NCBI GenBank assembly: GCA_965218585.1
Contig: CBDCLE010000001.1
Span: forward strand, 206,436-270,435
Origin: Terriglobia bacterium
Lineage (GTDB): Bacteria > Acidobacteriota > Terriglobia > 20CM-2-55-15
Direction of reading: 5' to 3'
DNA length: 64,000 bases
A program made the position numbers and the translations under genes. This document shows, piece after piece, positions 1-64,000 of the stretch. The notes under the pieces are model-generated. The model was not told where the DNA came from and made no database searches. It saw only the letters and a program-made list of their open reading frames with translations. Position 1 is the first letter of the stretch; every line of letters starts with the position of its first letter.

Positions 1-734
1 CGCCACTGCGCTCATGTGCAGAGTGGCCTGCGCGCCTGTGGCGAACTCGATCACCATTACAAATGCGTCGTCACTGGTAACCCGTTCCCCGCTGCGTTCT
101 CCTACGAAGGTAGACAGAGAGCACATTACCCGCCGCGGTTTTCCCATCCACAGTTGGACTGAATCTACAGAGTGCGAGCCCAGCGCTCCGAGCAGGCCCC
201 CTCCCCGACGCCTGTCAGACCACCAGTTCCATCCGACGTCTCCGGAGTCGGACCGCCACCCGAAATGGGACGACATTTCGGCCATTCGGATCTCGCCGAC
301 ATAGTTCTGCCGCAGAAGATCCATGAGAAACGTACGCGCCGGAAGGTAGCGGAATTCAAAGTCCACCATGGCCACGACACCGGCATCGGTTACCGCTTTG
401 AGCATTTCCTCGGCTTCGGCCGTGTCCATGGCGAACGGTTTTCGCACAGGACGTGGATTCCCCTTTTCGCCGCATAAAGAACCATGCGGTGGTGGAGATG
501 GGGTGGTGTGGTGATGCTGACCAGGTCCGGCTTCTCTGTGTCGAGCATCTCTTCGAAATCGGTGTATGCGCCAGCCACGCCGTGTTCGGCTGCTACAGCG
601 GTTGCCCGCTCGGGGCGGGCGCTGGAAAGAGCGACGACCTTTGTTCCCTTGTGAGACTGAAAGACGGGTATCTGTACCGCACCGGCGAACGACGTTCCGG
701 CAACGGCAACACGCAGCTTTCCAGATTCGGCCAC
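1..734 (-). CDS. Gfo/Idh/MocA-family oxidoreductase; runs off window start, apparent 1-nt frameshift at 439-442
   Basis: Rossmann N-terminus VAVAGTSFAG, then PDLVSITTPPHLH and HVLCE. Adding one T to the T4 run restores EKPFAMD, and the frame continues as DFEFRYLP...GGGLLGALGSH. Confidence 0.85.
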
Positions 735-753
735 GCTTCTATCTTATTAAGAA

Positions 754-839
754 AAAAGTAGGGACAGGTCACTCTTTTTGCATGGTGATTGGGAATGAAC
801 TCCTAGTTTTGGCAAAAGGAGTGACCTGTCCCTACTTTT
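754..839. repeat. GGGACAG-family long inverted repeat with 28-bp arms
   Basis: AAAAGTAGGGACAGGTCACTCTTTTTGC ... GCAAAAGGAGTGACCTGTCCCTACTTTT, 1 mismatch. Confidence 0.9.
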
Positions 840-870
840 ATCTCCTTCATGGTAAAATCTGCGGCTTCCA

Positions 871-2178
871 ATGGCCGAGATCAGTCCATTCAAGTCGCTT
901 CACTATTCAAAAGACCGAGTACCCGTGGAGCGTGTCGTCACTCAACCCTACGACAAGATTTCTCCTGAAATGCAGTCCGAATACAGGGCACGGCATCCAA
1001 ATAACCTCGTCCGTATCCTCCGTTCAGCAACGGAACCGGATCTCGATCCTGACGTCTCGCCCTACAAAAGAGCTTCAGACACGCTCGAATCATGGCGTCA
1101 GGAAGGCATCATCGAGCAGGCCGAAGAACCCTCACTGTTTGCGTACTTCCAGCGTTTTCGGACTTCAGACGATGCCGAGGTCCGGACACGAAAAGGTTTT
1201 ATCGGTTTGACACGTCTGGAGGATTACGCCAGCCAGGTTGTCTTTCCGCACGAGCGAACGCTGACCGGACCCAAGCAGGACCGGCTTGAACTGTTGCGTC
1301 ACACCGAGACACACTTCGGTCAGGTTTTCCTGCTCTATTCGGATCCTGCCGGAGTCGTCGATGCCGTCCTGGATGCAATCGCCTCCGACCCGCCTGAGGT
1401 GGAGGTTCGTGATGAGTACGATGTCGAGCACTTGCTGTGGCGCGTTTCGGATACCGAAGCAATCGGTGCCATTCAGGCAGCGATGGTGGACAAGCAACTC
1501 GTGATAGCGGACGGTCACCATAGATACGAGACGGCTCTGGCGTTCCGCGACGAGAAGAGAAGGGAAATGGGAGCCGGGAACGCCGGACCCTTCGAATGGT
1601 TGATGACCACACTGGTCAACATGGAGAGTCCCGGAATGACGATTCTTCCGACGCACCGCGTGGTCTCGAACCTGACTTCATACGAACCCGCCCGATTTAT
1701 TGAACGCGCCCGGGAGTACTTCAAAGTTTCGGAAGTCAATGACGTTGGAGGGCTGGAAGCCCGTCTGGCTCAAGCAGTCACAGGCCGGCCGACTATCGGA
1801 ATGGCTACGGCCGGAGAGAGCGGCTTTACGGTGCTTGAATTGCGGGACGGCATCGATTTTCAGACTGTTCTGCCCGATGTGACACCCGCTCAGGCCGAAC
1901 TCGACGTTGTGATCCTCCACTGGGTGGTTTTGGGAAAGTGCCTGGATATTTCAGAGGAAGACGTGCGTGGAGAGAGTTATCTGAAATACGTCCGTGGGTT
2001 GAGTGCCGCAGTGGCCCAAGTCGGTGAGGGCCGTGCGCAGGTGTGCTTCTTACTGAACCCGACGCGTATGGAACAGGTTCGGGACATTGCGCTAGCAGGA
2101 GATGTCATGCCGCAGAAATCCACCGATTTCTTCCCGAAACTCCTGTCCGGTTTAACGATGTATTCGATGGGGTCTTAG
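871..2178 (+). CDS. DUF1015 family protein
   Basis: PYD, HERTL, IADGHHRYETA, ILPTHR and MPQKSTDFFPKLLSG motifs. Confidence 0.9.
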   Translation: MAEISPFKSLHYSKDRVPVERVVTQPYDKISPEMQSEYRARHPNNLVRILRSATEPDLDPDVSPYKRASDTLESWRQEGIIEQAEEPSLFAYFQRFRTSDDAEVRTRKGFIGLTRLEDYASQVVFPHERTLTGPKQDRLELLRHTETHFGQVFLLYSDPAGVVDAVLDAIASDPPEVEVRDEYDVEHLLWRVSDTEAIGAIQAAMVDKQLVIADGHHRYETALAFRDEKRREMGAGNAGPFEWLMTTLVNMESPGMTILPTHRVVSNLTSYEPARFIERAREYFKVSEVNDVGGLEARLAQAVTGRPTIGMATAGESGFTVLELRDGIDFQTVLPDVTPAQAELDVVILHWVVLGKCLDISEEDVRGESYLKYVRGLSAAVAQVGEGRAQVCFLLNPTRMEQVRDIALAGDVMPQKSTDFFPKLLSGLTMYSMGS

Positions 2179-2185
2179 CGTTGGT

Positions 2186-3313
2186 TCACGGTTTGTTGAT
2201 GTGCCGCGGATCGGAATCGTCGGTCCATCGTTTCTTGAACATCTCTCTGAGTCCTTCCACCATCCGATCCCGATGATCGTATAGCCTTCGAAGAGTCCGT
2301 GCTTGGTGGCCGTGCAGCGAATAGGCCGTCAGAAGCGGAACCGCGACGGTTGAATCGAGGTAGCAGACGACAGCGTCGGGAAGCCGGTCCGGATCCACCT
2401 TGCCCCAGCTGACGGCTTCGGCCGGTGTCGCTCCCGACAGGCCGCCCGTGTCGGGCCGGGCGTCGGTAAACTGAAGATAGTAATCGTGGCCCTTTTCTTC
2501 CAGCCCCAGCACTTCCTGGATCTGAGGCTCGGTTTGCAGGACGAAATTTTTGGGCGATCCGCCGCCGATCAGGAGGGTGCCGCTCTTCAGGTTCTTCTGT
2601 TTTGCATCGTAGACGATTGCGGCGGTTTCGTTGACGTCGGCGTTCACGTCGATCTGGCATTTGGATCCAACCAAGGCGTTGGCTGCAACGTTCATCCCGA
2701 TCGAACTGTCTCCCGGAGAGGATGTATATATCGGAATGCCGCACTCGTGAGCCGTCGCTACCAGAGACTTGTCCTTGATGCCGAGGACGCGCTCGCGTTC
2801 CAGGACATAACCGCCGAGTTTGTAGTGAAACTCGGCTGAACTCATAGTGGTCTGGAATTCGGGCTCACCGACGACCTTTTTGATGAAATTGTCGGTTTCC
2901 ACCAGGACGTCGTACTCGAACAGGATGTCGTAGATGCGCACGACGCCTTCGTCCCTGAGCTCACGGTCATCGAGGTTGGGAGAGCCGCGATGCATTTCCA
3001 GTCCAATTCCGAAGTGGATGTCGTGATACAGGTTGGCTCCGGTCGAGACCATCCAGTCGATAAAGCCCGCCCGCATCAGAGGAACGATGGCGGCCATTCC
3101 CAATCCCGCGGGTGTCATTGCCCCCGACAGGCTGACACCGACGACGACGTCTTCGGCGAGCATCCGTTGGGTGAACAGATGACAAGCTTCGCGGAAGCGA
3201 GCGGCGTTGTAAGCGTTGAATGTTTGATCGATAAGGTCGACCAGTGAGGTGTCGGGTCCAATGGGCGGAGGATCGATGTTCTTGCCCTTCAGGAAGTGTT
3301 TGTCATGGGCCAT
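2186..3313 (-). CDS. Deoxyhypusine synthase-like protein (probable homospermidine synthase)
   Basis: [30 protein letters not shown] and EAVSWGK (active-site Lys); start placed at ATG 3313. Confidence 0.9.
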
Positions 3314-3329
3314 TGGCAGGGGTCTAATG

Positions 3330-3803
3330 CTAGTACTCGAAACCGTTCTTTCGGATTCGAACCATGGGTTCGCCGTCGTCGAGCCGACCACCGTTTGTCA
3401 CTTCTCCCACGAAAACGATATGGTCTCCGGCTTCGTTTTTTTGTTTGAACTTGCACTCGAGGAAGCCGATGGCATCTGCTGGCACGGGAATTCCCGTATC
3501 GAAGGTGCGGGTTCCGAGTCCTTCAAAGGGGTCTTCGCCCTCTGGAACCCCTTTCCAGAACTTGTTGAGCGAATCTTTGCTGTCGGGGCCCATGATGGCG
3601 AGCACAAACGTCCCTGAGTTTTTGATCATCGACCGAATGGGTCGCCCCCCGGCGACGGCAACGACGATAGTCGGCGGATCGAAGCGCGCCTGCTGGACGA
3701 ATGACGCTAGCATGGCCGACTTTTGATCCCCTTCCGCAGCCGCAAGGACGAAAACGCCGCTGGGAATTAGACCGAGGCCTTGACTGACACCCTCACGATT
3801 CAT
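3330..3803 (-). CDS. Flavin reductase-like (FMN split-barrel) protein
   Basis: [18 protein letters not shown] and [11 protein letters not shown]; GAGGAG RBS upstream of ATG 3803. Confidence 0.85.
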
Positions 3804-3901
3804 CGATAATCTCCTCAGGTGATGGGGAAAAAGGGGTATTCTGACGGACTTCGGAGATGTTTTCAATAAAGCGGTGGGAGCCGGACCCTGCAGGTACGAG
3901 A

Positions 3902-5110
3902 ATGAATGAAAAGTTAGTCGAAAGTCTGCAGCAAGCTCTTCGGGCCGAAGGGCTGGATGGTTGGCTTTTCTATTGTTTTCGGGGAAGCGACCCGATCGCA
4001 GAGAACATCCTCAAGCTGGATCGTTCCCAGATTACCACCCGGCGCTGGGCGTACTTCGTGCCCACGGCGGGAGAACCGCAGAAGATTCTTCACATCATCG
4101 AGCCCCATGTTCTGGACACTCTGCCGGGAGCAGAACGCAACTATTTGGCATGGCAACAGCTCCACGAGCACCTCAGAGAGGCCCTATTGTCGAGTGCACC
4201 GGTATCGGGTGCGCCGCGTGTGGCGATGCAGTACTCCCCTCTGAATGCCATTCCATACGTGTCCCGGGTAGACGCCGGCACGGTGGAACTGGTCCGCAGT
4301 TTCGGAGTTGAGGTTGTCTCTTCGGCAGATCTGGTTCAGGTCTTCGAGGCCGTCTGGACTGACGTCCAGTTGGAGACTCACTTGTTTGCCGTCAACCATC
4401 TCCGCGAAATCGTCGATGTTGCGTTCAACGAAACGGCGCGGCGAATGAGAGACGGCATTACGACCAATGAGTTCGATATTCAGGAGTTCATCTGGGATCA
4501 ATATGCCCAGCGGGGATTGGTATCTTCAGATCGGCCCATCGTCGCGATCAACGCCCACAGCGCCGATCCTCACTACCTGCCTGATGCCGAACACTCTGCA
4601 CCTGTTCGGAAAGGCGATTTCATGCTCCTCGACATCTGGGCGAAGCAGGGGGACACCGGTGCCGTCTACGGGGACATTACCTGGACCGGCTATGTCGGTG
4701 AATCCGTTCCGGACAGACACGAAAAGATATTTCAAGTGGTGCGCCAGGGCCGGGATGCGGCTATAGAGCTGGTTCGAAATCGTCACGGGAAAGGTACCCT
4801 GCATGGCTGGGAAGTCGACGACGCGGCTCGAAGCTCGATTGCCAGCGCCGGCTACGGCGATTACTTCATTCATCGTACCGGCCATTCCATCCACGAAGAA
4901 GACCACGGCAACGGCGCCAACATCGATAATCTGGAAACCGAGGACAGCCGGAAACTCATGGCAGGCACCTGCTTTTCGATCGAACCCGGCGTGTATCTGA
5001 AAGGCGATTTCGGTGTCCGTAGCGAGGTGGATGTCTATTTGTCCCACGACGCTCCGGTGGTGACCGGCACGCCGATTCAGGAGAACGTCATACCCATCCT
5101 TGGCCGTTGA
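3902..5110 (+). CDS. M24-family (Xaa-Pro) aminopeptidase
   Basis: DPHY, LLDIWAK, DITW, HRTGHSI, SIEPGVY and GVRSE metal-binding motifs. Confidence 0.9.
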   Translation: MNEKLVESLQQALRAEGLDGWLFYCFRGSDPIAENILKLDRSQITTRRWAYFVPTAGEPQKILHIIEPHVLDTLPGAERNYLAWQQLHEHLREALLSSAPVSGAPRVAMQYSPLNAIPYVSRVDAGTVELVRSFGVEVVSSADLVQVFEAVWTDVQLETHLFAVNHLREIVDVAFNETARRMRDGITTNEFDIQEFIWDQYAQRGLVSSDRPIVAINAHSADPHYLPDAEHSAPVRKGDFMLLDIWAKQGDTGAVYGDITWTGYVGESVPDRHEKIFQVVRQGRDAAIELVRNRHGKGTLHGWEVDDAARSSIASAGYGDYFIHRTGHSIHEEDHGNGANIDNLETEDSRKLMAGTCFSIEPGVYLKGDFGVRSEVDVYLSHDAPVVTGTPIQENVIPILGR

Positions 5111-5245
5111 ATCCTGACCACTTAAGGCCCTTTTTGTGAATACCTTATCGTCTTTCGTAGGACCTGATCCGTCCTATGTGTAGGATAATCATATGAGTCA
5201 AGAATTGGGTGTAGCGTCACGTACAATCGTTTTCGAGGAGGCCTA

Positions 5246-5950
5246 ATGCGATATCTTGCGACCGCCGCCTGTATAACACTGGTGATGGTCCTGCCTGCCA
5301 GCGCGCAGTTGGACGAGAAGGTTGCTGATCGTTTCTGGGAGTCGACGAAGATTCTGGAGGCGATTGTCAGTGCTCCGGATGGGGGTATTCCTCAAGACCT
5401 GTTGCGGCGATCTGAGTGTGTCGGAGTGATTCCGGCTGTGAAGCGTGCGGCTTTCGGATTTGGAGGCCGTTACGGCCGAGGGCTCGTTGTGTGTCGAACC
5501 GAGGGCGGTACCGGGCCGTGGGGGTCCCCGTCGATGCTGTCGGTGAGCGGAGGCAGCTTCGGATTCCAGATCGGGGGCCAGTCGACCGACGTTCTGATGT
5601 TGTTTGTGACGCCTGACAGCATTGATCATCTTCTCAGGGATCAGATAACGTTGGGAGCCGACGTGTCCGTCGCTGCCGGACCCAAGGGCCGTGCGGTTTC
5701 CGCCGAAACCAGCGCGACGTTTAGAGCGGAGATACTGACGTATGCCCGGAGTCGCGGTCTGTTCGCCGGTATTTCGCTCGAAGGCGCGGTCTTGAGGCCG
5801 GACAACGATGCGAACGAAAGCCTTTATGGCAGTAAAGTAGATCCCCGCGAACTCCTCATAGACGGCAACCTGTCGATTCCTGATCCTGCCCAGACGTTCA
5901 TAGATACGTTGGCCGCGCTGGCGGCGCGTGAAGAACCCGCCAGCGAGTAA
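5246..5950 (+). CDS. SYLF (Ysc84-like) lipid-binding domain protein with signal peptide
   Basis: GGRYGRG, GGSFGFQIGGQSTD, AAGPKGR and YARSRGLFAGISLEG; GAGGAGG RBS. Confidence 0.9.
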   Translation: MRYLATAACITLVMVLPASAQLDEKVADRFWESTKILEAIVSAPDGGIPQDLLRRSECVGVIPAVKRAAFGFGGRYGRGLVVCRTEGGTGPWGSPSMLSVSGGSFGFQIGGQSTDVLMLFVTPDSIDHLLRDQITLGADVSVAAGPKGRAVSAETSATFRAEILTYARSRGLFAGISLEGAVLRPDNDANESLYGSKVDPRELLIDGNLSIPDPAQTFIDTLAALAAREEPASE

Positions 5951-6019
5951 CATCTCTCGCGACCTCCGGGGACGGCAGGCACGACCTGCCGTCCCTTTTT
6001 CTGCCATAATCGAAGAACG

Positions 6020-7024
6020 ATGTTGCCGGTTGGAAAGCCGGTTTCCATGGAGCACCTGAGGGTGGAGATGAACAACACACTCTACGACGAACTGGAGAGG
6101 GGCGCCCTTCTCTTCCAGCGAAACACGGGTCTGGTGGAAGTGAGGGGACCCGACCGCGTCAGTTGGCTCCAAGGGATGGTCTCCAACGATGTCGCGCGTC
6201 CGGGGAGCGGACAGGGTTGTTACGCCGCACACCTGAGTCCACAGGGAAAGGTCTTGTCGCAGATGGTGGTCCTGGCGAGAGAAGAAACGCTGTGGCTCGA
6301 GTTGGAGACCGACGATGTCGGCAGGGGTGTCGAGGAGTTGAACAAGCTGTTGATCATGGAAGATGCAGAAATCCTCGATCGATCGTCTCAATTCACGATT
6401 CTTTCCATGGTTGGAAACGGTGCACGCTCCCTCCTGGAAGACTTTGCCGATCAGAGTCTCGAACTTGGATCCCCGTACGCGCACCTCACGATGGGTTCGG
6501 TGGTCGTGGTTCGCGCCGAGTTGGGTTATGACCTGATCGTTCCCGCCCCCGAGGTGGGCGGACTCCGCAACACGTTCGTAGAGTCCGGGGCCGGGATCGC
6601 AGACAAGGATTTGTGGGACTGTATCCGGATCGAAGCCGGACTCGCTGCCTATGGCGCCGACGTTGATGCCAGGACGACTTTACCCGAGTTGGGGGAGAAG
6701 GGGATCGATTACGAAAAGGGCTGCTACATCGGTCAGGAAGTTGTCGCCAAGATCAAATACATTGGGCACGTAAACCGCCGTCTCATCGGTTTGAAGTTTG
6801 AAGGAGAGAAGATCCCCGCCCCCGACGCGAAGGTTAGTAGCCAAGGCCGCGATTCGGGACGGATTACCAGCAGTGTGTATTCGCCCCGGCTGCGGTCGGC
6901 GATCGCGCTGGGATATATCAGGCTCGGCGTGGACAAGCCGGGAACCGTTGTCGAAGTCGGTATTGAAGGAGACTCTCAGAAAGCAATCGTCACCGAACTC
7001 CCTTTCCTTTCTCACCAGTATTGA
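6020..7024 (+). CDS. YgfZ/GcvT-family folate-binding protein
   Basis: KGCYIGQE motif, GPDRVSWLQG, RIEAG, GRITS; start could be 6047 or 6068. Confidence 0.85.
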   Translation: MLPVGKPVSMEHLRVEMNNTLYDELERGALLFQRNTGLVEVRGPDRVSWLQGMVSNDVARPGSGQGCYAAHLSPQGKVLSQMVVLAREETLWLELETDDVGRGVEELNKLLIMEDAEILDRSSQFTILSMVGNGARSLLEDFADQSLELGSPYAHLTMGSVVVVRAELGYDLIVPAPEVGGLRNTFVESGAGIADKDLWDCIRIEAGLAAYGADVDARTTLPELGEKGIDYEKGCYIGQEVVAKIKYIGHVNRRLIGLKFEGEKIPAPDAKVSSQGRDSGRITSSVYSPRLRSAIALGYIRLGVDKPGTVVEVGIEGDSQKAIVTELPFLSHQY

Positions 7025-7043
7025 TTAGTGCCGCAAACTCTTT

Positions 7044-7117
7044 CTGTAGGTGCGCTCTATGAGCGCACGAAACATAAGGAATCGTTTGCGCTGTGCGGTC
7101 ATAGACCGCACCTACAG
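7044..7117. repeat. GTAG-type REP doublet (REPIN), copy 1
   Basis: CTGTAGGTGCGCTCTATGAGCGCAC ... GTGCGGTCATAGACCGCACCTACAG, located between convergent genes. Confidence 0.9.
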
Positions 7118-8071
7118 TTATGTCCGTGGATTGAACGTTGAGGACTTGGCGAGGTTTTCGAAGTGCTCCCGGTCGGATTCGCTGAGCTCTTTTGGGACGA
7201 CGATCTTCAACCGAACGTAGTGGTCTCCCCGGCCGCCACCCCGCCGGTTAAGGCCCTGGCCCTTGAGGCGGATGCGTTGCCCGGAACTGACTCCGGCAGG
7301 TACTTTGATATCTGCGTTTCCGTCGAGAGTGGAGACTTCCATCGTCGTTCCAAGCGCGGCTTCCCAGGGCGCGATTGGGACTTCGATCTCTGTGTCATCT
7401 CCATCCACCAAAAACCGTGATCCGGGCTCCATCTTCAGACGAATGTAAAGATCGCCCCCATCGACGCTACCTCCCGGCACGCGGATACGGCTGCCGTCCC
7501 GTGCGCCGGCAGGTATCCGGACGTCCACACTTTTCTGCTGGTTATTGACCCGCAGGTTCAGTTTTCGCGTCGTGCCTCGATGCATCTGATCGAGAGGCAG
7601 GCCCAGCTCAGTTTCTACCTGTTGGCGGTTTTGCCGGCGGCCTCGGGCGCGAGTGCCACCTCCACTGCCACTCGCAGCCGGTCCTCCGCCCATCCTCCCA
7701 AAAATAGCTTCGAAGAAATCACTGAAACCGCCTCGGCTCGAACCGAACCCACCGCCTCTTCCGCCCAGAATGTCGCCGATATCGAAATCGGTCTGGAAAC
7801 CGCCGCCCTGCCATCCGGGTGGAGGGGTAAAATCAGCCCCGGCCTTCCAATTGGGTCCAAGCTGGTCATAGCGTTGGCGCTTGCCCGAGTCGGCGAGGAC
7901 TTCGTAGGCTTCCTGGATTTCTTTGAACTTTTCCTCGGCGGCCTTGTCGTTGGGGTTGACATCGGGGTGATACTTGCGCGCAAGCTTCCTGTACGCCTTC
8001 TTGATCTCTTCCGCGCTAGAGGTTCGTCCGACTCCGAGCGTTTCGTAATAATCCTTAAACTTAAGGGCCAT
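7118..8071 (-). CDS. cbpA: DnaJ-class co-chaperone / curved DNA-binding protein (no Zn finger)
   Basis: J domain with HPD, G/F-rich linker, FSDFFE, PWEAALG. Confidence 0.85.
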
Positions 8072-8133
8072 CGCATACTGTTATATAGCTCGGGTAGGGT
8101 GAATTCCAGTATCAGAGGAGGAAACGGGAATTT

Positions 8134-8955
8134 TCAGATCGAGACTTCGAGGCCTTCACGGGCCGCGATCACATCGGGATGGAGCCTGGAAGCTTCCTCG
8201 CGGATGGAGGCGATGACGCTGTCATCGTGGTAAGGGTCGTGGTGGAACAAGACGATTTTCTTGGCGTTGGCGGCGACGCCGCTTTCGACTGATTGCTTCC
8301 ATGTGCTGTGTCCCCAACCCTCATGATCGGGGTACTCTTCCGGAGTGTACTGGGCGTCTACGATGAGGCAATCCGCATCCTGAGCCAGATCCCTGAAGTT
8401 GTTTTCGCTCCACTCCGGACCGCGTTCCACATCCGTGCAATAGGAAATAACCTTATCGCCCTGCGTAATTCGGTATCCGACACAGCCCTGCGGATGGTTC
8501 AATTTCTTCACGAGGATCGTCGTGTCTGCGACACGGAAAGTTCCTTCCACCAGATCGATATAGTCACGGATGCATGGCAGCTTGGACATGTCGACAGGGA
8601 AGTAGGGATTCGCCATGATCCCGGCTAACGCGTCCATCACAAGGTTTGCGTCGCGTCGCCCGGCAAAGTAGAAGGTGAAATGATTTTCCTCCTCATAGAG
8701 TGGTGTGAAGAAGGGAAGACCCTGAATGTGATCGATATGGAAGTGACTGAAGAACACGTGAGCCCGAATGCGCGAACCGTCGAATTCCTTTTCGAGTTCT
8801 TTACCCAACAATCGGATGCCGGTGCCTCCGTCAAAGATCAGAATTTCGTTGCCGTCGGTCCGTACTTCGACACAGGAGGTATTCCCGCCATATTCCAGGT
8901 TGTCTCGCTGTGGAGTCGGCGTGGAGCCGCGAACTCCCCAGAATCGAACGCGCAT
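8134..8955 (-). CDS. MBL-fold metallo-hydrolase
   Basis: FWGVRGS, YGGNTSC, SHFHIDHIQG, GWGHS, FHHDP. Confidence 0.9.
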   Translation of the reverse strand: MRVRFWGVRGSTPTPQRDNLEYGGNTSCVEVRTDGNEILIFDGGTGIRLLGKELEKEFDGSRIRAHVFFSHFHIDHIQGLPFFTPLYEEENHFTFYFAGRRDANLVMDALAGIMANPYFPVDMSKLPCIRDYIDLVEGTFRVADTTILVKKLNHPQGCVGYRITQGDKVISYCTDVERGPEWSENNFRDLAQDADCLIVDAQYTPEEYPDHEGWGHSTWKQSVESGVAANAKKIVLFHHDPYHDDSVIASIREEASRLHPDVIAAREGLEVSI

Positions 8956-9079
8956 GAAGCGCTCCCCTCCTCAAGAAGCGGCAGTATATAGCAGGCCGCG
9001 GTAAAACACACCCGAACAGATTACTTTTCCGATGGGTCGGAGCTTAGGCCGACGTTTCATTTTCAATGATGCCTAAAGG

Positions 9080-10234
9080 TCATATTTCGAGCAACTTCGG
9101 AAAGCGAACCAGGTTCTTGCATTGTGCCTCGCCGACGACAACGACGTCTTCCAGACGCACACCGCCCATTCCCGAGTAGTAGAGCCCCGGTTCGACGGTG
9201 ACCACCTGATTTTTTCGAAACCTGTTGCGTGCCCTCAGACCAAAGAAAGGCGCCTCGTGGATGTCGAGACCAAGGCCGTGTCCCGTACCGTGAAAGAAGC
9301 CCTGCATCCGACCATCCTGGAGCCCGGTCTGAAATCCACGGCTCCGGAAATAGCTGAGGATGTCCTGGTGGATCTTGTAGGCGCTGCTGCGGGAACGGAT
9401 GTTTCTGAATCCGATCTTCTGAGCTTCGGCGACTGCGTGGTAGGCCTGCTTCAGCCGTTCTGAGGCCCGCCCGCGAACAACGGTGCGCGTCATATCTCCG
9501 AAGTAGCCTGTTTTTTGCGATCTTGGGAAGATGTCGATGATGACGGACGTGTGTGCGCGAATCGGTCCGCTGCCTTCGTTGTGAGGGTCCACGGCATGAT
9601 CCCCGGAAGACACGATCGTATGGCTTGGAACCCATCCCCGCTCCATGATTGTCGTGTTGATGATGGCTTTCAATATTTCCGACGTCAGTCGTGTGCCGTC
9701 CAGGTTCAGATAGCCGTTTCTCAAAATGTTTGCTCTCCGGAGTGCGGCGATTCCCGCTTCCATGCCGGCTTCGGCAACACGCAGCGAGTTGCGGATGTGA
9801 CCGATCTCCTCCTGCGTTTTTATCTCCCGCTGGCTCCAGAACGTTCCGTCTTCCACTCTAAGAGAAATGCCCAACCCTCGCAGCTCGTCCGCCAGCGAAA
9901 TGGGGAAGTTCCAGGGGACGCGCACTTTCTTGATCCTGAAGTCTCGGAAGACTTCATCGAGAAGCTGTCCTGTTGAGGGGAATGTAATGCCCCGTGAACT
10001 CAATCTTTCGACGTACTCACTCTGGGCGAGTACGTGATCCACGGTGGCCTGTTCCCGTGCCCGGTCTAACTCTAGATCGCTCATTACGACGTATCGCCGT
10101 CCGTTCTTTGTGAAGAATATGAACGGGTCGGGGGTGAACATTCGAGTGGCCCAGAGGAGGTTGGCGTCCGTGTCGCTGGCGGCGACGATCAGTCGCGCGT
10201 CAGTGGGCCGTGATGCCGTGGTATATTGAGCCAT
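9080..10234 (-). CDS. M24-family Xaa-Pro peptidase
   Basis: DPH, IIDIFP, DMTRT, HGTGHGLGLDIHEAP, TVEPGLY, GVRLED. Confidence 0.9.
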   Translation of the reverse strand: MAQYTTASRPTDARLIVAASDTDANLLWATRMFTPDPFIFFTKNGRRYVVMSDLELDRAREQATVDHVLAQSEYVERLSSRGITFPSTGQLLDEVFRDFRIKKVRVPWNFPISLADELRGLGISLRVEDGTFWSQREIKTQEEIGHIRNSLRVAEAGMEAGIAALRRANILRNGYLNLDGTRLTSEILKAIINTTIMERGWVPSHTIVSSGDHAVDPHNEGSGPIRAHTSVIIDIFPRSQKTGYFGDMTRTVVRGRASERLKQAYHAVAEAQKIGFRNIRSRSSAYKIHQDILSYFRSRGFQTGLQDGRMQGFFHGTGHGLGLDIHEAPFFGLRARNRFRKNQVVTVEPGLYYSGMGGVRLEDVVVVGEAQCKNLVRFPKLLEI

Positions 10235-10237
10235 ATC

Positions 10238-10963
10238 ATGTCGAAAACAGCGGGAATCGTTGTCATCGGGAACGAGATCCTGTCTGGCCGAACCCGGGAC
10301 GAAAACGCTGCTTATTTTCTAAAAGAGCTCCGCAGTCTGGGCGTCGACGTGCGCAGGGTGTCGGTGATCCCAGACGAACTCCCGGCTATCCGGGACGAAA
10401 TCCGAAGCGCCTCCATACAGTTCGATTATGTTTTCAGTTCGGGCGGCGTCGGCCCGACGCACGACGACGTTACCATCGCGGGTATTGCCGCAGCGTTCGA
10501 ACGGGGTATCTGCCGAAGTCCCGAACTGGAAACGACACTCCGGGGATACTATCAGGAGAACTTGACCGACGCTATGCTGCGGATGGCCAACGTTCCTGAA
10601 GGCTTTTCGCTCGTACAGGACAACAGGATGTGGTTTCCGGTGATCCTCGTAGAGAACGTCTATATCTTTCCCGGCGTGCCCGAGATCCTGGCTTCCAAGT
10701 TCGAACACATCAAGGAAATCTTTCGTGAGGATCCCTACTTTACCGAGGATATGTTTCTGACTGTGGAGGAAGGCCATATCGCCGACGTTTTGCACGAAGT
10801 CCTGGAGAGGTTTCCCGACCTGCTCCTGGGTTCCTATCCCACGTTCACCAATCCGAACTACAGTGTCAAACTCACGCTGGAGTCCAAGAGTCAGGACTAC
10901 CTCGACGGTGCCCGCCAATTTCTCGTCGAGCGCCTGGGGGCACGTTCCATTGTTCCGCTCTGA
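10238..10963 (+). CDS. CinA N-terminal / molybdopterin-binding domain protein
   Basis: IGNEILSG, SGGVGPTHDDVT, PGVP. Confidence 0.9.
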   Translation: MSKTAGIVVIGNEILSGRTRDENAAYFLKELRSLGVDVRRVSVIPDELPAIRDEIRSASIQFDYVFSSGGVGPTHDDVTIAGIAAAFERGICRSPELETTLRGYYQENLTDAMLRMANVPEGFSLVQDNRMWFPVILVENVYIFPGVPEILASKFEHIKEIFREDPYFTEDMFLTVEEGHIADVLHEVLERFPDLLLGSYPTFTNPNYSVKLTLESKSQDYLDGARQFLVERLGARSIVPL

Positions 10964-11021
10964 TTCGAACTCTCAGTTTTCGACTATTTTCGGATCGGGA
11001 TGACGGTCCCGTCATGGAAGA

Positions 11022-11933
11022 CTAATCAAAAAGCCCCGGTTGGTCGTAACGCAAGGGTATATCGTCGACGAGGGAGTCGAAGCCCAACTCCTGGCACAGG
11101 GAGATGACCGCGTCGGGGCTACCTTTCCGATAACGGAGGCTATCGGGTGTGATGTCGACGTCGACGTCGCACCGTATGCGGGCCAACTCACGGCTTGTTC
11201 GAACCGTATCCATGTTTTCGCGAATGCGTTTGAGTATGACGTCCCTTCCGCGAATGGACAGATGATCCAAGTCTGCTTCCGGGATGTCTTCGACCGTGCG
11301 GCAGACGGACAGGAGTTTCCCGGCAGTCTTGCCTCCGACGCCCTGGATTCCGGGAATGTTATCCACCGAGTCTCCGAGCAGTGCTAAGAGATCCGGAACC
11401 TGTGACGGCTCGACACCAAGTTTTGTCTTTACGGCGGCTGCATCCAGCCAGGAGTTCTTGGCGAGATCGTAAATCCGGATACGGTCGTCGACCAGTTGGG
11501 CCAGGTCCTTGTCACCGGAAACAATAACCACAGGGTGACCCGCCTCTGCCATGCGGACTGCGATGGAACCGATCACGTCATCTGCTTCGTAAGTTTCGAC
11601 CTCGAAAGCCGGTATACCCACGGCCTCTGTGACACGTCGGCAATACCCGAACTGAACCTTTAGATCGTCGGGTGGGGCGGTACGGTTCGCCTTGTAATCT
11701 GCGAACATCTGACGTCGGAAGGAATGAGCGCCTTCGAAGGCTGCGGCCATATACGGCGGCCCTTGTTCCCGAATGATTCGGAGAAGTGTTCGCAGATATC
11801 CCAGCACCGCGTTGGTCTTCATCCCGGAAGGGGCGATGATACTGTCCGGCATGCCATAGTACGCCCTGAAGATATAGTTCATCGCGTCGATCAGGAATAC
11901 GGGCCGCGAGTTCAGGGGTTGGGCTTCGGACAT
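11022..11933 (-). CDS. Stand-alone 5'-3' exonuclease / flap endonuclease (PolI N-terminal-like)
   Basis: LIDA, YKANR, EADDVIG, SGDKDL, GDSVDNIPG..GVG.KTA; no polymerase domain. Confidence 0.9.
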   Translation of the reverse strand: MSEAQPLNSRPVFLIDAMNYIFRAYYGMPDSIIAPSGMKTNAVLGYLRTLLRIIREQGPPYMAAAFEGAHSFRRQMFADYKANRTAPPDDLKVQFGYCRRVTEAVGIPAFEVETYEADDVIGSIAVRMAEAGHPVVIVSGDKDLAQLVDDRIRIYDLAKNSWLDAAAVKTKLGVEPSQVPDLLALLGDSVDNIPGIQGVGGKTAGKLLSVCRTVEDIPEADLDHLSIRGRDVILKRIRENMDTVRTSRELARIRCDVDVDITPDSLRYRKGSPDAVISLCQELGFDSLVDDIPLRYDQPGLFD

Positions 11934-11953
11934 TGATCCAAATGGGTTGGCGG

Positions 11954-12328
11954 TTATTTGATCGGCGTGGGCTTGCCTTCGTCATCCACCGCGACATACA
12001 CAACCCGCGCCGACGTAACCTTGACAGTTTCATGGTGCCCCGCGGGGCCGGTGCGCTCTGCTTCGACTTCCACTTCGATTGTGACGGACGTCTTTCCCGT
12101 TTTTACGGTCCGTGTATAAAACGTGACGGTGTCGCCGAGGAAGACAGGAGAGACGAACTCGACGTTTTCCATCAGCTTCGTCACGAATCTCTGTGCACTA
12201 TGCCTGCGTGCTTCATTGCTCCCGGCAAGATCGAGATGGCTCAGGATGACGCCACCAAAGATCGTCCCCATCTGGTTTGTATCCTTGGGGAGCATGACCA
12301 CGCGGATTGCTACGTTATATCCGTCCAA
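11954..12328 (-). CDS. Acyl-CoA thioesterase (YciA-like hotdog fold)
   Basis: MLPKDTN..GTIFGG, VYVAVD..GKP. Confidence 0.9.
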
Positions 12329-12364
12329 TTCAGCACCTGTTTCGGGAAGATTCCAGTAGATTTC

Positions 12365-12780
12365 TCATTCCACTATCCGTGCATCCACGACGCGTAGTGT
12401 GCCCGTTACGGCTCCGTCACGCGGCAGGGCATCACGGCTGCCCACATCATGTTCTTCTCCGGGTCCCAATCTCTGGTCGATCACGATCTGGTCTACCTCG
12501 GTTGTTTCTCCGAGCTCATCTATATACGTCGCTTCGACAAGGATCCGGTCATAAGTCGTCGCCCGGCTCTGGTTTCGAAAACTCACAAACCACAGAGGCC
12601 GTTCTCCATCGGGTGCGGGCTGAAACTGCTTTTTGTGATGGCGATCTCATTGGAAGCGTCGGGGTCGCTGAACCAGTTTTGAACAGAGTCTCCGTAGGAG
12701 CGATAGCCGAGGACGAGGGCAATAAGGATGAAGGCGACACGGCGTCCGACAACCCAGTATCGCGATTTGAGAAAATCCAC
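12365..12780 (-). CDS. Hypothetical membrane-anchored protein, split by an apparent 1-nt frameshift at 12630-12634
   Basis: ORFs 12583-12780 and 12365-12586 join (ITKKQFQPAPDGERPLWFVSFRN) if one T is added to the T5 run. Confidence 0.6.
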
Positions 12781-12784
12781 CCGG

Positions 12785-14005
12785 TTATCCCGGTTCTTCC
12801 TGAAGCGTCAGCCCCAGCGTGGTTCGTTGACCGTTTCTGAGGACGACGACCTCGACCCGTTCTCCCGGTTGGCGCGGTTCCAGAATCGTGTTGACGTCGT
12901 TCATCGAGGTGACGTTGCGTCCCTCGATTGAGACGACGACATCGCCTCCGGTAGGTACGAGATAGTTTCCTACACGGACTCTCTCTCTGGCGCCACGTAG
13001 ATCGCTCGCTGCCGCGGGGCTGCCTGCCAATACGGTGGTTACCAGTACACCCGAAACGGTTTCCAACCCCAGGGCTTCGGAGAGTCCCCTGAAGTCGGAC
13101 AGGTTGATTCCCTGGAAGCCGATGTAAACCCGCCGCACGCGCCCGTAAGTGATCAGATCGTTGGTGACGCGGTTCACCGTTTCCACAGGAACCGCAAACC
13201 CGATGCCCACGCTTCCGGTGTTTGACGGAGAAACGATGGCCGTATTGATTCCGATGACATTGCCTTCTGCGTTGAGGAGAGGCCCACCAGAGTTGCCCGG
13301 GTTGATCGCAGCATCAGTCTGTATGATCCCCTCGATGACGCGGCCATTGGTGGCCTGTATCGACCGGCCCAGCGAACTGATGATTCCCGTCGTCAATGTT
13401 CCCTCCAGTCCGAACGGGTTGCCGATCGCCAGTACCTTCTGGCCTACGCGCAAGGCTTCGGAGGAGCCGAAGGGGATTGGTATCCATTGAACGTCTTCTG
13501 AATCGACCTTTATGACTGCCAGGTCGTTGTTAGGATCGACGCCGACGATTCGGGCGGGATGTCGGCCGAGGTCCGATAAGGTGACCTCCAGCTGCTGGGC
13601 GTTTTCGATGACGTGATAATTGGTGACGATGTGTCCCTGGTTGTCGATAACGACACCGGAGCCTGATCCGGACTCGGGAATAGGTCGCAGGAAGAAGTCG
13701 TAACTGACCGTCGTCGAAGTGATGTTGACGACGCCGCGGCTTCGGTTCCGGTAAATATCGATGTTGTTGAGTTCGTCCGTCGTCAGGTCGCTGGCCGTTG
13801 GCTGTGGTAGTGGGGCGGGAGCCGGCGCTGGTTCCGTGTCACGCACGGAAATCGGTGCAGGTTCGATGATCGTCAAATCGGCGGGTTGAGTGTCGTTAGC
13901 TGCGGTGTTGACCGGGGCGGGCTGGCGGCGCGATTCAAGGGCGACATAGACCACCGCTGCGGTGATGATAGCCGTCAGAAAAGCGACTCTGATCGTGGAT
14001 TGCAT
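12785..14005 (-). CDS. HtrA/DegP-like trypsin serine protease with PDZ domain
   Basis: TNYHV, DLAV, AIGNPFG, IQTDAAINPGNSGGPL; N-terminal TM helix. Confidence 0.92.
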   Translation of the reverse strand: MQSTIRVAFLTAIITAAVVYVALESRRQPAPVNTAANDTQPADLTIIEPAPISVRDTEPAPAPAPLPQPTASDLTTDELNNIDIYRNRSRGVVNITSTTVSYDFFLRPIPESGSGSGVVIDNQGHIVTNYHVIENAQQLEVTLSDLGRHPARIVGVDPNNDLAVIKVDSEDVQWIPIPFGSSEALRVGQKVLAIGNPFGLEGTLTTGIISSLGRSIQATNGRVIEGIIQTDAAINPGNSGGPLLNAEGNVIGINTAIVSPSNTGSVGIGFAVPVETVNRVTNDLITYGRVRRVYIGFQGINLSDFRGLSEALGLETVSGVLVTTVLAGSPAAASDLRGARERVRVGNYLVPTGGDVVVSIEGRNVTSMNDVNTILEPRQPGERVEVVVLRNGQRTTLGLTLQEEPG

Positions 14006-14036
14006 TCTGCTTCCGATCGTTTAACGTTCAGAGTAA

Positions 14037-14993
14037 TTATGCCGCATGCAACTCGACAATGTCACCGTCATCGAGTATGAAGTCGCGGGCGACCACAAGG
14101 CCATCGGTTTTATCTTTGCTCCATACCTTGGCGAACTTGAGAGTTTCGGCCAGTTCCCGGTGGACGACCCCGGCCAGGTCGAGGACTGTGCTGCCCCGTG
14201 CGATGACAAACGGGTCCCTCCGTTCGGCCTTTTTGCCGGGTGCCTTGGTGTAGACACGCACGAGGTCGAGAAACTCGTAAACTCTTCGGCTGATGTCCTC
14301 GACATGATTCTCCTGATCCTGAACGCTGGAGAATCTTATGAACTCGAACCGATCTCCGTACACCTCTTTCAAGATCTCTTCACGATCATCTGCGCCCCCC
14401 GCTTCGGCCTTGTTGCCTACGATCAGTGTCTTTCTTGCCCCGAGTTCGATTTTCGCGGTGCGGAGTATTTCCAGTGTCGTTTCCATGTGATCGAGAACGG
14501 CATCGTCGGAGAGGTCCACGACCCAGAGAACGGCGTCCGCGTTGCGAATGATCTGGGGTACCCATGATTCCAGGTGGTCAGCGGACACTGGTGGCAGATC
14601 CACGAGCTGGAGTTGAACTTCCTCGAACGTGAGCATTCCGGGGATCGGTGCGCGGGTCGTGAAAGGATAGTCGGCGATCTCAGGTGTCGCATGTGTGAGG
14701 GCAGCGAGCAGGCTGCTCTTTCCAGCGTTGGGTGCCCCGACCAGCGCCAGTTGCCGTGCACCCTGTCGGTCCAGGTGGAACGGGTCCTTCCGTACGGCCG
14801 ATTTCTTCTGCGTCGATTCCTTCCGGAGTGCGGAGAGTTTTTTCTTGAGGTCCGCCCGGAGTTTTTCCGTCCCTTTATGTTTCGGAATGATCGCCATCAT
14901 TTCCTGAAGCGCGGTCACCTTTTCCTTGGGTGTTTCGGCAGCCTTGAACCGCTTCTCTGCTTCCAGGTATTGCGGAGTCAAATTGGCGGGCAT
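14037..14993 (-). CDS. DRG-like Obg-family GTPase with TGS domain
   Basis: [47 protein letters not shown]. Confidence 0.88.
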
Positions 14994-15054
14994 GTCGCTA
15001 AGAATAGCAAAGCCGGGCTGAGACATGAAGGGAGGGAAGTCTGTAGTAATTCGG

Positions 15055-15140
15055 ATTAATTCGGGGACAGTGAGCAAATTCAATCCAGCCGGACATCGAT
15101 AAATTGCGAACTGTTTAATCGCTCACTGTCCCCGAATTAA
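15055..15140. repeat. GGGGACAG-family inverted repeat
   Basis: ATTAATTCGGGGACAGTGAGC ... GCTCACTGTCCCGAATTAAT. Confidence 0.85.
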
Positions 15141-15163
15141 TTTCGAACTACACTCTGATTAGA

Positions 15164-15391
15164 GTGATGAATTCCAAGAGAGTTGCAGTTCTTTTCAAAT
15201 GGCTCTCGAGGATTGTGTTTACGCTTTCACTTCTGTGGGTCCTCCTATTCGCATACCTTTCCGATGCTCTCGGCGACTTCTTCGGCCCTCCCGACTGGCC
15301 CGTAATTCTCCTCGTGGCCTTCGTCGGGTTCGTGATCGGATTCTTGCTTCGTTGGATGAGCAGGCGATCAATTGGGGACAGAGGTGTCTGA
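15164..15391 (+). CDS. Small hypothetical two-TM membrane protein
   Basis: 75 aa with two hydrophobic helices; TACACT upstream; overlaps the MFS gene 3' end. Confidence 0.5.
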   Translation: MMNSKRVAVLFKWLSRIVFTLSLLWVLLFAYLSDALGDFFGPPDWPVILLVAFVGFVIGFLLRWMSRRSIGDRGV

Positions 15392-16570
15392 CGCTATGTT
15401 TTTGGCGGGCTCTTTTAGCCACCTGCAGGTCGGGACAATCAGGATCGTGATGAACGCTGTAATCCAGGCGACGGTGCCAAAACCGGATTGGTCGAACGCC
15501 GCTGCGGAGACTGCTGCAGTCACTGCGATACCAAGCTGAGAGGCTGCGTTGCGTACGGCCATGTACGAACCGCGAACCTCAGAACTGACGAGTTCGGTGG
15601 TCAGAGCATGCAGCGGCGCCTGGCGGGCGGCAGCCGTGATGCTCAGGACGCCGACGAAAAGAAAGAGCGCCAGTCCCCACCCGAGGTTGGAGACGATTAC
15701 GAAAAGCGGCGCCAGAAACAGGTTTGCACCGAGGATCAGGACTCGCTTCCCAAGACGGTCGGCCAGCCACCCCGAGAGAGGTGCGGCTAGGGTGGCTGCC
15801 AGTCCTGCGACCATGAACAGAATTCCCAACTGCTCCACACCGACTCCGTCCCCGGCAAGCCAGACACCCACGTAGGTCAGAAAGCCCACCAAGCCGCCGG
15901 AGGTCAGGAATGCGGCGACCATTCCGGCGACGCGATCCGGGAATCGGAAGTGAGCCAGCACATTGGTGGGAGAGGCTTGCCCTGTCTGGCGCTTGTCCGC
16001 GGGCAGCATTAAAATCGTCACAAGGAACATAGCCGCGCCGGCTAGGGCCAGGCCCAGGAAAATCCAGCGCCAGTCGTACCTTGCCGCGATCAGAGTCCCG
16101 GCCGGCACACTGATGACGAACACCAGGAAATAGGCCATCGATATGATTCCCATTGCCCTGCCGCGCTGCTGGTATGGGTAGTGGTCACCTGCATAGGAGA
16201 AGGCCAGAGTCGAGAGCGTGCCTGTAGAGAGACCCGTCAAGAGCCTTGCCGTCAACAAGATGCTAAAATAGGAGCTTCGGTACGTGATGAGGGACGCCAG
16301 GCCGAACACCAGCAGCGCCAGACACATCAGCCGCTTGCGGCCGATCCGGTCCGAAGCCGTTCCCAGCACCAATGCGAAGGCTGCTGCCGCGAGCGCGTAG
16401 GCCGTTACAACCGTTCCCGCACGGCCCGGCGATATAACGAGATCTTCGGCTATTGACGGGATCAGAGGCGGGATGAGCGCTGTATCGGAGACACCCAGGA
16501 AGAGAATCCCGAACAGGATTACTGCTGCCTTCCACTGAAAGTTGCTGCTTGAATCGGTGCCCGGCGACAC
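15368..16570 (-). CDS. MFS transporter
   Basis: About 12 TM segments; motif A in both halves (GTASDRIGRKR, GWLADRLGKR). Confidence 0.9.
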   Translation of the reverse strand: MSPGTDSSSNFQWKAAVILFGILFLGVSDTALIPPLIPSIAEDLVISPGRAGTVVTAYALAAAAFALVLGTASDRIGRKRLMCLALLVFGLASLITYRSSYFSILLTARLLTGLSTGTLSTLAFSYAGDHYPYQQRGRAMGIISMAYFLVFVISVPAGTLIAARYDWRWIFLGLALAGAAMFLVTILMLPADKRQTGQASPTNVLAHFRFPDRVAGMVAAFLTSGGLVGFLTYVGVWLAGDGVGVEQLGILFMVAGLAATLAAPLSGWLADRLGKRVLILGANLFLAPLFVIVSNLGWGLALFLFVGVLSITAAARQAPLHALTTELVSSEVRGSYMAVRNAASQLGIAVTAAVSAAAFDQSGFGTVAWITAFITILIVPTCRWLKEPAKNIASDTSVPN

Positions 16571-16642
16571 GGGCGGATTCTATCACAGCGTATTTATGAG
16601 CCGCGTGCAGGGCATGCGGCCTAATTGGGAAAGGAACCAACA

Positions 16643-19072
16643 TTGAAGAGTGAGTTCGGGGATCCCGAAGCGATACGGGAAAAAATTCAATCGATACCGG
16701 ACGAGTTGCCCATCCTGCCTCTCCGTGACGCCGTCATATTCCCAACTGCGGTGATGCCGCTGACCGTCGGTCGGGAAAGTTCAGTGCAGCTGGTCAACGA
16801 GGTTCAGGACAGTAACGGTCTGCTGGCTGTCTTGACGCAACGCGACAAGACGATCGAAGTCCCCGGACTCGAAGATCTTTACGAAACCGGCACGGTGTCG
16901 GTGATTCATCGAGTCATGAGGACTCCCGAGGGAAACCTCTTCGTGATCGTCATGGCGATTGCCCGGATGAGGATCGTGGAGTTTACACAGTTCGAGCCGT
17001 ATCTGCGGGCCCGCATCGAAGTTCTCTCCGATGATTCCGAGCAAGAAGATGAAGTCGACTTTCAGGCGCTTCGCCGGAGCGTCCTGGGACAGTTTGAACA
17101 GGTGATCCGGCTCTCGCCACAACTTCCCGACGACCTTCAGACCTTCGTCATCAACATCGACGAATCCGGGAGGCTCGCCGATTATATCGCCACCAATCTT
17201 CCCAACCTTGAAGTTGAATCGAAGCAGCTCGTGTTGGGAATGACCAGCGCGCGTAAGCGACTGGATTTCTTAAACACCGAACTTGCCAAGGAACTCGAGG
17301 TTCTCGAACTTCGAACAAAGATCCAAAGCCAGGTTGAAGAAGAGGTCGGCAAGTCGCAGCGTGAGTACTTCCTTCGGGAGCAGATGCGGGCGATCCAGAA
17401 GGAATTGGGTGAGACCGACGATTCGCAACGCGAGATCGACGAGTTGCGGGAGCAGATCGAGAAGGCCAGTCTTCCGGAGGAAGCGGCCAAGGAAGCCGAA
17501 CGCGAACTGACGCGCCTGGGGCGGATGTCTCCGGCGGCAGCCGACTATACGGTGACTCGGACGTATCTGGATTGGCTCGTAACCCTTCCATGGAACGTGT
17601 TGACGACTGAAAAGGTCGACATTGCCCACGCCAGGGAAATTCTCGATCGGGACCATCATGACCTGGAAAAGATCAAAGAGAGAATTCTCGAATACCTTGC
17701 GGTGTTGGAACTGCGTCCCGAGGGCAAGGCCCCGATCCTCTGTTTCGTGGGCCCGCCGGGAGTGGGAAAGACTTCTCTCGGGCGTTCGATCGCCGAAGCC
17801 ACCGGTCGCCGTTTTATTCGCATGTCCCTGGGCGGCATGCGAGACGAGGCAGAGATCCGCGGGCACCGGCGAACCTACATCGGTGCGCTTCCAGGCCAGA
17901 TCATCCAGCACATCCGGCGCGCGGAAGCGCGCGACCCTGTTCTGATGCTCGACGAAATCGACAAGCTGGGCGCCGACTTCAGAGGAGATCCCGCCTCGGC
18001 CCTGCTCGAAGTGCTCGATCCGGAACAGAACTCCACGTTCCGCGACCACTATCTGGATGTGGTGTTCGATCTTTCGCGCGTCTTTTTCATCACGACGGCC
18101 AACGTTCTCGACACCATTCCCTCCGCACTCCTTGACCGCATGGAAACCATCGAGTTACCCGGGTACACCGAAGAGGAAAAGGTTCATATCGCCCGGGATT
18201 ACCTTGTGCCGCGCCGGATTGAGGAGAATGGCCTGAAGGTGGAGCAGATCGAATTCTCCGACGACGCGCTCCAGGATGTTGCCCGGCACTATACGCGGGA
18301 GGCCGGGGTCCGAAACCTCGAGCGGGAGATTGGGAATATCTGTAGAAAATACGCGCGCCAGCTGTTGGAAGGAAAAGAGCCCGAAGTCCGGGTCACACCA
18401 AAGGTTGTCACCGGTCTGCTGGGTGCACCGAAGTTCAAGGTGGCCGAGGAACTCGAAGAAAGAGTCAAGCGTGCCGGTGTCGCGGTGGGTCTGGCCTGGA
18501 CGCCTGTCGGGGGAGAAGTGTTGTTCGTCGAAGCCAACCTGGCCGGTGGCGGCCGGCATCTGACGGTAACCGGCCAACTGGGTGACGTGATGCAGGAGTC
18601 CACCAAGGCCGCCCTGACATGGGTCCGTTCGATGGCCACGCGCCTGGGCCTGGAGTCGGATTTTTACAAGGATCGCGATGTTCATATTCACGTGCCTTCC
18701 GGAGCCATACCCAAGGATGGGCCTTCGGCCGGCGTCACGATGGTGACAGCGCTCGTGTCCTCGCTCCTGGGTGAGCCGGTTCGGCCCAAGCTGGCCATGA
18801 CAGGGGAGATCACGCTGAGTGGTCACGTCCTGCCAGTCGGCGGCATCAAGGAGAAGGTTCTTGCGGCCCGTCGTGCCGGTGTCAACGAGCTTCTCCTGCC
18901 GGCGGAGAACGAGAAGAATGTCCTTGAAGACATCCAGGGAGACTTGCTGGCCTCGATCCGGATTCGCTACGTCAAGACGATCGAAGAGGTATTGACCTTC
19001 GCTTTCGAGAACGAAGTCCTGGCAGATGAGGTCGGGGCAGAACCGACCAAAGAATCGGTGCCGGGGAGATAA
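16643..19072 (+). CDS. lon: ATP-dependent Lon protease
   Basis: [45 protein letters not shown]; start TTG 16643 (AAGGA RBS) or 16625. Confidence 0.97.
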
Positions 19073-19074
19073 CG

Positions 19075-20403
19075 ATGACGACTTCCTCTGCTTCCGAAAC
19101 GAAGTTCGCTGCATGGTTCGAGTGTTTCGCCGGTTGCGGCACACGAATTCCCCTCGAAGAAATTGTGTACCGGTGCCCCTCCTGTAATTCATTGCTTGAG
19201 GTGCGTCATGAGGTCGACGCCCTTCAGTCGGTGCCCGCCGAGCATTGGAAGGAACTGTTCTCCTCCCGCCTGGCCTCTCGTGGCGGCGTCTGGTCACAGA
19301 AGGAGTTGGTTCTTCCACTCGCCGCCGACGAAGACATCGTGTCGCTGGGTGAAGGGAACACCCCGATGCTTGGAAGTCGTCGAATGGCCGAGACTCTGGG
19401 CGTCAAAGAAATATTAGTCAAACAGTGTGGGACTTCGCATACAGGGTCTTTCAAGGATCTTGGGATGACAGTCCTCGTGTCGATGGTCAACCGGATCCGT
19501 TCAAAAATCCGCGCCGTTGCCTGTGCTTCGACCGGGGACACCTCGGCCGCTCTGGCTGCCTACTGCGCGGCAGCGGGAATTCCGTCGATCGTCTTTCTGC
19601 CGAAGGACAAGGTTTCCCTGCCTCAGCTGATCCAGCCCATTTCAAACGGCGCGCTTACGTTGTCACTGGATACCGACTTCGATGGGTGTATGAAGATCGT
19701 CCAGCAGATCACCGAGGACAGTTCCATATATCTGGCGAATTCGATGAATTCCCTGAGGGTCGAAGGGCAGAAAACCATCAGTCTCGAAATCGTCCAGCAG
19801 TTGGGATGGGAGGTGCCCGATTACGTCGTCGTTCCCGGTGGCAACCTCGGCAACGTATCGGCGATCGGTATGGGTTTCATCCTGGCGAGGGAACTGGGTA
19901 TCATCGACCGAATGCCTCGGCTTGTCTGCGCTCAGACCGAACGGGCAAATCCCCTGTATCGAGCCTACCAATCCGGTTTCGAAAACTTCGAGCCCATTAC
20001 CGCGCAAACCACCATGGCGACCGCCATCCAGATCGGCAACCCGGTCAGTTTTCCCAAGGCCGTAAGGGCTCTCCGGGAAAGCGATGGGATCGTCGGTCAG
20101 GTGAGTGAGGCAGAACTGGCCGACGCCGCCGCCTTCGGTGATGGATTCGGGCTCTTCAATGATCCGCAAACTGGTGTTGCCCTTGGAGTTACACGTAAAT
20201 TGATTGCCTCGGGAGAGATAGAGAAGGATGCTCGAATCGTTGTCATCAGCACCGCCCACGGGCTCAAGTTTACCGACTTCAAGCTGAGGGTGCACCGGGG
20301 CAAGGTGGCTGGGACCGATCCGGGCCTCCGCAACCTGCCGATTGACGTTTCCGCCGACATCGATGAGGTCAGGAGGATCTTAGATGGCAACCTGCCGGCT
20401 TGA
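19075..20403 (+). CDS. thrC: Threonine synthase
   Basis: SLGEGNTP, TGSFKD, CASTGDTSA, PGGNLGN, TAHGLKF. Confidence 0.93.
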   Translation: MTTSSASETKFAAWFECFAGCGTRIPLEEIVYRCPSCNSLLEVRHEVDALQSVPAEHWKELFSSRLASRGGVWSQKELVLPLAADEDIVSLGEGNTPMLGSRRMAETLGVKEILVKQCGTSHTGSFKDLGMTVLVSMVNRIRSKIRAVACASTGDTSAALAAYCAAAGIPSIVFLPKDKVSLPQLIQPISNGALTLSLDTDFDGCMKIVQQITEDSSIYLANSMNSLRVEGQKTISLEIVQQLGWEVPDYVVVPGGNLGNVSAIGMGFILARELGIIDRMPRLVCAQTERANPLYRAYQSGFENFEPITAQTTMATAIQIGNPVSFPKAVRALRESDGIVGQVSEAELADAAAFGDGFGLFNDPQTGVALGVTRKLIASGEIEKDARIVVISTAHGLKFTDFKLRVHRGKVAGTDPGLRNLPIDVSADIDEVRRILDGNLPA

Positions 20404-20486
20404 TGATGGCAACCAACCTGCTTGACAATACCTGACGACCGGAAGCTATAATTTTTCAATAAGTTAGCGTTGTCCTAAGGTAACGT

Positions 20487-23400
20487 GTGGTCAAAATAAA
20501 CACATTGCTGCGGCTTCTGTGCGCATTACTGGTGGTGACCTGTGTGGTCCTGCCGGCGTCAGCCCAGTCTGTGTTTCATTTTCCACGTGTCGTGGCTGGT
20601 GGCCCCGAGGCGTCCCATTTCACGATTTCTAACCCTTCGGCGTCTGCGGCCGAGGTCGAATTCGAACTGTTTGGTTTGGATGGATCGCTCGTGGCCGCCC
20701 CAGCCAATCCGGTGCGCTACCGTGTTGAGCCCGACAGCATCCTCTCCATGGGAGCCGACACGGTTTTCGCCACTTCGGCTGTCACTGGATGGATTCGTGT
20801 AAGCAGTGATCGTTCGGGTCTGGCGGCCCGGCTTCAGACAGGAGATTTCGCCTCCAGTCTTGAAGAGGTGTTGGCCGCTTCCCCGATGGCAGACCAGGTT
20901 GTGGTCATTCCATCCACGGATCCGCTTGCGGTGCGTTCGCTGCGCATCGTGAATCCTTCTGACAGCCTCACATCGGTGAATGCGACCGTCTTTGATGGCG
21001 CGGGGAACCTGACCCGGGCGATTCCTGCGACGCTGGAAGCCAACCAAGCTACCGACATCATTCTTGGTGTCGTTGTTTCGGGTTCGGCCGTAAGGATCAG
21101 TTCGAGTCAACCCGTGGTTGCGCAGGTTGAGGTCAGGACGAACGATTCCCTGATGCTCGTGAACGGGCAGGCGGCTCGAATTGAGACCGCAGCTTTCCGC
21201 GTTGCTCCCCACGTCGTGATCGGTAACGGGTTTGCCTCGACGCTCCTGTTGTCCAATCCCACCGGACAGTCGATTACCGTGCACGCGACCCTGCTCAGTC
21301 AGACAGGCGGTCCGATCCACATTTCCCAGAGCGTTCCGCGCAGACATCCCTTGACGATCCCGGCCAACGGTTCCGTGTCGGTCGGTGTGGGACAGATCAG
21401 CGGACTTCTGTTTGTCCCGTCTGTCAACGGCTGGATTGAGATCGAATCTCCGAACGTAGCGCTGGCGGGCGGACTGGTTGTTTCCCGGGGGACGAACCAG
21501 ACGCTATATCCGCTTCAGGTGGCTTCGGAAAGCAACGTGTTCTATCCACAATCCGGAGAACTGGATTCCTCGCTCGCCGGACTGGCTGTGACCAATCTTT
21601 CCGGGGTTGCTGCAGACGTGGAAATCGCAGCGATCGACGACGATGGCCATACGTTGGCCCGGTCCTCGGTTGTTGTAGCGGCGCGCAGCAAGGTGACGCG
21701 GCTCGCCGGAGAATTGCTTCCCGGAATCGACATGCCTGCCGGGGGAACCCTGACGTTGAGATCTTCAACTCCTGTTTACGGTGTCCAGATGGGTGGCGGG
21801 GCCGGGGGTTTCCTCGCCGCAGCGGAACCGGAAACACTGTCTCTCGGTTTCGCGGACTCTATCGAACGCCGGCCCGAGATCACAGCGATCGAACCCGAAC
21901 AGGTTCGGCCGGGCGATACCGTCCGTCTCCGTGGGGTGAATCTGAACGTCAACAGTCTGCTTCTGGGTGGTCGACCGATCAGTGCGCGTTCGCTGGCTCC
22001 GGGGATCTCGGTCCTTGTCGTGGACATACCGGAAATCGATGTGGGATTTGTCGATTTTCAGATTCGCACCTCGGATGGTGCGGAATCGGATCCCTACACC
22101 ATTCTGGTTCTACCGTCGGATCAGACGCCTTTGAGGGAAGTACGCGGGCGGGCATTTTACGAGAAGATCGATCTCGGCCCGGATGGGCTCGATCTGGCCG
22201 GGCCCGTGATGGTTCCAATCCGCGAAGCCCGGATCGACGTCTTCAGCCAGGTAACCGGACAGGTGTTTTCCGTTGCGAGCACCGACTAGGAAGGGAACTT
22301 CCGCGCTCTGGCCCCTCTCGGGTCAGAGTACGCGTTGCGGGCACTCAGCCAATCTTCTGTGTCCGGGGTGGTCGTGGCCGACAACACCAGCGGTGGGGCG
22401 ATTTATTTTGTCACTGCAGGTATCGACTCGGAGACGAGTCCCGTTCTCCTCGCTTCGGATACGGACCGGAGATCGGGTGCATTCAATATTCTGGAAGCTA
22501 TTCGACAGGGCAATGCGGTTCTGGGCGCCATCGATTCAGCTCTTGGATTGGGGAACCTGAGTATCTTCTGGAGTCCGGACAATACAGCGGTAGCAGGCGA
22601 TGTGGATTCGGGTCAGATCGGCGGCACGTTCTTCAACGCTGAAACCAGCACCGCGTTTATCCTCGGCGACCGTGAGACGGATTCAGATGAATTTGACGAT
22701 TCTGTCATTCTCCATGAATACGCGCACCTGCTGGCCACGCGGTTTTCCAGAGACGACTCTCGCGGTGGCCCCCATGTTCTGGGCGACGTTCTCGATCCCA
22801 GGGTGGCCTGGTCTGAAGGCTGGGCGAATTTCTTTTCTGGTTGGGTGCGGGGCAACCCCGTTTACAGAGACTCCCTTGGATTTGGTGGCGAGTCGGTTCT
22901 CGAACACAACCTGGAAGACAACATACCCATCGGAGATCAGCCCGGTTACTGGAGCGAGTTCTCCATTCACTCGATTCTGTGGGACCTGACAGACTCGGCC
23001 ACCGATAACGGGGACATCTCCGAGATCCCGTTCGGAGTTATCTGGGAAGCTTTTACCGGGCTCGGTGAGGACAGTTTCGTCTACGTACCGTCATTCCTGG
23101 ACCGATTGGCCACGCTGAGACCCGAAGAGGCGTTCGGAATCGGACAGATCACGCGAATGAGGTCCATCGACTATGTCGCCTCTTCCCAACCGAGCGTATC
23201 GAATCCGTTCCCACGCCTGGCGTCGGGGACAGAATCGGTTGCGGGCGACGTCGATTCGCTCTCAAGAGGGCGCGCGAACCTGGCCGAGTCAGCACACCAG
23301 TACGTCTTCGATGTAAGCGGCGGGGCTGTCTCCATCCGCCTGGACATCACGGGACCGGGTCCTGCTCGGAATCCGAACGCGAACGATCTGGACCTGTTCC

Positions 23401-23588
23401 TGATGGACTCCGAGGGCCGGGTTCTGGCGCGCTCGGATCGTGGCCTGAACGGACAGTCCGAACTGATTTCGACTTTCCTGCCTGCCGGCAGTTACGTTGT
23501 GGAGATCCGGAGTTTCTATACTCAGGGTGAAACAGGAACGCTCGTCTTCAATTCCGGTTCGTACAATCTGGAATTCCGGCTTCCGTAA
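20487..23588 (+). CDS. Large secreted protein (signal peptide, beta-rich repeats, IPT/TIG, HExxH metallopeptidase, PPC-like C-terminus), interrupted by an in-frame TAG at 22287-22289
   Basis: ORFs 20487-22289 and 22335-23588 are in the same frame (STD*EGNF); ILHEYAH, AWSEGWA, DLDLFL, LPAGSYVVEI. Confidence 0.75.
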
Positions 23589-23625
23589 GGAAGGAAATTC
23601 GGGGTCTGTCCTGGAGTTTCCGGAA

Positions 23626-24798
23626 TCAGGATACTTTCTGGTAGGAATCCATTGCAGCACGCGCGCCGGCGCCTGGAGTTAACCCGAAACCCATCTCCGA
23701 CAGGATTTCTTCCAGCCCGTTGATCAGGAGCAGAACGTTGTTCCGTTGGGATGAATGTCCCATCAAGCCGATTCGCCAGATCTTTCCCTTGAGATCGCCC
23801 AGCCCGCCTACAATTTCTATTCCGTAGCGTTCGAGGAGTTTAGACCTCACCGCGGCTTCGTCGATGCCCTCGGGCACCTTCGGAGTGTTGACGGTCCATG
23901 CGCGAAGATCGCGTTCGACAAACATTTCCAGGCCCATCGCTTCAAGGCCCGCGACCAACGCAAGATGGTTCTTCCGGTGCCGCTCGAAGCGATTGGCGAG
24001 CCCTTCTTCTGCGATAATCCTTAGGGATTCACGCAACGCGTAGTGCATCGAAATCGGGCCTGTGTGGTGATATTGCCGATCGTTGCTCCAGTATTTCTCG
24101 ATCATGGACAGATCCAGGTACCAGCTCTGAACCGGGACTTTGCGGGACCGAAGCTGCCGACCTGCTTTCCGAGACAGCGTGACCGGCGCCAGTCCCGGTG
24201 GACAACCGAGACACTTCTGGGTGCCGCTGTAAACAAAGTCGAGTTCATTATCTGCCACCTTGACCGGTTGGCCTCCGAGCGAGGCCACCGCATCCACGAT
24301 TGTGAAGATGTCGTCTTCACGGAGCAGCTGGGCGAGCCCTTCGAGAGGCTGGGCGAGCCCTGTCGAGGTTTCTACGTGGGCGAGGGCGACAACTTTGGGA
24401 CGCCTTTTCTCGATGGCCTGGCGCAATTGATCGGGTGTGACAGCCTTCCCCAACGGCGCCTCGACCATCTGGACGTGACCTCCCGCCCGGTCTGCGATCT
24501 GGCGCAGCCGCTCGCCGAAGAATCCGGCCGAGCAGACCAGGACAGGGTCTCCGGGCTCGATCATGTTGACCATGGCCGCTTCCATTCCGGCGGTTCCGCT
24601 TCCCGAGATCGGCAGCGTGAGAGCGTTCTCGGTTTCAAACACGTAGCGGAGACCTTCCTGGATGTCGTCCATCACTTCCATAAAGATGGGATCCATATGG
24701 CTGACCATCGTTTTCGTCATGGCTCTGAGGATCCGTGGATGGACATCGCTCGGTCCGGGACCCAGCAAGACGCGAAAAGGGGGATTGAACTCTTTCAT
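23626..24798 (-). CDS. Class V aminotransferase (alanine/serine-glyoxylate type)
   Basis: LLGPGPS, SGSGTAGMEA, HVETSTG, DAVASLGG, SGTQKCLG.PPG. Confidence 0.92.
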   Translation of the reverse strand: MKEFNPPFRVLLGPGPSDVHPRILRAMTKTMVSHMDPIFMEVMDDIQEGLRYVFETENALTLPISGSGTAGMEAAMVNMIEPGDPVLVCSAGFFGERLRQIADRAGGHVQMVEAPLGKAVTPDQLRQAIEKRRPKVVALAHVETSTGLAQPLEGLAQLLREDDIFTIVDAVASLGGQPVKVADNELDFVYSGTQKCLGCPPGLAPVTLSRKAGRQLRSRKVPVQSWYLDLSMIEKYWSNDRQYHHTGPISMHYALRESLRIIAEEGLANRFERHRKNHLALVAGLEAMGLEMFVERDLRAWTVNTPKVPEGIDEAAVRSKLLERYGIEIVGGLGDLKGKIWRIGLMGHSSQRNNVLLLINGLEEILSEMGFGLTPGAGARAAMDSYQKVS

Positions 24799-24807
24799 GG
24801 TTGCGAG

Positions 24808-24893
24808 AAAATTCCAGGGACAGAGCCCTATTTCCACTAACAGCAAGTTTCAGCGTGAATATCGTCAGGAAATAGGGATCAGTCCCGAATTTC
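24808..24893. repeat. GGGACAG-family inverted repeat
   Basis: GGGACAGAGCCCTATTTCC ... GGAAATAGGGATCAGTCCC. Confidence 0.75.
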
Positions 24894-24936
24894 CCCAGGA
24901 ATTATAACCGCTGGGGAGATTCTTTACGAACGGGCG

Positions 24937-24997
24937 CTGTAGGTGCGGTCTATGACCGCACGATTTGATCTTGTGCGCTCATAGAGCGCACCCACAG
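24937..24997. repeat. GTAG-type REP doublet (REPIN), copy 2
   Basis: CTGTAGGTGCGGTCTATGACCGCAC ... GTGCGCTCATAGAGCGCACCCACAG. Confidence 0.9.
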
Positions 24998-25004
24998 AAG
25001 AATC

Positions 25005-25496
25005 CTACCTGCGATCTTCTGCAAGCGAGACAGCCAATCGGACGGCTTCTTCCGGCGTCGTCACGGTGTAAAACAAGGGTTCGCCGTAAGATTTGCCGTC
25101 GATTGCGGCGTCCCAGGTGCGAAGTCCGACGACCGGCGTGCCCACTTTGATGGCGAGCGCAATCTCGGAGAGTGTGCCAGCTCCACCGGCGATTGCGATC
25201 ACAGCGTGCGAGGTCAGGACGTTGATGGCGTTCCTGGCATTCCCCATCCCCGTGACGATCGGGATGTCGACCCAGGGGTTCGCAGTTCCTTCTTCGGCGG
25301 AGGGGAGAATGCCGACGACCAGCCCTCCCGCTTCAGCAGCTCCACGGGCCGCCGCTTCCATCACACCGCCACCACCGCCACAAATCAATACCGCTTCCTG
25401 GGCCCCGATCCCCCGCCCGACGCTTTCGGCGAGTCCTGTGATTTCGGCATTGCACTCACCGGCGCCCATCACACCAATCTTGATTTTTCGTCGCAT
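25005..25496 (-). CDS. TIGR00725 / SLOG (LOG-like) family protein
   Basis: CGGGGGVMEAA, TGMGNARN, GGAGTLSEIA. Confidence 0.88.
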   Translation of the reverse strand: MRRKIKIGVMGAGECNAEITGLAESVGRGIGAQEAVLICGGGGGVMEAAARGAAEAGGLVVGILPSAEEGTANPWVDIPIVTGMGNARNAINVLTSHAVIAIAGGAGTLSEIALAIKVGTPVVGLRTWDAAIDGKSYGEPLFYTVTTPEEAVRLAVSLAEDRR

Positions 25497-25506
25497 TCCT
25501 CGCTTC

Positions 25507-26352
25507 TCAATTCATCATCACCCGTATACGGTTCACATCTTTCAAATACGATTCAACCTTGGAATTGTCCGCGGAGTCGGGGGCGTGCTTCAGATACCAT
25601 TTGAGGTCACGGGCGGCCCCGTCAAAGAGACGTAGCTGGAGACGGAGAAGGCCGCGCTCTTTGTAGAGTTCCAGGGCGCCGGGCTCGGTCAGGATCATCA
25701 GGTCGAGCATGACCAGTGCCTTGTCGAAGGTCTGTGCCTGAAGGTATATCGCCTTCAGGTTGGCAAGCATACGCGTGAGGATGTGTCGGTTGGTGACCCG
25801 CCGCAGCCATTGTTCGACGCTTTGATCGTTTTCAAGTTGGCCGGGAACGAGAAGTCTTCGGCAGTCTTCGGGCGTGAGAAGCGATCCCTTGTTGAAAGGA
25901 TCGATAAAGACCTCCTCGTCGCGTGACGCGTACTTGACCAGAAAGTGGCCGGGCATTCCGACACCGGCAATTTCAAAACCGATGCGCCGGGCAACTTCGA
26001 TGTAGATCGCCGATAAGGTGATGGGTATTCCCCTTCGCCGGTCGATGACGTCATTTAGAAAGCTGTTGCGGGGATCGTAGTAGTTGTCCGCGTTGCCTTC
26101 GAAACCGTAATCGATGAAGAGAACGTGATTGATCGCTTCAATGGTCTCCCTCGGGGCATCGGCCCCAGAAACGCCAGGTGCGGTTCTCCGACGTACCTGC
26201 TCGGCGATGTGGTCGAGTTCGTCCAGGTAAGGGCCGATCGACAGATGCGGGTATTCTTCGCAAGCCATCAACAGGGCTGCCTCTGCCAATGGGACGCCTA
26301 AGTCGGGAAGCGTGACGAGTTCCTTGAACGTTGTCCTGGAGCGCGCGGTCAT
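25507..26352 (-). CDS. SirB1/transglutaminase-like protein with C-terminal TPR
   Basis: YYDPRNSFLNDV..RRRGIPITLS, GMPGHF, IDPF, RMLANLK. Confidence 0.88.
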   Translation of the reverse strand: MTARSRTTFKELVTLPDLGVPLAEAALLMACEEYPHLSIGPYLDELDHIAEQVRRRTAPGVSGADAPRETIEAINHVLFIDYGFEGNADNYYDPRNSFLNDVIDRRRGIPITLSAIYIEVARRIGFEIAGVGMPGHFLVKYASRDEEVFIDPFNKGSLLTPEDCRRLLVPGQLENDQSVEQWLRRVTNRHILTRMLANLKAIYLQAQTFDKALVMLDLMILTEPGALELYKERGLLRLQLRLFDGAARDLKWYLKHAPDSADNSKVESYLKDVNRIRVMMN

Positions 26353-27020
26353 GCGACCCGTCCCTCGATCCACTGGCCGAATTCCCTGATCGAAGCAAGT
26401 ATCCAGTCTGCTTCGACCAGATGAGACCGGTCGTAGGAATGTTCCAGCGCCAGGCATTCCAGGCCCGCGGCCTTGGCCGAACGGATGCCTCCTCTGGAAT
26501 CTTCCACGGCCAGGCACCTCGCGGGATCGAGTGGTCCGTGAAGTGTGGCCAACTCTCCTGTCGCTTTCAGAAACGGTTCAGGATCGGGTTTTCCGGCGTC
26601 GACGTCTTCAGCAGCCACGATGACGGAAAAGTATTTCTGAAGGGCACCTGCCTTGAGGATCTGTTCGATCTCGTCGCGTCGGGCGCCCGATGCGATAGCC
26701 AGGGGGCAGTTTTCTCCCGCCGCGCGTACTGCCCCCTCGGCGCCTTCGAAAATGACCTGCCTCCCTTCCAGGAGTCTGTAATAGCTAGCTGACTTTCTTT
26801 CTACAAGAGTTTCGAGTTCTTCGTCTGTCAAATTCCGGTCGTGAGCTTTATACAGCTCGCGAAAAAGATCCCAATCGTCGAAGGCCAGGTATCGTTCGTA
26901 GTAGGCCTCGTCGGTGAGTCCAAGCCCTTCCTCGAGCGCTGTCGATCGGAAGGCTTCCAGATGTATCGGCTCGTCATCGGCCAGAACGCCGTTGAAGTCG
27001 AAGATAACGGCTTGGAACAT
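26349..27020 (-). CDS. HAD-superfamily phosphatase
   Basis: IFDFNGVLAD, GKPDPE, VEDS..GI. Confidence 0.88.
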   Translation of the reverse strand: MFQAVIFDFNGVLADDEPIHLEAFRSTALEEGLGLTDEAYYERYLAFDDWDLFRELYKAHDRNLTDEELETLVERKSASYYRLLEGRQVIFEGAEGAVRAAGENCPLAIASGARRDEIEQILKAGALQKYFSVIVAAEDVDAGKPDPEPFLKATGELATLHGPLDPARCLAVEDSRGGIRSAKAAGLECLALEHSYDRSHLVEADWILASIREFGQWIEGRVA

Positions 27021-27216
27021 AGTGTTTGAGGTTGTCCCCGAATTTTCCTAGCTAAGTTACCATGCTTCGCTCCCGCGGCAGGCGCCGCCGACCTTGATAC
27101 GATACGAAAGTGTCCATGGGCGATGACGCGACGGGGCCGGCGCCGGTTCCACCTTCTCGTTTTTCCTGAAAGTGTCCCGATCCTTCTCACCGATTCAGCT
27201 GGTATAATCGCACCTC

Positions 27217-28308
27217 ATGATCGATCCCGCCATTAGCGAAAAGGTCGAGAGAGGAGAACGACTTAGCTTCGAGGACGGCGTCGCACTGTACGCATCGGAC
27301 GACGTTTTCGGAGTCGGTCGGCTCGCTCATCAGATCCGTCTGAGGATGAACGGGAATGCCGCCTACTACAACGTCAATCGGCACATCAACTACACGAACG
27401 TCTGTGTGATCGACTGTCAGCTTTGCCAGGGAGCCTACGCTCGCAAGCCCGGTGAAGAGGGTGGCTATACGATGACGCTGGAAACGGTTTTCGATTTTGC
27501 CTCACAGAAGTACAACGACTCGGTCACAGAGTTTCACATCGTGGGCGGCCTCAATCCCGAGTTGCCTTTCGAGTACTATCTCGATCTTTTGAAGGGGCTC
27601 AGGGAACGATTTCCTTCAGTGCATCTGAAAGCGTTCACAATGGTAGAGTTGGACTTCTTTTCCAAGATCACCCGGAAGTCGCTCGAATGGGTCATTGAGC
27701 AGCTCGTTGATGCGGGTATGGGGAGTTGTCCGGGCGGAGGCGCCGAGATCTTTGCCGCCAGGGCCCGTCCGCTGATCGCGGGCCACAAGATATCTGGAGA
27801 CCGGTGGCTCGAGTGTGCGCGAACCCTCCACAGGATGGGGATCAACTCCAACGCAACGATGTTGTACGGGCATGTTGAGACGATTCCCGAACGTGTGGAT
27901 CATTTCGTCCGCCTGCGCGAGTTGCAGGACGAAACCGGTGGGTTCAATTGTTTTATTCCGCTGGCCTTCCATCCGGAAAACACCACCTACGATCATTTTC
28001 CGCCCACGACAGGAACCGACGACCTGAAGACGATCGCGCTGGCCCGGCTGATGCTCGACAATTTTCCCCACATCAAAGCCTACTGGGTGACGATCACGCC
28101 GGAGCTGGCCCAGATCGCCCTTCGTTTCGGAGCCGATGATCTGGACGGCACGATCATCGAAGAACGGATTATTCACGGTGCTGGAAGCAATACGAGTCCG
28201 GGCTTGACCCGGGAACGGCTTGAGAAGTTGATCCGGGATGCTGGCTGCACACCCATCGAACGCGACACCCTCTACAATCCGGTCACCGCCAGCGTCACCT
28301 CCTCCTAG
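27217..28308 (+). CDS. mqnE: Aminofutalosine synthase (radical SAM, menaquinone futalosine pathway)
   Basis: NYTNVCVIDCQLC, HIVGG, PGGGAEIF, TMLYGHVE, FIPLAFHPENT, HIKAYW. Confidence 0.85.
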   Translation: MIDPAISEKVERGERLSFEDGVALYASDDVFGVGRLAHQIRLRMNGNAAYYNVNRHINYTNVCVIDCQLCQGAYARKPGEEGGYTMTLETVFDFASQKYNDSVTEFHIVGGLNPELPFEYYLDLLKGLRERFPSVHLKAFTMVELDFFSKITRKSLEWVIEQLVDAGMGSCPGGGAEIFAARARPLIAGHKISGDRWLECARTLHRMGINSNATMLYGHVETIPERVDHFVRLRELQDETGGFNCFIPLAFHPENTTYDHFPPTTGTDDLKTIALARLMLDNFPHIKAYWVTITPELAQIALRFGADDLDGTIIEERIIHGAGSNTSPGLTRERLEKLIRDAGCTPIERDTLYNPVTASVTSS

Positions 28309-28327
28309 AGACCCAGGAATTCGGATT

Positions 28328-28400
28328 CGCCGCGGAGGAGAAGGCGCAGAGATCTTTCTATTCGCTTCCTGCGACCTCAGCGCCTTTGCGTCTCTGCGTT
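28328..28400. repeat. CGCAGAG/CTCTGCG short-period inverted tandem repeat
   Basis: GGCGCAGAG ... CTGCGACCTCAGCGCCTTTGCGTCTCTGCGTT, between convergent genes. Confidence 0.7.
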
Positions 28401-28412
28401 ATATCTTCGTGT

Positions 28413-28847
28413 TCAAGAACGGAAGGTTACTTCGGCGAGCATGAATGCCATGCCTTCGGGCACGATGTTGAGCGATACGAAATCGGTTCCCAACAGTTTC
28501 CGTACTTCATCGAAGACGTTCTGATCGATTTGATCGATCCGGAACGTAGCACGGTGCGTGTCTCCCTCGGAAAGCAGTTCGCAGTCCAGAGCCTTCAGGC
28601 GTTTGATGATCCAGTGCAGACGTCCGGCAAACGTCGAGGTGTCGACTTTGCCGTCAATCCGGACAATGGTTTCTTCAGGCAACCAGCAGAATTTGTCGGT
28701 GTGGTAGAGGAGGCGGTAGTTGCTGCGTTTGTTTTCAAGAACCAGCCCGGCATCCTTCGGGATGCCGAGCTGGGATCGATGATAAGGGGATCCGCAGTAG
28801 ACGAAATCCCCGACGTCTATGTTTTTGGTCTTAGTACGCTGTCCCAT
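28413..28847 (-). CDS. Hypothetical protein
   Basis: 144-aa ORF with globular composition, follows moeB; TACCCT 6 nt before the ATG. Confidence 0.7.
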   Translation of the reverse strand: MGQRTKTKNIDVGDFVYCGSPYHRSQLGIPKDAGLVLENKRSNYRLLYHTDKFCWLPEETIVRIDGKVDTSTFAGRLHWIIKRLKALDCELLSEGDTHRATFRIDQIDQNVFDEVRKLLGTDFVSLNIVPEGMAFMLAEVTFRS

Positions 28848-28865
28848 TGGAGCAGGGTACTCGAG

Positions 28866-30029
28866 TTACCCCGTTGCACAGACAAAGTCAGCAATGGACT
28901 CCAGGTCGATATGGGGGTTCTCGCCGCAGGTGGTGCACTTCGGGTCCTTGCGGACCTTCACCTGGCGGAACGAGGATTCCAGTGCGTCATAGACCAGAAG
29001 GCGGCCTGAGAGCGATTCGCCGATTCCGAGCAGAAGCTTGATGGTTTCCGTTGCCTGAAGCACCCCGATCGTTCCGGGAAGGACGCCCAGGACACCGGCT
29101 TCAGCACAGCTCGGGGCCAGTTCAGCCGGCGCAGCTGCGGGGTAGAGGCATCTGAAGCAAGGTCCTTCGTGAGGGACGAATGTCGAAACCTGTCCGTCGA
29201 ATCGGAAGATGCTGCCATAGGCCACTGGCTTGTTGAGCATCACAGCCGCATCGTTTACCAGATATGCCGTGGAGAAGTTGTCCGACCCGCTGACGATGAC
29301 ATCGTATTCCTTGAAGATGTCGAGCACGTTAGAGGCATCGAGCCGGAGGTTGTACGTGTTGACCTTTACGTCCGGGTTCACCTCGAACAGGGTCCGGCGT
29401 GCAGAGTCGGTCTTAGGGACGCCGATAGAAGACGTCCAATGCAGGATCTGGCGCTGGAGATTCGATTCATCGACGACGTCGTCATCCACCAGACCAATCG
29501 TTCCCACGCCCGAAGCTGCGAGGTAAATTCCGGCCGGGGATCCCAGTCCGCCCGCGCCCACCAGCAGTACCTTGCTCTTGAGAAGCTTGAGCTGGCCTTC
29601 TTCTCCGACTTCAGGAATCAGCACGTGGCGGCTGTAGCGAGCCATCTGGTCCTTACCCACGGTTTCAGGGATGACGAGTGTGAAGCCATTGTCTTTCCAG
29701 TCGCGAACGCCCCCGGCCATGGAACGAACGTTGGAATAGCCAAGTTGATTCAGGCTCCTTGCAGCAAACGCGGACCGCACGCCCCCGGCACAGTAAACGA
29801 CGATCGCCTCGTCCTTGTCGGTAATCATCTTCTCGACCTTGACTTCCAGAAAGCCGCGCGGGAGGAACTGGGCGCCTTCGATGTGGCCCTGGTCCCACTC
29901 GTCTTTTTCACGGACGTCGAGCAGAGTGAAGTCCCTGTTGCCGTTCAATTTGGCGTTTATTTCCTGAGGGGTTACCTCTTCAATCTCCTGCTTTACGCTG
30001 GTGAGTAATTCATTGAAATTCGGGCTCAT
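28866..30029 (-). CDS. moeB: Rhodanese + ThiF/MoeB adenylyltransferase (MoeZ-like)
   Basis: LLDVRE and YCAGGVRS; RYSRH, GAGGLGS, SNLQRQ, CFRC, SCAEAGVLG. Confidence 0.9.
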   Translation of the reverse strand: MSPNFNELLTSVKQEIEEVTPQEINAKLNGNRDFTLLDVREKDEWDQGHIEGAQFLPRGFLEVKVEKMITDKDEAIVVYCAGGVRSAFAARSLNQLGYSNVRSMAGGVRDWKDNGFTLVIPETVGKDQMARYSRHVLIPEVGEEGQLKLLKSKVLLVGAGGLGSPAGIYLAASGVGTIGLVDDDVVDESNLQRQILHWTSSIGVPKTDSARRTLFEVNPDVKVNTYNLRLDASNVLDIFKEYDVIVSGSDNFSTAYLVNDAAVMLNKPVAYGSIFRFDGQVSTFVPHEGPCFRCLYPAAAPAELAPSCAEAGVLGVLPGTIGVLQATETIKLLLGIGESLSGRLLVYDALESSFRQVKVRKDPKCTTCGENPHIDLESIADFVCATG

Positions 30030-30067
30030 AGCGCTCCTCAGTGGGGCAGATTCCTCTTAATCAGATC

Positions 30068-30092
30068 TAAATTGATCAACTTTGTCATGTAT
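30068..30092. promoter_or_regulatory. Candidate Rrf2-family (CymR/IscR-like) operator upstream of moeB
   Basis: Pseudo-palindrome TAAATTGATCAACTTTGTCATGTAT (TGA-N9-TCA), just downstream of a TTGCGA-N18-TACCTT promoter on the minus strand. Confidence 0.4.
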
Positions 30093-30141
30093 CCTGCTAT
30101 TAAGGTACAACAACCTTTCAAGATTTCGCAACGGTAACACC

Positions 30142-30212
30142 GCAGGTGCGGTCTATGACCGCAACATTTTCCAGGTCCTCCCGAGGCTAGTGCGCCGATA
30201 GAGCGCACCTAT
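30142..30212. repeat. GTAG-type REP doublet (REPIN), copy 3, degenerate
   Basis: GCAGGTGCGGTCTATGACCGCA ... GTGCGCCGATAGAGCGCACCTAT. Confidence 0.8.
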
Positions 30213-30231
30213 CAGAAGAAGCTGGTCGCTC

Positions 30232-30924
30232 TCACTCCATCCCGCCTTCTCGTTCCCATTCCTCGCCCTGTCTTCTGAGTGCGTCGAGGACGTTCTGCAT
30301 CCGTTCATGGGTATCGCGAACCGAAGCCTCGTCTGCATCCGCGGCTATCCAGATGGCGGGAGCTACAAAGACCATCGCCCGCGTGAACGGGAACGGGATC
30401 TGGAAGTGATCCCAGCTGTTGAGCTGAATCTTACGCTTTAACGCGATGTGAAAGCACAAAATACCTGCCCCCGTCTTTCGGGCCAATATTGCGGGCCCCT
30501 GTTTGGCGACGTAACGCGGCCCGCGTGGTCCGTCTATGGTGAACGCGACGTCATGATGGTTGCGTATTTCGCGGACCATCTCGGCCAGAGCCCGGAATCC
30601 GTCGTGTGAGCTCGAGCCCCGTGCTGCTCCGTACCCGTGACGCTCGATGCAGGCGGCGATCATTTCGCCGTCGAAGTTCAGGCTCGTCATGACGACGATG
30701 CCCCTGTTTCTCCAGTACCAGGTTGCGGGGAATATGCGACCGTGCCAGAAGGTGAATATGGCTTGTTGACCCGTGCTGTGGATCTCTTCGAGGTGGGGAA
30801 AGCCCCTCACTTCCCATCGCAGACTACGTCCGATCAACGCGATCGTCCAGTAGCCGATTCGGGCAACCAGGCTGATCTTGATGCGTTCGGCTGAAGAGAA
30901 CCGGCGTGGTTGACCGACCTCCAT
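30232..30924 (-). CDS. DUF374 / lysophospholipid acyltransferase family protein
   Basis: FWH, DGE, RGSS, DGPRGP, SWD...P.PF. Confidence 0.9.
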   Translation of the reverse strand: MEVGQPRRFSSAERIKISLVARIGYWTIALIGRSLRWEVRGFPHLEEIHSTGQQAIFTFWHGRIFPATWYWRNRGIVVMTSLNFDGEMIAACIERHGYGAARGSSSHDGFRALAEMVREIRNHHDVAFTIDGPRGPRYVAKQGPAILARKTGAGILCFHIALKRKIQLNSWDHFQIPFPFTRAMVFVAPAIWIAADADEASVRDTHERMQNVLDALRRQGEEWEREGGME

Positions 30925-31065
30925 TCAAACGTAGTCTTTGGGGTCCCGCTTGAACTTGTCGTAGCAGCCGGAAGAACAGAAATAATACTCTTTCCCTCTA
31001 TATTCGGATTTGAACTCCGCCATATCGGGATCGATCGACATCTGGCAAACAGGATCAGTTTCCAT
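30925..31065 (-). CDS. YHS-domain metal-binding protein, 46 aa (absent from the ORF track)
   Basis: METDPVCQMSIDPDMAEFKSEYRGKEYYFCSSGCYDKFKRDPKDYV; AAGGAG RBS; stop codon abuts the next ATG. Confidence 0.9.
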   Translation of the reverse strand: METDPVCQMSIDPDMAEFKSEYRGKEYYFCSSGCYDKFKRDPKDYV

Positions 31066-31176
31066 CGCAACTCCTTTTATCAGGAAATTCGGGTCCGTCT
31101 CTGGAAATTCCTTTGCAAGGATAAATCAAAAACGCTGTTTCGTGGATTTCGTTTTTCGCTGGCCCTGACGGCGCCA

Positions 31177-31192
31177 TGGCACCTGATGTGCT
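31177..31192 (+). promoter_or_regulatory. Candidate sigma54 (-24/-12) promoter
   Basis: TGGCACCTGATGTGCT gives GG-N10-GC, about 25 nt upstream of ATG 31218. Confidence 0.5.
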
Positions 31193-31217
31193 CTTGAAGA
31201 GCGTAAGGGAGGGTTTG

Positions 31218-31412
31218 ATGGTCTGTCCAAGATGCTTGACCGAAGGCGAGATTATGTATTCGGACCTGTCGCGTGGACTGATGTGTTTTGCGCTCGAGTG
31301 TGGATGGGAGCAGAACTTGGAATCCAGCGAGACTTACGAACTCGTGGAAGACTTTGAAGGGACAGTGATTCCGATGCCCCAGGAGGGGGCTTCCGGGCAG
31401 CAGCTGCGTTAA
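31218..31412 (+). CDS. Small hypothetical zinc-ribbon-like protein
   Basis: MVCPRC...CFALECGW; GGGAGG RBS. Confidence 0.65.
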   Translation: MVCPRCLTEGEIMYSDLSRGLMCFALECGWEQNLESSETYELVEDFEGTVIPMPQEGASGQQLR

Positions 31413-31790
31413 TCAGCTAACGGTGGCCACCGGGACCACAACCAGTCCCATGGGATCTCTGACAACGCCTTCGACGCCCAGAGATTGAAAGATCAGCGCT
31501 GTCTTCCTGACCTGCTCGGCGGGCACGGTCAGTATCTTGACAGGGCGAGGGGACTCCTTCATCTGCATCACCGCCGCCGCCAGTTCCCATACGTCGTTGC
31601 TGGCAACCGCCAGTTCCTCCACTACGCTTTCAGATCCGTCCCCTTCGGGAGTCCAATAGGGATCTGGCCGGGTTGTCGTGTGCCGGCGTTCCCAGGCTTC
31701 GAAGGTTTCGCTCATACTGCTATCCGTATCGGCCCGTTCGATCGATTTGGTTACCCAAATATTGCCTGCCAGTTGAGAGTTTCCCTCCAC
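31413..31790 (-). CDS. Hypothetical protein
   Basis: 125-aa ORF filling the gap between neighbouring genes; no family recognised. Confidence 0.55.
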   Translation of the reverse strand: MEGNSQLAGNIWVTKSIERADTDSSMSETFEAWERRHTTTRPDPYWTPEGDGSESVVEELAVASNDVWELAAAVMQMKESPRPVKILTVPAEQVRKTALIFQSLGVEGVVRDPMGLVVVPVATVS

Positions 31791-31810
31791 TCACGTCACA
31801 ATAGACAGAT

Positions 31811-32506
31811 ATGAAGATGTTTCTCTTCGACGTGGATCTCACCCTCGTGAATACGGGAGGTGCCGGGATCCGGGCCCTGAACAGGGCCACCCAGGAGGTT
31901 CTTGGCATCACCGAAGTCATGGCCAGTGTCACGCCGCATGGGAAGACCGATCCTGCGATCGTTCGTGAGATCTTTGGCCAAGGTGAATGGGATAAGAGCC
32001 TAACACTGCAACATGTTACAGACGCTATTTTAGATAAGTACTTGATGTATCTGGGAGGGGAAGTTCGGGATTCACAGCGCTACCGCGTCCTTCCCGGCAT
32101 CCTCGAACTGCTCGAAGAAACAGGTTCTCGAAACGATGTGCATCTGGGGCTGGCGACGGGGAACCTGGAGCGGGGTGCCCGAATCAAGCTGGAGCGAGGC
32201 GGCCTCAATCCATTCTTCGGGTTCGGGGGTTTTGGCTCCGATTCCGAAGACCGGGCCGAGGTTGTCCGGCGAGCTGCCCGGCAGGTGAACAGCGGAAACG
32301 GAGTCGAAATCGGGCCGGGAGACACGTTTGTCATTGGAGACACGCCAAAAGACATTGAAGCTGGTAAGCGGGCTGGTTTTCAGACGGTTGGCGTGGCGAC
32401 GGGGAGTTATTCAGTGGAGGCGCTCCGGGAGACCGGAGCAGACGTAGTGATCGAAGACTTTGGCGTTGGTCGCGATCAGTTCCTGGTTTCCACTCTCATC
32501 GCATAG
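31811..32506 (+). CDS. HAD-family hydrolase (phosphoglycolate phosphatase-like)
   Basis: LFDVDLTL, GKTD, ATGN, GGFGSD, IGDTPKD. Confidence 0.88.
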   Translation: MKMFLFDVDLTLVNTGGAGIRALNRATQEVLGITEVMASVTPHGKTDPAIVREIFGQGEWDKSLTLQHVTDAILDKYLMYLGGEVRDSQRYRVLPGILELLEETGSRNDVHLGLATGNLERGARIKLERGGLNPFFGFGGFGSDSEDRAEVVRRAARQVNSGNGVEIGPGDTFVIGDTPKDIEAGKRAGFQTVGVATGSYSVEALRETGADVVIEDFGVGRDQFLVSTLIA

Positions 32507-33573
32507 ACATCGACTCGTTCGAGCGGGCTCTCGTTTTCGGTTTCAACTTCCGCGATCCGTTCAACTACATCCATACCTGCCGCGACCTGTCCGAAAACGG
32601 TGTAGTAGTTGTCCAGCGCGGGCTGATCGCCCAGGACGATGAAGAACGAGGTCAGGGCACTGTCGATTTCCTCTCCGCGCGCCATCGAGACGATTCCCGC
32701 CGTGTGTTTGATCTCGCTTATTTCTGCAGTAATCGGTACGACGAACTCTTCCGCTGCCTGAGGGTACGCCTCCGCGCGCGTGTTCAGATCTCCTGTCTGG
32801 ATCACGAACCCGGGGGCAATGCGGTGAAATGCCGTCATGTCGTACACACCCAGAAATGCCAGTCGCAGAAAGTGCCGGACATGGTTCGGTGCGATATCGG
32901 GAAAGAACTCGAGCGTGATGTCTCCGAAGGAGGTTTCCAGCACGACCTGAAATTCCTCGAGTTCTTCGATCGTCTCCTCGGTAAACGGAGGTACAGGGGG
33001 CGGTGGTATGGCCCGGATGCTGACATCGAGAATCTCGACGCGTTCTGTAGCGATCTGATTCTCGTCGGTCGCTGTCATCGAAATTTCGTTGAGAATTTCT
33101 ATCCCCTCGACGACGTGACCAAATGCTGTGAACTGTCCGGTGAACTGTAGCTGGTCGGTGATGCAGACAAAGAACTGCGATCCGGCGCTCGAAGCCTCTC
33201 CCGGAAGGACCGTAGCCACTACTGTCCCGGAGACGAACTCGATGTCGCTGATTTCCGGTTCCAGACCCATGTTGAAGCCGCCGGCGCCGTATTCCGCTGT
33301 GCGGTCCAGCTCTTTGGTGTACGGGTCTCCGGCCTGGACGATACCGGAAGGAAACATGCTGTGGAAGGTCGTCCCCCGATAGAAGCCTTCTTCCACGAGC
33401 TGGGTGAACTGATCCACGTGGGCTGGGGCCTGGTCGGGATAGAACTCGATGACAACATCCCCGAGTTCGGTTTCGATCACCGCCTGGAGCTCGCGGGGGT
33501 CTTCGGGGATCGGCTCGATTCCCCCTGACGGGTCCTGCCCGAGGAGCAAGAAGAAAAGAAGATGGCGAATCAT
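32476..33573 (-). CDS. Secreted peptidyl-prolyl isomerase with tandem cyclophilin domains
   Basis: Two repeats of ET..GD..IEF.PD.AP.HV / FH / Q.GD / S.FF / T.FG.V..G. Confidence 0.9.
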   Translation of the reverse strand: MIRHLLFFLLLGQDPSGGIEPIPEDPRELQAVIETELGDVVIEFYPDQAPAHVDQFTQLVEEGFYRGTTFHSMFPSGIVQAGDPYTKELDRTAEYGAGGFNMGLEPEISDIEFVSGTVVATVLPGEASSAGSQFFVCITDQLQFTGQFTAFGHVVEGIEILNEISMTATDENQIATERVEILDVSIRAIPPPPVPPFTEETIEELEEFQVVLETSFGDITLEFFPDIAPNHVRHFLRLAFLGVYDMTAFHRIAPGFVIQTGDLNTRAEAYPQAAEEFVVPITAEISEIKHTAGIVSMARGEEIDSALTSFFIVLGDQPALDNYYTVFGQVAAGMDVVERIAEVETENESPLERVDVYAMRVETRN

Positions 33574-33606
33574 GGTTCTTCGTTCCTTAGATCGAGGGGA
33601 ATCTTA

Positions 33607-34767
33607 TCACGACAGATCCGACCCTCTCCGAAGCGAACTGTCTCCGTAGCGATCATGAATTTCGTCCAACGCTTCGGCCAGTCGTTCGCGCGATTCTCCA
33701 GAGTCGAAAAGTGAAAGTTGTCCCTGTTTCCCGTCCGAAACCAGGTTGCTGGTTCCCACGCCGATCAACCGGATGCTTTCCTCGAGGGGGAATTTTTCAA
33801 ACAGGTTGCGGATCAGGGCAAAGATCTCATTCCCGGTGTCGAGGGGTTCGCCGACCGAAATCTGTCGTGTGTAGGTCTGGAAACTTTGGTATCGGAGTTT
33901 AAGAGTGATCGTTCGGGCCTTGAACTCCTGGCGCCGCAGTCGGGCTGCGACCTTGTCGGAGAGCCGCTGCAAGGTCCCGAGCAGCAGTTCGGTGTCTGAG
34001 GTGTCTTCCTCGAACGTCGTCTCATTGCTGATGGATTTTGGCTCCCAGTCAGAAACGACAGGGCGTTCATCACGGCCACGCGCGAGGAGCCAGAGGTGGT
34101 CTCCCACTGCCCCTAGCTTATCGACGAGTCTCGGGCGGGGAATCGCAGCCAGCCCTCCAATCGTGTGAACACCAAAGGGCTTGAGCCGCGCGGCCGTCTT
34201 GGGGCCGACGCCCCACAGCCTTGAAATGGGTAGCTCGGCGAGAAATGACTCGACCTTGTTTCGATCGACGACGACGAATCCATCGGGCTTGTCCAGATCC
34301 GATGCGATCTTGGCCAGGAACTTGTTGGGGGCTACTCCAATAGACGCGGTCAGGCCGGTCTCTTTCTTTATGGCTGTTTTGATGTCGCGCGCGATCTGCC
34401 CGGCGGGCCCCATCAAGGTTGTAGACCCGGTCACGTCCAGGAAGGCTTCGTCAATGCTGATGGGTTCGACCATGTCTGTATATCTACGGAATATCTCCAT
34501 GATCGTCCGGGAGACTTCTTGGTAGCGGTCCATCCGCGGGCGCAGATAGACGCCCCCGGGGCAAAGCCTCCAGGCCTGGCTGATGGGGAGAGCCGAGTGA
34601 ATGCCGTACTTGCGGGCTTCGTAGGAACAGGCGGCGACGACTCCGCGCCCGGTGCCGCCCTTGGGGGCCGCGCCTACAATTACTGGAAGGCCTTCGAGTT
34701 CAGGCCGATCCAGTTGTTCGACGGACGCATAGAAAGCGTCCATATCGACATGTAGGATCTGACGCAT
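33607..34767 (-). CDS. dinB: DNA polymerase IV
   Basis: HVDMDAFYASVE, SYEAR, SIDEAFLD, NKFLAKIAS, little-finger domain. Confidence 0.95.
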   Translation of the reverse strand: MRQILHVDMDAFYASVEQLDRPELEGLPVIVGAAPKGGTGRGVVAACSYEARKYGIHSALPISQAWRLCPGGVYLRPRMDRYQEVSRTIMEIFRRYTDMVEPISIDEAFLDVTGSTTLMGPAGQIARDIKTAIKKETGLTASIGVAPNKFLAKIASDLDKPDGFVVVDRNKVESFLAELPISRLWGVGPKTAARLKPFGVHTIGGLAAIPRPRLVDKLGAVGDHLWLLARGRDERPVVSDWEPKSISNETTFEEDTSDTELLLGTLQRLSDKVAARLRRQEFKARTITLKLRYQSFQTYTRQISVGEPLDTGNEIFALIRNLFEKFPLEESIRLIGVGTSNLVSDGKQGQLSLFDSGESRERLAEALDEIHDRYGDSSLRRGSDLS

Positions 34768-34768
34768 A

Positions 34769-34793
34769 AAAATTGGGGTCTGACCCCAATTTT
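34769..34793. repeat. Perfect palindrome (GGGGTC family) filling the rrf2-dinB intergenic gap
   Basis: AAAATTGGGGTC-T-GACCCCAATTTT. Confidence 0.85.
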
Positions 34794-34794
34794 C

Positions 34795-35232
34795 CTATAT
34801 GTGGTACATCACCTGACGTTCCCGGCTGCGATGTTGCCGGACGAGCTCGGCAAAGGTGACTCCGTTCAGCACCGAACCGATCGCCCGGTCGACATCGGCC
34901 CAGATGGGTTTGAACTGACCGCTGCCTTCGCGGGTATAGTCGTCATCGAAGTTGCCCGAGAGCTGGACGAACGGGCCGCTAATGCTCTGAATAACATCAC
35001 CGAGCGTGATCTCCTCAGGGGGACGAGCCAGGACGTAACCGCCGTCGGTGCCTCTCTTGCTGCGAACGATATCGACCCGCTTGAGTACCTGCATGATCTG
35101 AAAGAGAAACTTGACGGGTATGTTCTGGCGTTCGGCTATGTCCTGAACGCGGATGGGGGAATCCGGGTCATAGTTGAGAGACAACTCCAGTACGGCCGAA
35201 CACGCATATTCGTCCTTTGCGGAGATCTTCAT
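34795..35232 (-). CDS. Rrf2-family regulator, CymR-like
   Basis: IAERQNIP..FL.QI, SKRG..GGY.LA; lacks the Fe-S Cys triad; C-terminal MYHI. Confidence 0.88.
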   Translation of the reverse strand: MKISAKDEYACSAVLELSLNYDPDSPIRVQDIAERQNIPVKFLFQIMQVLKRVDIVRSKRGTDGGYVLARPPEEITLGDVIQSISGPFVQLSGNFDDDYTREGSGQFKPIWADVDRAIGSVLNGVTFAELVRQHRSRERQVMYHI

Positions 35233-35303
35233 GCCGTTTCACTATAGCACGCCGGAGCGGGGCGTTAAGTTCGTGGCAGACGGGCGATTCCGCAAGCAAT
35301 TTC

Positions 35304-35387
35304 AACGCAGAGACGCCGAGTTCGCAGAGGCCGCAGAGTCAGAAGGAATAGGACCTCTGCGTCTCTGCGCCTCTGCGCCTCTGCGTT
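35304..35387. repeat. CGCAGAG/CTCTGCG short-period inverted tandem repeat
   Basis: 4 x CGC(A/C)GAG followed by 4 x CTCTGCG. Confidence 0.85.
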
Positions 35388-35418
35388 AATCTTTTTCAAT
35401 CTGAGTTAAGAGGAAGTC

Positions 35419-36342
35419 CTATTGCTGAGGTTCATCGGTAGGGGCGCCGGGAGTTTTTCGGAGGACACGGTTCCACCACATGGCGCCACCGGTGACGAAC
35501 ATCACGGTAGGAACAAGGCCAAGCAGCGCCCACAGGCCTTTGAGAATTGGATGAGTCCGGAACCTTCCGAAATGGAGCTGGGTCAGCCATCCGAGAACGA
35601 TGTCGCCGGGCCGTTCTCCCAGGATCGCATCCGGGTCGGAGATAGCGTCGACAGCCGCAGAAAACGGCTCAGGGAAAGCGAGATAGATTCCCGAGACGGC
35701 CCAGATCAACATCAGGGAAAACACCCAGAACCCCAAGGCACTGTGAAGATCCCAGTTGAACCGCGGCCAGCGGGATTTCCATCGGACCCAAAGGCTTTGA
35801 CCGACCCTCTTTCTCCCGGGCCACCAGATCACAGCACCTGTCAGGATCAGAAGCGTTACCAGGATGCTGCCGACACCGTTGACCCTGCGGCCGGAGAATC
35901 CCATCAGGAGATCGTCGTGGAGGCTCGCCAATTCGAACACGGCCTGGACCCCGATCGGAAATGCGTCTCCGAGGTCTTCTCCCGTATAGGGATTGAAAAC
36001 GCGGTCCCGCACATCGTCTCCCAACTCCACGGTTACCGACATGACGGGCCGACGTCGGGTGACGCGTGATCCGACGCGCGTGACCTCGTATCCGGGGTAA
36101 GCCTGCTGGGCAGCCAGTGTCATCTGCTCGGGTGACATCGGCTCGCGGTCGGGCTGGAACTCGGGCATGGGGGCCTCGAACACCCTGACAAGTTCGTTGC
36201 TGTAAACAAGGATGCTGCCGCTGATGCTGAGCATCACGACGTAGAGACCCATGGCCAGGCCGGTCCAGAGGTGAACCTGGAAGAGCGCCCTGCGGAGCCA
36301 GACGCTCCGGGGTTGTTCAAACCATTGCTTCAGGAAAGCCAT
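35419..36342 (-). CDS. PepSY-associated TM helix protein
   Basis: HLWTGL...SISGS, NPYTGE, LH..LL, TG...WWP, DLH..LG, LHFG. Confidence 0.9.
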   Translation of the reverse strand: MAFLKQWFEQPRSVWLRRALFQVHLWTGLAMGLYVVMLSISGSILVYSNELVRVFEAPMPEFQPDREPMSPEQMTLAAQQAYPGYEVTRVGSRVTRRRPVMSVTVELGDDVRDRVFNPYTGEDLGDAFPIGVQAVFELASLHDDLLMGFSGRRVNGVGSILVTLLILTGAVIWWPGRKRVGQSLWVRWKSRWPRFNWDLHSALGFWVFSLMLIWAVSGIYLAFPEPFSAAVDAISDPDAILGERPGDIVLGWLTQLHFGRFRTHPILKGLWALLGLVPTVMFVTGGAMWWNRVLRKTPGAPTDEPQQ

Positions 36343-36456
36343 CGGATCGTCCGGTATTATAGCGATGCCGTGGGCTGGCGGCTAATCGGCTTTTAAACAG
36401 TCGGCTCACTTGGCCGAATGGCGACGGGCCATCAAACCGTGAATTTCGAACTTAAG

Positions 36457-36535
36457 CACGAAGGCACGAAGGACACGAAGATAGAAGAAGTCTCGGTTTA
36501 TAAGATCCAACCTTCGTTAACTTCGTGGCTCCGTG
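36457..36535. repeat. CACGAAG/CTTCGTG short-period inverted tandem repeat
   Basis: 3 x CACGAAG ... CTTCGTT / CTTCGTG / CTCCGTG. Confidence 0.75.
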
Positions 36536-36753
36536 TCGAAGATCTCCCATTTGCGGATTTGCGGAATCGGGGGTCAGGCCGATATCTGAGGCTGAAAGCG
36601 GACTTTTTTTGAGATTGCCGAATCAAGCGTCTAGACTGAGAAAAGGACCGGATCTGTCTACCCAAGTGAGATCCTGAGGGGGCACATACATCTGGGTTTT
36701 CGAACTTCCTTTGGAGGCCTTGCACCTCCGAAGGGCGTATTTCATTTGTACTT

Positions 36754-39700
36754 ATGCTGAAGTTGCGACGCATAGAACTTCTTGGTTTCAAGTCTTTCTA
36801 CGAGCGCTCCGAAATCAAAGTCAACGATATCGGCATCACTGCCGTCGTGGGTCCCAACGGTTGCGGGAAGAGCAATATTTCTGATGCAGTCGCCTGGGTT
36901 CTGGGCGAGCAGCGCCCACGCTCTTTGCGTGGCGACAGGATGGAGGACGTCATCTTCAGCGGAACCGGGCGCCGTTCTGCACTGGGGATGGCTGAGGTCA
37001 CGATCAGCCTCGTAGACGACGAACCGCCACACAGCAACGGCGGGCCGCCGCCCGGCCCTATCGAGATGACCGTTCAGCGGCGGTTGTTCCGCTCCGGTGA
37101 GAGCCAGTACCTGCTCAATGGCCGTCCCTGTCTCTTGAGGGACATTCAGGGCCTGTTCCTCGGCACGGGACTGGGCCCCAACAGTTACGCAATCATCGAA
37201 CAGGGCCGTATTGGTCAACTCCTCAGTGCCCGTCCCTCGGATCGCCGGGCGCTTATTGACGAAGCTGCGGGCGTCACGAAGTTCAAGGCGAAGCGAAAAC
37301 TTGCCGAGTCCAGATTACAGGCTGCGGAAAAAAATCTGTCGCGGGTCAACGACATCCTCGTTGAGGTCGAACGTCAACGCAATTCCCTGAGACGGCAGGC
37401 AGGGAAGGCCCGGAGATATAGGGAAGTCAGGAAGCGGCTGCGGGAGGTTCTTGGGGCCGTGTTTTCCACGCGTGCCGAAATACTGATCCAAGGCCAGGAA
37501 CGGGTTGGTGCGGCTTTGGCCGGTATTTCTTCCGAGGGTGAACGTCTGGAGACCAGGGTTCGAGAACTCGATGGCGAGGTGCATCGTTCGCGCCAGGGCG
37601 TGGAAACCGGAGAGAAGCGGCTCGAGGCGACTCGCGAAACGCAGGTCGTTACCAAGCTCGAACTCGAGAAGGCCCACCAGCGGATAGAACGCTTCCAGGA
37701 TCAGGTGAAATCCTTGGAGGAGCGCAGTCGTGAGTTGATTGCGGAGAAAGACAGGGTCGCCTCGGATCTTGGAGTCAGACAGGCTGAAATCGAGGCCAGC
37801 GCCAGAAAACTTGCCGAGGCCGACCAGAGTCTTGCCGAGGCTCGTGCCAAGCTCGGGGCCGCCGAGGAGAATCTGGAGGCGACCCGGAAACTACGTACCA
37901 GAGCTGAAGCCACGATCGAGCGGCTGCGTAATCGGCGTTTCGACATCGTGGGGCGCGAAGCTGAAATCGGTAACGAGCTTTCGGGCAAGGAGGACCTGCT
38001 CCGGAGGCTGGAACGGCAGGTCGAACGGGTCAAGGGCGAAGAGGAAGAGGCCCTTCTTGAAGCGGAAGAATGTCGGGCCAGACTTGAAGCGGCCCAACTG
38101 GAGCATTCGTCGAGACAATCCGAGATTAGTCGCCTTCGGTTGGAGCGAGAACGTGTTGGGACCGAACTGGATACAGTTTCTTCTGAGCACGTCGAGGCTT
38201 TCGACCTGGCAGCCGAAGCGCGATCGCAGGAGGAGGGGATCCGCCACAGGCTCGAAACGATTCGTGAACTCTCGCTGGACCGTGCCTACGGAACCGAATC
38301 GGTTCAGCAGTTCTTCAACCATGTAAGGGATGAATCCTGGGCCCCGATGGGGATCGTGGCCGACTTTGTGGAGGTCGAGGCCGACTATGAGGCTGTCGTG
38401 GAGGACCTGCTGCACAACGAACTCCAATACGTCGTGGTCGAAGACCTGTTGCACGCAGAGAAGGCCCTGGCCATCGCCCGTGGAGCGACTCATGGGAGGC
38501 TGGAGTTCCTTGTAGCTACTGCAGCATCCGGTTCCGGAACCGATCCCGAACCTATCGAAAACGCTAAGCCGGTGGCCGAACTAGTCCAACTCGATCCACG
38601 CCTGCAGTTCTTCCGAAGCCATATTGGGAACGCATACATCGTGGAGGATCTTGCCCATGCGTGGCGACTCTCAGGTGAACATCCTGGTAAGACGTTCGTT
38701 GCAGCGGGCGGCGAAGTCGTTTCCGATCGGGTGATCAGCTGGGGCGAGCGTTCCAGCCACGGACCGCTTTCCCTGAAACGTGAGATGCGGGATCTCGATC
38801 GCAGGGTTGAAGAGGCTCGGCGTGAGTCGCATCGAGCGACCCAACGCGTCGAAGAACTTGGCACCCGCATGGAGGAATTGTCCACGACCAGGCAGGAGCT
38901 TTCTCTCAAGCTGCAGGAAGTGGAGAAGGAGGCACTGGGACTGGATCACGGTTTGCGCAGCCTCGCTTCGGAACTGGAGAGAACCGAGCAACGTCTGCGC
39001 GTCTCACGGGCCGAAATTGGACGTTTTGCCGATGAGCGTCGGGACCTTGAGGCTGCACTGGCCAGCACCCGGGCTGACCTGGAGGCCGTTCGTTCCGAGA
39101 AGGCCACGACCGACGAAGAACTGGAAGCCCAGAGCGCGGAGAGCGAACGACTGCGGCGTAATCTGGAGACACAGTCTTTCGCTGTTGCCGACCTCGGGTC
39201 ACAACTCGCTGTTCTCGAGGAGCGAACCGAAGCCCTTTCTCGCGACATCGCGGCCAGACGCTCCGAGGCAGAAGCGCTTGAAGCGCGCTGCCGACAGGTG
39301 GAAGAACAAATAGAAGGAACTGCCACCCAGAAGGCCAGTACGCTGGAGTCCATCAAGGCGGACGAATCGCGGCGCGACCAGCTGCATGTCAAGGTAACAG
39401 ACCTCGAAGAAGAGATTTCCAAACTGCTGGGTAACCTCGAAGCTCTGCGAAAGGCGCTAGGCGAGGCTGAGGCGGGTTGGGACGAGGCACGCCGTGCTCT
39501 CGACGGATGGAAAGACCGGCACAACCAGCTCGATATCGAAAAGACGCAGATCGATGCCGATCTGAAACACCTGGTGAGCCTCTGTTTCAGCGAACTGGGA
39601 GAGACGATCGAATCGATTTGTCTGGACAGCTTCGAGACTCTGACGTCCGAAGAGTTAGAAGAACGCGACAATGAGTATCAGGAGTTGCGCCGGAAGGTCG

Positions 39701-40299
39701 ATTCGATGGGCGCCGTCAACATGATGGCCGTGGAAGAGTATGAGGAAGCGGCCGCGCGCTTCGAGTTCCTGACCAGTCAACGGCAGGATCTGCTCGATTC
39801 CATCCGCGACACGACACTGGCCATCCAAGAGATCGATGCGGTATGCCAGCAGCAATTCGGTGAGGCGTTCAACGAGATCAACCGCCGGTTCACGGATTGT
39901 TTCGTGGAACTCTTTGGCGGCGGCCACGGCGAGTTGCGGTTGATCGAGGAGGCTGAGAAGACGGACGCAGGCATTGAAATCGTAGCGCAGCCCCCGGGCA
40001 AGAAACTGCAGAACGTTCTCCTTCTGTCGGGTGGAGAAAAGGCGCTCACCGCGCTCTCGCTCGTTGTTGCCCTGTTCCGATTCAAACCCAGCCCGTTTTG
40101 CGTCCTTGATGAGGTGGACGCGCCACTCGACGACGTCAATATCGACCGGTTCGCCAACATGATTCGCCTTATGAGTGACGACACGCAGTTCATTGTCATC
40201 ACACACAGCAAGCGCACCATGGAGACGGCGAGCCAGCTCTATGGTGTGACGATGGAAGAACCAGGGATTTCCAGAGTCGTTTCCGTAAGATTGAATTGA
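36754..40299 (+). CDS. smc: Chromosome segregation protein SMC
   Basis: GFKSF, GPNGCGKSN, coiled coils and hinge, LSGGEK, LDEVDAPLD, ITH. Confidence 0.97.
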   Translation: MLKLRRIELLGFKSFYERSEIKVNDIGITAVVGPNGCGKSNISDAVAWVLGEQRPRSLRGDRMEDVIFSGTGRRSALGMAEVTISLVDDEPPHSNGGPPPGPIEMTVQRRLFRSGESQYLLNGRPCLLRDIQGLFLGTGLGPNSYAIIEQGRIGQLLSARPSDRRALIDEAAGVTKFKAKRKLAESRLQAAEKNLSRVNDILVEVERQRNSLRRQAGKARRYREVRKRLREVLGAVFSTRAEILIQGQERVGAALAGISSEGERLETRVRELDGEVHRSRQGVETGEKRLEATRETQVVTKLELEKAHQRIERFQDQVKSLEERSRELIAEKDRVASDLGVRQAEIEASARKLAEADQSLAEARAKLGAAEENLEATRKLRTRAEATIERLRNRRFDIVGREAEIGNELSGKEDLLRRLERQVERVKGEEEEALLEAEECRARLEAAQLEHSSRQSEISRLRLERERVGTELDTVSSEHVEAFDLAAEARSQEEGIRHRLETIRELSLDRAYGTESVQQFFNHVRDESWAPMGIVADFVEVEADYEAVVEDLLHNELQYVVVEDLLHAEKALAIARGATHGRLEFLVATAASGSGTDPEPIENAKPVAELVQLDPRLQFFRSHIGNAYIVEDLAHAWRLSGEHPGKTFVAAGGEVVSDRVISWGERSSHGPLSLKREMRDLDRRVEEARRESHRATQRVEELGTRMEELSTTRQELSLKLQEVEKEALGLDHGLRSLASELERTEQRLRVSRAEIGRFADERRDLEAALASTRADLEAVRSEKATTDEELEAQSAESERLRRNLETQSFAVADLGSQLAVLEERTEALSRDIAARRSEAEALEARCRQVEEQIEGTATQKASTLESIKADESRRDQLHVKVTDLEEEISKLLGNLEALRKALGEAEAGWDEARRALDGWKDRHNQLDIEKTQIDADLKHLVSLCFSELGETIESICLDSFETLTSEELEERDNEYQELRRKVDSMGAVNMMAVEEYEEAAARFEFLTSQRQDLLDSIRDTTLAIQEIDAVCQQQFGEAFNEINRRFTDCFVELFGGGHGELRLIEEAEKTDAGIEIVAQPPGKKLQNVLLLSGGEKALTALSLVVALFRFKPSPFCVLDEVDAPLDDVNIDRFANMIRLMSDDTQFIVITHSKRTMETASQLYGVTMEEPGISRVVSVRLN

Positions 40300-40458
40300 C
40301 AACAGAGACGCGTGCGTCCACCATTTGTTTCCGAAGCGGGCGGTCAGCCATCGCCTTCAGCTGCCTTTGCATTCCGAAGATGGTTTCGTCCGACTAGTGG
40401 ATAGCCGAACGCTGACCCCCGACTGCCATTCGTTCCTAAATAGGGAGGCGTGATTCCG

Positions 40459-41343
40459 ATGGTTCTGATGCAGACGGATCTTTCCGGCCTCAAGTTTCAT
40501 TCCCGAGGCAAAGTCCGGGACATCTACGATCTGGGGAGTGCTCTCCTGTTTATCGCGACAGACAGGCTTTCCGCGTTCGACGTCGTTCTTCCCACAGCGA
40601 TACCGAACAAGGGCCGTGTGCTGACCCAGATGTCTCTTTTCTGGTTCGATCACTTCAAAGACGTCGTTCCGAATCACGTCATTACAGACTCTGTCGATGA
40701 GTACCCGGAGGAAGTGCGGGGTTTCAAGGAGCAGCTGGACGGGCGTTCGTTGATGGTCCAGAGAGCGGAAGTGTTTCCGATCGAGTGTGTCGTGCGCGGC
40801 TACATTGCGGGTTCAGGGTGGAAGGATTACAAGAGATCGGGCCGAGTGTGCGGTATCGAGCTTGGCTCCGATCTTTCCGAGTCGGACAAGCTTTCCGAGC
40901 CGATTTTTACGCCGGCAACCAAGGCCGCTACGGGGCACGACGAGAACATATCGGAAGATACTGCAGCCGACATCATCGGACGCGAAATGATCACGAAACT
41001 CCGGGACATATCCATTAACGTTTACAGCCTGGCAGCAGCCTATGCGGCAGAGCGGGGCATCATAGTCTGCGACACCAAGTTTGAATTCGGCATTGTGGAC
41101 GGCAATATCACGATCGTAGACGAAATGCTCACTCCGGATTCGTCCAGGTTCTGGCCGGCTGCTGAATACGCACCGGGGAAGGCCCAACCTTCCTTTGACA
41201 AACAGTACGTGCGCGACTATCTGGAAGGGATCGGTTGGGATAAGCAGCCGCCCGCTCCCGAGCTTCCGGTAGAAGTTGTCGAGGGTACCAGCAGCAAATA
41301 CACTGAAGCTTTCCGCTGGCTGACCGGCCTCGGCCTCGAATAG
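40459..41343 (+). CDS. purC: SAICAR synthase
   Basis: GKVRDIY, TDRLSAFD, ECVVRGY..GS, DTKFEFG, TPDSSRFW, SFDKQ. Confidence 0.96.
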   Translation: MVLMQTDLSGLKFHSRGKVRDIYDLGSALLFIATDRLSAFDVVLPTAIPNKGRVLTQMSLFWFDHFKDVVPNHVITDSVDEYPEEVRGFKEQLDGRSLMVQRAEVFPIECVVRGYIAGSGWKDYKRSGRVCGIELGSDLSESDKLSEPIFTPATKAATGHDENISEDTAADIIGREMITKLRDISINVYSLAAAYAAERGIIVCDTKFEFGIVDGNITIVDEMLTPDSSRFWPAAEYAPGKAQPSFDKQYVRDYLEGIGWDKQPPAPELPVEVVEGTSSKYTEAFRWLTGLGLE

Positions 41344-41366
41344 AAAGAGGAAACTGAGGATCAGAG

Positions 41367-41912
41367 GTGGGCATCGCGATCACGAACTTCACTCTTCTCG
41401 ACTGGCTTGTCATAGCAATCCTTCTGTATTCGGTCGTCATGAGCGCCGTGCGCGGTTTTGTCCGCGAGGTACTCGGTCTCGTGACCGTCGTTTTGGGGGT
41501 TATTCTGGCCGCCTGGTTCCACCGCGATCTCGGAAGGATTTTCTCGGGTGTTGTCAGGACCGAAGACCTTGCTCTATTCTTTGGATTCTTTCTGCTGTTC
41601 GGGGGGACACTGATCGTCGGTTTTACCCTGATCTGGCTTATTTACAGGTTTTTTGAATTCGCGCACATCGAATGGTTTGACCGTCTGCTGGGAGGCGCAT
41701 TCGGTTTCGTACGCGGATGGTTGATTGGCGTCGTGATTTTCTTGGGGCTAACGTCGTTCGAGGTTCAATCCCAGGTTGTCAGAGACTCGGAATTGTCGCC
41801 TTACTTTCTTCCGGGATCGCGAATCGTGGCCGTTGTAACGCCTTTCGAGTTGAAGGCAAAATTCATGGTCGGTTACGAAGAAGTTCAGCGGTGGTGGAGT
41901 GAGAACTTATGA
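41367..41912 (+). CDS. cvpA: CvpA family membrane protein
   Basis: RGFVRE and DRLLGGAFGFVRG; adjacent to a pur gene. Confidence 0.88.
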   Translation: MGIAITNFTLLDWLVIAILLYSVVMSAVRGFVREVLGLVTVVLGVILAAWFHRDLGRIFSGVVRTEDLALFFGFFLLFGGTLIVGFTLIWLIYRFFEFAHIEWFDRLLGGAFGFVRGWLIGVVIFLGLTSFEVQSQVVRDSELSPYFLPGSRIVAVVTPFELKAKFMVGYEEVQRWWSENL

Positions 41913-41940
41913 TCCCGTACTTAACAAGTGGAATGTTGTT

Positions 41941-42150
41941 GTGAAAAAGCAGTTGGAATCGCTCATTACGGAAATGATCGACCGGGGCATTCTTTTCGGT
42001 GAGGCCCGGGACGAATTTGAAAAGAAATTCATACAGACCGCACTCGGTAAGACAAAAGGAAATCAGACCCGAGCTGCCGAGATGCTTGGTATTCATCGCA
42101 ACACGCTGAATCGAAAGATCAATCTTCATAGGATCAACGGCCGAAGATAG
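41941..42150 (+). CDS. Small Fis-family HTH protein
   Basis: FEKKFIQTAL....GNQTRAAEMLGIHRNTLNRKI. Confidence 0.85.
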   Translation: MKKQLESLITEMIDRGILFGEARDEFEKKFIQTALGKTKGNQTRAAEMLGIHRNTLNRKINLHRINGRR

Positions 42151-42232
42151 CAAGCTCCCGGCAGGTCCCCCCTGCTTCACCAATCGAGTGAAAGCCAGGA
42201 GTTGGGCGCCGATTGAGTAGAGGCAACTCCCG

Positions 42233-43606
42233 ATGGATTTCGCCTTTCCTGTTATCGCTGTGTTTCTGATCGGTATGACCGGTGTCGGGTTGTGGCACGC
42301 CCGGCGTGTGCATTCGGGGGAGGACTTCGCTCTCGCCGGCCGGCGCATTGGCGCGCCTGTTCTTGCCGGTACGCTCACGGCCACCTGGATCGGCACCGGT
42401 TCGCTTTTCGGCAATGCCGAATTTACGTACCAGAACGGAGTCGCCGGATTTTTCCTTCCCGTGTCGGGCGTTGTCGGGATGCTGGTGCTTGCCTACCTCG
42501 CGCCACGTGTGCGCGAGCTACCGGCATCTACCGTTCCCCAGATCCTCGGTCTCCGCTTTGGTCGCGCGGCACAGATCCTGGGAGCAGTGGCTCTGATCCT
42601 CGCCTATCTTGTGATCGTTTCCTATCAGTATCGTGCCGGAGCGGCGGTTGCCGAGCAGATCTTCCCGGGAGTCGATCCCACAGCGCTGCGACTCTCGTTT
42701 GCGGCCTTTGTCATCCTCTACACGGCCCTGGCGGGACTGATCAGTGTGGCCTTGACCGACGTCGTTAACGGCGTCGTGCTTGGCACGGGTCTGCTGTTCG
42801 GGCTTGCGCTGGCGTGGAATGGATGGAACCCCGAGCTCCAGCCGTTTGATGCCGCGCTGCTTGCCCCCTCCGCAGGTATCGGCGCCGTGGGTTGGATCAG
42901 CTTGATGCTGCCACCCTTCCTGCTGATATTGGGAGACGCCAACATGTATCAGCGATTCCTGGCGGCAGCATCTCCCAGGGCGGCCCGCCGAGCTGCTCTG
43001 GGAGCCTTCGCTGCGCTGCTCGTCCTGGAAAGCGCGATCATCGGTATCGCTTTCCTGAGTCGCGTCATGCTACCGGGTCAGCTTTCGAACCCGGCAGACG
43101 CAATTATCGAAATGGCTTTCACGGTGTTTCCGCCCGTTATCGGTCTTCTTCTTGCGGCCACAGCGGTTGCTGTGATCGTCTCGACAGCCGACTCCTATCT
43201 TCTGGCGTGTTCCACCAGCGCCGCGATGGATCTGGGCGGAGAAACGGCCTCACCATTCAGGCAGCGAGTGCTTGTGATTGCCCTTGGAATATTTGCGTTG
43301 CTTCCAGCGTTCTTGTGGGAGGAATTTCTGAGTGTTGCACTCTATGCCTACACCCTTTACGGGGCAAGCCTCACGCCGGCCGTGCTTGCCGCTCTCCTGC
43401 GTCCAGCGACTTCCTCGCGCGCAGTAGTTGGCGGAATGATGGCCGGACTTGGCACTGCTCTTGTCTGGAAACTGTTGCTCGATACCGGCGGGCTCACCGG
43501 CATGTTCGCTGGTGTCGATCCGGTGCTCCCCGCCCTCGGCGCAAACGCCCTGGTGTTGTTAGCGCTGGAAATGATGTCTGGAAAAACGGTCGAACCTGTT
43601 CGATAA
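42233..43606 (+). CDS. Sodium:solute symporter family protein
   Basis: DFALAGR, ATWIG, YT..AGL.SV..TD, YQR, STADS. Confidence 0.9.
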   Translation: MDFAFPVIAVFLIGMTGVGLWHARRVHSGEDFALAGRRIGAPVLAGTLTATWIGTGSLFGNAEFTYQNGVAGFFLPVSGVVGMLVLAYLAPRVRELPASTVPQILGLRFGRAAQILGAVALILAYLVIVSYQYRAGAAVAEQIFPGVDPTALRLSFAAFVILYTALAGLISVALTDVVNGVVLGTGLLFGLALAWNGWNPELQPFDAALLAPSAGIGAVGWISLMLPPFLLILGDANMYQRFLAAASPRAARRAALGAFAALLVLESAIIGIAFLSRVMLPGQLSNPADAIIEMAFTVFPPVIGLLLAATAVAVIVSTADSYLLACSTSAAMDLGGETASPFRQRVLVIALGIFALLPAFLWEEFLSVALYAYTLYGASLTPAVLAALLRPATSSRAVVGGMMAGLGTALVWKLLLDTGGLTGMFAGVDPVLPALGANALVLLALEMMSGKTVEPVR

Positions 43607-43617
43607 GTGTTCGATGT

Positions 43618-44763
43618 TCAGATAGCTTCTTGCTCTGCGTTCTCTGCACCTCTGCGTTTGGCTCTCTCTTTCTTTTCCTCAATGTGCCGGACAACCTCGG
43701 CTGAGGTTTCCCCCGGATCGCCCAATGGAAACAGTTGGACGCTTCCCACCTTGCGATTCAGGAAACTCGAGACCAGGCAGAATTCTTCGTAGTGATGTTC
43801 GGGAGCGTCGGTTGTGGTTCCGGCGGATCGGTGGGCACGGATCATGACCGCTACCGTTTCCTCGATGTCGTCTACCTGGTGTTCTTCAAAGGCGACAATG
43901 CGGCCTTCGAGAATAAGGGCAATCTTCCTTCTCTTCACGGACGCGGAGTCCAGCACGGCGATGAAATCAAAATTCCAGAGATCGAGGTAGGGTTCGCGGT
44001 GATCCTTTCGCGCACGTTCGATGCGGTCCAGGCGACGCCGTAGACGCTCAGCCTCTTCAAAGCGCGTCTCATCGGCCAGCTTCTGGATGCTTGCCATTGT
44101 CCTGGAGACGATTTCCTGTTCCCGGCCCTGAACGAATCGAATGGCGTCGTCGATATCTTCGAGGTAGGCCTCGCGTCCGATGTCCGTATTGCAGGGTTTC
44201 GAGCAGGTACGCATCTGGAAGTAAAGACAGTCCGGGTACGGATCGTTTCCTCGGATGTTGTACTGGCACGGCCGGATCCTGAACGTGCGTTCGAGAGTTG
44301 CCTTGAAACGATCAAGTTCGGACCGGCGAGCAAACGGGCCGAAATAGGCGACTCCGCGTTTGATCTGACGTGCCGCATATAGCCTCGGAAAACGCTGATG
44401 GCGATTGATCTTGAGAAGGTAATAGCGTGGAAGCGTACGCATCTTCCGATAGGTTTGGGGGAACCAGTGTCGCCGTTCGGAGTAGAGCAGGTAGAGAGTC
44501 TCCATAGGAGAATCGGTCCGACAGTACTCCACCCGGTCGGTGATGTTGCGAAGATCCAGCGCGCGCGTCTCGCGAGCTTCGGAATAGAACCGGCCGATCC
44601 GCTCGGCCAGATTGTGTGTTTTTTCGAGAAGTATGAGCTTGCCGCCCACGTCGAAGATCCGAAACACTCCGGAGCAGCGGGGAACCGATGGAAGCTTCTC
44701 ACCCTGGCTCTGTACTTCTTTGTCGGGGATCGTCTGGAATTCAAATGTGACGGGGCCGGCCAT
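43618..44763 (-). CDS. UvrC N-terminal-like (Cho-like) protein with a degenerate GIY-YIG motif
   Basis: YFGPF, FRIRPC...CLY.....CSKPC, UVR domain RFEEAERLR; no C-terminal HhH. Confidence 0.8.
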   Translation of the reverse strand: MAGPVTFEFQTIPDKEVQSQGEKLPSVPRCSGVFRIFDVGGKLILLEKTHNLAERIGRFYSEARETRALDLRNITDRVEYCRTDSPMETLYLLYSERRHWFPQTYRKMRTLPRYYLLKINRHQRFPRLYAARQIKRGVAYFGPFARRSELDRFKATLERTFRIRPCQYNIRGNDPYPDCLYFQMRTCSKPCNTDIGREAYLEDIDDAIRFVQGREQEIVSRTMASIQKLADETRFEEAERLRRRLDRIERARKDHREPYLDLWNFDFIAVLDSASVKRRKIALILEGRIVAFEEHQVDDIEETVAVMIRAHRSAGTTTDAPEHHYEEFCLVSSFLNRKVGSVQLFPLGDPGETSAEVVRHIEEKKERAKRRGAENAEQEAI

Positions 44764-44787
44764 GAGGGCGATTATAACGGGCCGAAA

Positions 44788-44837
44788 GGGGACAGACGCC
44801 TCCGTCCACGGCTGATCGGGACAGAGGCGTCAGTCCC
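44788..44837. repeat. GGGGACAG-family inverted repeat
   Basis: GGGACAGACGCCTCCGTCC ... GGACAGAGGCGTCAGTCCC. Confidence 0.75.
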
Positions 44838-44846
44838 GAAGGGGCT

Positions 44847-45758
44847 TCAGTCAGCGCTGAACGCTGTCCAGTGGGACCTGAGCGACGCCGCTGTGTGCTC
44901 CCGGGCGTAGTCCCATCCATGCTGACCCGGGTAAAGATGGAACTCGTGGTCGATGCCCCGGGCATCGAGGATGTCGTGGAGCTGTTCGGCCCCGGTATAG
45001 AACCCGTATTCGTCTTCAGTCCCACAGTCGAAATAAATCTTCATGCCGTCAAGTGCGGCTTCGGGCGCCATCCCCAACGGATTGTTTTCGTTCCAGAATT
45101 CGAGGTCTTGGGATATGCCGAATATCTGGTCAAAGATGGAAAGGTATATCTGCCTCAGCCTCGGGCCGATCGTCGTGCTCTCAAAATCATCGAGCAGCAT
45201 TGCGCTGTGCGCGCTGACCGAACCGAATAATTCAGGGTTCTTCAGGGCGAGCTTCAAGGCCCCGTAGCCGCCCATGGACACGCCACTGATCCCGCGACCT
45301 TCGCGGGTCCCAAGCGCCCGGTTTTCGGATTCGATCATCGGAATGAATTCCTGGGTGACCATGTCTTCCCACCGTTCCCCGGATACCGAGTTGGTGTAGA
45401 AGCTGTTTTCGCCATACGGTATGGCAACGATGAATTCACCAATTTCGCCCGCCGCGATCATCTCGTCGAGCATGAGGTCGGTGCCCCCGCGGGTGCTCCA
45501 GCGTTTCTCGTTCTCGTTGGCGCCGTGCAGGAAGAAGACCACGGGGTAGTCCGTCTCGGTCTGGTCGTACGAAGGAGGTAGATAGAGGCCGTAAGGGATT
45601 TCTCGGGAGAGGATGCCGCTCGAAAAAGTCTTGTACTGGACGCGGGATCCTTCGGGGATGACATCGCGTCGGCCCTGGCGGAAACCAGGCCGTTGGCCGA
45701 GGAGGGAAGGAAGACACAGGAGAACAACAACGAACGAAACGAGAATGTTCCGGCGCAT
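44847..45758 (-). CDS. Secreted alpha/beta-hydrolase esterase
   Basis: YLPPSY, YPVVFFLHG, GVSMGG, DCGTED, PGQHGW. Confidence 0.9.
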   Translation of the reverse strand: MRRNILVSFVVVLLCLPSLLGQRPGFRQGRRDVIPEGSRVQYKTFSSGILSREIPYGLYLPPSYDQTETDYPVVFFLHGANENEKRWSTRGGTDLMLDEMIAAGEIGEFIVAIPYGENSFYTNSVSGERWEDMVTQEFIPMIESENRALGTREGRGISGVSMGGYGALKLALKNPELFGSVSAHSAMLLDDFESTTIGPRLRQIYLSIFDQIFGISQDLEFWNENNPLGMAPEAALDGMKIYFDCGTEDEYGFYTGAEQLHDILDARGIDHEFHLYPGQHGWDYAREHTAASLRSHWTAFSAD

Positions 45759-45761
45759 CGG

Positions 45762-46145
45762 TTAGTCCTCTTTGGGTACTGTGACTTCTTCCTTTCCGCT
45801 TTCGGACTCGGAGACGCTTTCGTCGAAATGGCGGATGAGCAGCGTCTCGGACGCCTTGTCGGTGAGATCCACTATTGCGGCTGCGTTGACACCCATCGTA
45901 ATGGCAATTGCCTCACTGAGTTCTTCCTGCGTAGCTCCGTACTTCAGCGCTTTCTTGATGTGCCCTTCAAGACAACCTTCGCAGCGAACTGCCAGAGATG
46001 CAGCGATCGCGATCAATTCCTTGGTCTTTCGGTCCAAAACCGAGCTCTTGTAGGTCTCCTGGTAGAAACGGAAATAGATCTTCCGCATTCGGGGTTCGAC
46101 CATGGTATAAGACGGCCATTTTTCTTTGTTGGTTTCATCACCCAT
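45762..46145 (-). CDS. Carboxymuconolactone decarboxylase / AhpD-like protein
   Basis: LDRKTKELIAIA.S....CEGC...H...A...GAT.EE..EA. Confidence 0.9.
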   Translation of the reverse strand: MGDETNKEKWPSYTMVEPRMRKIYFRFYQETYKSSVLDRKTKELIAIAASLAVRCEGCLEGHIKKALKYGATQEELSEAIAITMGVNAAAIVDLTDKASETLLIRHFDESVSESESGKEEVTVPKED

Positions 46146-46214
46146 AAAAGCGTTGCTCCATCAGTCCTTCAGTGCTTCGTCCCTTAAAACAATACGAAAC
46201 AAAGAGAATACGGG

Positions 46215-47973
46215 TTACGCGGCGATGGCGTCAAGGATCTCGCGTACAGTGCCAGTGAGTTCGTTCAAGGGGAAGGGTTTTCGGAGAAGTCCATCAATAC
46301 CAATAGTTTTGATCGCAGCGAGCCGTTCCGGGGCCGCATAACCGGTTGCAACGAGTACCTTGGTGTGGGGATGAAGCTGTCGAATGGATTTCAATGCCGT
46401 CAGGCCGTCCATGACCGGCATGATCATGTCGAGTATGACGAGATCGACATCAGGGGTTATCTTCTGCAGTGCCTCTGCTCCGTTGGAAGCCGTTAGAACC
46501 GGATACCCCGAATGAGACAGTGAGGTTTCCATCAACTCCAGCAGGTGCGGCTCGTCGTCTACCACGAGGATCGTTTCGCCGCCTTCCGCCATCGCTGATT
46601 CGACAATGTCCGTTGTTCTGATCTTGTTCTTGGCAGGGGGAAACCAGAGACGGAACTCCGTCCCTTTACCCGGCGAGGTCTCCACATCGATACTGCCGCC
46701 ATGGCGTTCGATGGTGGCGTAGGCCATGCTGAGTCCAAGGCCCGTACCCTGGCCGCGTTCCTTCGTTGTAAAAAATGGATCGAAGATCTTATCGAGAACT
46801 TCGGGTTCAATCCCCGGACCCGTGTCCCGAACGCTGAGTCTCGTGCCTTCGTTTTCTGCCCGTGTCTGGAACGTGATCGAGCCTTCTCCCTCCATGGCAT
46901 CGCGGGCGTTGACGGCGAAATTGATCAACATCTGGGTCAGTTCGCCTTCATCGGCCTCGACCATCGGTACGTTCTCGTCAAGATCGAGCCGGACCTGGAC
47001 CGTGCGTTCCAGCGTTTCCCCGAGCAGTTGCTCGGTAGAGCGCACGACCTCGTTCAGGATCAACGGTTCAACAGAGGGCGGCTCGTCCCGCGCCATTGAC
47101 AGGAGCTGTCCGGTCAGCTGTGCGCCACGCCTGGATGCGTCCACGATTGCGTCCAGTCTTGGACCACGTTTTTCCGGCGTGTCCCGCAACTGAATCAATT
47201 CTGCAGTGGGTAGAATGATGCCCAATATGTTGTTGAAGTCATGGGCGATCCCGCTGGCCAGGGTCCCGATGGACTCCATTTTCTGACTGCGGACCAGCTG
47301 GTGCGATAGCTTTTTCTGTTCGGTGATGTTTCGAACGATGACGGAGACTCGAAGCGAATCTGCGACGGCGCTGACCAGTCCGACGAGCGTCTGACCGCTC
47401 GAAGAACGAAACTCCGCTTCGAAATCCTGAACCGAACCTTCTTTCCGGACACGCGATTCGAAACGTTTCCCAGCTTCCGGATCCATGAACAATTCCTTAA
47501 GGTCGATCCATGTTTCCGAAGGGGACGAGATGAGGCCGGCCGCTTGATTCGAGTCGATTATCCGGAGATCGGGCGTGCAGATATAGACCGCATCCTGCAT
47601 CCGTTCGACAAACGTTCTGTACTTCGCTTCAGATGCCTTCAATTCTTCATAGAGCTCGATGTTGGAGAGTGCGCTCGAGAGTTGGGGAGCCACCATCATT
47701 AAGGTGCGCTGCTTCGTCGGCGAAATTGACGACGGCGCTTCATCGCTCAACATCAAGAGAGCCTGGCAGGTATCGCGGGCAACCAGTGGGACGAGGAGCC
47801 AGGACCGAAGCCCGCGAGGGAAGGGCCATTCGGTTTCGAGGGTTTCTTGATCGAGATCCTCGATTACGATCGGCCGGGCATTGTCGTTGAAGCGGGCGGG
47901 AAGCACGGACAGATCAAACGACGCGGGGAAGTTCGTCTCACCGAACACCTTCGAGACAGCCTGCAGGTCATAC
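46215..47973 (-). pseudogene. GAF-PAS hybrid sensor histidine kinase, C-terminal part (disrupted by IS110)
   Basis: GIAHDFNN, NARDA, DTGPG, FFTTK, GTGLGL and a receiver domain (DD, D, K); rejoins 49531-49745 in frame to give 657 aa. Confidence 0.9.
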
Positions 47974-48080
47974 GCTATAAGGAAGGACGCCCCTTTGTCG
48001 GCTGTTGCCAGGAGGAAAATCTCCCGACAACAACCCATTCAACGTAGCTGCGTTGAATTCAAAGACAAAGGAGCACGTAA

Positions 48081-49142
48081 ATGAAACAGGCCAAGTATAT
48101 CGGCATGGATGTGCACCAGGCAACGACGGTGGTGATGGTCTTAAACGCAGACGGCAAACTGGTCTGGGAAAAGATCGTAGAGACCCAGGCCGGGCCAATC
48201 ATTGATTTGCTGGAGAGTCTGAGTGGTGAGCTGCACGTGACGTTTGAAGAAACCACGCAGGCCGAATGGCTCTACAACGTGGTCCGGGGATATGTGAGCG
48301 AAGTGATCGTGTGTGATCCCAGACGGAACAAACTGCTCAGTGACGGGTCCAAGACCGACCGGGTGGATGCCCTGAAACTGGCCGAGCTGCTCCGGGCCGG
48401 ATGGCTGCGGTCGGTCTACCACGGGCACGATGCGACGCGGACGTTGAAAGAACTGGTCCGCGGATATGAGACCTTGACCCTGGATACGCAGCGGACGATG
48501 GTTCGGATCAAGGCAATGTATCGAGGACGTGGGATCCGGACGCCGGGCCACGGCGTCTACCTCCCATCGCAGCGGGAACACTGGATCGAACAGCTCGCCA
48601 ATACCGGTGCACGGCGGCGTACCGGATGGTTGTATGAGGAGCTGGATCATCTGAGAGGGTTAAGAAAAAAAGCGAAGCTGGCGATGTTAACCGAGAGCCG
48701 CAAGCATCGTGCGGTGGGGATATTGCAGACGATTCCCCAGTTGGGACCGATACGTTGCGCCTTGATTGTAGCGACGGGGGACACCCCGCATCGATTTCGA
48801 ACCAAACGCCAGCTCTGGAACTACAGCGGTCTGGCCGTGGCAATGCACATGAGTGCGGAGTATGAGCAGGAAGGGAGTCGTGTGGTACGTCGTCGAAAGC
48901 CGATCGCCACGCGGGGACTGAACCGCAACGGCAACCGACGTTTGAAAGGTGTGTTCATCGGGGCGGCGACCGGAGGCATGGGGGCCGAACCTTGGAAAAG
49001 CTACCTGGAGGGGCTCCAGAAAGACGGCAAGCGTAAGGAGATGGCTCGGCTGACACTGGCGAGGAAGATTGCAGCGACCGCACTGAAGATGTGGAAGAAA
49101 GGAGACACGTTTAACGCAAAGAAACTGAACTTGGCGACATAG
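48081..49142 (+). CDS. IS110-family DEDD transposase/recombinase
   Basis: IGMDVH, FEE, KTDRVDA; C-terminal TIPQLGP, RF, YSGL...HMS, GNRRLK, ARK; AAGGAG RBS. Confidence 0.93.
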   Translation: MKQAKYIGMDVHQATTVVMVLNADGKLVWEKIVETQAGPIIDLLESLSGELHVTFEETTQAEWLYNVVRGYVSEVIVCDPRRNKLLSDGSKTDRVDALKLAELLRAGWLRSVYHGHDATRTLKELVRGYETLTLDTQRTMVRIKAMYRGRGIRTPGHGVYLPSQREHWIEQLANTGARRRTGWLYEELDHLRGLRKKAKLAMLTESRKHRAVGILQTIPQLGPIRCALIVATGDTPHRFRTKRQLWNYSGLAVAMHMSAEYEQEGSRVVRRRKPIATRGLNRNGNRRLKGVFIGAATGGMGAEPWKSYLEGLQKDGKRKEMARLTLARKIAATALKMWKKGDTFNAKKLNLAT

Positions 49143-49157
49143 CCGTTTCCAGACTTC

Positions 49158-49343
49158 TGCCGACAGCGCGAGGCATTCGACCGCTCGTCGTCGGTGAGGC
49201 GTCGGAACGGTAGGGTCGAGGGTGAGGATCCGATACGCGGTTGGCACACAGCGCTTGCTGAAGGCCCATGTAATACTCTATCCCCCCTCGCACGACCTGG
49301 AAAAGCGATAGCCCTCGAGGCTCAGATAGAACCGTGGTCGGCA
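49158..49343 (+). ncRNA. Putative bridge/seek RNA of the IS110 element
   Basis: Two internal-loop hairpins. Segments 49232-41 and 49267-76 match the target flanks; 49326-32 matches the donor end. Boundaries approximate. Confidence 0.8.
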
Positions 49344-49530
49344 ATCACGACCCCTTTGCGCTTTTCAGTTTCTCGAAACCACACCACGTTGTGATGAGTG
49401 ATCGACTTCTCTGCGATGCCGGATCAACAGTTCGTCTCAACGGAGACAGGGGCTGGCTGCCACGACAGTGTTGGGTCCGGTGGTCCGCTCGGCGGGGACG
49501 TGTTTCTCTTGACAGCCCCTTCCATAGAAC

Positions 49531-49745
49531 CGCGTCTCATGGCTTCGACGGTACAGGGTCGCGTGCTTCGATAGTGTTGTTTCAGCAATGACTTCCACCA
49601 ACTCCTCGGAAAGCTCGCGCGTGGAGGTGTGGCGACTGATCGCTTCGCCCACGCAGCTCACGAAAGAAAGCTCGTCGATCTTGGACCGGAAGGCCGCGTC
49701 CGCCCGTTCGAGCGCTGCGCTTAACTGAGAAGTGTCGTCCTGCAT
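49531..49745 (-). pseudogene. N-terminal part of the IS110-disrupted hybrid kinase
   Basis: MQDDTSQL...LYRRSHETR joins YDLQAVSK after the IS is removed. Confidence 0.85.
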
Positions 49746-49754
49746 GCGATGCCT

Positions 49755-50564
49755 TTAAACCACCTTGAAGAAGTTGTCGATGTCTTCCGCCTTCGAACGG
49801 AGGTGTTCCACCACTTCGATCCAGTCGTCGGTATCGTTTCCCGTACCTTCGCCGGGTAATCCCATTTCAATCGATCCGGCGACGCGATCACTTGTCCGGA
49901 CGATGTCGGCCAGCGTGGGGGTCTCTCCCTGGGTAGATTCGGCGTGGTGATCGGCAATGGCAGAAATGAAGGATTCGGGCAATTGCCAGCGCTCGGCCAG
50001 CCAGATGCCGGCCTGAAGGTGGTCGACGCCCAATACATCGTTTTCAACTTCATCCCGCGACCCGCCGTCTTTCTCAATCGTTTCGGCGACCTTCGCGTAT
50101 TCTTCCGGAAACCCCGTATCGAGAACGAGCACGCCAATGTCGTGTAGAAGGCCGGCGCAAAAGGCTTCGTCGGCCGATACGTCGCCGCTTCGCTCGGCCA
50201 GGAACGAGGCGGCATAGGCGACCGCAATGGAGTGCTTCCAGAAGTCAGCCCCGTTGTCCCCGTTTGATGTCCATCGATCGATGACGAACGCGCACAGCGA
50301 TAATTGTTTCAGCATCGTGGATCCTATGATGGACACGGCATGATTGAGCGTTCGAACCTGGGCTCGATGTCCGTAGTATGCGGAGTTGGCCAGACCCAGA
50401 ACCTTTGCAGTCAGAGACTGGTCACGCGACACAATGCGCGCAAGCGTCCGATGGCTGCTCCGCTCGTCGTCGGCCGCAAGAAGGATCTTGCGGGCGACTA
50501 CCGGTAGCATAGGCAGATCACGGAGGGCGTAAATGCGCCTTTTGAAGTCAACCGCCGTCGACAT
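49755..50564 (-). CDS. HDOD domain protein
   Basis: LPMLP, DQSLTAKVLGLANSAYY, FWKHS, AGLLHDIG, W.LP, HH. Confidence 0.92.
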   Translation of the reverse strand: MSTAVDFKRRIYALRDLPMLPVVARKILLAADDERSSHRTLARIVSRDQSLTAKVLGLANSAYYGHRAQVRTLNHAVSIIGSTMLKQLSLCAFVIDRWTSNGDNGADFWKHSIAVAYAASFLAERSGDVSADEAFCAGLLHDIGVLVLDTGFPEEYAKVAETIEKDGGSRDEVENDVLGVDHLQAGIWLAERWQLPESFISAIADHHAESTQGETPTLADIVRTSDRVAGSIEMGLPGEGTGNDTDDWIEVVEHLRSKAEDIDNFFKVV

Positions 50565-50685
50565 ACTATTCCCCCCTCTCCGAATCGACATTTAGCGCTT
50601 GAAACTTTAGGAAGTTCAGGAAAACGGGGCATTGAGGGTGTGCTGTAAGCGCTTGATTCGCTGGGACCTGACTCGATTCACCCTG

Positions 50686-50715
50686 TTGACAGCCTCTCGG
50701 CCGATCCAGTACAGT
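50686..50715 (+). promoter_or_regulatory. Sigma70-type promoter of nadA
   Basis: TTGACA-N18-TACAGT. Confidence 0.55.
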
Positions 50716-50763
50716 GATGGATTGCATCCGATGAACGGTCCCTGGCTGGGGTCCTTCGAACCA

Positions 50764-50784
50764 TTAGTGTTAAGCTAACTATTC
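50764..50784. promoter_or_regulatory. Candidate NrtR-type operator in the nadA leader
   Basis: TTAGTGTTAAGCTAACTATTC, GT-N7-AC core. Confidence 0.4.
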
Positions 50785-50802
50785 GGCAGGTATATACGAC
50801 TC

Positions 50803-51891
50803 ATGTTTCAGACACTGTTACCCGAGCACCTGACACGTTTGACCGAAGACGAAACCGATCGGAGGATCGGGGAACTCAGAGAACGCCTGGGCTCGCGTCT
50901 GGTGGTCTTAGGGCACCACTACCAGCGCGACGAAGTCATCAAGTTTGCTGACGTTCGCGGCGATTCGTTCAAACTGGCCCAATGGGCCTCCGAGCAGAAG
51001 GATGCAGAATATATTCTGTTTTGCGGCGTCCATTTCATGGCTGAAAGCGCCGATATCCTGAGCGCGCCCTACCAGAAGGTAATCCTGCCGGACCTGAGTG
51101 CAGGTTGTTCCATGGCGGATATGGCTGCTCTGGACCAGGTGGAAACCTGCTGGAACGAACTCACCGGGCTTACGTCGGAAACCATCATCCCGATCACGTA
51201 CATGAATTCGTCCGCGGATATCAAGGCGTTTTGCGGTCGTCAGGGTGGTGCTGTCTGCACGTCGTCAAACGCACCTGCGGTGATGCGCTGGGCGCTGGAA
51301 CGCGGAGATAAAATCCTGTTCCTGCCGGATCAGCACCTGGGACGAAACACAAGCTATCAACTCGGGTTCCGCCTGGAAGAGATGTCGGTGTGGGATCCCT
51401 ATGAGGAACTGGGTGGGAACACGAGCCAGGAGCTTGTCGACAGCCGGATTGTGCTCTGGAAGGGGCACTGTTCTGTCCACGGACGTTTCCTGACTGAACA
51501 CGTAGAAAGAGTCCGGGAACGCTATCCTGACATTCGCGTGATATCCCATCCGGAGTGCCGTTTCGACGTCGTTCAGGCTTCCGATGCCGTCGGGTCCACC
51601 GAACACATCGTCAAGTGTGTGACTCAGTCGCCGGTTGGGACCAAGTGGGCGATCGGCACCGAGATACACTTGGTCAACCGCCTGCGAAACGAAAACCCCG
51701 ACCGGTTCATCATCCCTCTCGATGACTGTGGGTGCCTCTGCTCCACGATGTTCCGCATCGACCCCTCGCACCTGCTCTGGTCGATGGAAAACCTTCTTGA
51801 AGATCGGGTGGTCAACCAGATAACGGTTTCTGACGAAGTGGCCGAATGGGCGCGCGTCTCGTTGAACCGGATGCTGGAGATCACTCACTAA
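50803..51891 (+). CDS. nadA: Quinolinate synthase
   Basis: GHHYQ, GDS, FCGVHFMAE, AGCSMAD, YMNSSA, CTSSNA, CSVH, HPEC, C..M. Confidence 0.96.
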   Translation: MFQTLLPEHLTRLTEDETDRRIGELRERLGSRLVVLGHHYQRDEVIKFADVRGDSFKLAQWASEQKDAEYILFCGVHFMAESADILSAPYQKVILPDLSAGCSMADMAALDQVETCWNELTGLTSETIIPITYMNSSADIKAFCGRQGGAVCTSSNAPAVMRWALERGDKILFLPDQHLGRNTSYQLGFRLEEMSVWDPYEELGGNTSQELVDSRIVLWKGHCSVHGRFLTEHVERVRERYPDIRVISHPECRFDVVQASDAVGSTEHIVKCVTQSPVGTKWAIGTEIHLVNRLRNENPDRFIIPLDDCGCLCSTMFRIDPSHLLWSMENLLEDRVVNQITVSDEVAEWARVSLNRMLEITH

Positions 51892-51927
51892 CTTTTCCCC
51901 CGCGGGCCACCTGTTACTTTTCAATCC

Positions 51928-52209
51928 GTGTCTCCGACCTCGAGAAGAGTCTTTACAATAAGCGGCATCGTTCAGGGTGTCGGTTACCGTTACTTCGTCT
52001 TGGGCGTGGCGCGGCGCCACCAGCTTCTGGGTTATGCAAGGAATCTGGCAGACGGCCAGGTCGAGGTCGTTGCAGAAGGTGCGCCGGAGGCGTTGGACGC
52101 ATTGAGAACTGAACTGGAACGGGGGCCTTCCGCTTCGCGTGTAGATCAGGTGGCCGAGTCTGAGGCTTCGATAACTGAAGCCTTTAATGTCTTTAATATC
52201 CGAGGTTGA
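51928..52209 (+). CDS. acyP: Acylphosphatase
   Basis: [20 protein letters not shown]. Confidence 0.93.
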
Positions 52210-52214
52210 ACCAA

Positions 52215-52730
52215 ATGGATGAGTTTAAGAAATTGATCCGTGAAGTGCCGGACTTCCCGAAGCCGGGTATTCTCTTCTACGACATCACGACATTGCTCAA
52301 TCACCGCCCGGGTTTTTGCCGGCTGATCGATTACCTGACGCTTCAGACACGACCGATTAAAGCGGATTTTGTTCTGGGGATCGAAGCCCGCGGTTTCATA
52401 TTCGCACCTGCTCTGGCCTATAACCTCAATGCCGGTTTCGTTCCCATTCGCAAGCCCAACAAACTTCCCGCGGAGACCGAAGCCGTGACCTATGACCTGG
52501 AATACGGGACCGACACCCTGGAAATCCACAAGGGGGCCTTCCCGGAAGGCAGCCGCGTCATCATCGCAGATGACCTGCTGGCCACCGGAGGTACGGCCCG
52601 GGCGGCTGCCGAGCTGGTGGAGAAGGCCGGTGGCGTGGTTGCCGGTTTTACTTTTGTCGTTGAGCTGGAGTTCTTAAGCGGAAGGGAAAAGCTCGACGGT
52701 TACGATGTGTTTTCGTTGATCCAGTATTAG
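52215..52730 (+). CDS. apt: Adenine phosphoribosyltransferase
   Basis: [32 protein letters not shown]. Confidence 0.96.
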
Positions 52731-52746
52731 TATTGAATCAAACGAC

Positions 52747-52820
52747 GGCCCTGTAGCTCAGGTGGATAGAGCAGCGGTTTCCTAAACCGGAGGTCGGAGG
52801 TTCGAGTCCTCCCAGGGTCA
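52747..52820 (+). tRNA. tRNA-Arg (anticodon CCT); CCA not encoded
   Basis: Acceptor stem GGCCCTG/CAGGGTC, D arm GCTC..GAGC, anticodon loop TTCCTAA, T arm GGAGGTTCGAGTCCTCC; G27-G43 mismatch. Confidence 0.93.
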
Positions 52821-52831
52821 CTTCCAATAAC

Positions 52832-53047
52832 TTACTGAGACGAGTTGGGTTTGGCCGATTTCGACTTTTTCGACTTCGGCGTCCGTTTTCGGGGTGGGTC
52901 GGTCTGCTTGATGAAAGTCCAGGTCACGGGCCTGTCATGCACAGGGCATTCGGGAAACGCTTCTCCCCTGAGGAGTTCAATCTCATAGCCGCAGTCGTTT
53001 GATCGATAGAAACCCTGTTGCTCGCATGTCTTCCCGGTTCGATGCAT
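52832..53047 (-). CDS. Small hypothetical protein, YjzC/zinc-ribbon-like
   Basis: TG..C...GFY...CG......GE.FPEC......W; GGAGG RBS. Confidence 0.65.
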   Translation of the reverse strand: MHRTGKTCEQQGFYRSNDCGYEIELLRGEAFPECPVHDRPVTWTFIKQTDPPRKRTPKSKKSKSAKPNSSQ

Positions 53048-53259
53048 CCTGCCTCCGTCGGTAGAGTTCCGTTTCGGTTAGGAAGACGTGTTAGACGCTG
53101 GAAAACTTGCATGATGAGCGAGATAAATTGAAAAAACGCGGAAGCGCCCGGTGACCTCCGCCTAACTTGTGTTTGTCCTATTGCTGGCTTAAAATCAATA
53201 ACTTTGGAGTAGACCCCAGTCCGGGGGTTGTACTGTAGTGGCCAAAGGAGGTCAGGCCG

Positions 53260-53967
53260 GTGGCACGGAAGAAGTTGACCAGGCGAGAACTTGTCCAGAA
53301 GGATGAGATCACCTCCACTCTCGAAAAGGCGACAGACTTTGTTCTCAAACACGGGAAGGTGCTCGCCATCGGGTTAGGTGTGGTCATTGTCGTTGTCGCC
53401 GTCGTCGTCGTTATGAACGTCAGCGCGCGGAACCGTCAGGCAAGCGCTCAGAGCGCGCTTGCCGACGTCATTCGGGTCTACGCCACCGTTCTCGAAGGCG
53501 GCTCGGACGAGGATCGGTTCCAGGCCACGGTGGTGGAGGCCGCACGTGTTGAGGCGGACCACCCCGACCAGCCGGCGGCCCAGATCGCCCGGTACTACGC
53601 GGCTCTCGCTCACGAGGGACTGGGAGATTCGGCTCGGGCGATCGCGATTCTCAGTGAACTGAGCGAATCGGAAGACCAGAGGGTCAACCAGGTTGCGCGT
53701 TTTGCGCTGGCCCAGTCCTATAAGAATCAGGGTGAGCTGGAAAGTGCGGTCGGCGTTTATCAGGCACTTTCCGAGGACGGAGGGTTTTCACAGGGCGCAG
53801 TACTCTACGAACTGGGACGGCTCCATGAAGCCATGTCGATGCCCGATGAGGCCCGCAATTACTACCAGTCACTTGTTGGAGAGTATCCGAACTCTCCTTT
53901 TCGGGAAGATGCTGACCGTGCGCTGAGGCGTTTGAACCTCGGCGAATCTTCCGGGGAGCCCTCTTGA
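53260..53967 (+). CDS. YfgM-like membrane-anchored TPR protein
   Basis: N-terminal TM helix, TPR repeats, YP.S; AAGGAGG RBS. Confidence 0.8.
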   Translation: MARKKLTRRELVQKDEITSTLEKATDFVLKHGKVLAIGLGVVIVVVAVVVVMNVSARNRQASAQSALADVIRVYATVLEGGSDEDRFQATVVEAARVEADHPDQPAAQIARYYAALAHEGLGDSARAIAILSELSESEDQRVNQVARFALAQSYKNQGELESAVGVYQALSEDGGFSQGAVLYELGRLHEAMSMPDEARNYYQSLVGEYPNSPFREDADRALRRLNLGESSGEPS

Positions 53968-54022
53968 TCGCGGATGTACGATCAGCGATTCGGTGTTGAC
54001 CCCCAGCCGAAGCGGAGTGAAC

Positions 54023-54613
54023 GTGAAATCCAGGACTCCTTCCCACCGAGCCCATCCGGTTGGCGCTGTAGTCGATCTCGCCGATCTTGGTCGAGAGCGG
54101 CTGGTTCTGGAAGGTTTGCTGACTCCGGGCGAACTGGATTTTCGAAGACACGGAATCGGGCAGGTCCAGTCCCTCAAGTGGTCGGGTTTTATAGAACGGC
54201 AGGGAGGCGAAATCCGCTTTTCCGGAGTGGTGACGACCGAACTGGCATTGGATTGCGTCCGGTGTCTCGATCCGGTGCGGGAAAAAGTTCGAAGAGAGTT
54301 TGATCTGTTTTTCAGGCAGCGCGAAAGTTTGATCTACGACGAGGATGCTGAGATCGAGTTGGAGGAGTCCGACACTCAGACATCGTTCATGACCGGGACA
54401 GAGTTGAGGCTGGGCGAGATCATGCAGGAACAGGTGCTGCTCGCAATCCCGATGAAACCCATGTGTGGCTCCGAATGTCGCGGGCTATGTCCAATTTGCG
54501 GGTCTAACCTGAACAAAGACAAGTGCGAATGCCCGGCCCAAAAGATCAACCCGGCTCGAAACTTTCAAAGAGTTCAAAAAACAACTGGAAGATCACAGCT
54601 AAGTCGGAGTTAA
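54023..54613 (+). CDS. yceD: YceD/DUF177 protein; C-terminus probably affected by a small indel near 54553
   Basis: CVRCL and P.KP.C...CRGLCP.CG.NLN...C.C; lies upstream of rpmF; start uncertain. Confidence 0.88.
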
Positions 54614-54623
54614 TAAGGAAGTC

Positions 54624-54806
54624 ATGCCAAATCCAAAACGTAGACACTCGAAGGCGCGGAAGAACAAGAGGCGCGCTCACGATTCTTTGAGCGCACCGTC
54701 GTTATCGGAGTGCCCCAACTGTCACGAGTCGAAGTTGCCTCATCGCGCCTGTCCCCACTGCGGCTATTACAACGGACGTGAAGTCATTGAGACCGCCGAG
54801 GAATAG
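54624..54806 (+). CDS. rpmF: 50S ribosomal protein L32
   Basis: [25 protein letters not shown]. Confidence 0.97.
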
Positions 54807-54815
54807 ACCTATATC

Positions 54816-55892
54816 GTGACAAAGATTGCAGTCGACGCAATGGGGACCGATAACGCCCCGGCAGTGGAAGTCGAGGGCGCTGTGCGTGCCGCAGCAGAAT
54901 ATGGCGTGCAGGTCCTGCTGGTCGGTCAGTCCGAACCCATCAAGAAGGCTCTCGAAGAGCATGAGACCGATGGCTTGTCCATCGATGTCTTCCATGCCGG
55001 CGAAGTCGTCGGGATGGACGAATCTGCCATGACGCCGCTGCGCAGAAAGAAAGATTCTTCAATCCGTGTCATCGCCAACCTGATGAGTGAGGGCCGGGTT
55101 TCGGGCATCGTCAGCGCGGGCAACACGGGAGCCGTGATGGCCGCGACCAAGGTTGTCGCCGGTTCGCTTCCCGTGGTCGACCGTCCGGCTCTTTCGACGG
55201 TTCTGCCCACGCAGAAGGGCAAACCCTCGATCCTGCTCGACGTGGGTGCGAACGTTGATTGCAAGCCGCTGCATCTGGAGCAGTTCGCGATCATGGGAGA
55301 TATATATTCTCGCGTCATATTCGGTATTCGTCGCCCGCGAATCGGTCTGTTGTCCATCGGAGAAGAGGACTCCAAAGGGAACGAGCTCACCAAGGAAGTC
55401 TTTAAGACTTTGAAGCAGGCGCCGCTGAACTTTGTCGGGAACGTCGAGGGGAGAGACATTTTCAAAGGCGAAGTGGATGTCATCGTCTGTGACGGTTTCA
55501 CGGGAAACGTCGCGCTCAAATTGAGCGAGGGGCTCATAGAAACGGTAAAGGCGATGCTGGGCGATGAACTCCAACGCACGCTTTCGGCCAAGGTCGGGTA
55601 CATTCTGGCCCAGAAAGCGTTTCAGCAGTTTCAACGCCGGATGGACTATTCCGAGTATGGAGGCGCCCCCCTACTGGGCATCAAGGGGATCGGTATCGTC
55701 TGTCACGGGCGTTCTAATCCGAATGCCATAAAGAACGCGATTCGTGTGGCCCACGAGTTCTGTGAGCAGAACGTCAACCAGGCAATCGAGAGGGAATTCC
55801 ACAAACTTGGCCTGACCAAGCCGGATTCTCCCGATCGGGAGCCGCCTGTCGAAAGCGATGCCCGGGTGTCCCGCTCCGGTGTCGTTAGTTAG
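54816..55892 (+). CDS. plsX: Phosphate acyltransferase PlsX
   Basis: IAVDAMG.D, SAGNTGA, LDVGAN, DGFTGNV.LK, GGAPLLG, HG.S. Confidence 0.96.
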   Translation: MTKIAVDAMGTDNAPAVEVEGAVRAAAEYGVQVLLVGQSEPIKKALEEHETDGLSIDVFHAGEVVGMDESAMTPLRRKKDSSIRVIANLMSEGRVSGIVSAGNTGAVMAATKVVAGSLPVVDRPALSTVLPTQKGKPSILLDVGANVDCKPLHLEQFAIMGDIYSRVIFGIRRPRIGLLSIGEEDSKGNELTKEVFKTLKQAPLNFVGNVEGRDIFKGEVDVIVCDGFTGNVALKLSEGLIETVKAMLGDELQRTLSAKVGYILAQKAFQQFQRRMDYSEYGGAPLLGIKGIGIVCHGRSNPNAIKNAIRVAHEFCEQNVNQAIEREFHKLGLTKPDSPDREPPVESDARVSRSGVVS

Positions 55893-55913
55893 AGCCTCCC
55901 TCTTCTTCCTCAC

Positions 55914-56852
55914 ATGGCATCCCGAAAGATTGCTCTGATGTTTCCCGGCCAGGGCGCCCAGTACGCCGGCATGGGCCAGGACCTGGCCCGGGGTTTTCCG
56001 TCGGTAGCGGCTCTGTTCGAAGAAGCGGACCGAGCCCTGGGCTTCTCGCTGTCAAAGTTGTGTTTCGAGGGTCCGGAAGAGGATCTGAAATTGACCGAAA
56101 ACACGCAACCGGCTCTTCTGACAACTGCGGTCGCTGCCTTCCGTGTCCTGTCTGATCGAGGCCTGAGACCGGATTTTGCAGCCGGCCACAGTCTGGGAGA
56201 ATACAGCGCGTTGGTGGCGGCGGGCGCATTGAGTTTCTCGAATGCGGTGTCTCTGGTTCAAAGGCGGGGCCGCTACATGCAGGAAGCCGTACCTGTGGGC
56301 GAAGGAGCAATGGCGGCCATCCTCGGCCTGGACCCCGACGCTGTCCGGACGGCGTGTGAACGCGTTCAGGAATCGGAAGTCGTTTCGCCGGCCAATTTCA
56401 ATTCCCGGACTCAGGTGGTCATCTCCGGCCATCGGAGGGCGGTCGAACGGGCCGTCGAAGAGGCCAAAAGCGCCGGGGCGAGGCGAGCGCTACTGTTGCC
56501 GGTGAGTGCTCCTTTCCATTGCAGCCTCATGCTGCCCGCGGAGGAACGACTGTCTGCGGATCTGGATGCCATCGATTTTAAGAATCCGCGGTTTCCGATC
56601 GTGACAAACGTGGATGCAAAGGCTGTTCAGACCGGTTCCGAAGCCAGGGACGCGGTCCGGAGACAGACCTCCAGGCCGGTTCGCTGGTACGAGACCGTGC
56701 AGTTTCTGCTCGACGCTGGAGTCGACACGTTTGTTGAAGTTGGACCGGGCAAGGTCCTGACCGGTCTGGTTCGTTCCATCGAAAAGTCGGTTACAATGCT
56801 TAATGCGGAGGACGAGGCTTCGCTGGACCACGCACTGGCCACTCTCCTATGA
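55914..56852 (+). CDS. fabD: Malonyl-CoA:ACP transacylase
   Basis: FPGQGAQ, TQPAL, GHSLGE, SAPFH, EVGPG. Confidence 0.96.
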   Translation: MASRKIALMFPGQGAQYAGMGQDLARGFPSVAALFEEADRALGFSLSKLCFEGPEEDLKLTENTQPALLTTAVAAFRVLSDRGLRPDFAAGHSLGEYSALVAAGALSFSNAVSLVQRRGRYMQEAVPVGEGAMAAILGLDPDAVRTACERVQESEVVSPANFNSRTQVVISGHRRAVERAVEEAKSAGARRALLLPVSAPFHCSLMLPAEERLSADLDAIDFKNPRFPIVTNVDAKAVQTGSEARDAVRRQTSRPVRWYETVQFLLDAGVDTFVEVGPGKVLTGLVRSIEKSVTMLNAEDEASLDHALATLL

Positions 56853-56952
56853 GGACGGCTTCCTGGTTTCATCCGAAGGGCTGTTGTCCTGCCACGGGCG
56901 TTCGCCTCATGGCGTGTATTGAGAACAATTCGTAAGACGGAGGTTGGAGTAA

Positions 56953-57195
56953 ATGTCTTCTTCGGTTGAAGAAAAAGTCAAAACGATAATCGTCGAACAG
57001 TTGAGCGTCGATGAATCAGAGGTCACACCCACGGCCTCCTTTATCGACGACCTGGGAGCAGATTCCCTGGATACGGTGGAGTTGGTGATGGCGTTGGAGG
57101 AGGGTTTTGGAATCGAGATTCCCGACGATGCCGCAGAGAAAATTACCACCGTCAAGGAAGCGATGGACTACATCGAAGCTCACCAGAAGAAGTAA
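56953..57195 (+). CDS. acpP: Acyl carrier protein
   Basis: [12 protein letters not shown]. Confidence 0.97.
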
Positions 57196-57216
57196 AAAGA
57201 TTCGGAGGACCGAGGC

Positions 57217-58455
57217 TTGGAGAGGAGAGTAGTTATTACTGGCGTTGGACTTGTTACCGCGCTCGGAGTAGGAACCGATGCGACCTGGGAGGGATTGTGT
57301 GCAGGCCGCAGCGGAGTTTCCGAGATCACGGGATTCGATACCACAGACTTTTCCGCGAAAATCGCCGCAGAAATTAAGGATTTTGACCCTTTGGAATGGA
57401 TCGAAAAGAAAGAGGTCAAGAAGATGGACAGGTTTATCCATTGCGCAATCGCCGCCTCTGCGTTCGCGATGGAGCGATCGGGTCTGGAGATAGCGCCGGA
57501 ACTCGCCGAAAGAGCCGGGGTGTTTATCGGTTCAGGAATCGGCGGTTTTAACATCATCGAAAGAGAACACAACAACCTCATACGTGGCGGTCCACGCAAG
57601 ATCTCTCCGTTTTTCATACCGTCCAGCATTATCAACCTGGCGGCCGGGCAGGTTTCCATCCGGTTTGGAGCCAGGGGGCCGAATTCCGCCCCGTGCACGG
57701 CCTGTTCCTCCGGTTCCCACGCTGTCGGAGACGCCTACGAGTTGATGCTCCGGGGCGGTGCCGACATCATGATTGCGGGAGGATCCGAGGCTGCGATCAG
57801 TCCGATGGGCGTCGGAGGATTTGCTGCCATGCGTGCGCTGTCCACACGGAATGACGAACCTGAACGTGCGTCCCGTCCTTTCGACCTCGACAGGGACGGA
57901 TTTGTGATGGGTGAAGGTGCGGGGATTCTCGTCCTGGAAGAACTCGAAATGGCGAAGAAGCGAGGCGCTCCCATCCTTGCCGAACTCGTCGGATACGGAA
58001 TGAGCGGGGACGCGTATCACATCACGCTTCCGTCCGAGGATGGAAACGGGGGGTACCGCGTGATGCAGAACGCCCTCAAGAGCGCTGACGTTTCTCCCGA
58101 CGAAGTCAGTTACATCAACGCCCACGGCACGTCCACGCCTCCGAATGATCGTTTGGAGACGACGGCCATCAAACGGCTCTTCGGGGACCACGCGCGGAAA
58201 CTGCCGATCAGCTCCACCAAGTCCATGATGGGACACCTTCTGGGCGCAGCCGGAGCAGTCGAGGCCGGAATAAGTGTGCTCGCACTCCAGAACCAGGTCA
58301 TACCGCCGACCATCAATTACGAAACCCCAGACCCGGACTGCGATCTCGACTACGTTCCCAACGAGGGCCGGGATGCCGATCTCGAGTACGTGCTGTCGAA
58401 TTCTTTCGGGTTTGGCGGTACAAACGCCGCTCTTCTCTTCAAACGTTTTAATTAA
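57217..58455 (+). CDS. fabF: Beta-ketoacyl-ACP synthase II
   Basis: RRVVITG, TACSS, NAHGTST, GHLLGAAG, NSFGFGG. Confidence 0.96.
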   Translation: MERRVVITGVGLVTALGVGTDATWEGLCAGRSGVSEITGFDTTDFSAKIAAEIKDFDPLEWIEKKEVKKMDRFIHCAIAASAFAMERSGLEIAPELAERAGVFIGSGIGGFNIIEREHNNLIRGGPRKISPFFIPSSIINLAAGQVSIRFGARGPNSAPCTACSSGSHAVGDAYELMLRGGADIMIAGGSEAAISPMGVGGFAAMRALSTRNDEPERASRPFDLDRDGFVMGEGAGILVLEELEMAKKRGAPILAELVGYGMSGDAYHITLPSEDGNGGYRVMQNALKSADVSPDEVSYINAHGTSTPPNDRLETTAIKRLFGDHARKLPISSTKSMMGHLLGAAGAVEAGISVLALQNQVIPPTINYETPDPDCDLDYVPNEGRDADLEYVLSNSFGFGGTNAALLFKRFN

Positions 58456-58542
58456 GGGGACAGACTACTTAATCCCCGAATCGATTTCCCGGATTCTACG
58501 AATTCGTGTATCGCGAATTCGGGGATTCGGTAGTCCCTCCCC
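58456..58542. repeat. GGGGACAG-family inverted repeat after fabF
   Basis: GGGGACAGACTACTTAATCCCCGAAT ... ATTCGGGGATTCGGTAGTCCCTCCCC. Confidence 0.75.
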
Positions 58543-58559
58543 CCTGCTATGCTGCCTTC

Positions 58560-60215
58560 ATGTCTCCCGAACGTGAAGTCATGGAGGTCGATGTCCTGGT
58601 TGTCGGTGGAGGTCCCGCCGGGTTGGCCGCGGCATACCACCTGAGGCGACTGCTCGAGGGCAACGGGCGCGATGACACATCGATTGCCGTTCTTGAAAAG
58701 AGCAGGGGAATCGGCGCGCATATCATTTCCGGGGCGGTCCTCGACCCACGTGGAATAAACGAACTCATGCCGGACTGGCTGGAGAAGGGAGCCCCCATCG
58801 AAAGTGAGGTCGCCGAGGATCACGTTTACTATCTGGGCCGGACCTGGAAACTCGGACTCCCCGTAATCCCTCCACCGCTCCGCAACCACGGCAATTACAT
58901 CGTTTCGCTCAACAGGTTTATTCGCTGGCTTGGAGATGTCGTTGAAGAGAGCGGCGTGGATATTCTTGCCGGCTTCTCCGGGTCGGACCTGCTGATCGAA
59001 AACGATAGTGTTGTCGGCGTTCGAACCGGAGACAAGGGCGTCGACCGGGAGGGAGGGCCGAAAGGGAACTATGAGCCGGGCATCGACATACGTGCCAGGC
59101 TGACCATTCTGGCCGAAGGCGCCCGGGGGTCGTTAACGAAGCAGATCATCGAGCGGTCCGGTCTGGATGTCGGGAGAAATCCGCAGGTCTACTCCGTCGG
59201 GGTCAAGGAAGTGTGGGAGGTCGATGGGAAGGCAGCGCAGCCCGGACGGGTCATCCACACTGTGGGTTTTCCACTATCCTCGGAAGATTTCGGCGGTGGT
59301 TTCATCTACAACATGGATCAGTCTCACGTAGCTGTCGGGATCGTTGTGGGGCTGGACTATCGAAATCCTCGCCTGGACCCGCATCTGAAGTTGCAGCAGT
59401 TCAAAGAGCATCCCCTCGCCAGGAGTGCGATCGATGGGGGCCAGCTCGTGTCCTACGGCGCCAAGGCCATTCCGGAGGGTGGTTACTGGGCGATGCCTCA
59501 GTATCATTTTGGAGGCGGAATGATCGTGGGGGATTCGGGAGGTTTTCTGAACTCGATGCGGTTGAAGGGAATTCACCTTGCGTTCAAGAGCGGAATGCTT
59601 GCCGCCGAGGCGGCCCTGGAGGCGCTCGAGGCAAATGATTATTCGGCTTCCCGAATGCAACGATTTGAAGAATTGGTCGAAGGGAGCTGGATCAAAGACG
59701 AGCTCTGGAAAGTGCGGAACTTTCACCAGGGATTTCAGAAAGGACTTTGGGGAGGGATCTTCCATGCCGGTTTGCAGATGCTGACCGGCGGGAGAGGACT
59801 GGCGAACCGGTATGCGAGCGAGCCCGGACATACCCGGATGCGTACAGTATCGGAATACCCTTCTACTCGGGACCCGGAAACTAAACTGAACTTCAATATG
59901 CCGTTAACCCGCGATAAGTTGACCGACGTGTACCAGTCGGCAACGGCGCACGAAGAAGATCAGCCCGTCCATCTCATTGTTCTCGATCCTGATCTGTGCC
60001 GTACACGTTGCGCCCGGGAGTATGGAAATCCATGCCAGTACTTCTGCCCTGCTGCGGTCTACAGCATGGAAGACGATGGGGCAGGACAACCCCGTCTCGC
60101 CATCGAGGCTTCCAACTGTGTTCACTGCAAGACCTGCGACATTATGGATCCGTATCAGATTATCGATTGGATCCCGCCTGAAGGCGGTGGTGGGCCGGAT
60201 TACAGGTATTTATAG
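58560..60215 (+). CDS. Electron transfer flavoprotein-ubiquinone oxidoreductase
   Basis: GGGPAGL, SGA, KGIHLA.KSG, HEEDQP.HL, CPA.VY, NCVHCKTCDI. Confidence 0.93.
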   Translation: MSPEREVMEVDVLVVGGGPAGLAAAYHLRRLLEGNGRDDTSIAVLEKSRGIGAHIISGAVLDPRGINELMPDWLEKGAPIESEVAEDHVYYLGRTWKLGLPVIPPPLRNHGNYIVSLNRFIRWLGDVVEESGVDILAGFSGSDLLIENDSVVGVRTGDKGVDREGGPKGNYEPGIDIRARLTILAEGARGSLTKQIIERSGLDVGRNPQVYSVGVKEVWEVDGKAAQPGRVIHTVGFPLSSEDFGGGFIYNMDQSHVAVGIVVGLDYRNPRLDPHLKLQQFKEHPLARSAIDGGQLVSYGAKAIPEGGYWAMPQYHFGGGMIVGDSGGFLNSMRLKGIHLAFKSGMLAAEAALEALEANDYSASRMQRFEELVEGSWIKDELWKVRNFHQGFQKGLWGGIFHAGLQMLTGGRGLANRYASEPGHTRMRTVSEYPSTRDPETKLNFNMPLTRDKLTDVYQSATAHEEDQPVHLIVLDPDLCRTRCAREYGNPCQYFCPAAVYSMEDDGAGQPRLAIEASNCVHCKTCDIMDPYQIIDWIPPEGGGGPDYRYL

Positions 60216-60243
60216 GGCGTTCGGTTGATGAAATTCTGTTTGT

Positions 60244-60678
60244 TCACAGAGCGACGGCATCGGCTACGCGGCGGAGTAATTCCTCGGAGCTGAAAGGTTT
60301 GGTGATGAGGTCCCTTTCAGGGATGTCATGGTGTTCGAGCGAGTCGTCTATATGGCCGGACATGAAGAGGACTTCGGTGTTCGGGCGCCTTTGCTGCCAC
60401 CGTTTGACAAAGTCAGGGCCGCTCATGCTGGGCATGATCACGTCCGTCAGGATCAGGTCCACAGATATGTCCAAATACTCGTCCAGAGCCTTCTGTGGCG
60501 TTGACGTGTCAAGGACCGTGTAGCCTCCCCTCTCCAGCATTGAAGACACCAGTTTCAATACGGCCGCATCGTCTTCGACTACGAGAATCGTGCCTTTGCC
60601 TGCAATCTTGATTTCTTCAGACACGACTTCGGTGGCTTCCGGTGTCCCTTCGACCTTAGGCAGAAGTACGTAGAAGCG
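60244..60678 (-). pseudogene. Receiver-domain C-terminus of the IS256-disrupted PAS hybrid kinase
   Basis: ILVVEDD, LTDVIMP, FMSG, KPF; joins GKGSRF|YVLLP across the IS. Confidence 0.88.
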
Positions 60679-62046
60679 GAGGTCATTACAAAAGGTGTGT
60701 AAAAGTCATCAGGCGGCGGCCTTCGATTTCATCACGACTCTGATGCCGTCAGCGAATTGCTGACCATCATAGACCTCTTGTAAGAGTTCGGATCCTTTTA
60801 AGTGTCGCCAAGCCTTCTCAGCGACACGTAGTAGCTTCCAGATCATTGCCGTTGCACTCTCGACACGCTTGAATCGGCGAGCGGCGTTGGTGCGGAGGCG
60901 AACCATGTCGAAAGGCGACTCGACGATGTTGGTTGTTCTCAGATGCACCCAGTGTTGTTTCGGGAACTCATAGAAAGTAATCATCCGGTCCCAGTCCCGC
61001 AACAGCGTCTCACCCGCTTTGGGATAGTTCTTCTCATATCGGCGGACGAACTGATCCCGCTTTCGTTCGCAGGCCGCGCGGGAGTTCGCGAAGGCCATCC
61101 CATGAAGCAGCTGTCTGGCCGCGGGCTGCTCGGTCTTCGGCAGATGATCGACCACGTTGATCGACTTGTGGTTCCAGCAGCGTTGTTCCTGGCCCTGGGG
61201 CTGTTGCTCGGCCAGCGCGGACCAGATGCCCAGGTGACCGTCCGCGACAGTCAGCCGTCCCAGCTTCAGGCCCCGTCTCTGGAGATTGCGCAGAATGCGG
61301 CTCCAGGACTCCTTGCTTTCCCGCTGCCCGCTCTCACAGGCCAACAGCACTTTGCGCCCGTCTGACAAGGCTCCGATGATCACCAGCAATGCCGCTCGCT
61401 CTTTCGCGATCCCCGCTTTCACGTACAAGCCGTCTGCCCACTGGTACACGACCTCGAGGCCGGACAGGTCCTGCTGGACCCACTCGTCATACTCCAACTG
61501 CCAGGTCGATTTCAGTCGTTGGATCGATGCTCGCGACAACGGAGCGCCAGCGCCAAGCAGTCCGCGCATGGCCTGCTCGAAGTCCCCTGTGGCCAGACCG
61601 TGGAGGTAGAGATCGGGAAGTAGCTCGCCCAGCTGTTTCGATTTCCGTCGAAAATACGGCAGGATCTGACTCTCGAACCGCTCGGCGGTGTTTCGAACCC
61701 GAGGTCGTCGAACCTCCATCGTACCGTTCATCATTGCGAAGCGTCGCGGTTTCCCGTGACCGTTCCGGTATCCTCGTCGATTCGGACTCCGCTCCAACTT
61801 TTCCCGACCCAGAAATTGAGTGACTTCGTCCTCGAGCAGCTCCTGTAGCCAGACTTGGACCCGGGATCGCGCCCAGTCCTCCAAACCTTCATACGCGTTC
61901 GTTGACGCCACTGATGCCGGTATGTTCTTCTTCTTCTTCATGGGTGGTGTACCTTTCTCCCGATTGCTGCCGGGATTGCTTACGGTTTCGAATTCACCGA
62001 AAGCGTACACCGCCTTCTCTTTTTACACACCGATTGGAACGACCTC
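60679..62046 (-). mobile_element. IS256-family element, 1368 bp, with 8-bp TSD TAGAAGCG
   Basis: 26-bp terminal IRs (22/26 match) starting GAGGTC; TSD at 60671-78 and 62047-54. Confidence 0.95.
60709..61941 (-). CDS. IS256-family (mutator-type DDE) transposase
   Basis: YRNG, PRVR, LYLHG, WADG, ES..SW, DG, QRC..HK, RTTN.VES. Confidence 0.95.
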   Translation of the reverse strand: MKKKKNIPASVASTNAYEGLEDWARSRVQVWLQELLEDEVTQFLGREKLERSPNRRGYRNGHGKPRRFAMMNGTMEVRRPRVRNTAERFESQILPYFRRKSKQLGELLPDLYLHGLATGDFEQAMRGLLGAGAPLSRASIQRLKSTWQLEYDEWVQQDLSGLEVVYQWADGLYVKAGIAKERAALLVIIGALSDGRKVLLACESGQRESKESWSRILRNLQRRGLKLGRLTVADGHLGIWSALAEQQPQGQEQRCWNHKSINVVDHLPKTEQPAARQLLHGMAFANSRAACERKRDQFVRRYEKNYPKAGETLLRDWDRMITFYEFPKQHWVHLRTTNIVESPFDMVRLRTNAARRFKRVESATAMIWKLLRVAEKAWRHLKGSELLQEVYDGQQFADGIRVVMKSKAAA

Positions 62047-62054
62047 TAGAAGCG

Positions 62055-63963
62055 ACTCCCCTTGCCTACTTCGCTTTCAACACCGATCCAACCTCCGGTC
62101 TGTTTGACGATTCCATAGGCAGCCGCCAGTCCCAGTCCGGTACCCTTGCCCCTTTCCTTGGTCGTGTAGAAGGGTTCGAAGATATGGGTCATGGTGTTCC
62201 GGTCCATGCCACCTCCGGTATCCGTCGCTGTCAGCTGTACATACGCACCGGGGGTGATGTTCACGGGCAGAAATTTATGCCTGCCGTCGTCAAAGGTAAG
62301 CTCATTGTCATAGGTGACATCGGAAGTGCGGATCGTCAAGGCGCCGCCCATGGGCATGGCATCCATTGCATTTGTCGCCAGATTCAAGACGACCTGCTCG
62401 AACTGTGCAGGGTCGATCCTCACCGACCACGAGATTGCAAATCGAAGTCCAGATCAATACTCTCCAGTATCGTTCGTTCAAGCACTGACCTCAGATCGGA
62501 CAGCAAGACGTTGACATCGGATATGCGATCCTCGTGTCGTTGTTTCCGGCTGAAGGCCAACAACTGCCGGGTCAGAGCAGATCCACGGTCGGCTGCAGTC
62601 AGGATCGCGTCAAGCCCTTCCCGGCTCTCAGATTCCAGCGACAGATCATCCTGGAGCAGTTCGCTGCTACCCCGGATCACTGTTAAGATGTTGTTGAAAT
62701 CATGTGCGACGCCGCCGGCGAGTTTACCGATGGCTGCCAGTCGCTCTGCGTGTTGGAATTGGTGCTCCATCTGCTTCTGTTCTCCTATGTCCCGCGCGCT
62801 CAATCCCCCTGCGACTATGTTCCCTTGCCCATCCCGGATGGGATATACCGAAACCGATACCTGTACGGTCGTTCCATCTTTTCTAAGCCGGACCGTGTCT
62901 GGGAAACTGAGCGTGTCTCCGTGTTCGAAGACGGTCGGAGTCTGGCTGGCTTCGCTGACACGGTCCTGCGGCACCAAAAGGGAAATGGCCATGCCAATGG
63001 CTTCCTCCTCGGAATAACCGAATATCTTCTCCGCGCCCTTGTTCCAACTCTGGACCGTGCCCTCAGGAGTGACTCTGATGATGCCGTTCGTTGAGGCCTC
63101 CACGATTGCTGCCAGTTGCAGACGGGTCTTCATTTCGGAGCTGAGGTCCCGCGCGACCGCCACGATCGCAATCGCTTTCCCGTCCACGTCCTTGACGGGA
63201 TAGGCGGCAATCGAGACTGTGATGCGTTCCCCGTCTTTCTTCGTTCGAACGGTTTCGGGGATAGTAGTCGGAATACCACGCAGAACTCCCTCGCTCGTTT
63301 CGGTGGCTTCGTATTCACGTTCTGGTGGTATTAGTCGAGCAAAAGGCATTCCAATAGCTTCTTCTTCCGAATAGCCAAACATCTGTTCAGCTCCATGGTT
63401 CCAGCTCTGGATCGTGCCGTCCGCCCCTGAACTGATGATGGCGTCGGTGGAAGCTTCCACGATTGCTGCCATCCGGGATCGCTCGTCCATCGCGGCCCGA
63501 ATCTCAGTCACATCACGAACGATGGCTAGTACGAACCTCGTATCTCCGACCACCGATGGACTCAAGCTGATTTCTACTGGAAATACAGTGCCGTCTCTTC
63601 TCTCGACGGACAAATCCAACCTGAGTCCTACAGGTTCGGTCCTGGACTCGGGTCGATCCCCCGTCCAACTCCGAACGTGCCGCTCCCATTCAACGTCGGG
63701 GAGCAGGCGTTCTATCGACGCACCCACTAATTCGTTTCGCCCGTATCCGAACAATTTTTCCGTCTGAGGGTTTACGATAACGATCGTGCCTGACTCGTCC
63801 CAGACGACCACTCCGTCGAGCGTGGACTCCAGGAGCGCCTTGAACCGCGTTTCACTCCTCTTTAATTCCTGGGTCCGTTCCTCCACGCGATTTTCCAACT
63901 CGGCGTAGGACTCTCCGAGTAGCGCTTCAGCTCTCCGTCGTTCGCTCGTCACGTCCTGCACAG
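62055..63963 (-). pseudogene. Multi-PAS hybrid histidine kinase, central part; 1-nt frameshift near 62430; cut at both ends by IS256
   Basis: Three PAS domains, GGVAHDFNN, QLLAFSR, NLATNA.DAM, DTG.GM, FYTTK, GTGLGL. Confidence 0.9.
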
Positions 63964-64000
63964 GAGGTCGTTCCAATCGGCGTGTAAAAAGAGAAGGCGG
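63964..64000 (+). mobile_element. Left end of a second IS256 copy in the opposite orientation; runs off the window
   Basis: GAGGTCGTTCCAATCGGCGTGTAAAAAGAGAAGGCGG is 36/37 identical to the reverse complement of 62010-62046. Confidence 0.9.

Follow-up and report, generated by a model that had tools for sequence, protein, structure and literature searches.

A recently active IS110-family insertion sequence of IS1111-type layout in an acidobacterial genome, with a probable two-loop guide RNA in its 3' non-coding end

Sequence analysis of the window, a 64,000-nt stretch of an acidobacterial contig, pointed to an active insertion sequence of the IS110 family with an IS1111-type layout, whose 3' non-coding end would encode a bridge/seek RNA; on comparative sequence evidence, we place the probability of this reading at about 0.88. 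The element occupies positions 47974-49528 on the plus strand and measures 1555 bp without the core dinucleotide. A first-pass annotation of the same DNA had proposed an IS110/IS1111-type recombinase together with a two-loop RNA in the 3' non-coding end, and this proposal held, both IS110 domains being detected in the recombinase and the order and position of the matches to the DNA being those of IS1111-type elements. The strings that it had quoted were all recovered where it had placed them, including ATAGAAC at 49326-49332, TGCCGAC at 49158-49164 and GTCGGCA at 49337-49343. The element itself is composed of the following features:

47974-49528, plus strand: insertion sequence, core excluded (16 copies with shared sharp ends)
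47972-47973, plus strand: left AC core copy, the last two bases of the left half-target (AC in 16 of 16 copies)
49529-49530, plus strand: right core dinucleotide copy, AC in the window copy (AC in 10, AA in 5 and GC in 1 of 16 copies)
47975-47986, plus strand: left subterminal inverted repeat CTAT(AA)GGAAGG, the reverse complement of 49518-49527 plus a 2-nt insertion
49518-49527, plus strand: right subterminal inverted repeat CCTTCCATAG, as read from the sequence
48081-49142, plus strand: recombinase gene, 353 aa (PF01548, E 3.5e-17; PF02371, E 8.3e-9)

The genome examined (26 contigs, 4.55 Mb), that of a soil-type bacterium, harbors 16 full-length copies of the element with identities of 99.8-100%, which vary at 5 alignment columns and in all of which the recombinase gene is open. 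Similarity among the copies breaks off at the identical two bases in 16 of 16 cases, which fixes the element ends. The window copy interrupts a gene for a hybrid sensor histidine kinase/response regulator (46215-47973 and 49531-49745, minus strand). Once the element and a single AC are taken out, the reading frame is open over 660 aa, and the flanks are colinear and gap-free with the orthologous genes of four same-genus genomes, whose empty sites hold a single dinucleotide at the joint. The colinearity of the flanks with the empty sites thus indicates that the ends are exact and that the AC core comprises the only duplicated bases, no other target bases being duplicated by the insertion in comparison with these four sites. 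The inverted repeats of the window copy share 10 matching bases with a 2-nt gap, and those of its relatives form a perfect 9-bp TATGAAAGG pair. Non-coding DNA extends over 107 nt before the start codon of the recombinase and 386 nt after its stop codon; in the latter stretch, between the predicted RNA and the right end, a block GGGGCTGGCTGCC (49449-49461) is kept even in relatives of 50% identity.

Both domains typical of IS110 recombinases were detected above their cut-offs, namely the N-terminal DEDD RuvC-like domain (PF01548, 63.1 bits, cut-off 29) and the C-terminal IS116/IS110/IS902 domain (PF02371, 36.2 bits, cut-off 21.3), and the NCBIfam IS110 model NF033542 matched over its full length with 129.2 bits, under its cut-off of 140. 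The residues D10, E56/E57, D93, D96 and S258 were invariant across nine homologues of 49-82% identity. D10 and D93/D96 align with the ISCro4 chain, and S258 was assigned by eye, with a neighboring A rather than G. The serine motif, likewise read by eye from the translation, is G250-L-A-V-A-M-H-M-S258-A, in which G250 and S258 are invariant in the relatives; it does not match the published IS1111 C-terminal motif GL-P----S(t)G (occasionally TA), having V for P and A for G. The recombinase matched the PDB structures of ISCro4 (E 1.3e-9) and IS621 (E 3.5e-7), with tblastn identities of 26.5% to ISAzs32 (E 6e-14) and 25.9% to IS621 (E 4e-6), and identity to plasmid-borne IS110-family genes was at most 28%. 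Kin of the recombinase were present in 15 of the 61 related genomes searched, counting its own. A scan of one genome per species, from which the best 80 of 516 confirmed stretches were retained, returned sequences titled almost exclusively Acidobacteriota or Terriglobia.

The region downstream of the recombinase gene was analyzed for conserved RNA structure, and the predicted RNA is described by the following features, in which the names of the modules and guides denote putative roles:

49143-49211, plus strand: 5' hairpin directly 3' of the stop codon (predicted in 10 of 10 relatives)
49217-49290, plus strand: target-binding module (outer stem 49217-49229/49280-49290, inner hairpin about 49243-49266, two guides in the internal loop)
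49293-49340, plus strand: donor-binding module (outer stem 49293-49297/49336-49340, inner stem 49310-49313/49319-49322)
49233-49241, plus strand: 5' target guide, reverse complement of ACCGCGTAT (16-site logo; mean of 7.25 of 9 matches per site)
49270-49276, plus strand: 3' target guide GUAAUAC (16-site logo; mean of 5.19 of 7 matches per site)
49302-49307, plus strand: 5' donor segment AAAGCG (pairs weakly and discontinuously with the second core base and with left-end bases 1, 2, 3 and 5)
49326-49332, plus strand: 3' donor segment AUAGAAC (same sequence as the right end plus core)

Folding of positions 49143-49360 yielded the 5' hairpin followed by two modules, each built of a stem, an internal loop and a hairpin; the target module is closed by the strands CGAGGGTGAGGAT (49217-49229) and ATCCCCCCTCG (49280-49290), and the donor module by CGACC/GGTCG (49293-49297/49336-49340) around an inner AGCC/GGCT stem (49310-49313/49319-49322). 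Taken singly, the sequence folds with no unusual stability (z -0.30, with 72 of 200 shuffles folding equally well or better); the support for an RNA comes from covariation and not from folding energy. Among eleven aligned 3' ends the stems were invariant and the loops variable, and RNAalifold on 10 sequences returned four helices with 24 pairs in all. These 10 sequences served to build a covariance model, a step that the first-pass annotation had suggested; of 93 related loci, 90 gave a hit to the two-loop RNA, in every case downstream of the recombinase gene and on its strand. In the element's own genome the model detected exactly the 16 copies, with no orphan RNA gene among the 150 scored of 2163 first-look candidates. 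Across 61 distinct sequences, 94.7% of the cells were paired, compared with 37-51% when the partner strand was slid, and double (compensating) changes occurred in 15 of the 24 pairs, none of 500 shuffles reaching any of the observed measures. These changes were spread over all helices: 5 of 11 pairs in helix 1 (97.6% paired), 4 of 4 in helix 2, 4 of 5 in helix 3 (95.7% paired) and 2 of 4 in helix 4 (99.1% paired). Additionally, the closing stem of the 5' hairpin reads CCGUUU/AAACGG in one clade and GAGCGUCUC/GAGACGCUC in a distant one. G-U pairs were frequent on the sense strand (U-G in 40 of the 61 rows at pair 14/154, G-U in 23 at pair 184/218), and since these would be A-C on the opposite strand, they fix the strand that folds. 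No Rfam family reached its gathering threshold; three matches, each with an E-value of at least 0.92, lay far below gathering, and none of them fell within 49143-49340.

An outer closure of the whole RNA by TGCCGAC/GTCGGCA, which the first-pass annotation had considered, was not supported by the comparison, there being no compensating change in 10 relatives and only 4 of 7 pairs in the distant ones. As the preferred fold this closure was rejected, in that it competes with both the conserved 5' hairpin and the CGACC/GGTCG closure. In one of the 16 copies (L016, G000:C1:6956-8509), the run of C in the target module's outer stem is shorter by a single C, at the equivalent of window position 49282, and the covariance-model score falls from 126.7 to 117.5 bits.

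The alignment of the 16 insertion sites revealed a left-flank consensus GTAATAC and a right-flank consensus ACCGCGTAT, which joined read GTAAT-AC-CGCGTAT. With the core counted in, the site logo carries information at only 7 left-hand and 9 right-hand bases. The window copy alone had led to the prediction of an AC core and of an ideal target close to GTAAT-AC-CGCGTATC, and the 16-site consensus bears out both. The target so defined is a 14-bp word, GTAATACCGCGTAT, that occurs in ordinary genes. The segment 49233-49241 is complementary to the top strand of the target and 49270-49276 to its bottom strand; the latter segment equals the top strand of the left flank plus core and would thus pair with the bottom strand. 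A repeat finder likewise reported 49232-49242 and 49528-49538 as complementary (91% over 11 nt). The boundaries first drawn for the two guides were slightly too wide. From the 5' guide GATACGCGGT (49232-49241) the site logo retains AUACGCGGU (49233-49241), G49232 facing an uninformative position, and from the 3' guide CATGTAATAC (49267-49276) it retains GTAATAC (49270-49276), the CAT at 49267-49269 facing uninformative positions.

As these segments had originally been picked from the flanks of the window copy, the fair test lies in the other 15 copies. The consensus of their sites agrees exactly with the prediction from the guides (GTAATAC on the left, ACCGCGTAT on the right), in keeping with the expectation of the first-pass annotation that further copies would insert at related sites. 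Moreover, the window copy disagrees with the RNA at two informative positions, and at both of them the other sites side with the RNA (A in 13 of the 15 at one position and in 10 of the 15 at the other). A perfect match to the guides occurs at no site among the 16, the best reaching 15 of 16 positions, and no free perfect 14-mer target occurs in the genome; near-targets number one with 1 mismatch and three with 2, which is not above a reversed control pattern (8). Two individual insertions are worth recording here: L007 matches at 7 of 7 positions in the left half and 4 of 9 in the right, and L006 at 3 of 7 and 3 of 9 unless a 1-nt shift is allowed.

The comparison was then extended to relatives with other loop sequences. 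In an 82% identical element (G007), GATAAGCGGT replaces GATACGCGGT, and the right flank reads ACCGCTTATC. Multi-copy relatives in four further genomes (G002, G021, G001 and G048) carry unrelated loop sequences, each of which fits its own site consensus, and three of these four have a TC core, which recurs both in the 3' target guide and in the 3' donor segment. For a systematic guide-flank test, both element ends were located in 79 of 91 RNA rows, giving 43 distinct guide pairs, the remaining 12 rows being left out where fuzzy end patterns missed one or both ends. The 5' guide matched its own right flank at 7.09 of 9 positions and the flanks of other pairs at 4.47 of 9, and the 3' guide matched its own left flank at 6.60 of 9 and those of other pairs at 3.73 of 9; none of 10,000 permutations was as high as the observed total, and this control is conservative because related pairs share guides. 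Covariation between guides and targets among homologues, which the first-pass annotation had put forward as a check, is thus observed over 43 guide pairs, in which the stems are kept and the loops change with the flanks. Two loci (L084 and L078) have an AT core, which the two junctions share with the 3' donor segment and the 3' target guide; with AT cores in some relatives, C is not universal at the second core position of this clade.

In the second module, the 3' donor segment holds the last 5 right-end bases plus the core in 73 of 79 loci, which extends to the clade the identity of ATAGAAC with the right end plus core originally noticed in the window copy. Its variants (ATAGAAC, ATAGATC, ATAGGAC, ATGGAAC and ATAGGAT) change jointly with the right end. 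The 5' donor segment is less regular. Among 23 distinct combinations it pairs with left-end (LE) bases LE1, LE2 and LE5 in 23 of 23, with LE7 in 20 and with LE4 in 18, and rarely with LE3 (3 of 23), LE6 (1 of 23) or the core (4-5 of 23). LE1 shows one switch from C-G to U-A and LE4 three pair types, and the total of 111 paired cells, against 102.7 in shuffled data, was equaled in none of 5000 shuffles. In the window element AAAGCG pairs with CGCTAT with one mismatch. Discontiguous pairing has also been described for one donor guide of IS621 (Durrant et al. 2024, PMC11208160). The first-pass annotation had suspected a weaker partner segment on this side, and the weak, discontinuous pairing of AAAGCG bears it out in part. 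The alternative register then offered, AUAGC against GCTAT, fits the window element only and was rejected: relatives with left ends GCAGTAT or GCATTAT retain the same RNA letters, and the AGC is part of the covarying inner stem.

The irregular pairing of the 5' donor segment leaves some room for an explanation in which only the first module guides (a seekRNA in the narrow sense), the second being a protein-binding scaffold and the element ends being recognized through their subterminal inverted repeats. Such repeats are present at both ends, the segment does pair poorly at the core, LE3 and LE6, and in ISEc11 an 82-nt RNA with the target loop alone is reported to have supported higher transposition than the long form (PMC11187229). 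To this may be added, as a point of very little weight, that contigs from RNA libraries (two runs of one study) both break off at 49302, a position just behind the first module. A pure scaffold would not account for the covariation of the 3' donor segment with the right end outside the core (ATAGA, ATAGG, ATGGA), present in 73 of 79 loci, nor for the compensating changes of LE1 and LE4 with the 5' donor segment, and the donor module also shares the layout and spacing of the target module. We therefore regard the scaffold explanation as improbable and prefer a second module that reads the element ends, with the qualification that, as the short ISEc11 RNA sufficed without its second module, this loop may be dispensable.

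Far less probable is that the complementary segments act as single-stranded DNA, in the manner of the subterminal guide sequences of IS200/IS605 elements. Complementarity alone cannot separate DNA from RNA; the stems, however, accept many G-U pairs when read on one of the two strands but not on the other, the segments are situated 200-300 nt from the element ends and away from the cleavage sites, and the protein belongs to the IS110 family, for which RNA purified with the enzyme (PMC11187229) and RNA seen in structures (PMC11208158) have been reported. That the matches arose by chance, or as a by-product of picking segments resembling the flanks of the window copy, is refuted for practical purposes: the segments were indeed chosen by their likeness to one site and matches of 7-10 nt are easily found, but 15 independent sites and 43 independent guide pairs agree, and where the chosen site departs from the RNA the other sites follow the RNA.

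Two motifs at the element ends suggest how the RNA-guided reading preferred here could be put into effect:

49509-49514, plus strand: TTGACA, candidate -35 half of a junction promoter (in the right end of nearly all related elements)
47976-47981, plus strand: TATAAG, candidate -10 half of a promoter formed only in the circular RE-AC-LE junction (right end, core, left end), as read from the sequence

When the ends are joined, TTGACA is followed by 14 nt, the 2-nt core and 2 nt before TATAAG, that is, by an 18-nt spacer, and no sigma-70-like site was found on the plus strand of the linear copy. In IS1111-type elements the sole promoter is reported to be formed by the joined ends, and their RNA is enzyme-bound, purifies with the enzyme and is required in transposition (PMC11187229). 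For IS621, two dimers are described as holding the two loops, with the top strands cut 3' of the core and exchanged first (PMC11208158). By analogy with these systems we infer all steps from transcription to catalysis, as follows. The element would leave as a circle, whose RE-AC-LE joint would act as a promoter reading through the recombinase gene into the 3' non-coding region, as family precedent suggests. The transcript would fold into the 5' hairpin and the two modules of stem, internal loop and hairpin, a structure to which the covariation points. The two guides, whose complementarity to and covariation with the target are observed, would pair with and so read both strands of the 14-bp target, overlapping on the AC core, and the donor module would hold the circle junction, with a well-supported 3' segment and a weak 5' segment. 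The putative DEDD/Ser recombinase, bound to both modules, would swap strands at the core in a manner suggested by the IS621 structures. The outcome, one AC on each side and no further duplication, is observed directly.

RNA-library contigs from two metatranscriptome runs of one study contain a variant 95-99% identical to the window over 48989-49302 and 49130-49302, including parts of the recombinase gene; both end at 49302, just beyond the first RNA module, and both leave the guides 49233-49241 and 49270-49276 unchanged. Contigs of this kind cannot show transcription, transcript ends or strand, and DNA carry-over is possible, so that we do not count them as evidence. Neither joints nor circle junctions occurred in contigs from four runs.

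The two junctions of the element differ in their fidelity to the core. All 16 copies have AC as the left dinucleotide, whereas on the right AC is present in 10, AA in 5 and GC in 1, the AA and GC being apparently the target's own bases. Over 104 unique insertions in the clade, the RNA core recurs at the left junction in 102 and at the right junction in 91, and both left exceptions are miscalled ends. The well-called deviations at the right junction number seven, six of them from the element's own genome, after those with degenerate or miscalled ends (L023, L029, L086, L137, L135 and L072) were set aside; for L121, with GC on the right, the left end was uncalled. If the 5' guide is equated with the left target guide of IS621, we infer from these few events that the pattern would be the product of the first (top-strand) exchange only, 3' of the core. 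Both patterns would be expected if a staggered double exchange were followed by replication, which argues for either the transfer of one strand or cuts at the same bond. On these grounds we put forward, tentatively and as somewhat less probable than its negation, that natural insertions record the product-fixing exchange, with either a single strand passed on and its partner made by copying, or cleavage of the two strands at the same bond. A copy-and-paste route through a single-stranded circle has been proposed for IS621 in vitro (Xie et al. 2026). The asymmetry would offer a natural read-out of the order of strand exchange and is directly testable.

In two relatives (L063, G048:C8, with two adjacent copies; L108, 2643-3051) one copy has its junction precisely at the DNA that encodes the 3' target guide of a sibling. 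Since the 3' target guide has the sequence of the left half-target, the element's own RNA gene constitutes a half-matching target. Both these joints and the half-matching insertions fit the same picture of one-strand transfer or same-bond cuts.

The nearest described relatives in layout are the IS1111-type seekRNA elements ISEc11, ISPa11 and ISKpn4 (Siddiquee et al. 2024, PMC11187229), which have a long non-coding region downstream of the recombinase gene, as here. The architectural marks of the IS1111 group, namely the downstream non-coding region, the subterminal inverted repeats and the match order, were all found in the window element. In that account, as in our data, the top-strand match lies 5' of the bottom-strand match and the two overlap where insertion takes place, the ends carry subterminal inverted repeats (7-17 bp in the IS1111 group), a promoter arises only from the joined ends, and natural retargeting among close relatives keeps the stems and swaps the loops, as between ISEc11 and ISXne4 (PMC11187229). 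The window element departs from this group in its distant sequence, in the S-A that follows G-L-A-V in its serine motif, in its acidobacterial host and in a target that is no obvious repeat (REP, attC or transposon end). With the IS621 bridge RNA (PMC11208160, PMC11208158), as described in those reports, the predicted RNA has in common a hairpin at the 5' side and a pair of internal-loop modules laid out in parallel, in which each loop would read both DNA strands and include the 2-nt core, and the recombinase here has candidate counterparts of the DEDD and Ser residues. The second core base is also the more constant one in both, being T in IS621 and C in most relatives of the window element (AC, TC and rarely AT cores). 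The two differ in the position of the RNA, which is 3' of the gene here and 5' in IS621 with the guide order relative to the gene reversed, in the core (AC versus CT), in the donor loop, where the strong guide here reads the right end and the reader of the left end is short and discontinuous, and in the proteins, which are about 26% identical. Many IS1111 orthologs are reported to have their donor-binding bases in a multi-loop (PMC11208160), whereas the donor module here is a simple internal loop like that of IS621.

The element is therefore a divergent member, of IS1111-type layout, of the RNA-guided recombinases first described in 2024, and constitutes neither a new system nor a new principle. 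For 93% of IS1111-group elements, the right end has been predicted to contain a bridge RNA (Durrant et al. 2024, PMC11208160, Fig. 6 and Extended Data Fig. 10), so that the kind is already known, and the clade may itself stand in the supplementary tables of that study. A limited search of the literature on bridge RNA in Acidobacteriota returned no description of such an element. What the element adds is a well-documented and recently active lineage with a 353-aa enzyme less than 30% identical to the characterized ones. Its 43 natural loop/target pairs, together with three core dinucleotides (AC, TC and AT), comprise a ready-made retargeting experiment. The same series could help to tell guide from scaffold positions of the RNA in the 3'-encoded (IS1111-type) architecture, which has received less structural work than IS621 and ISCro4.

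A minor observation concerns the wider kinship of the recombinase. Residues 128-289 (48462-48947) matched the NCBIfam model for the RNA-guided endonuclease TIGR-Tas below threshold (34.3 bits against a cut-off of 100), which agrees with the published kinship between IS110 recombinases and Nop5-like RNA-guided proteins.
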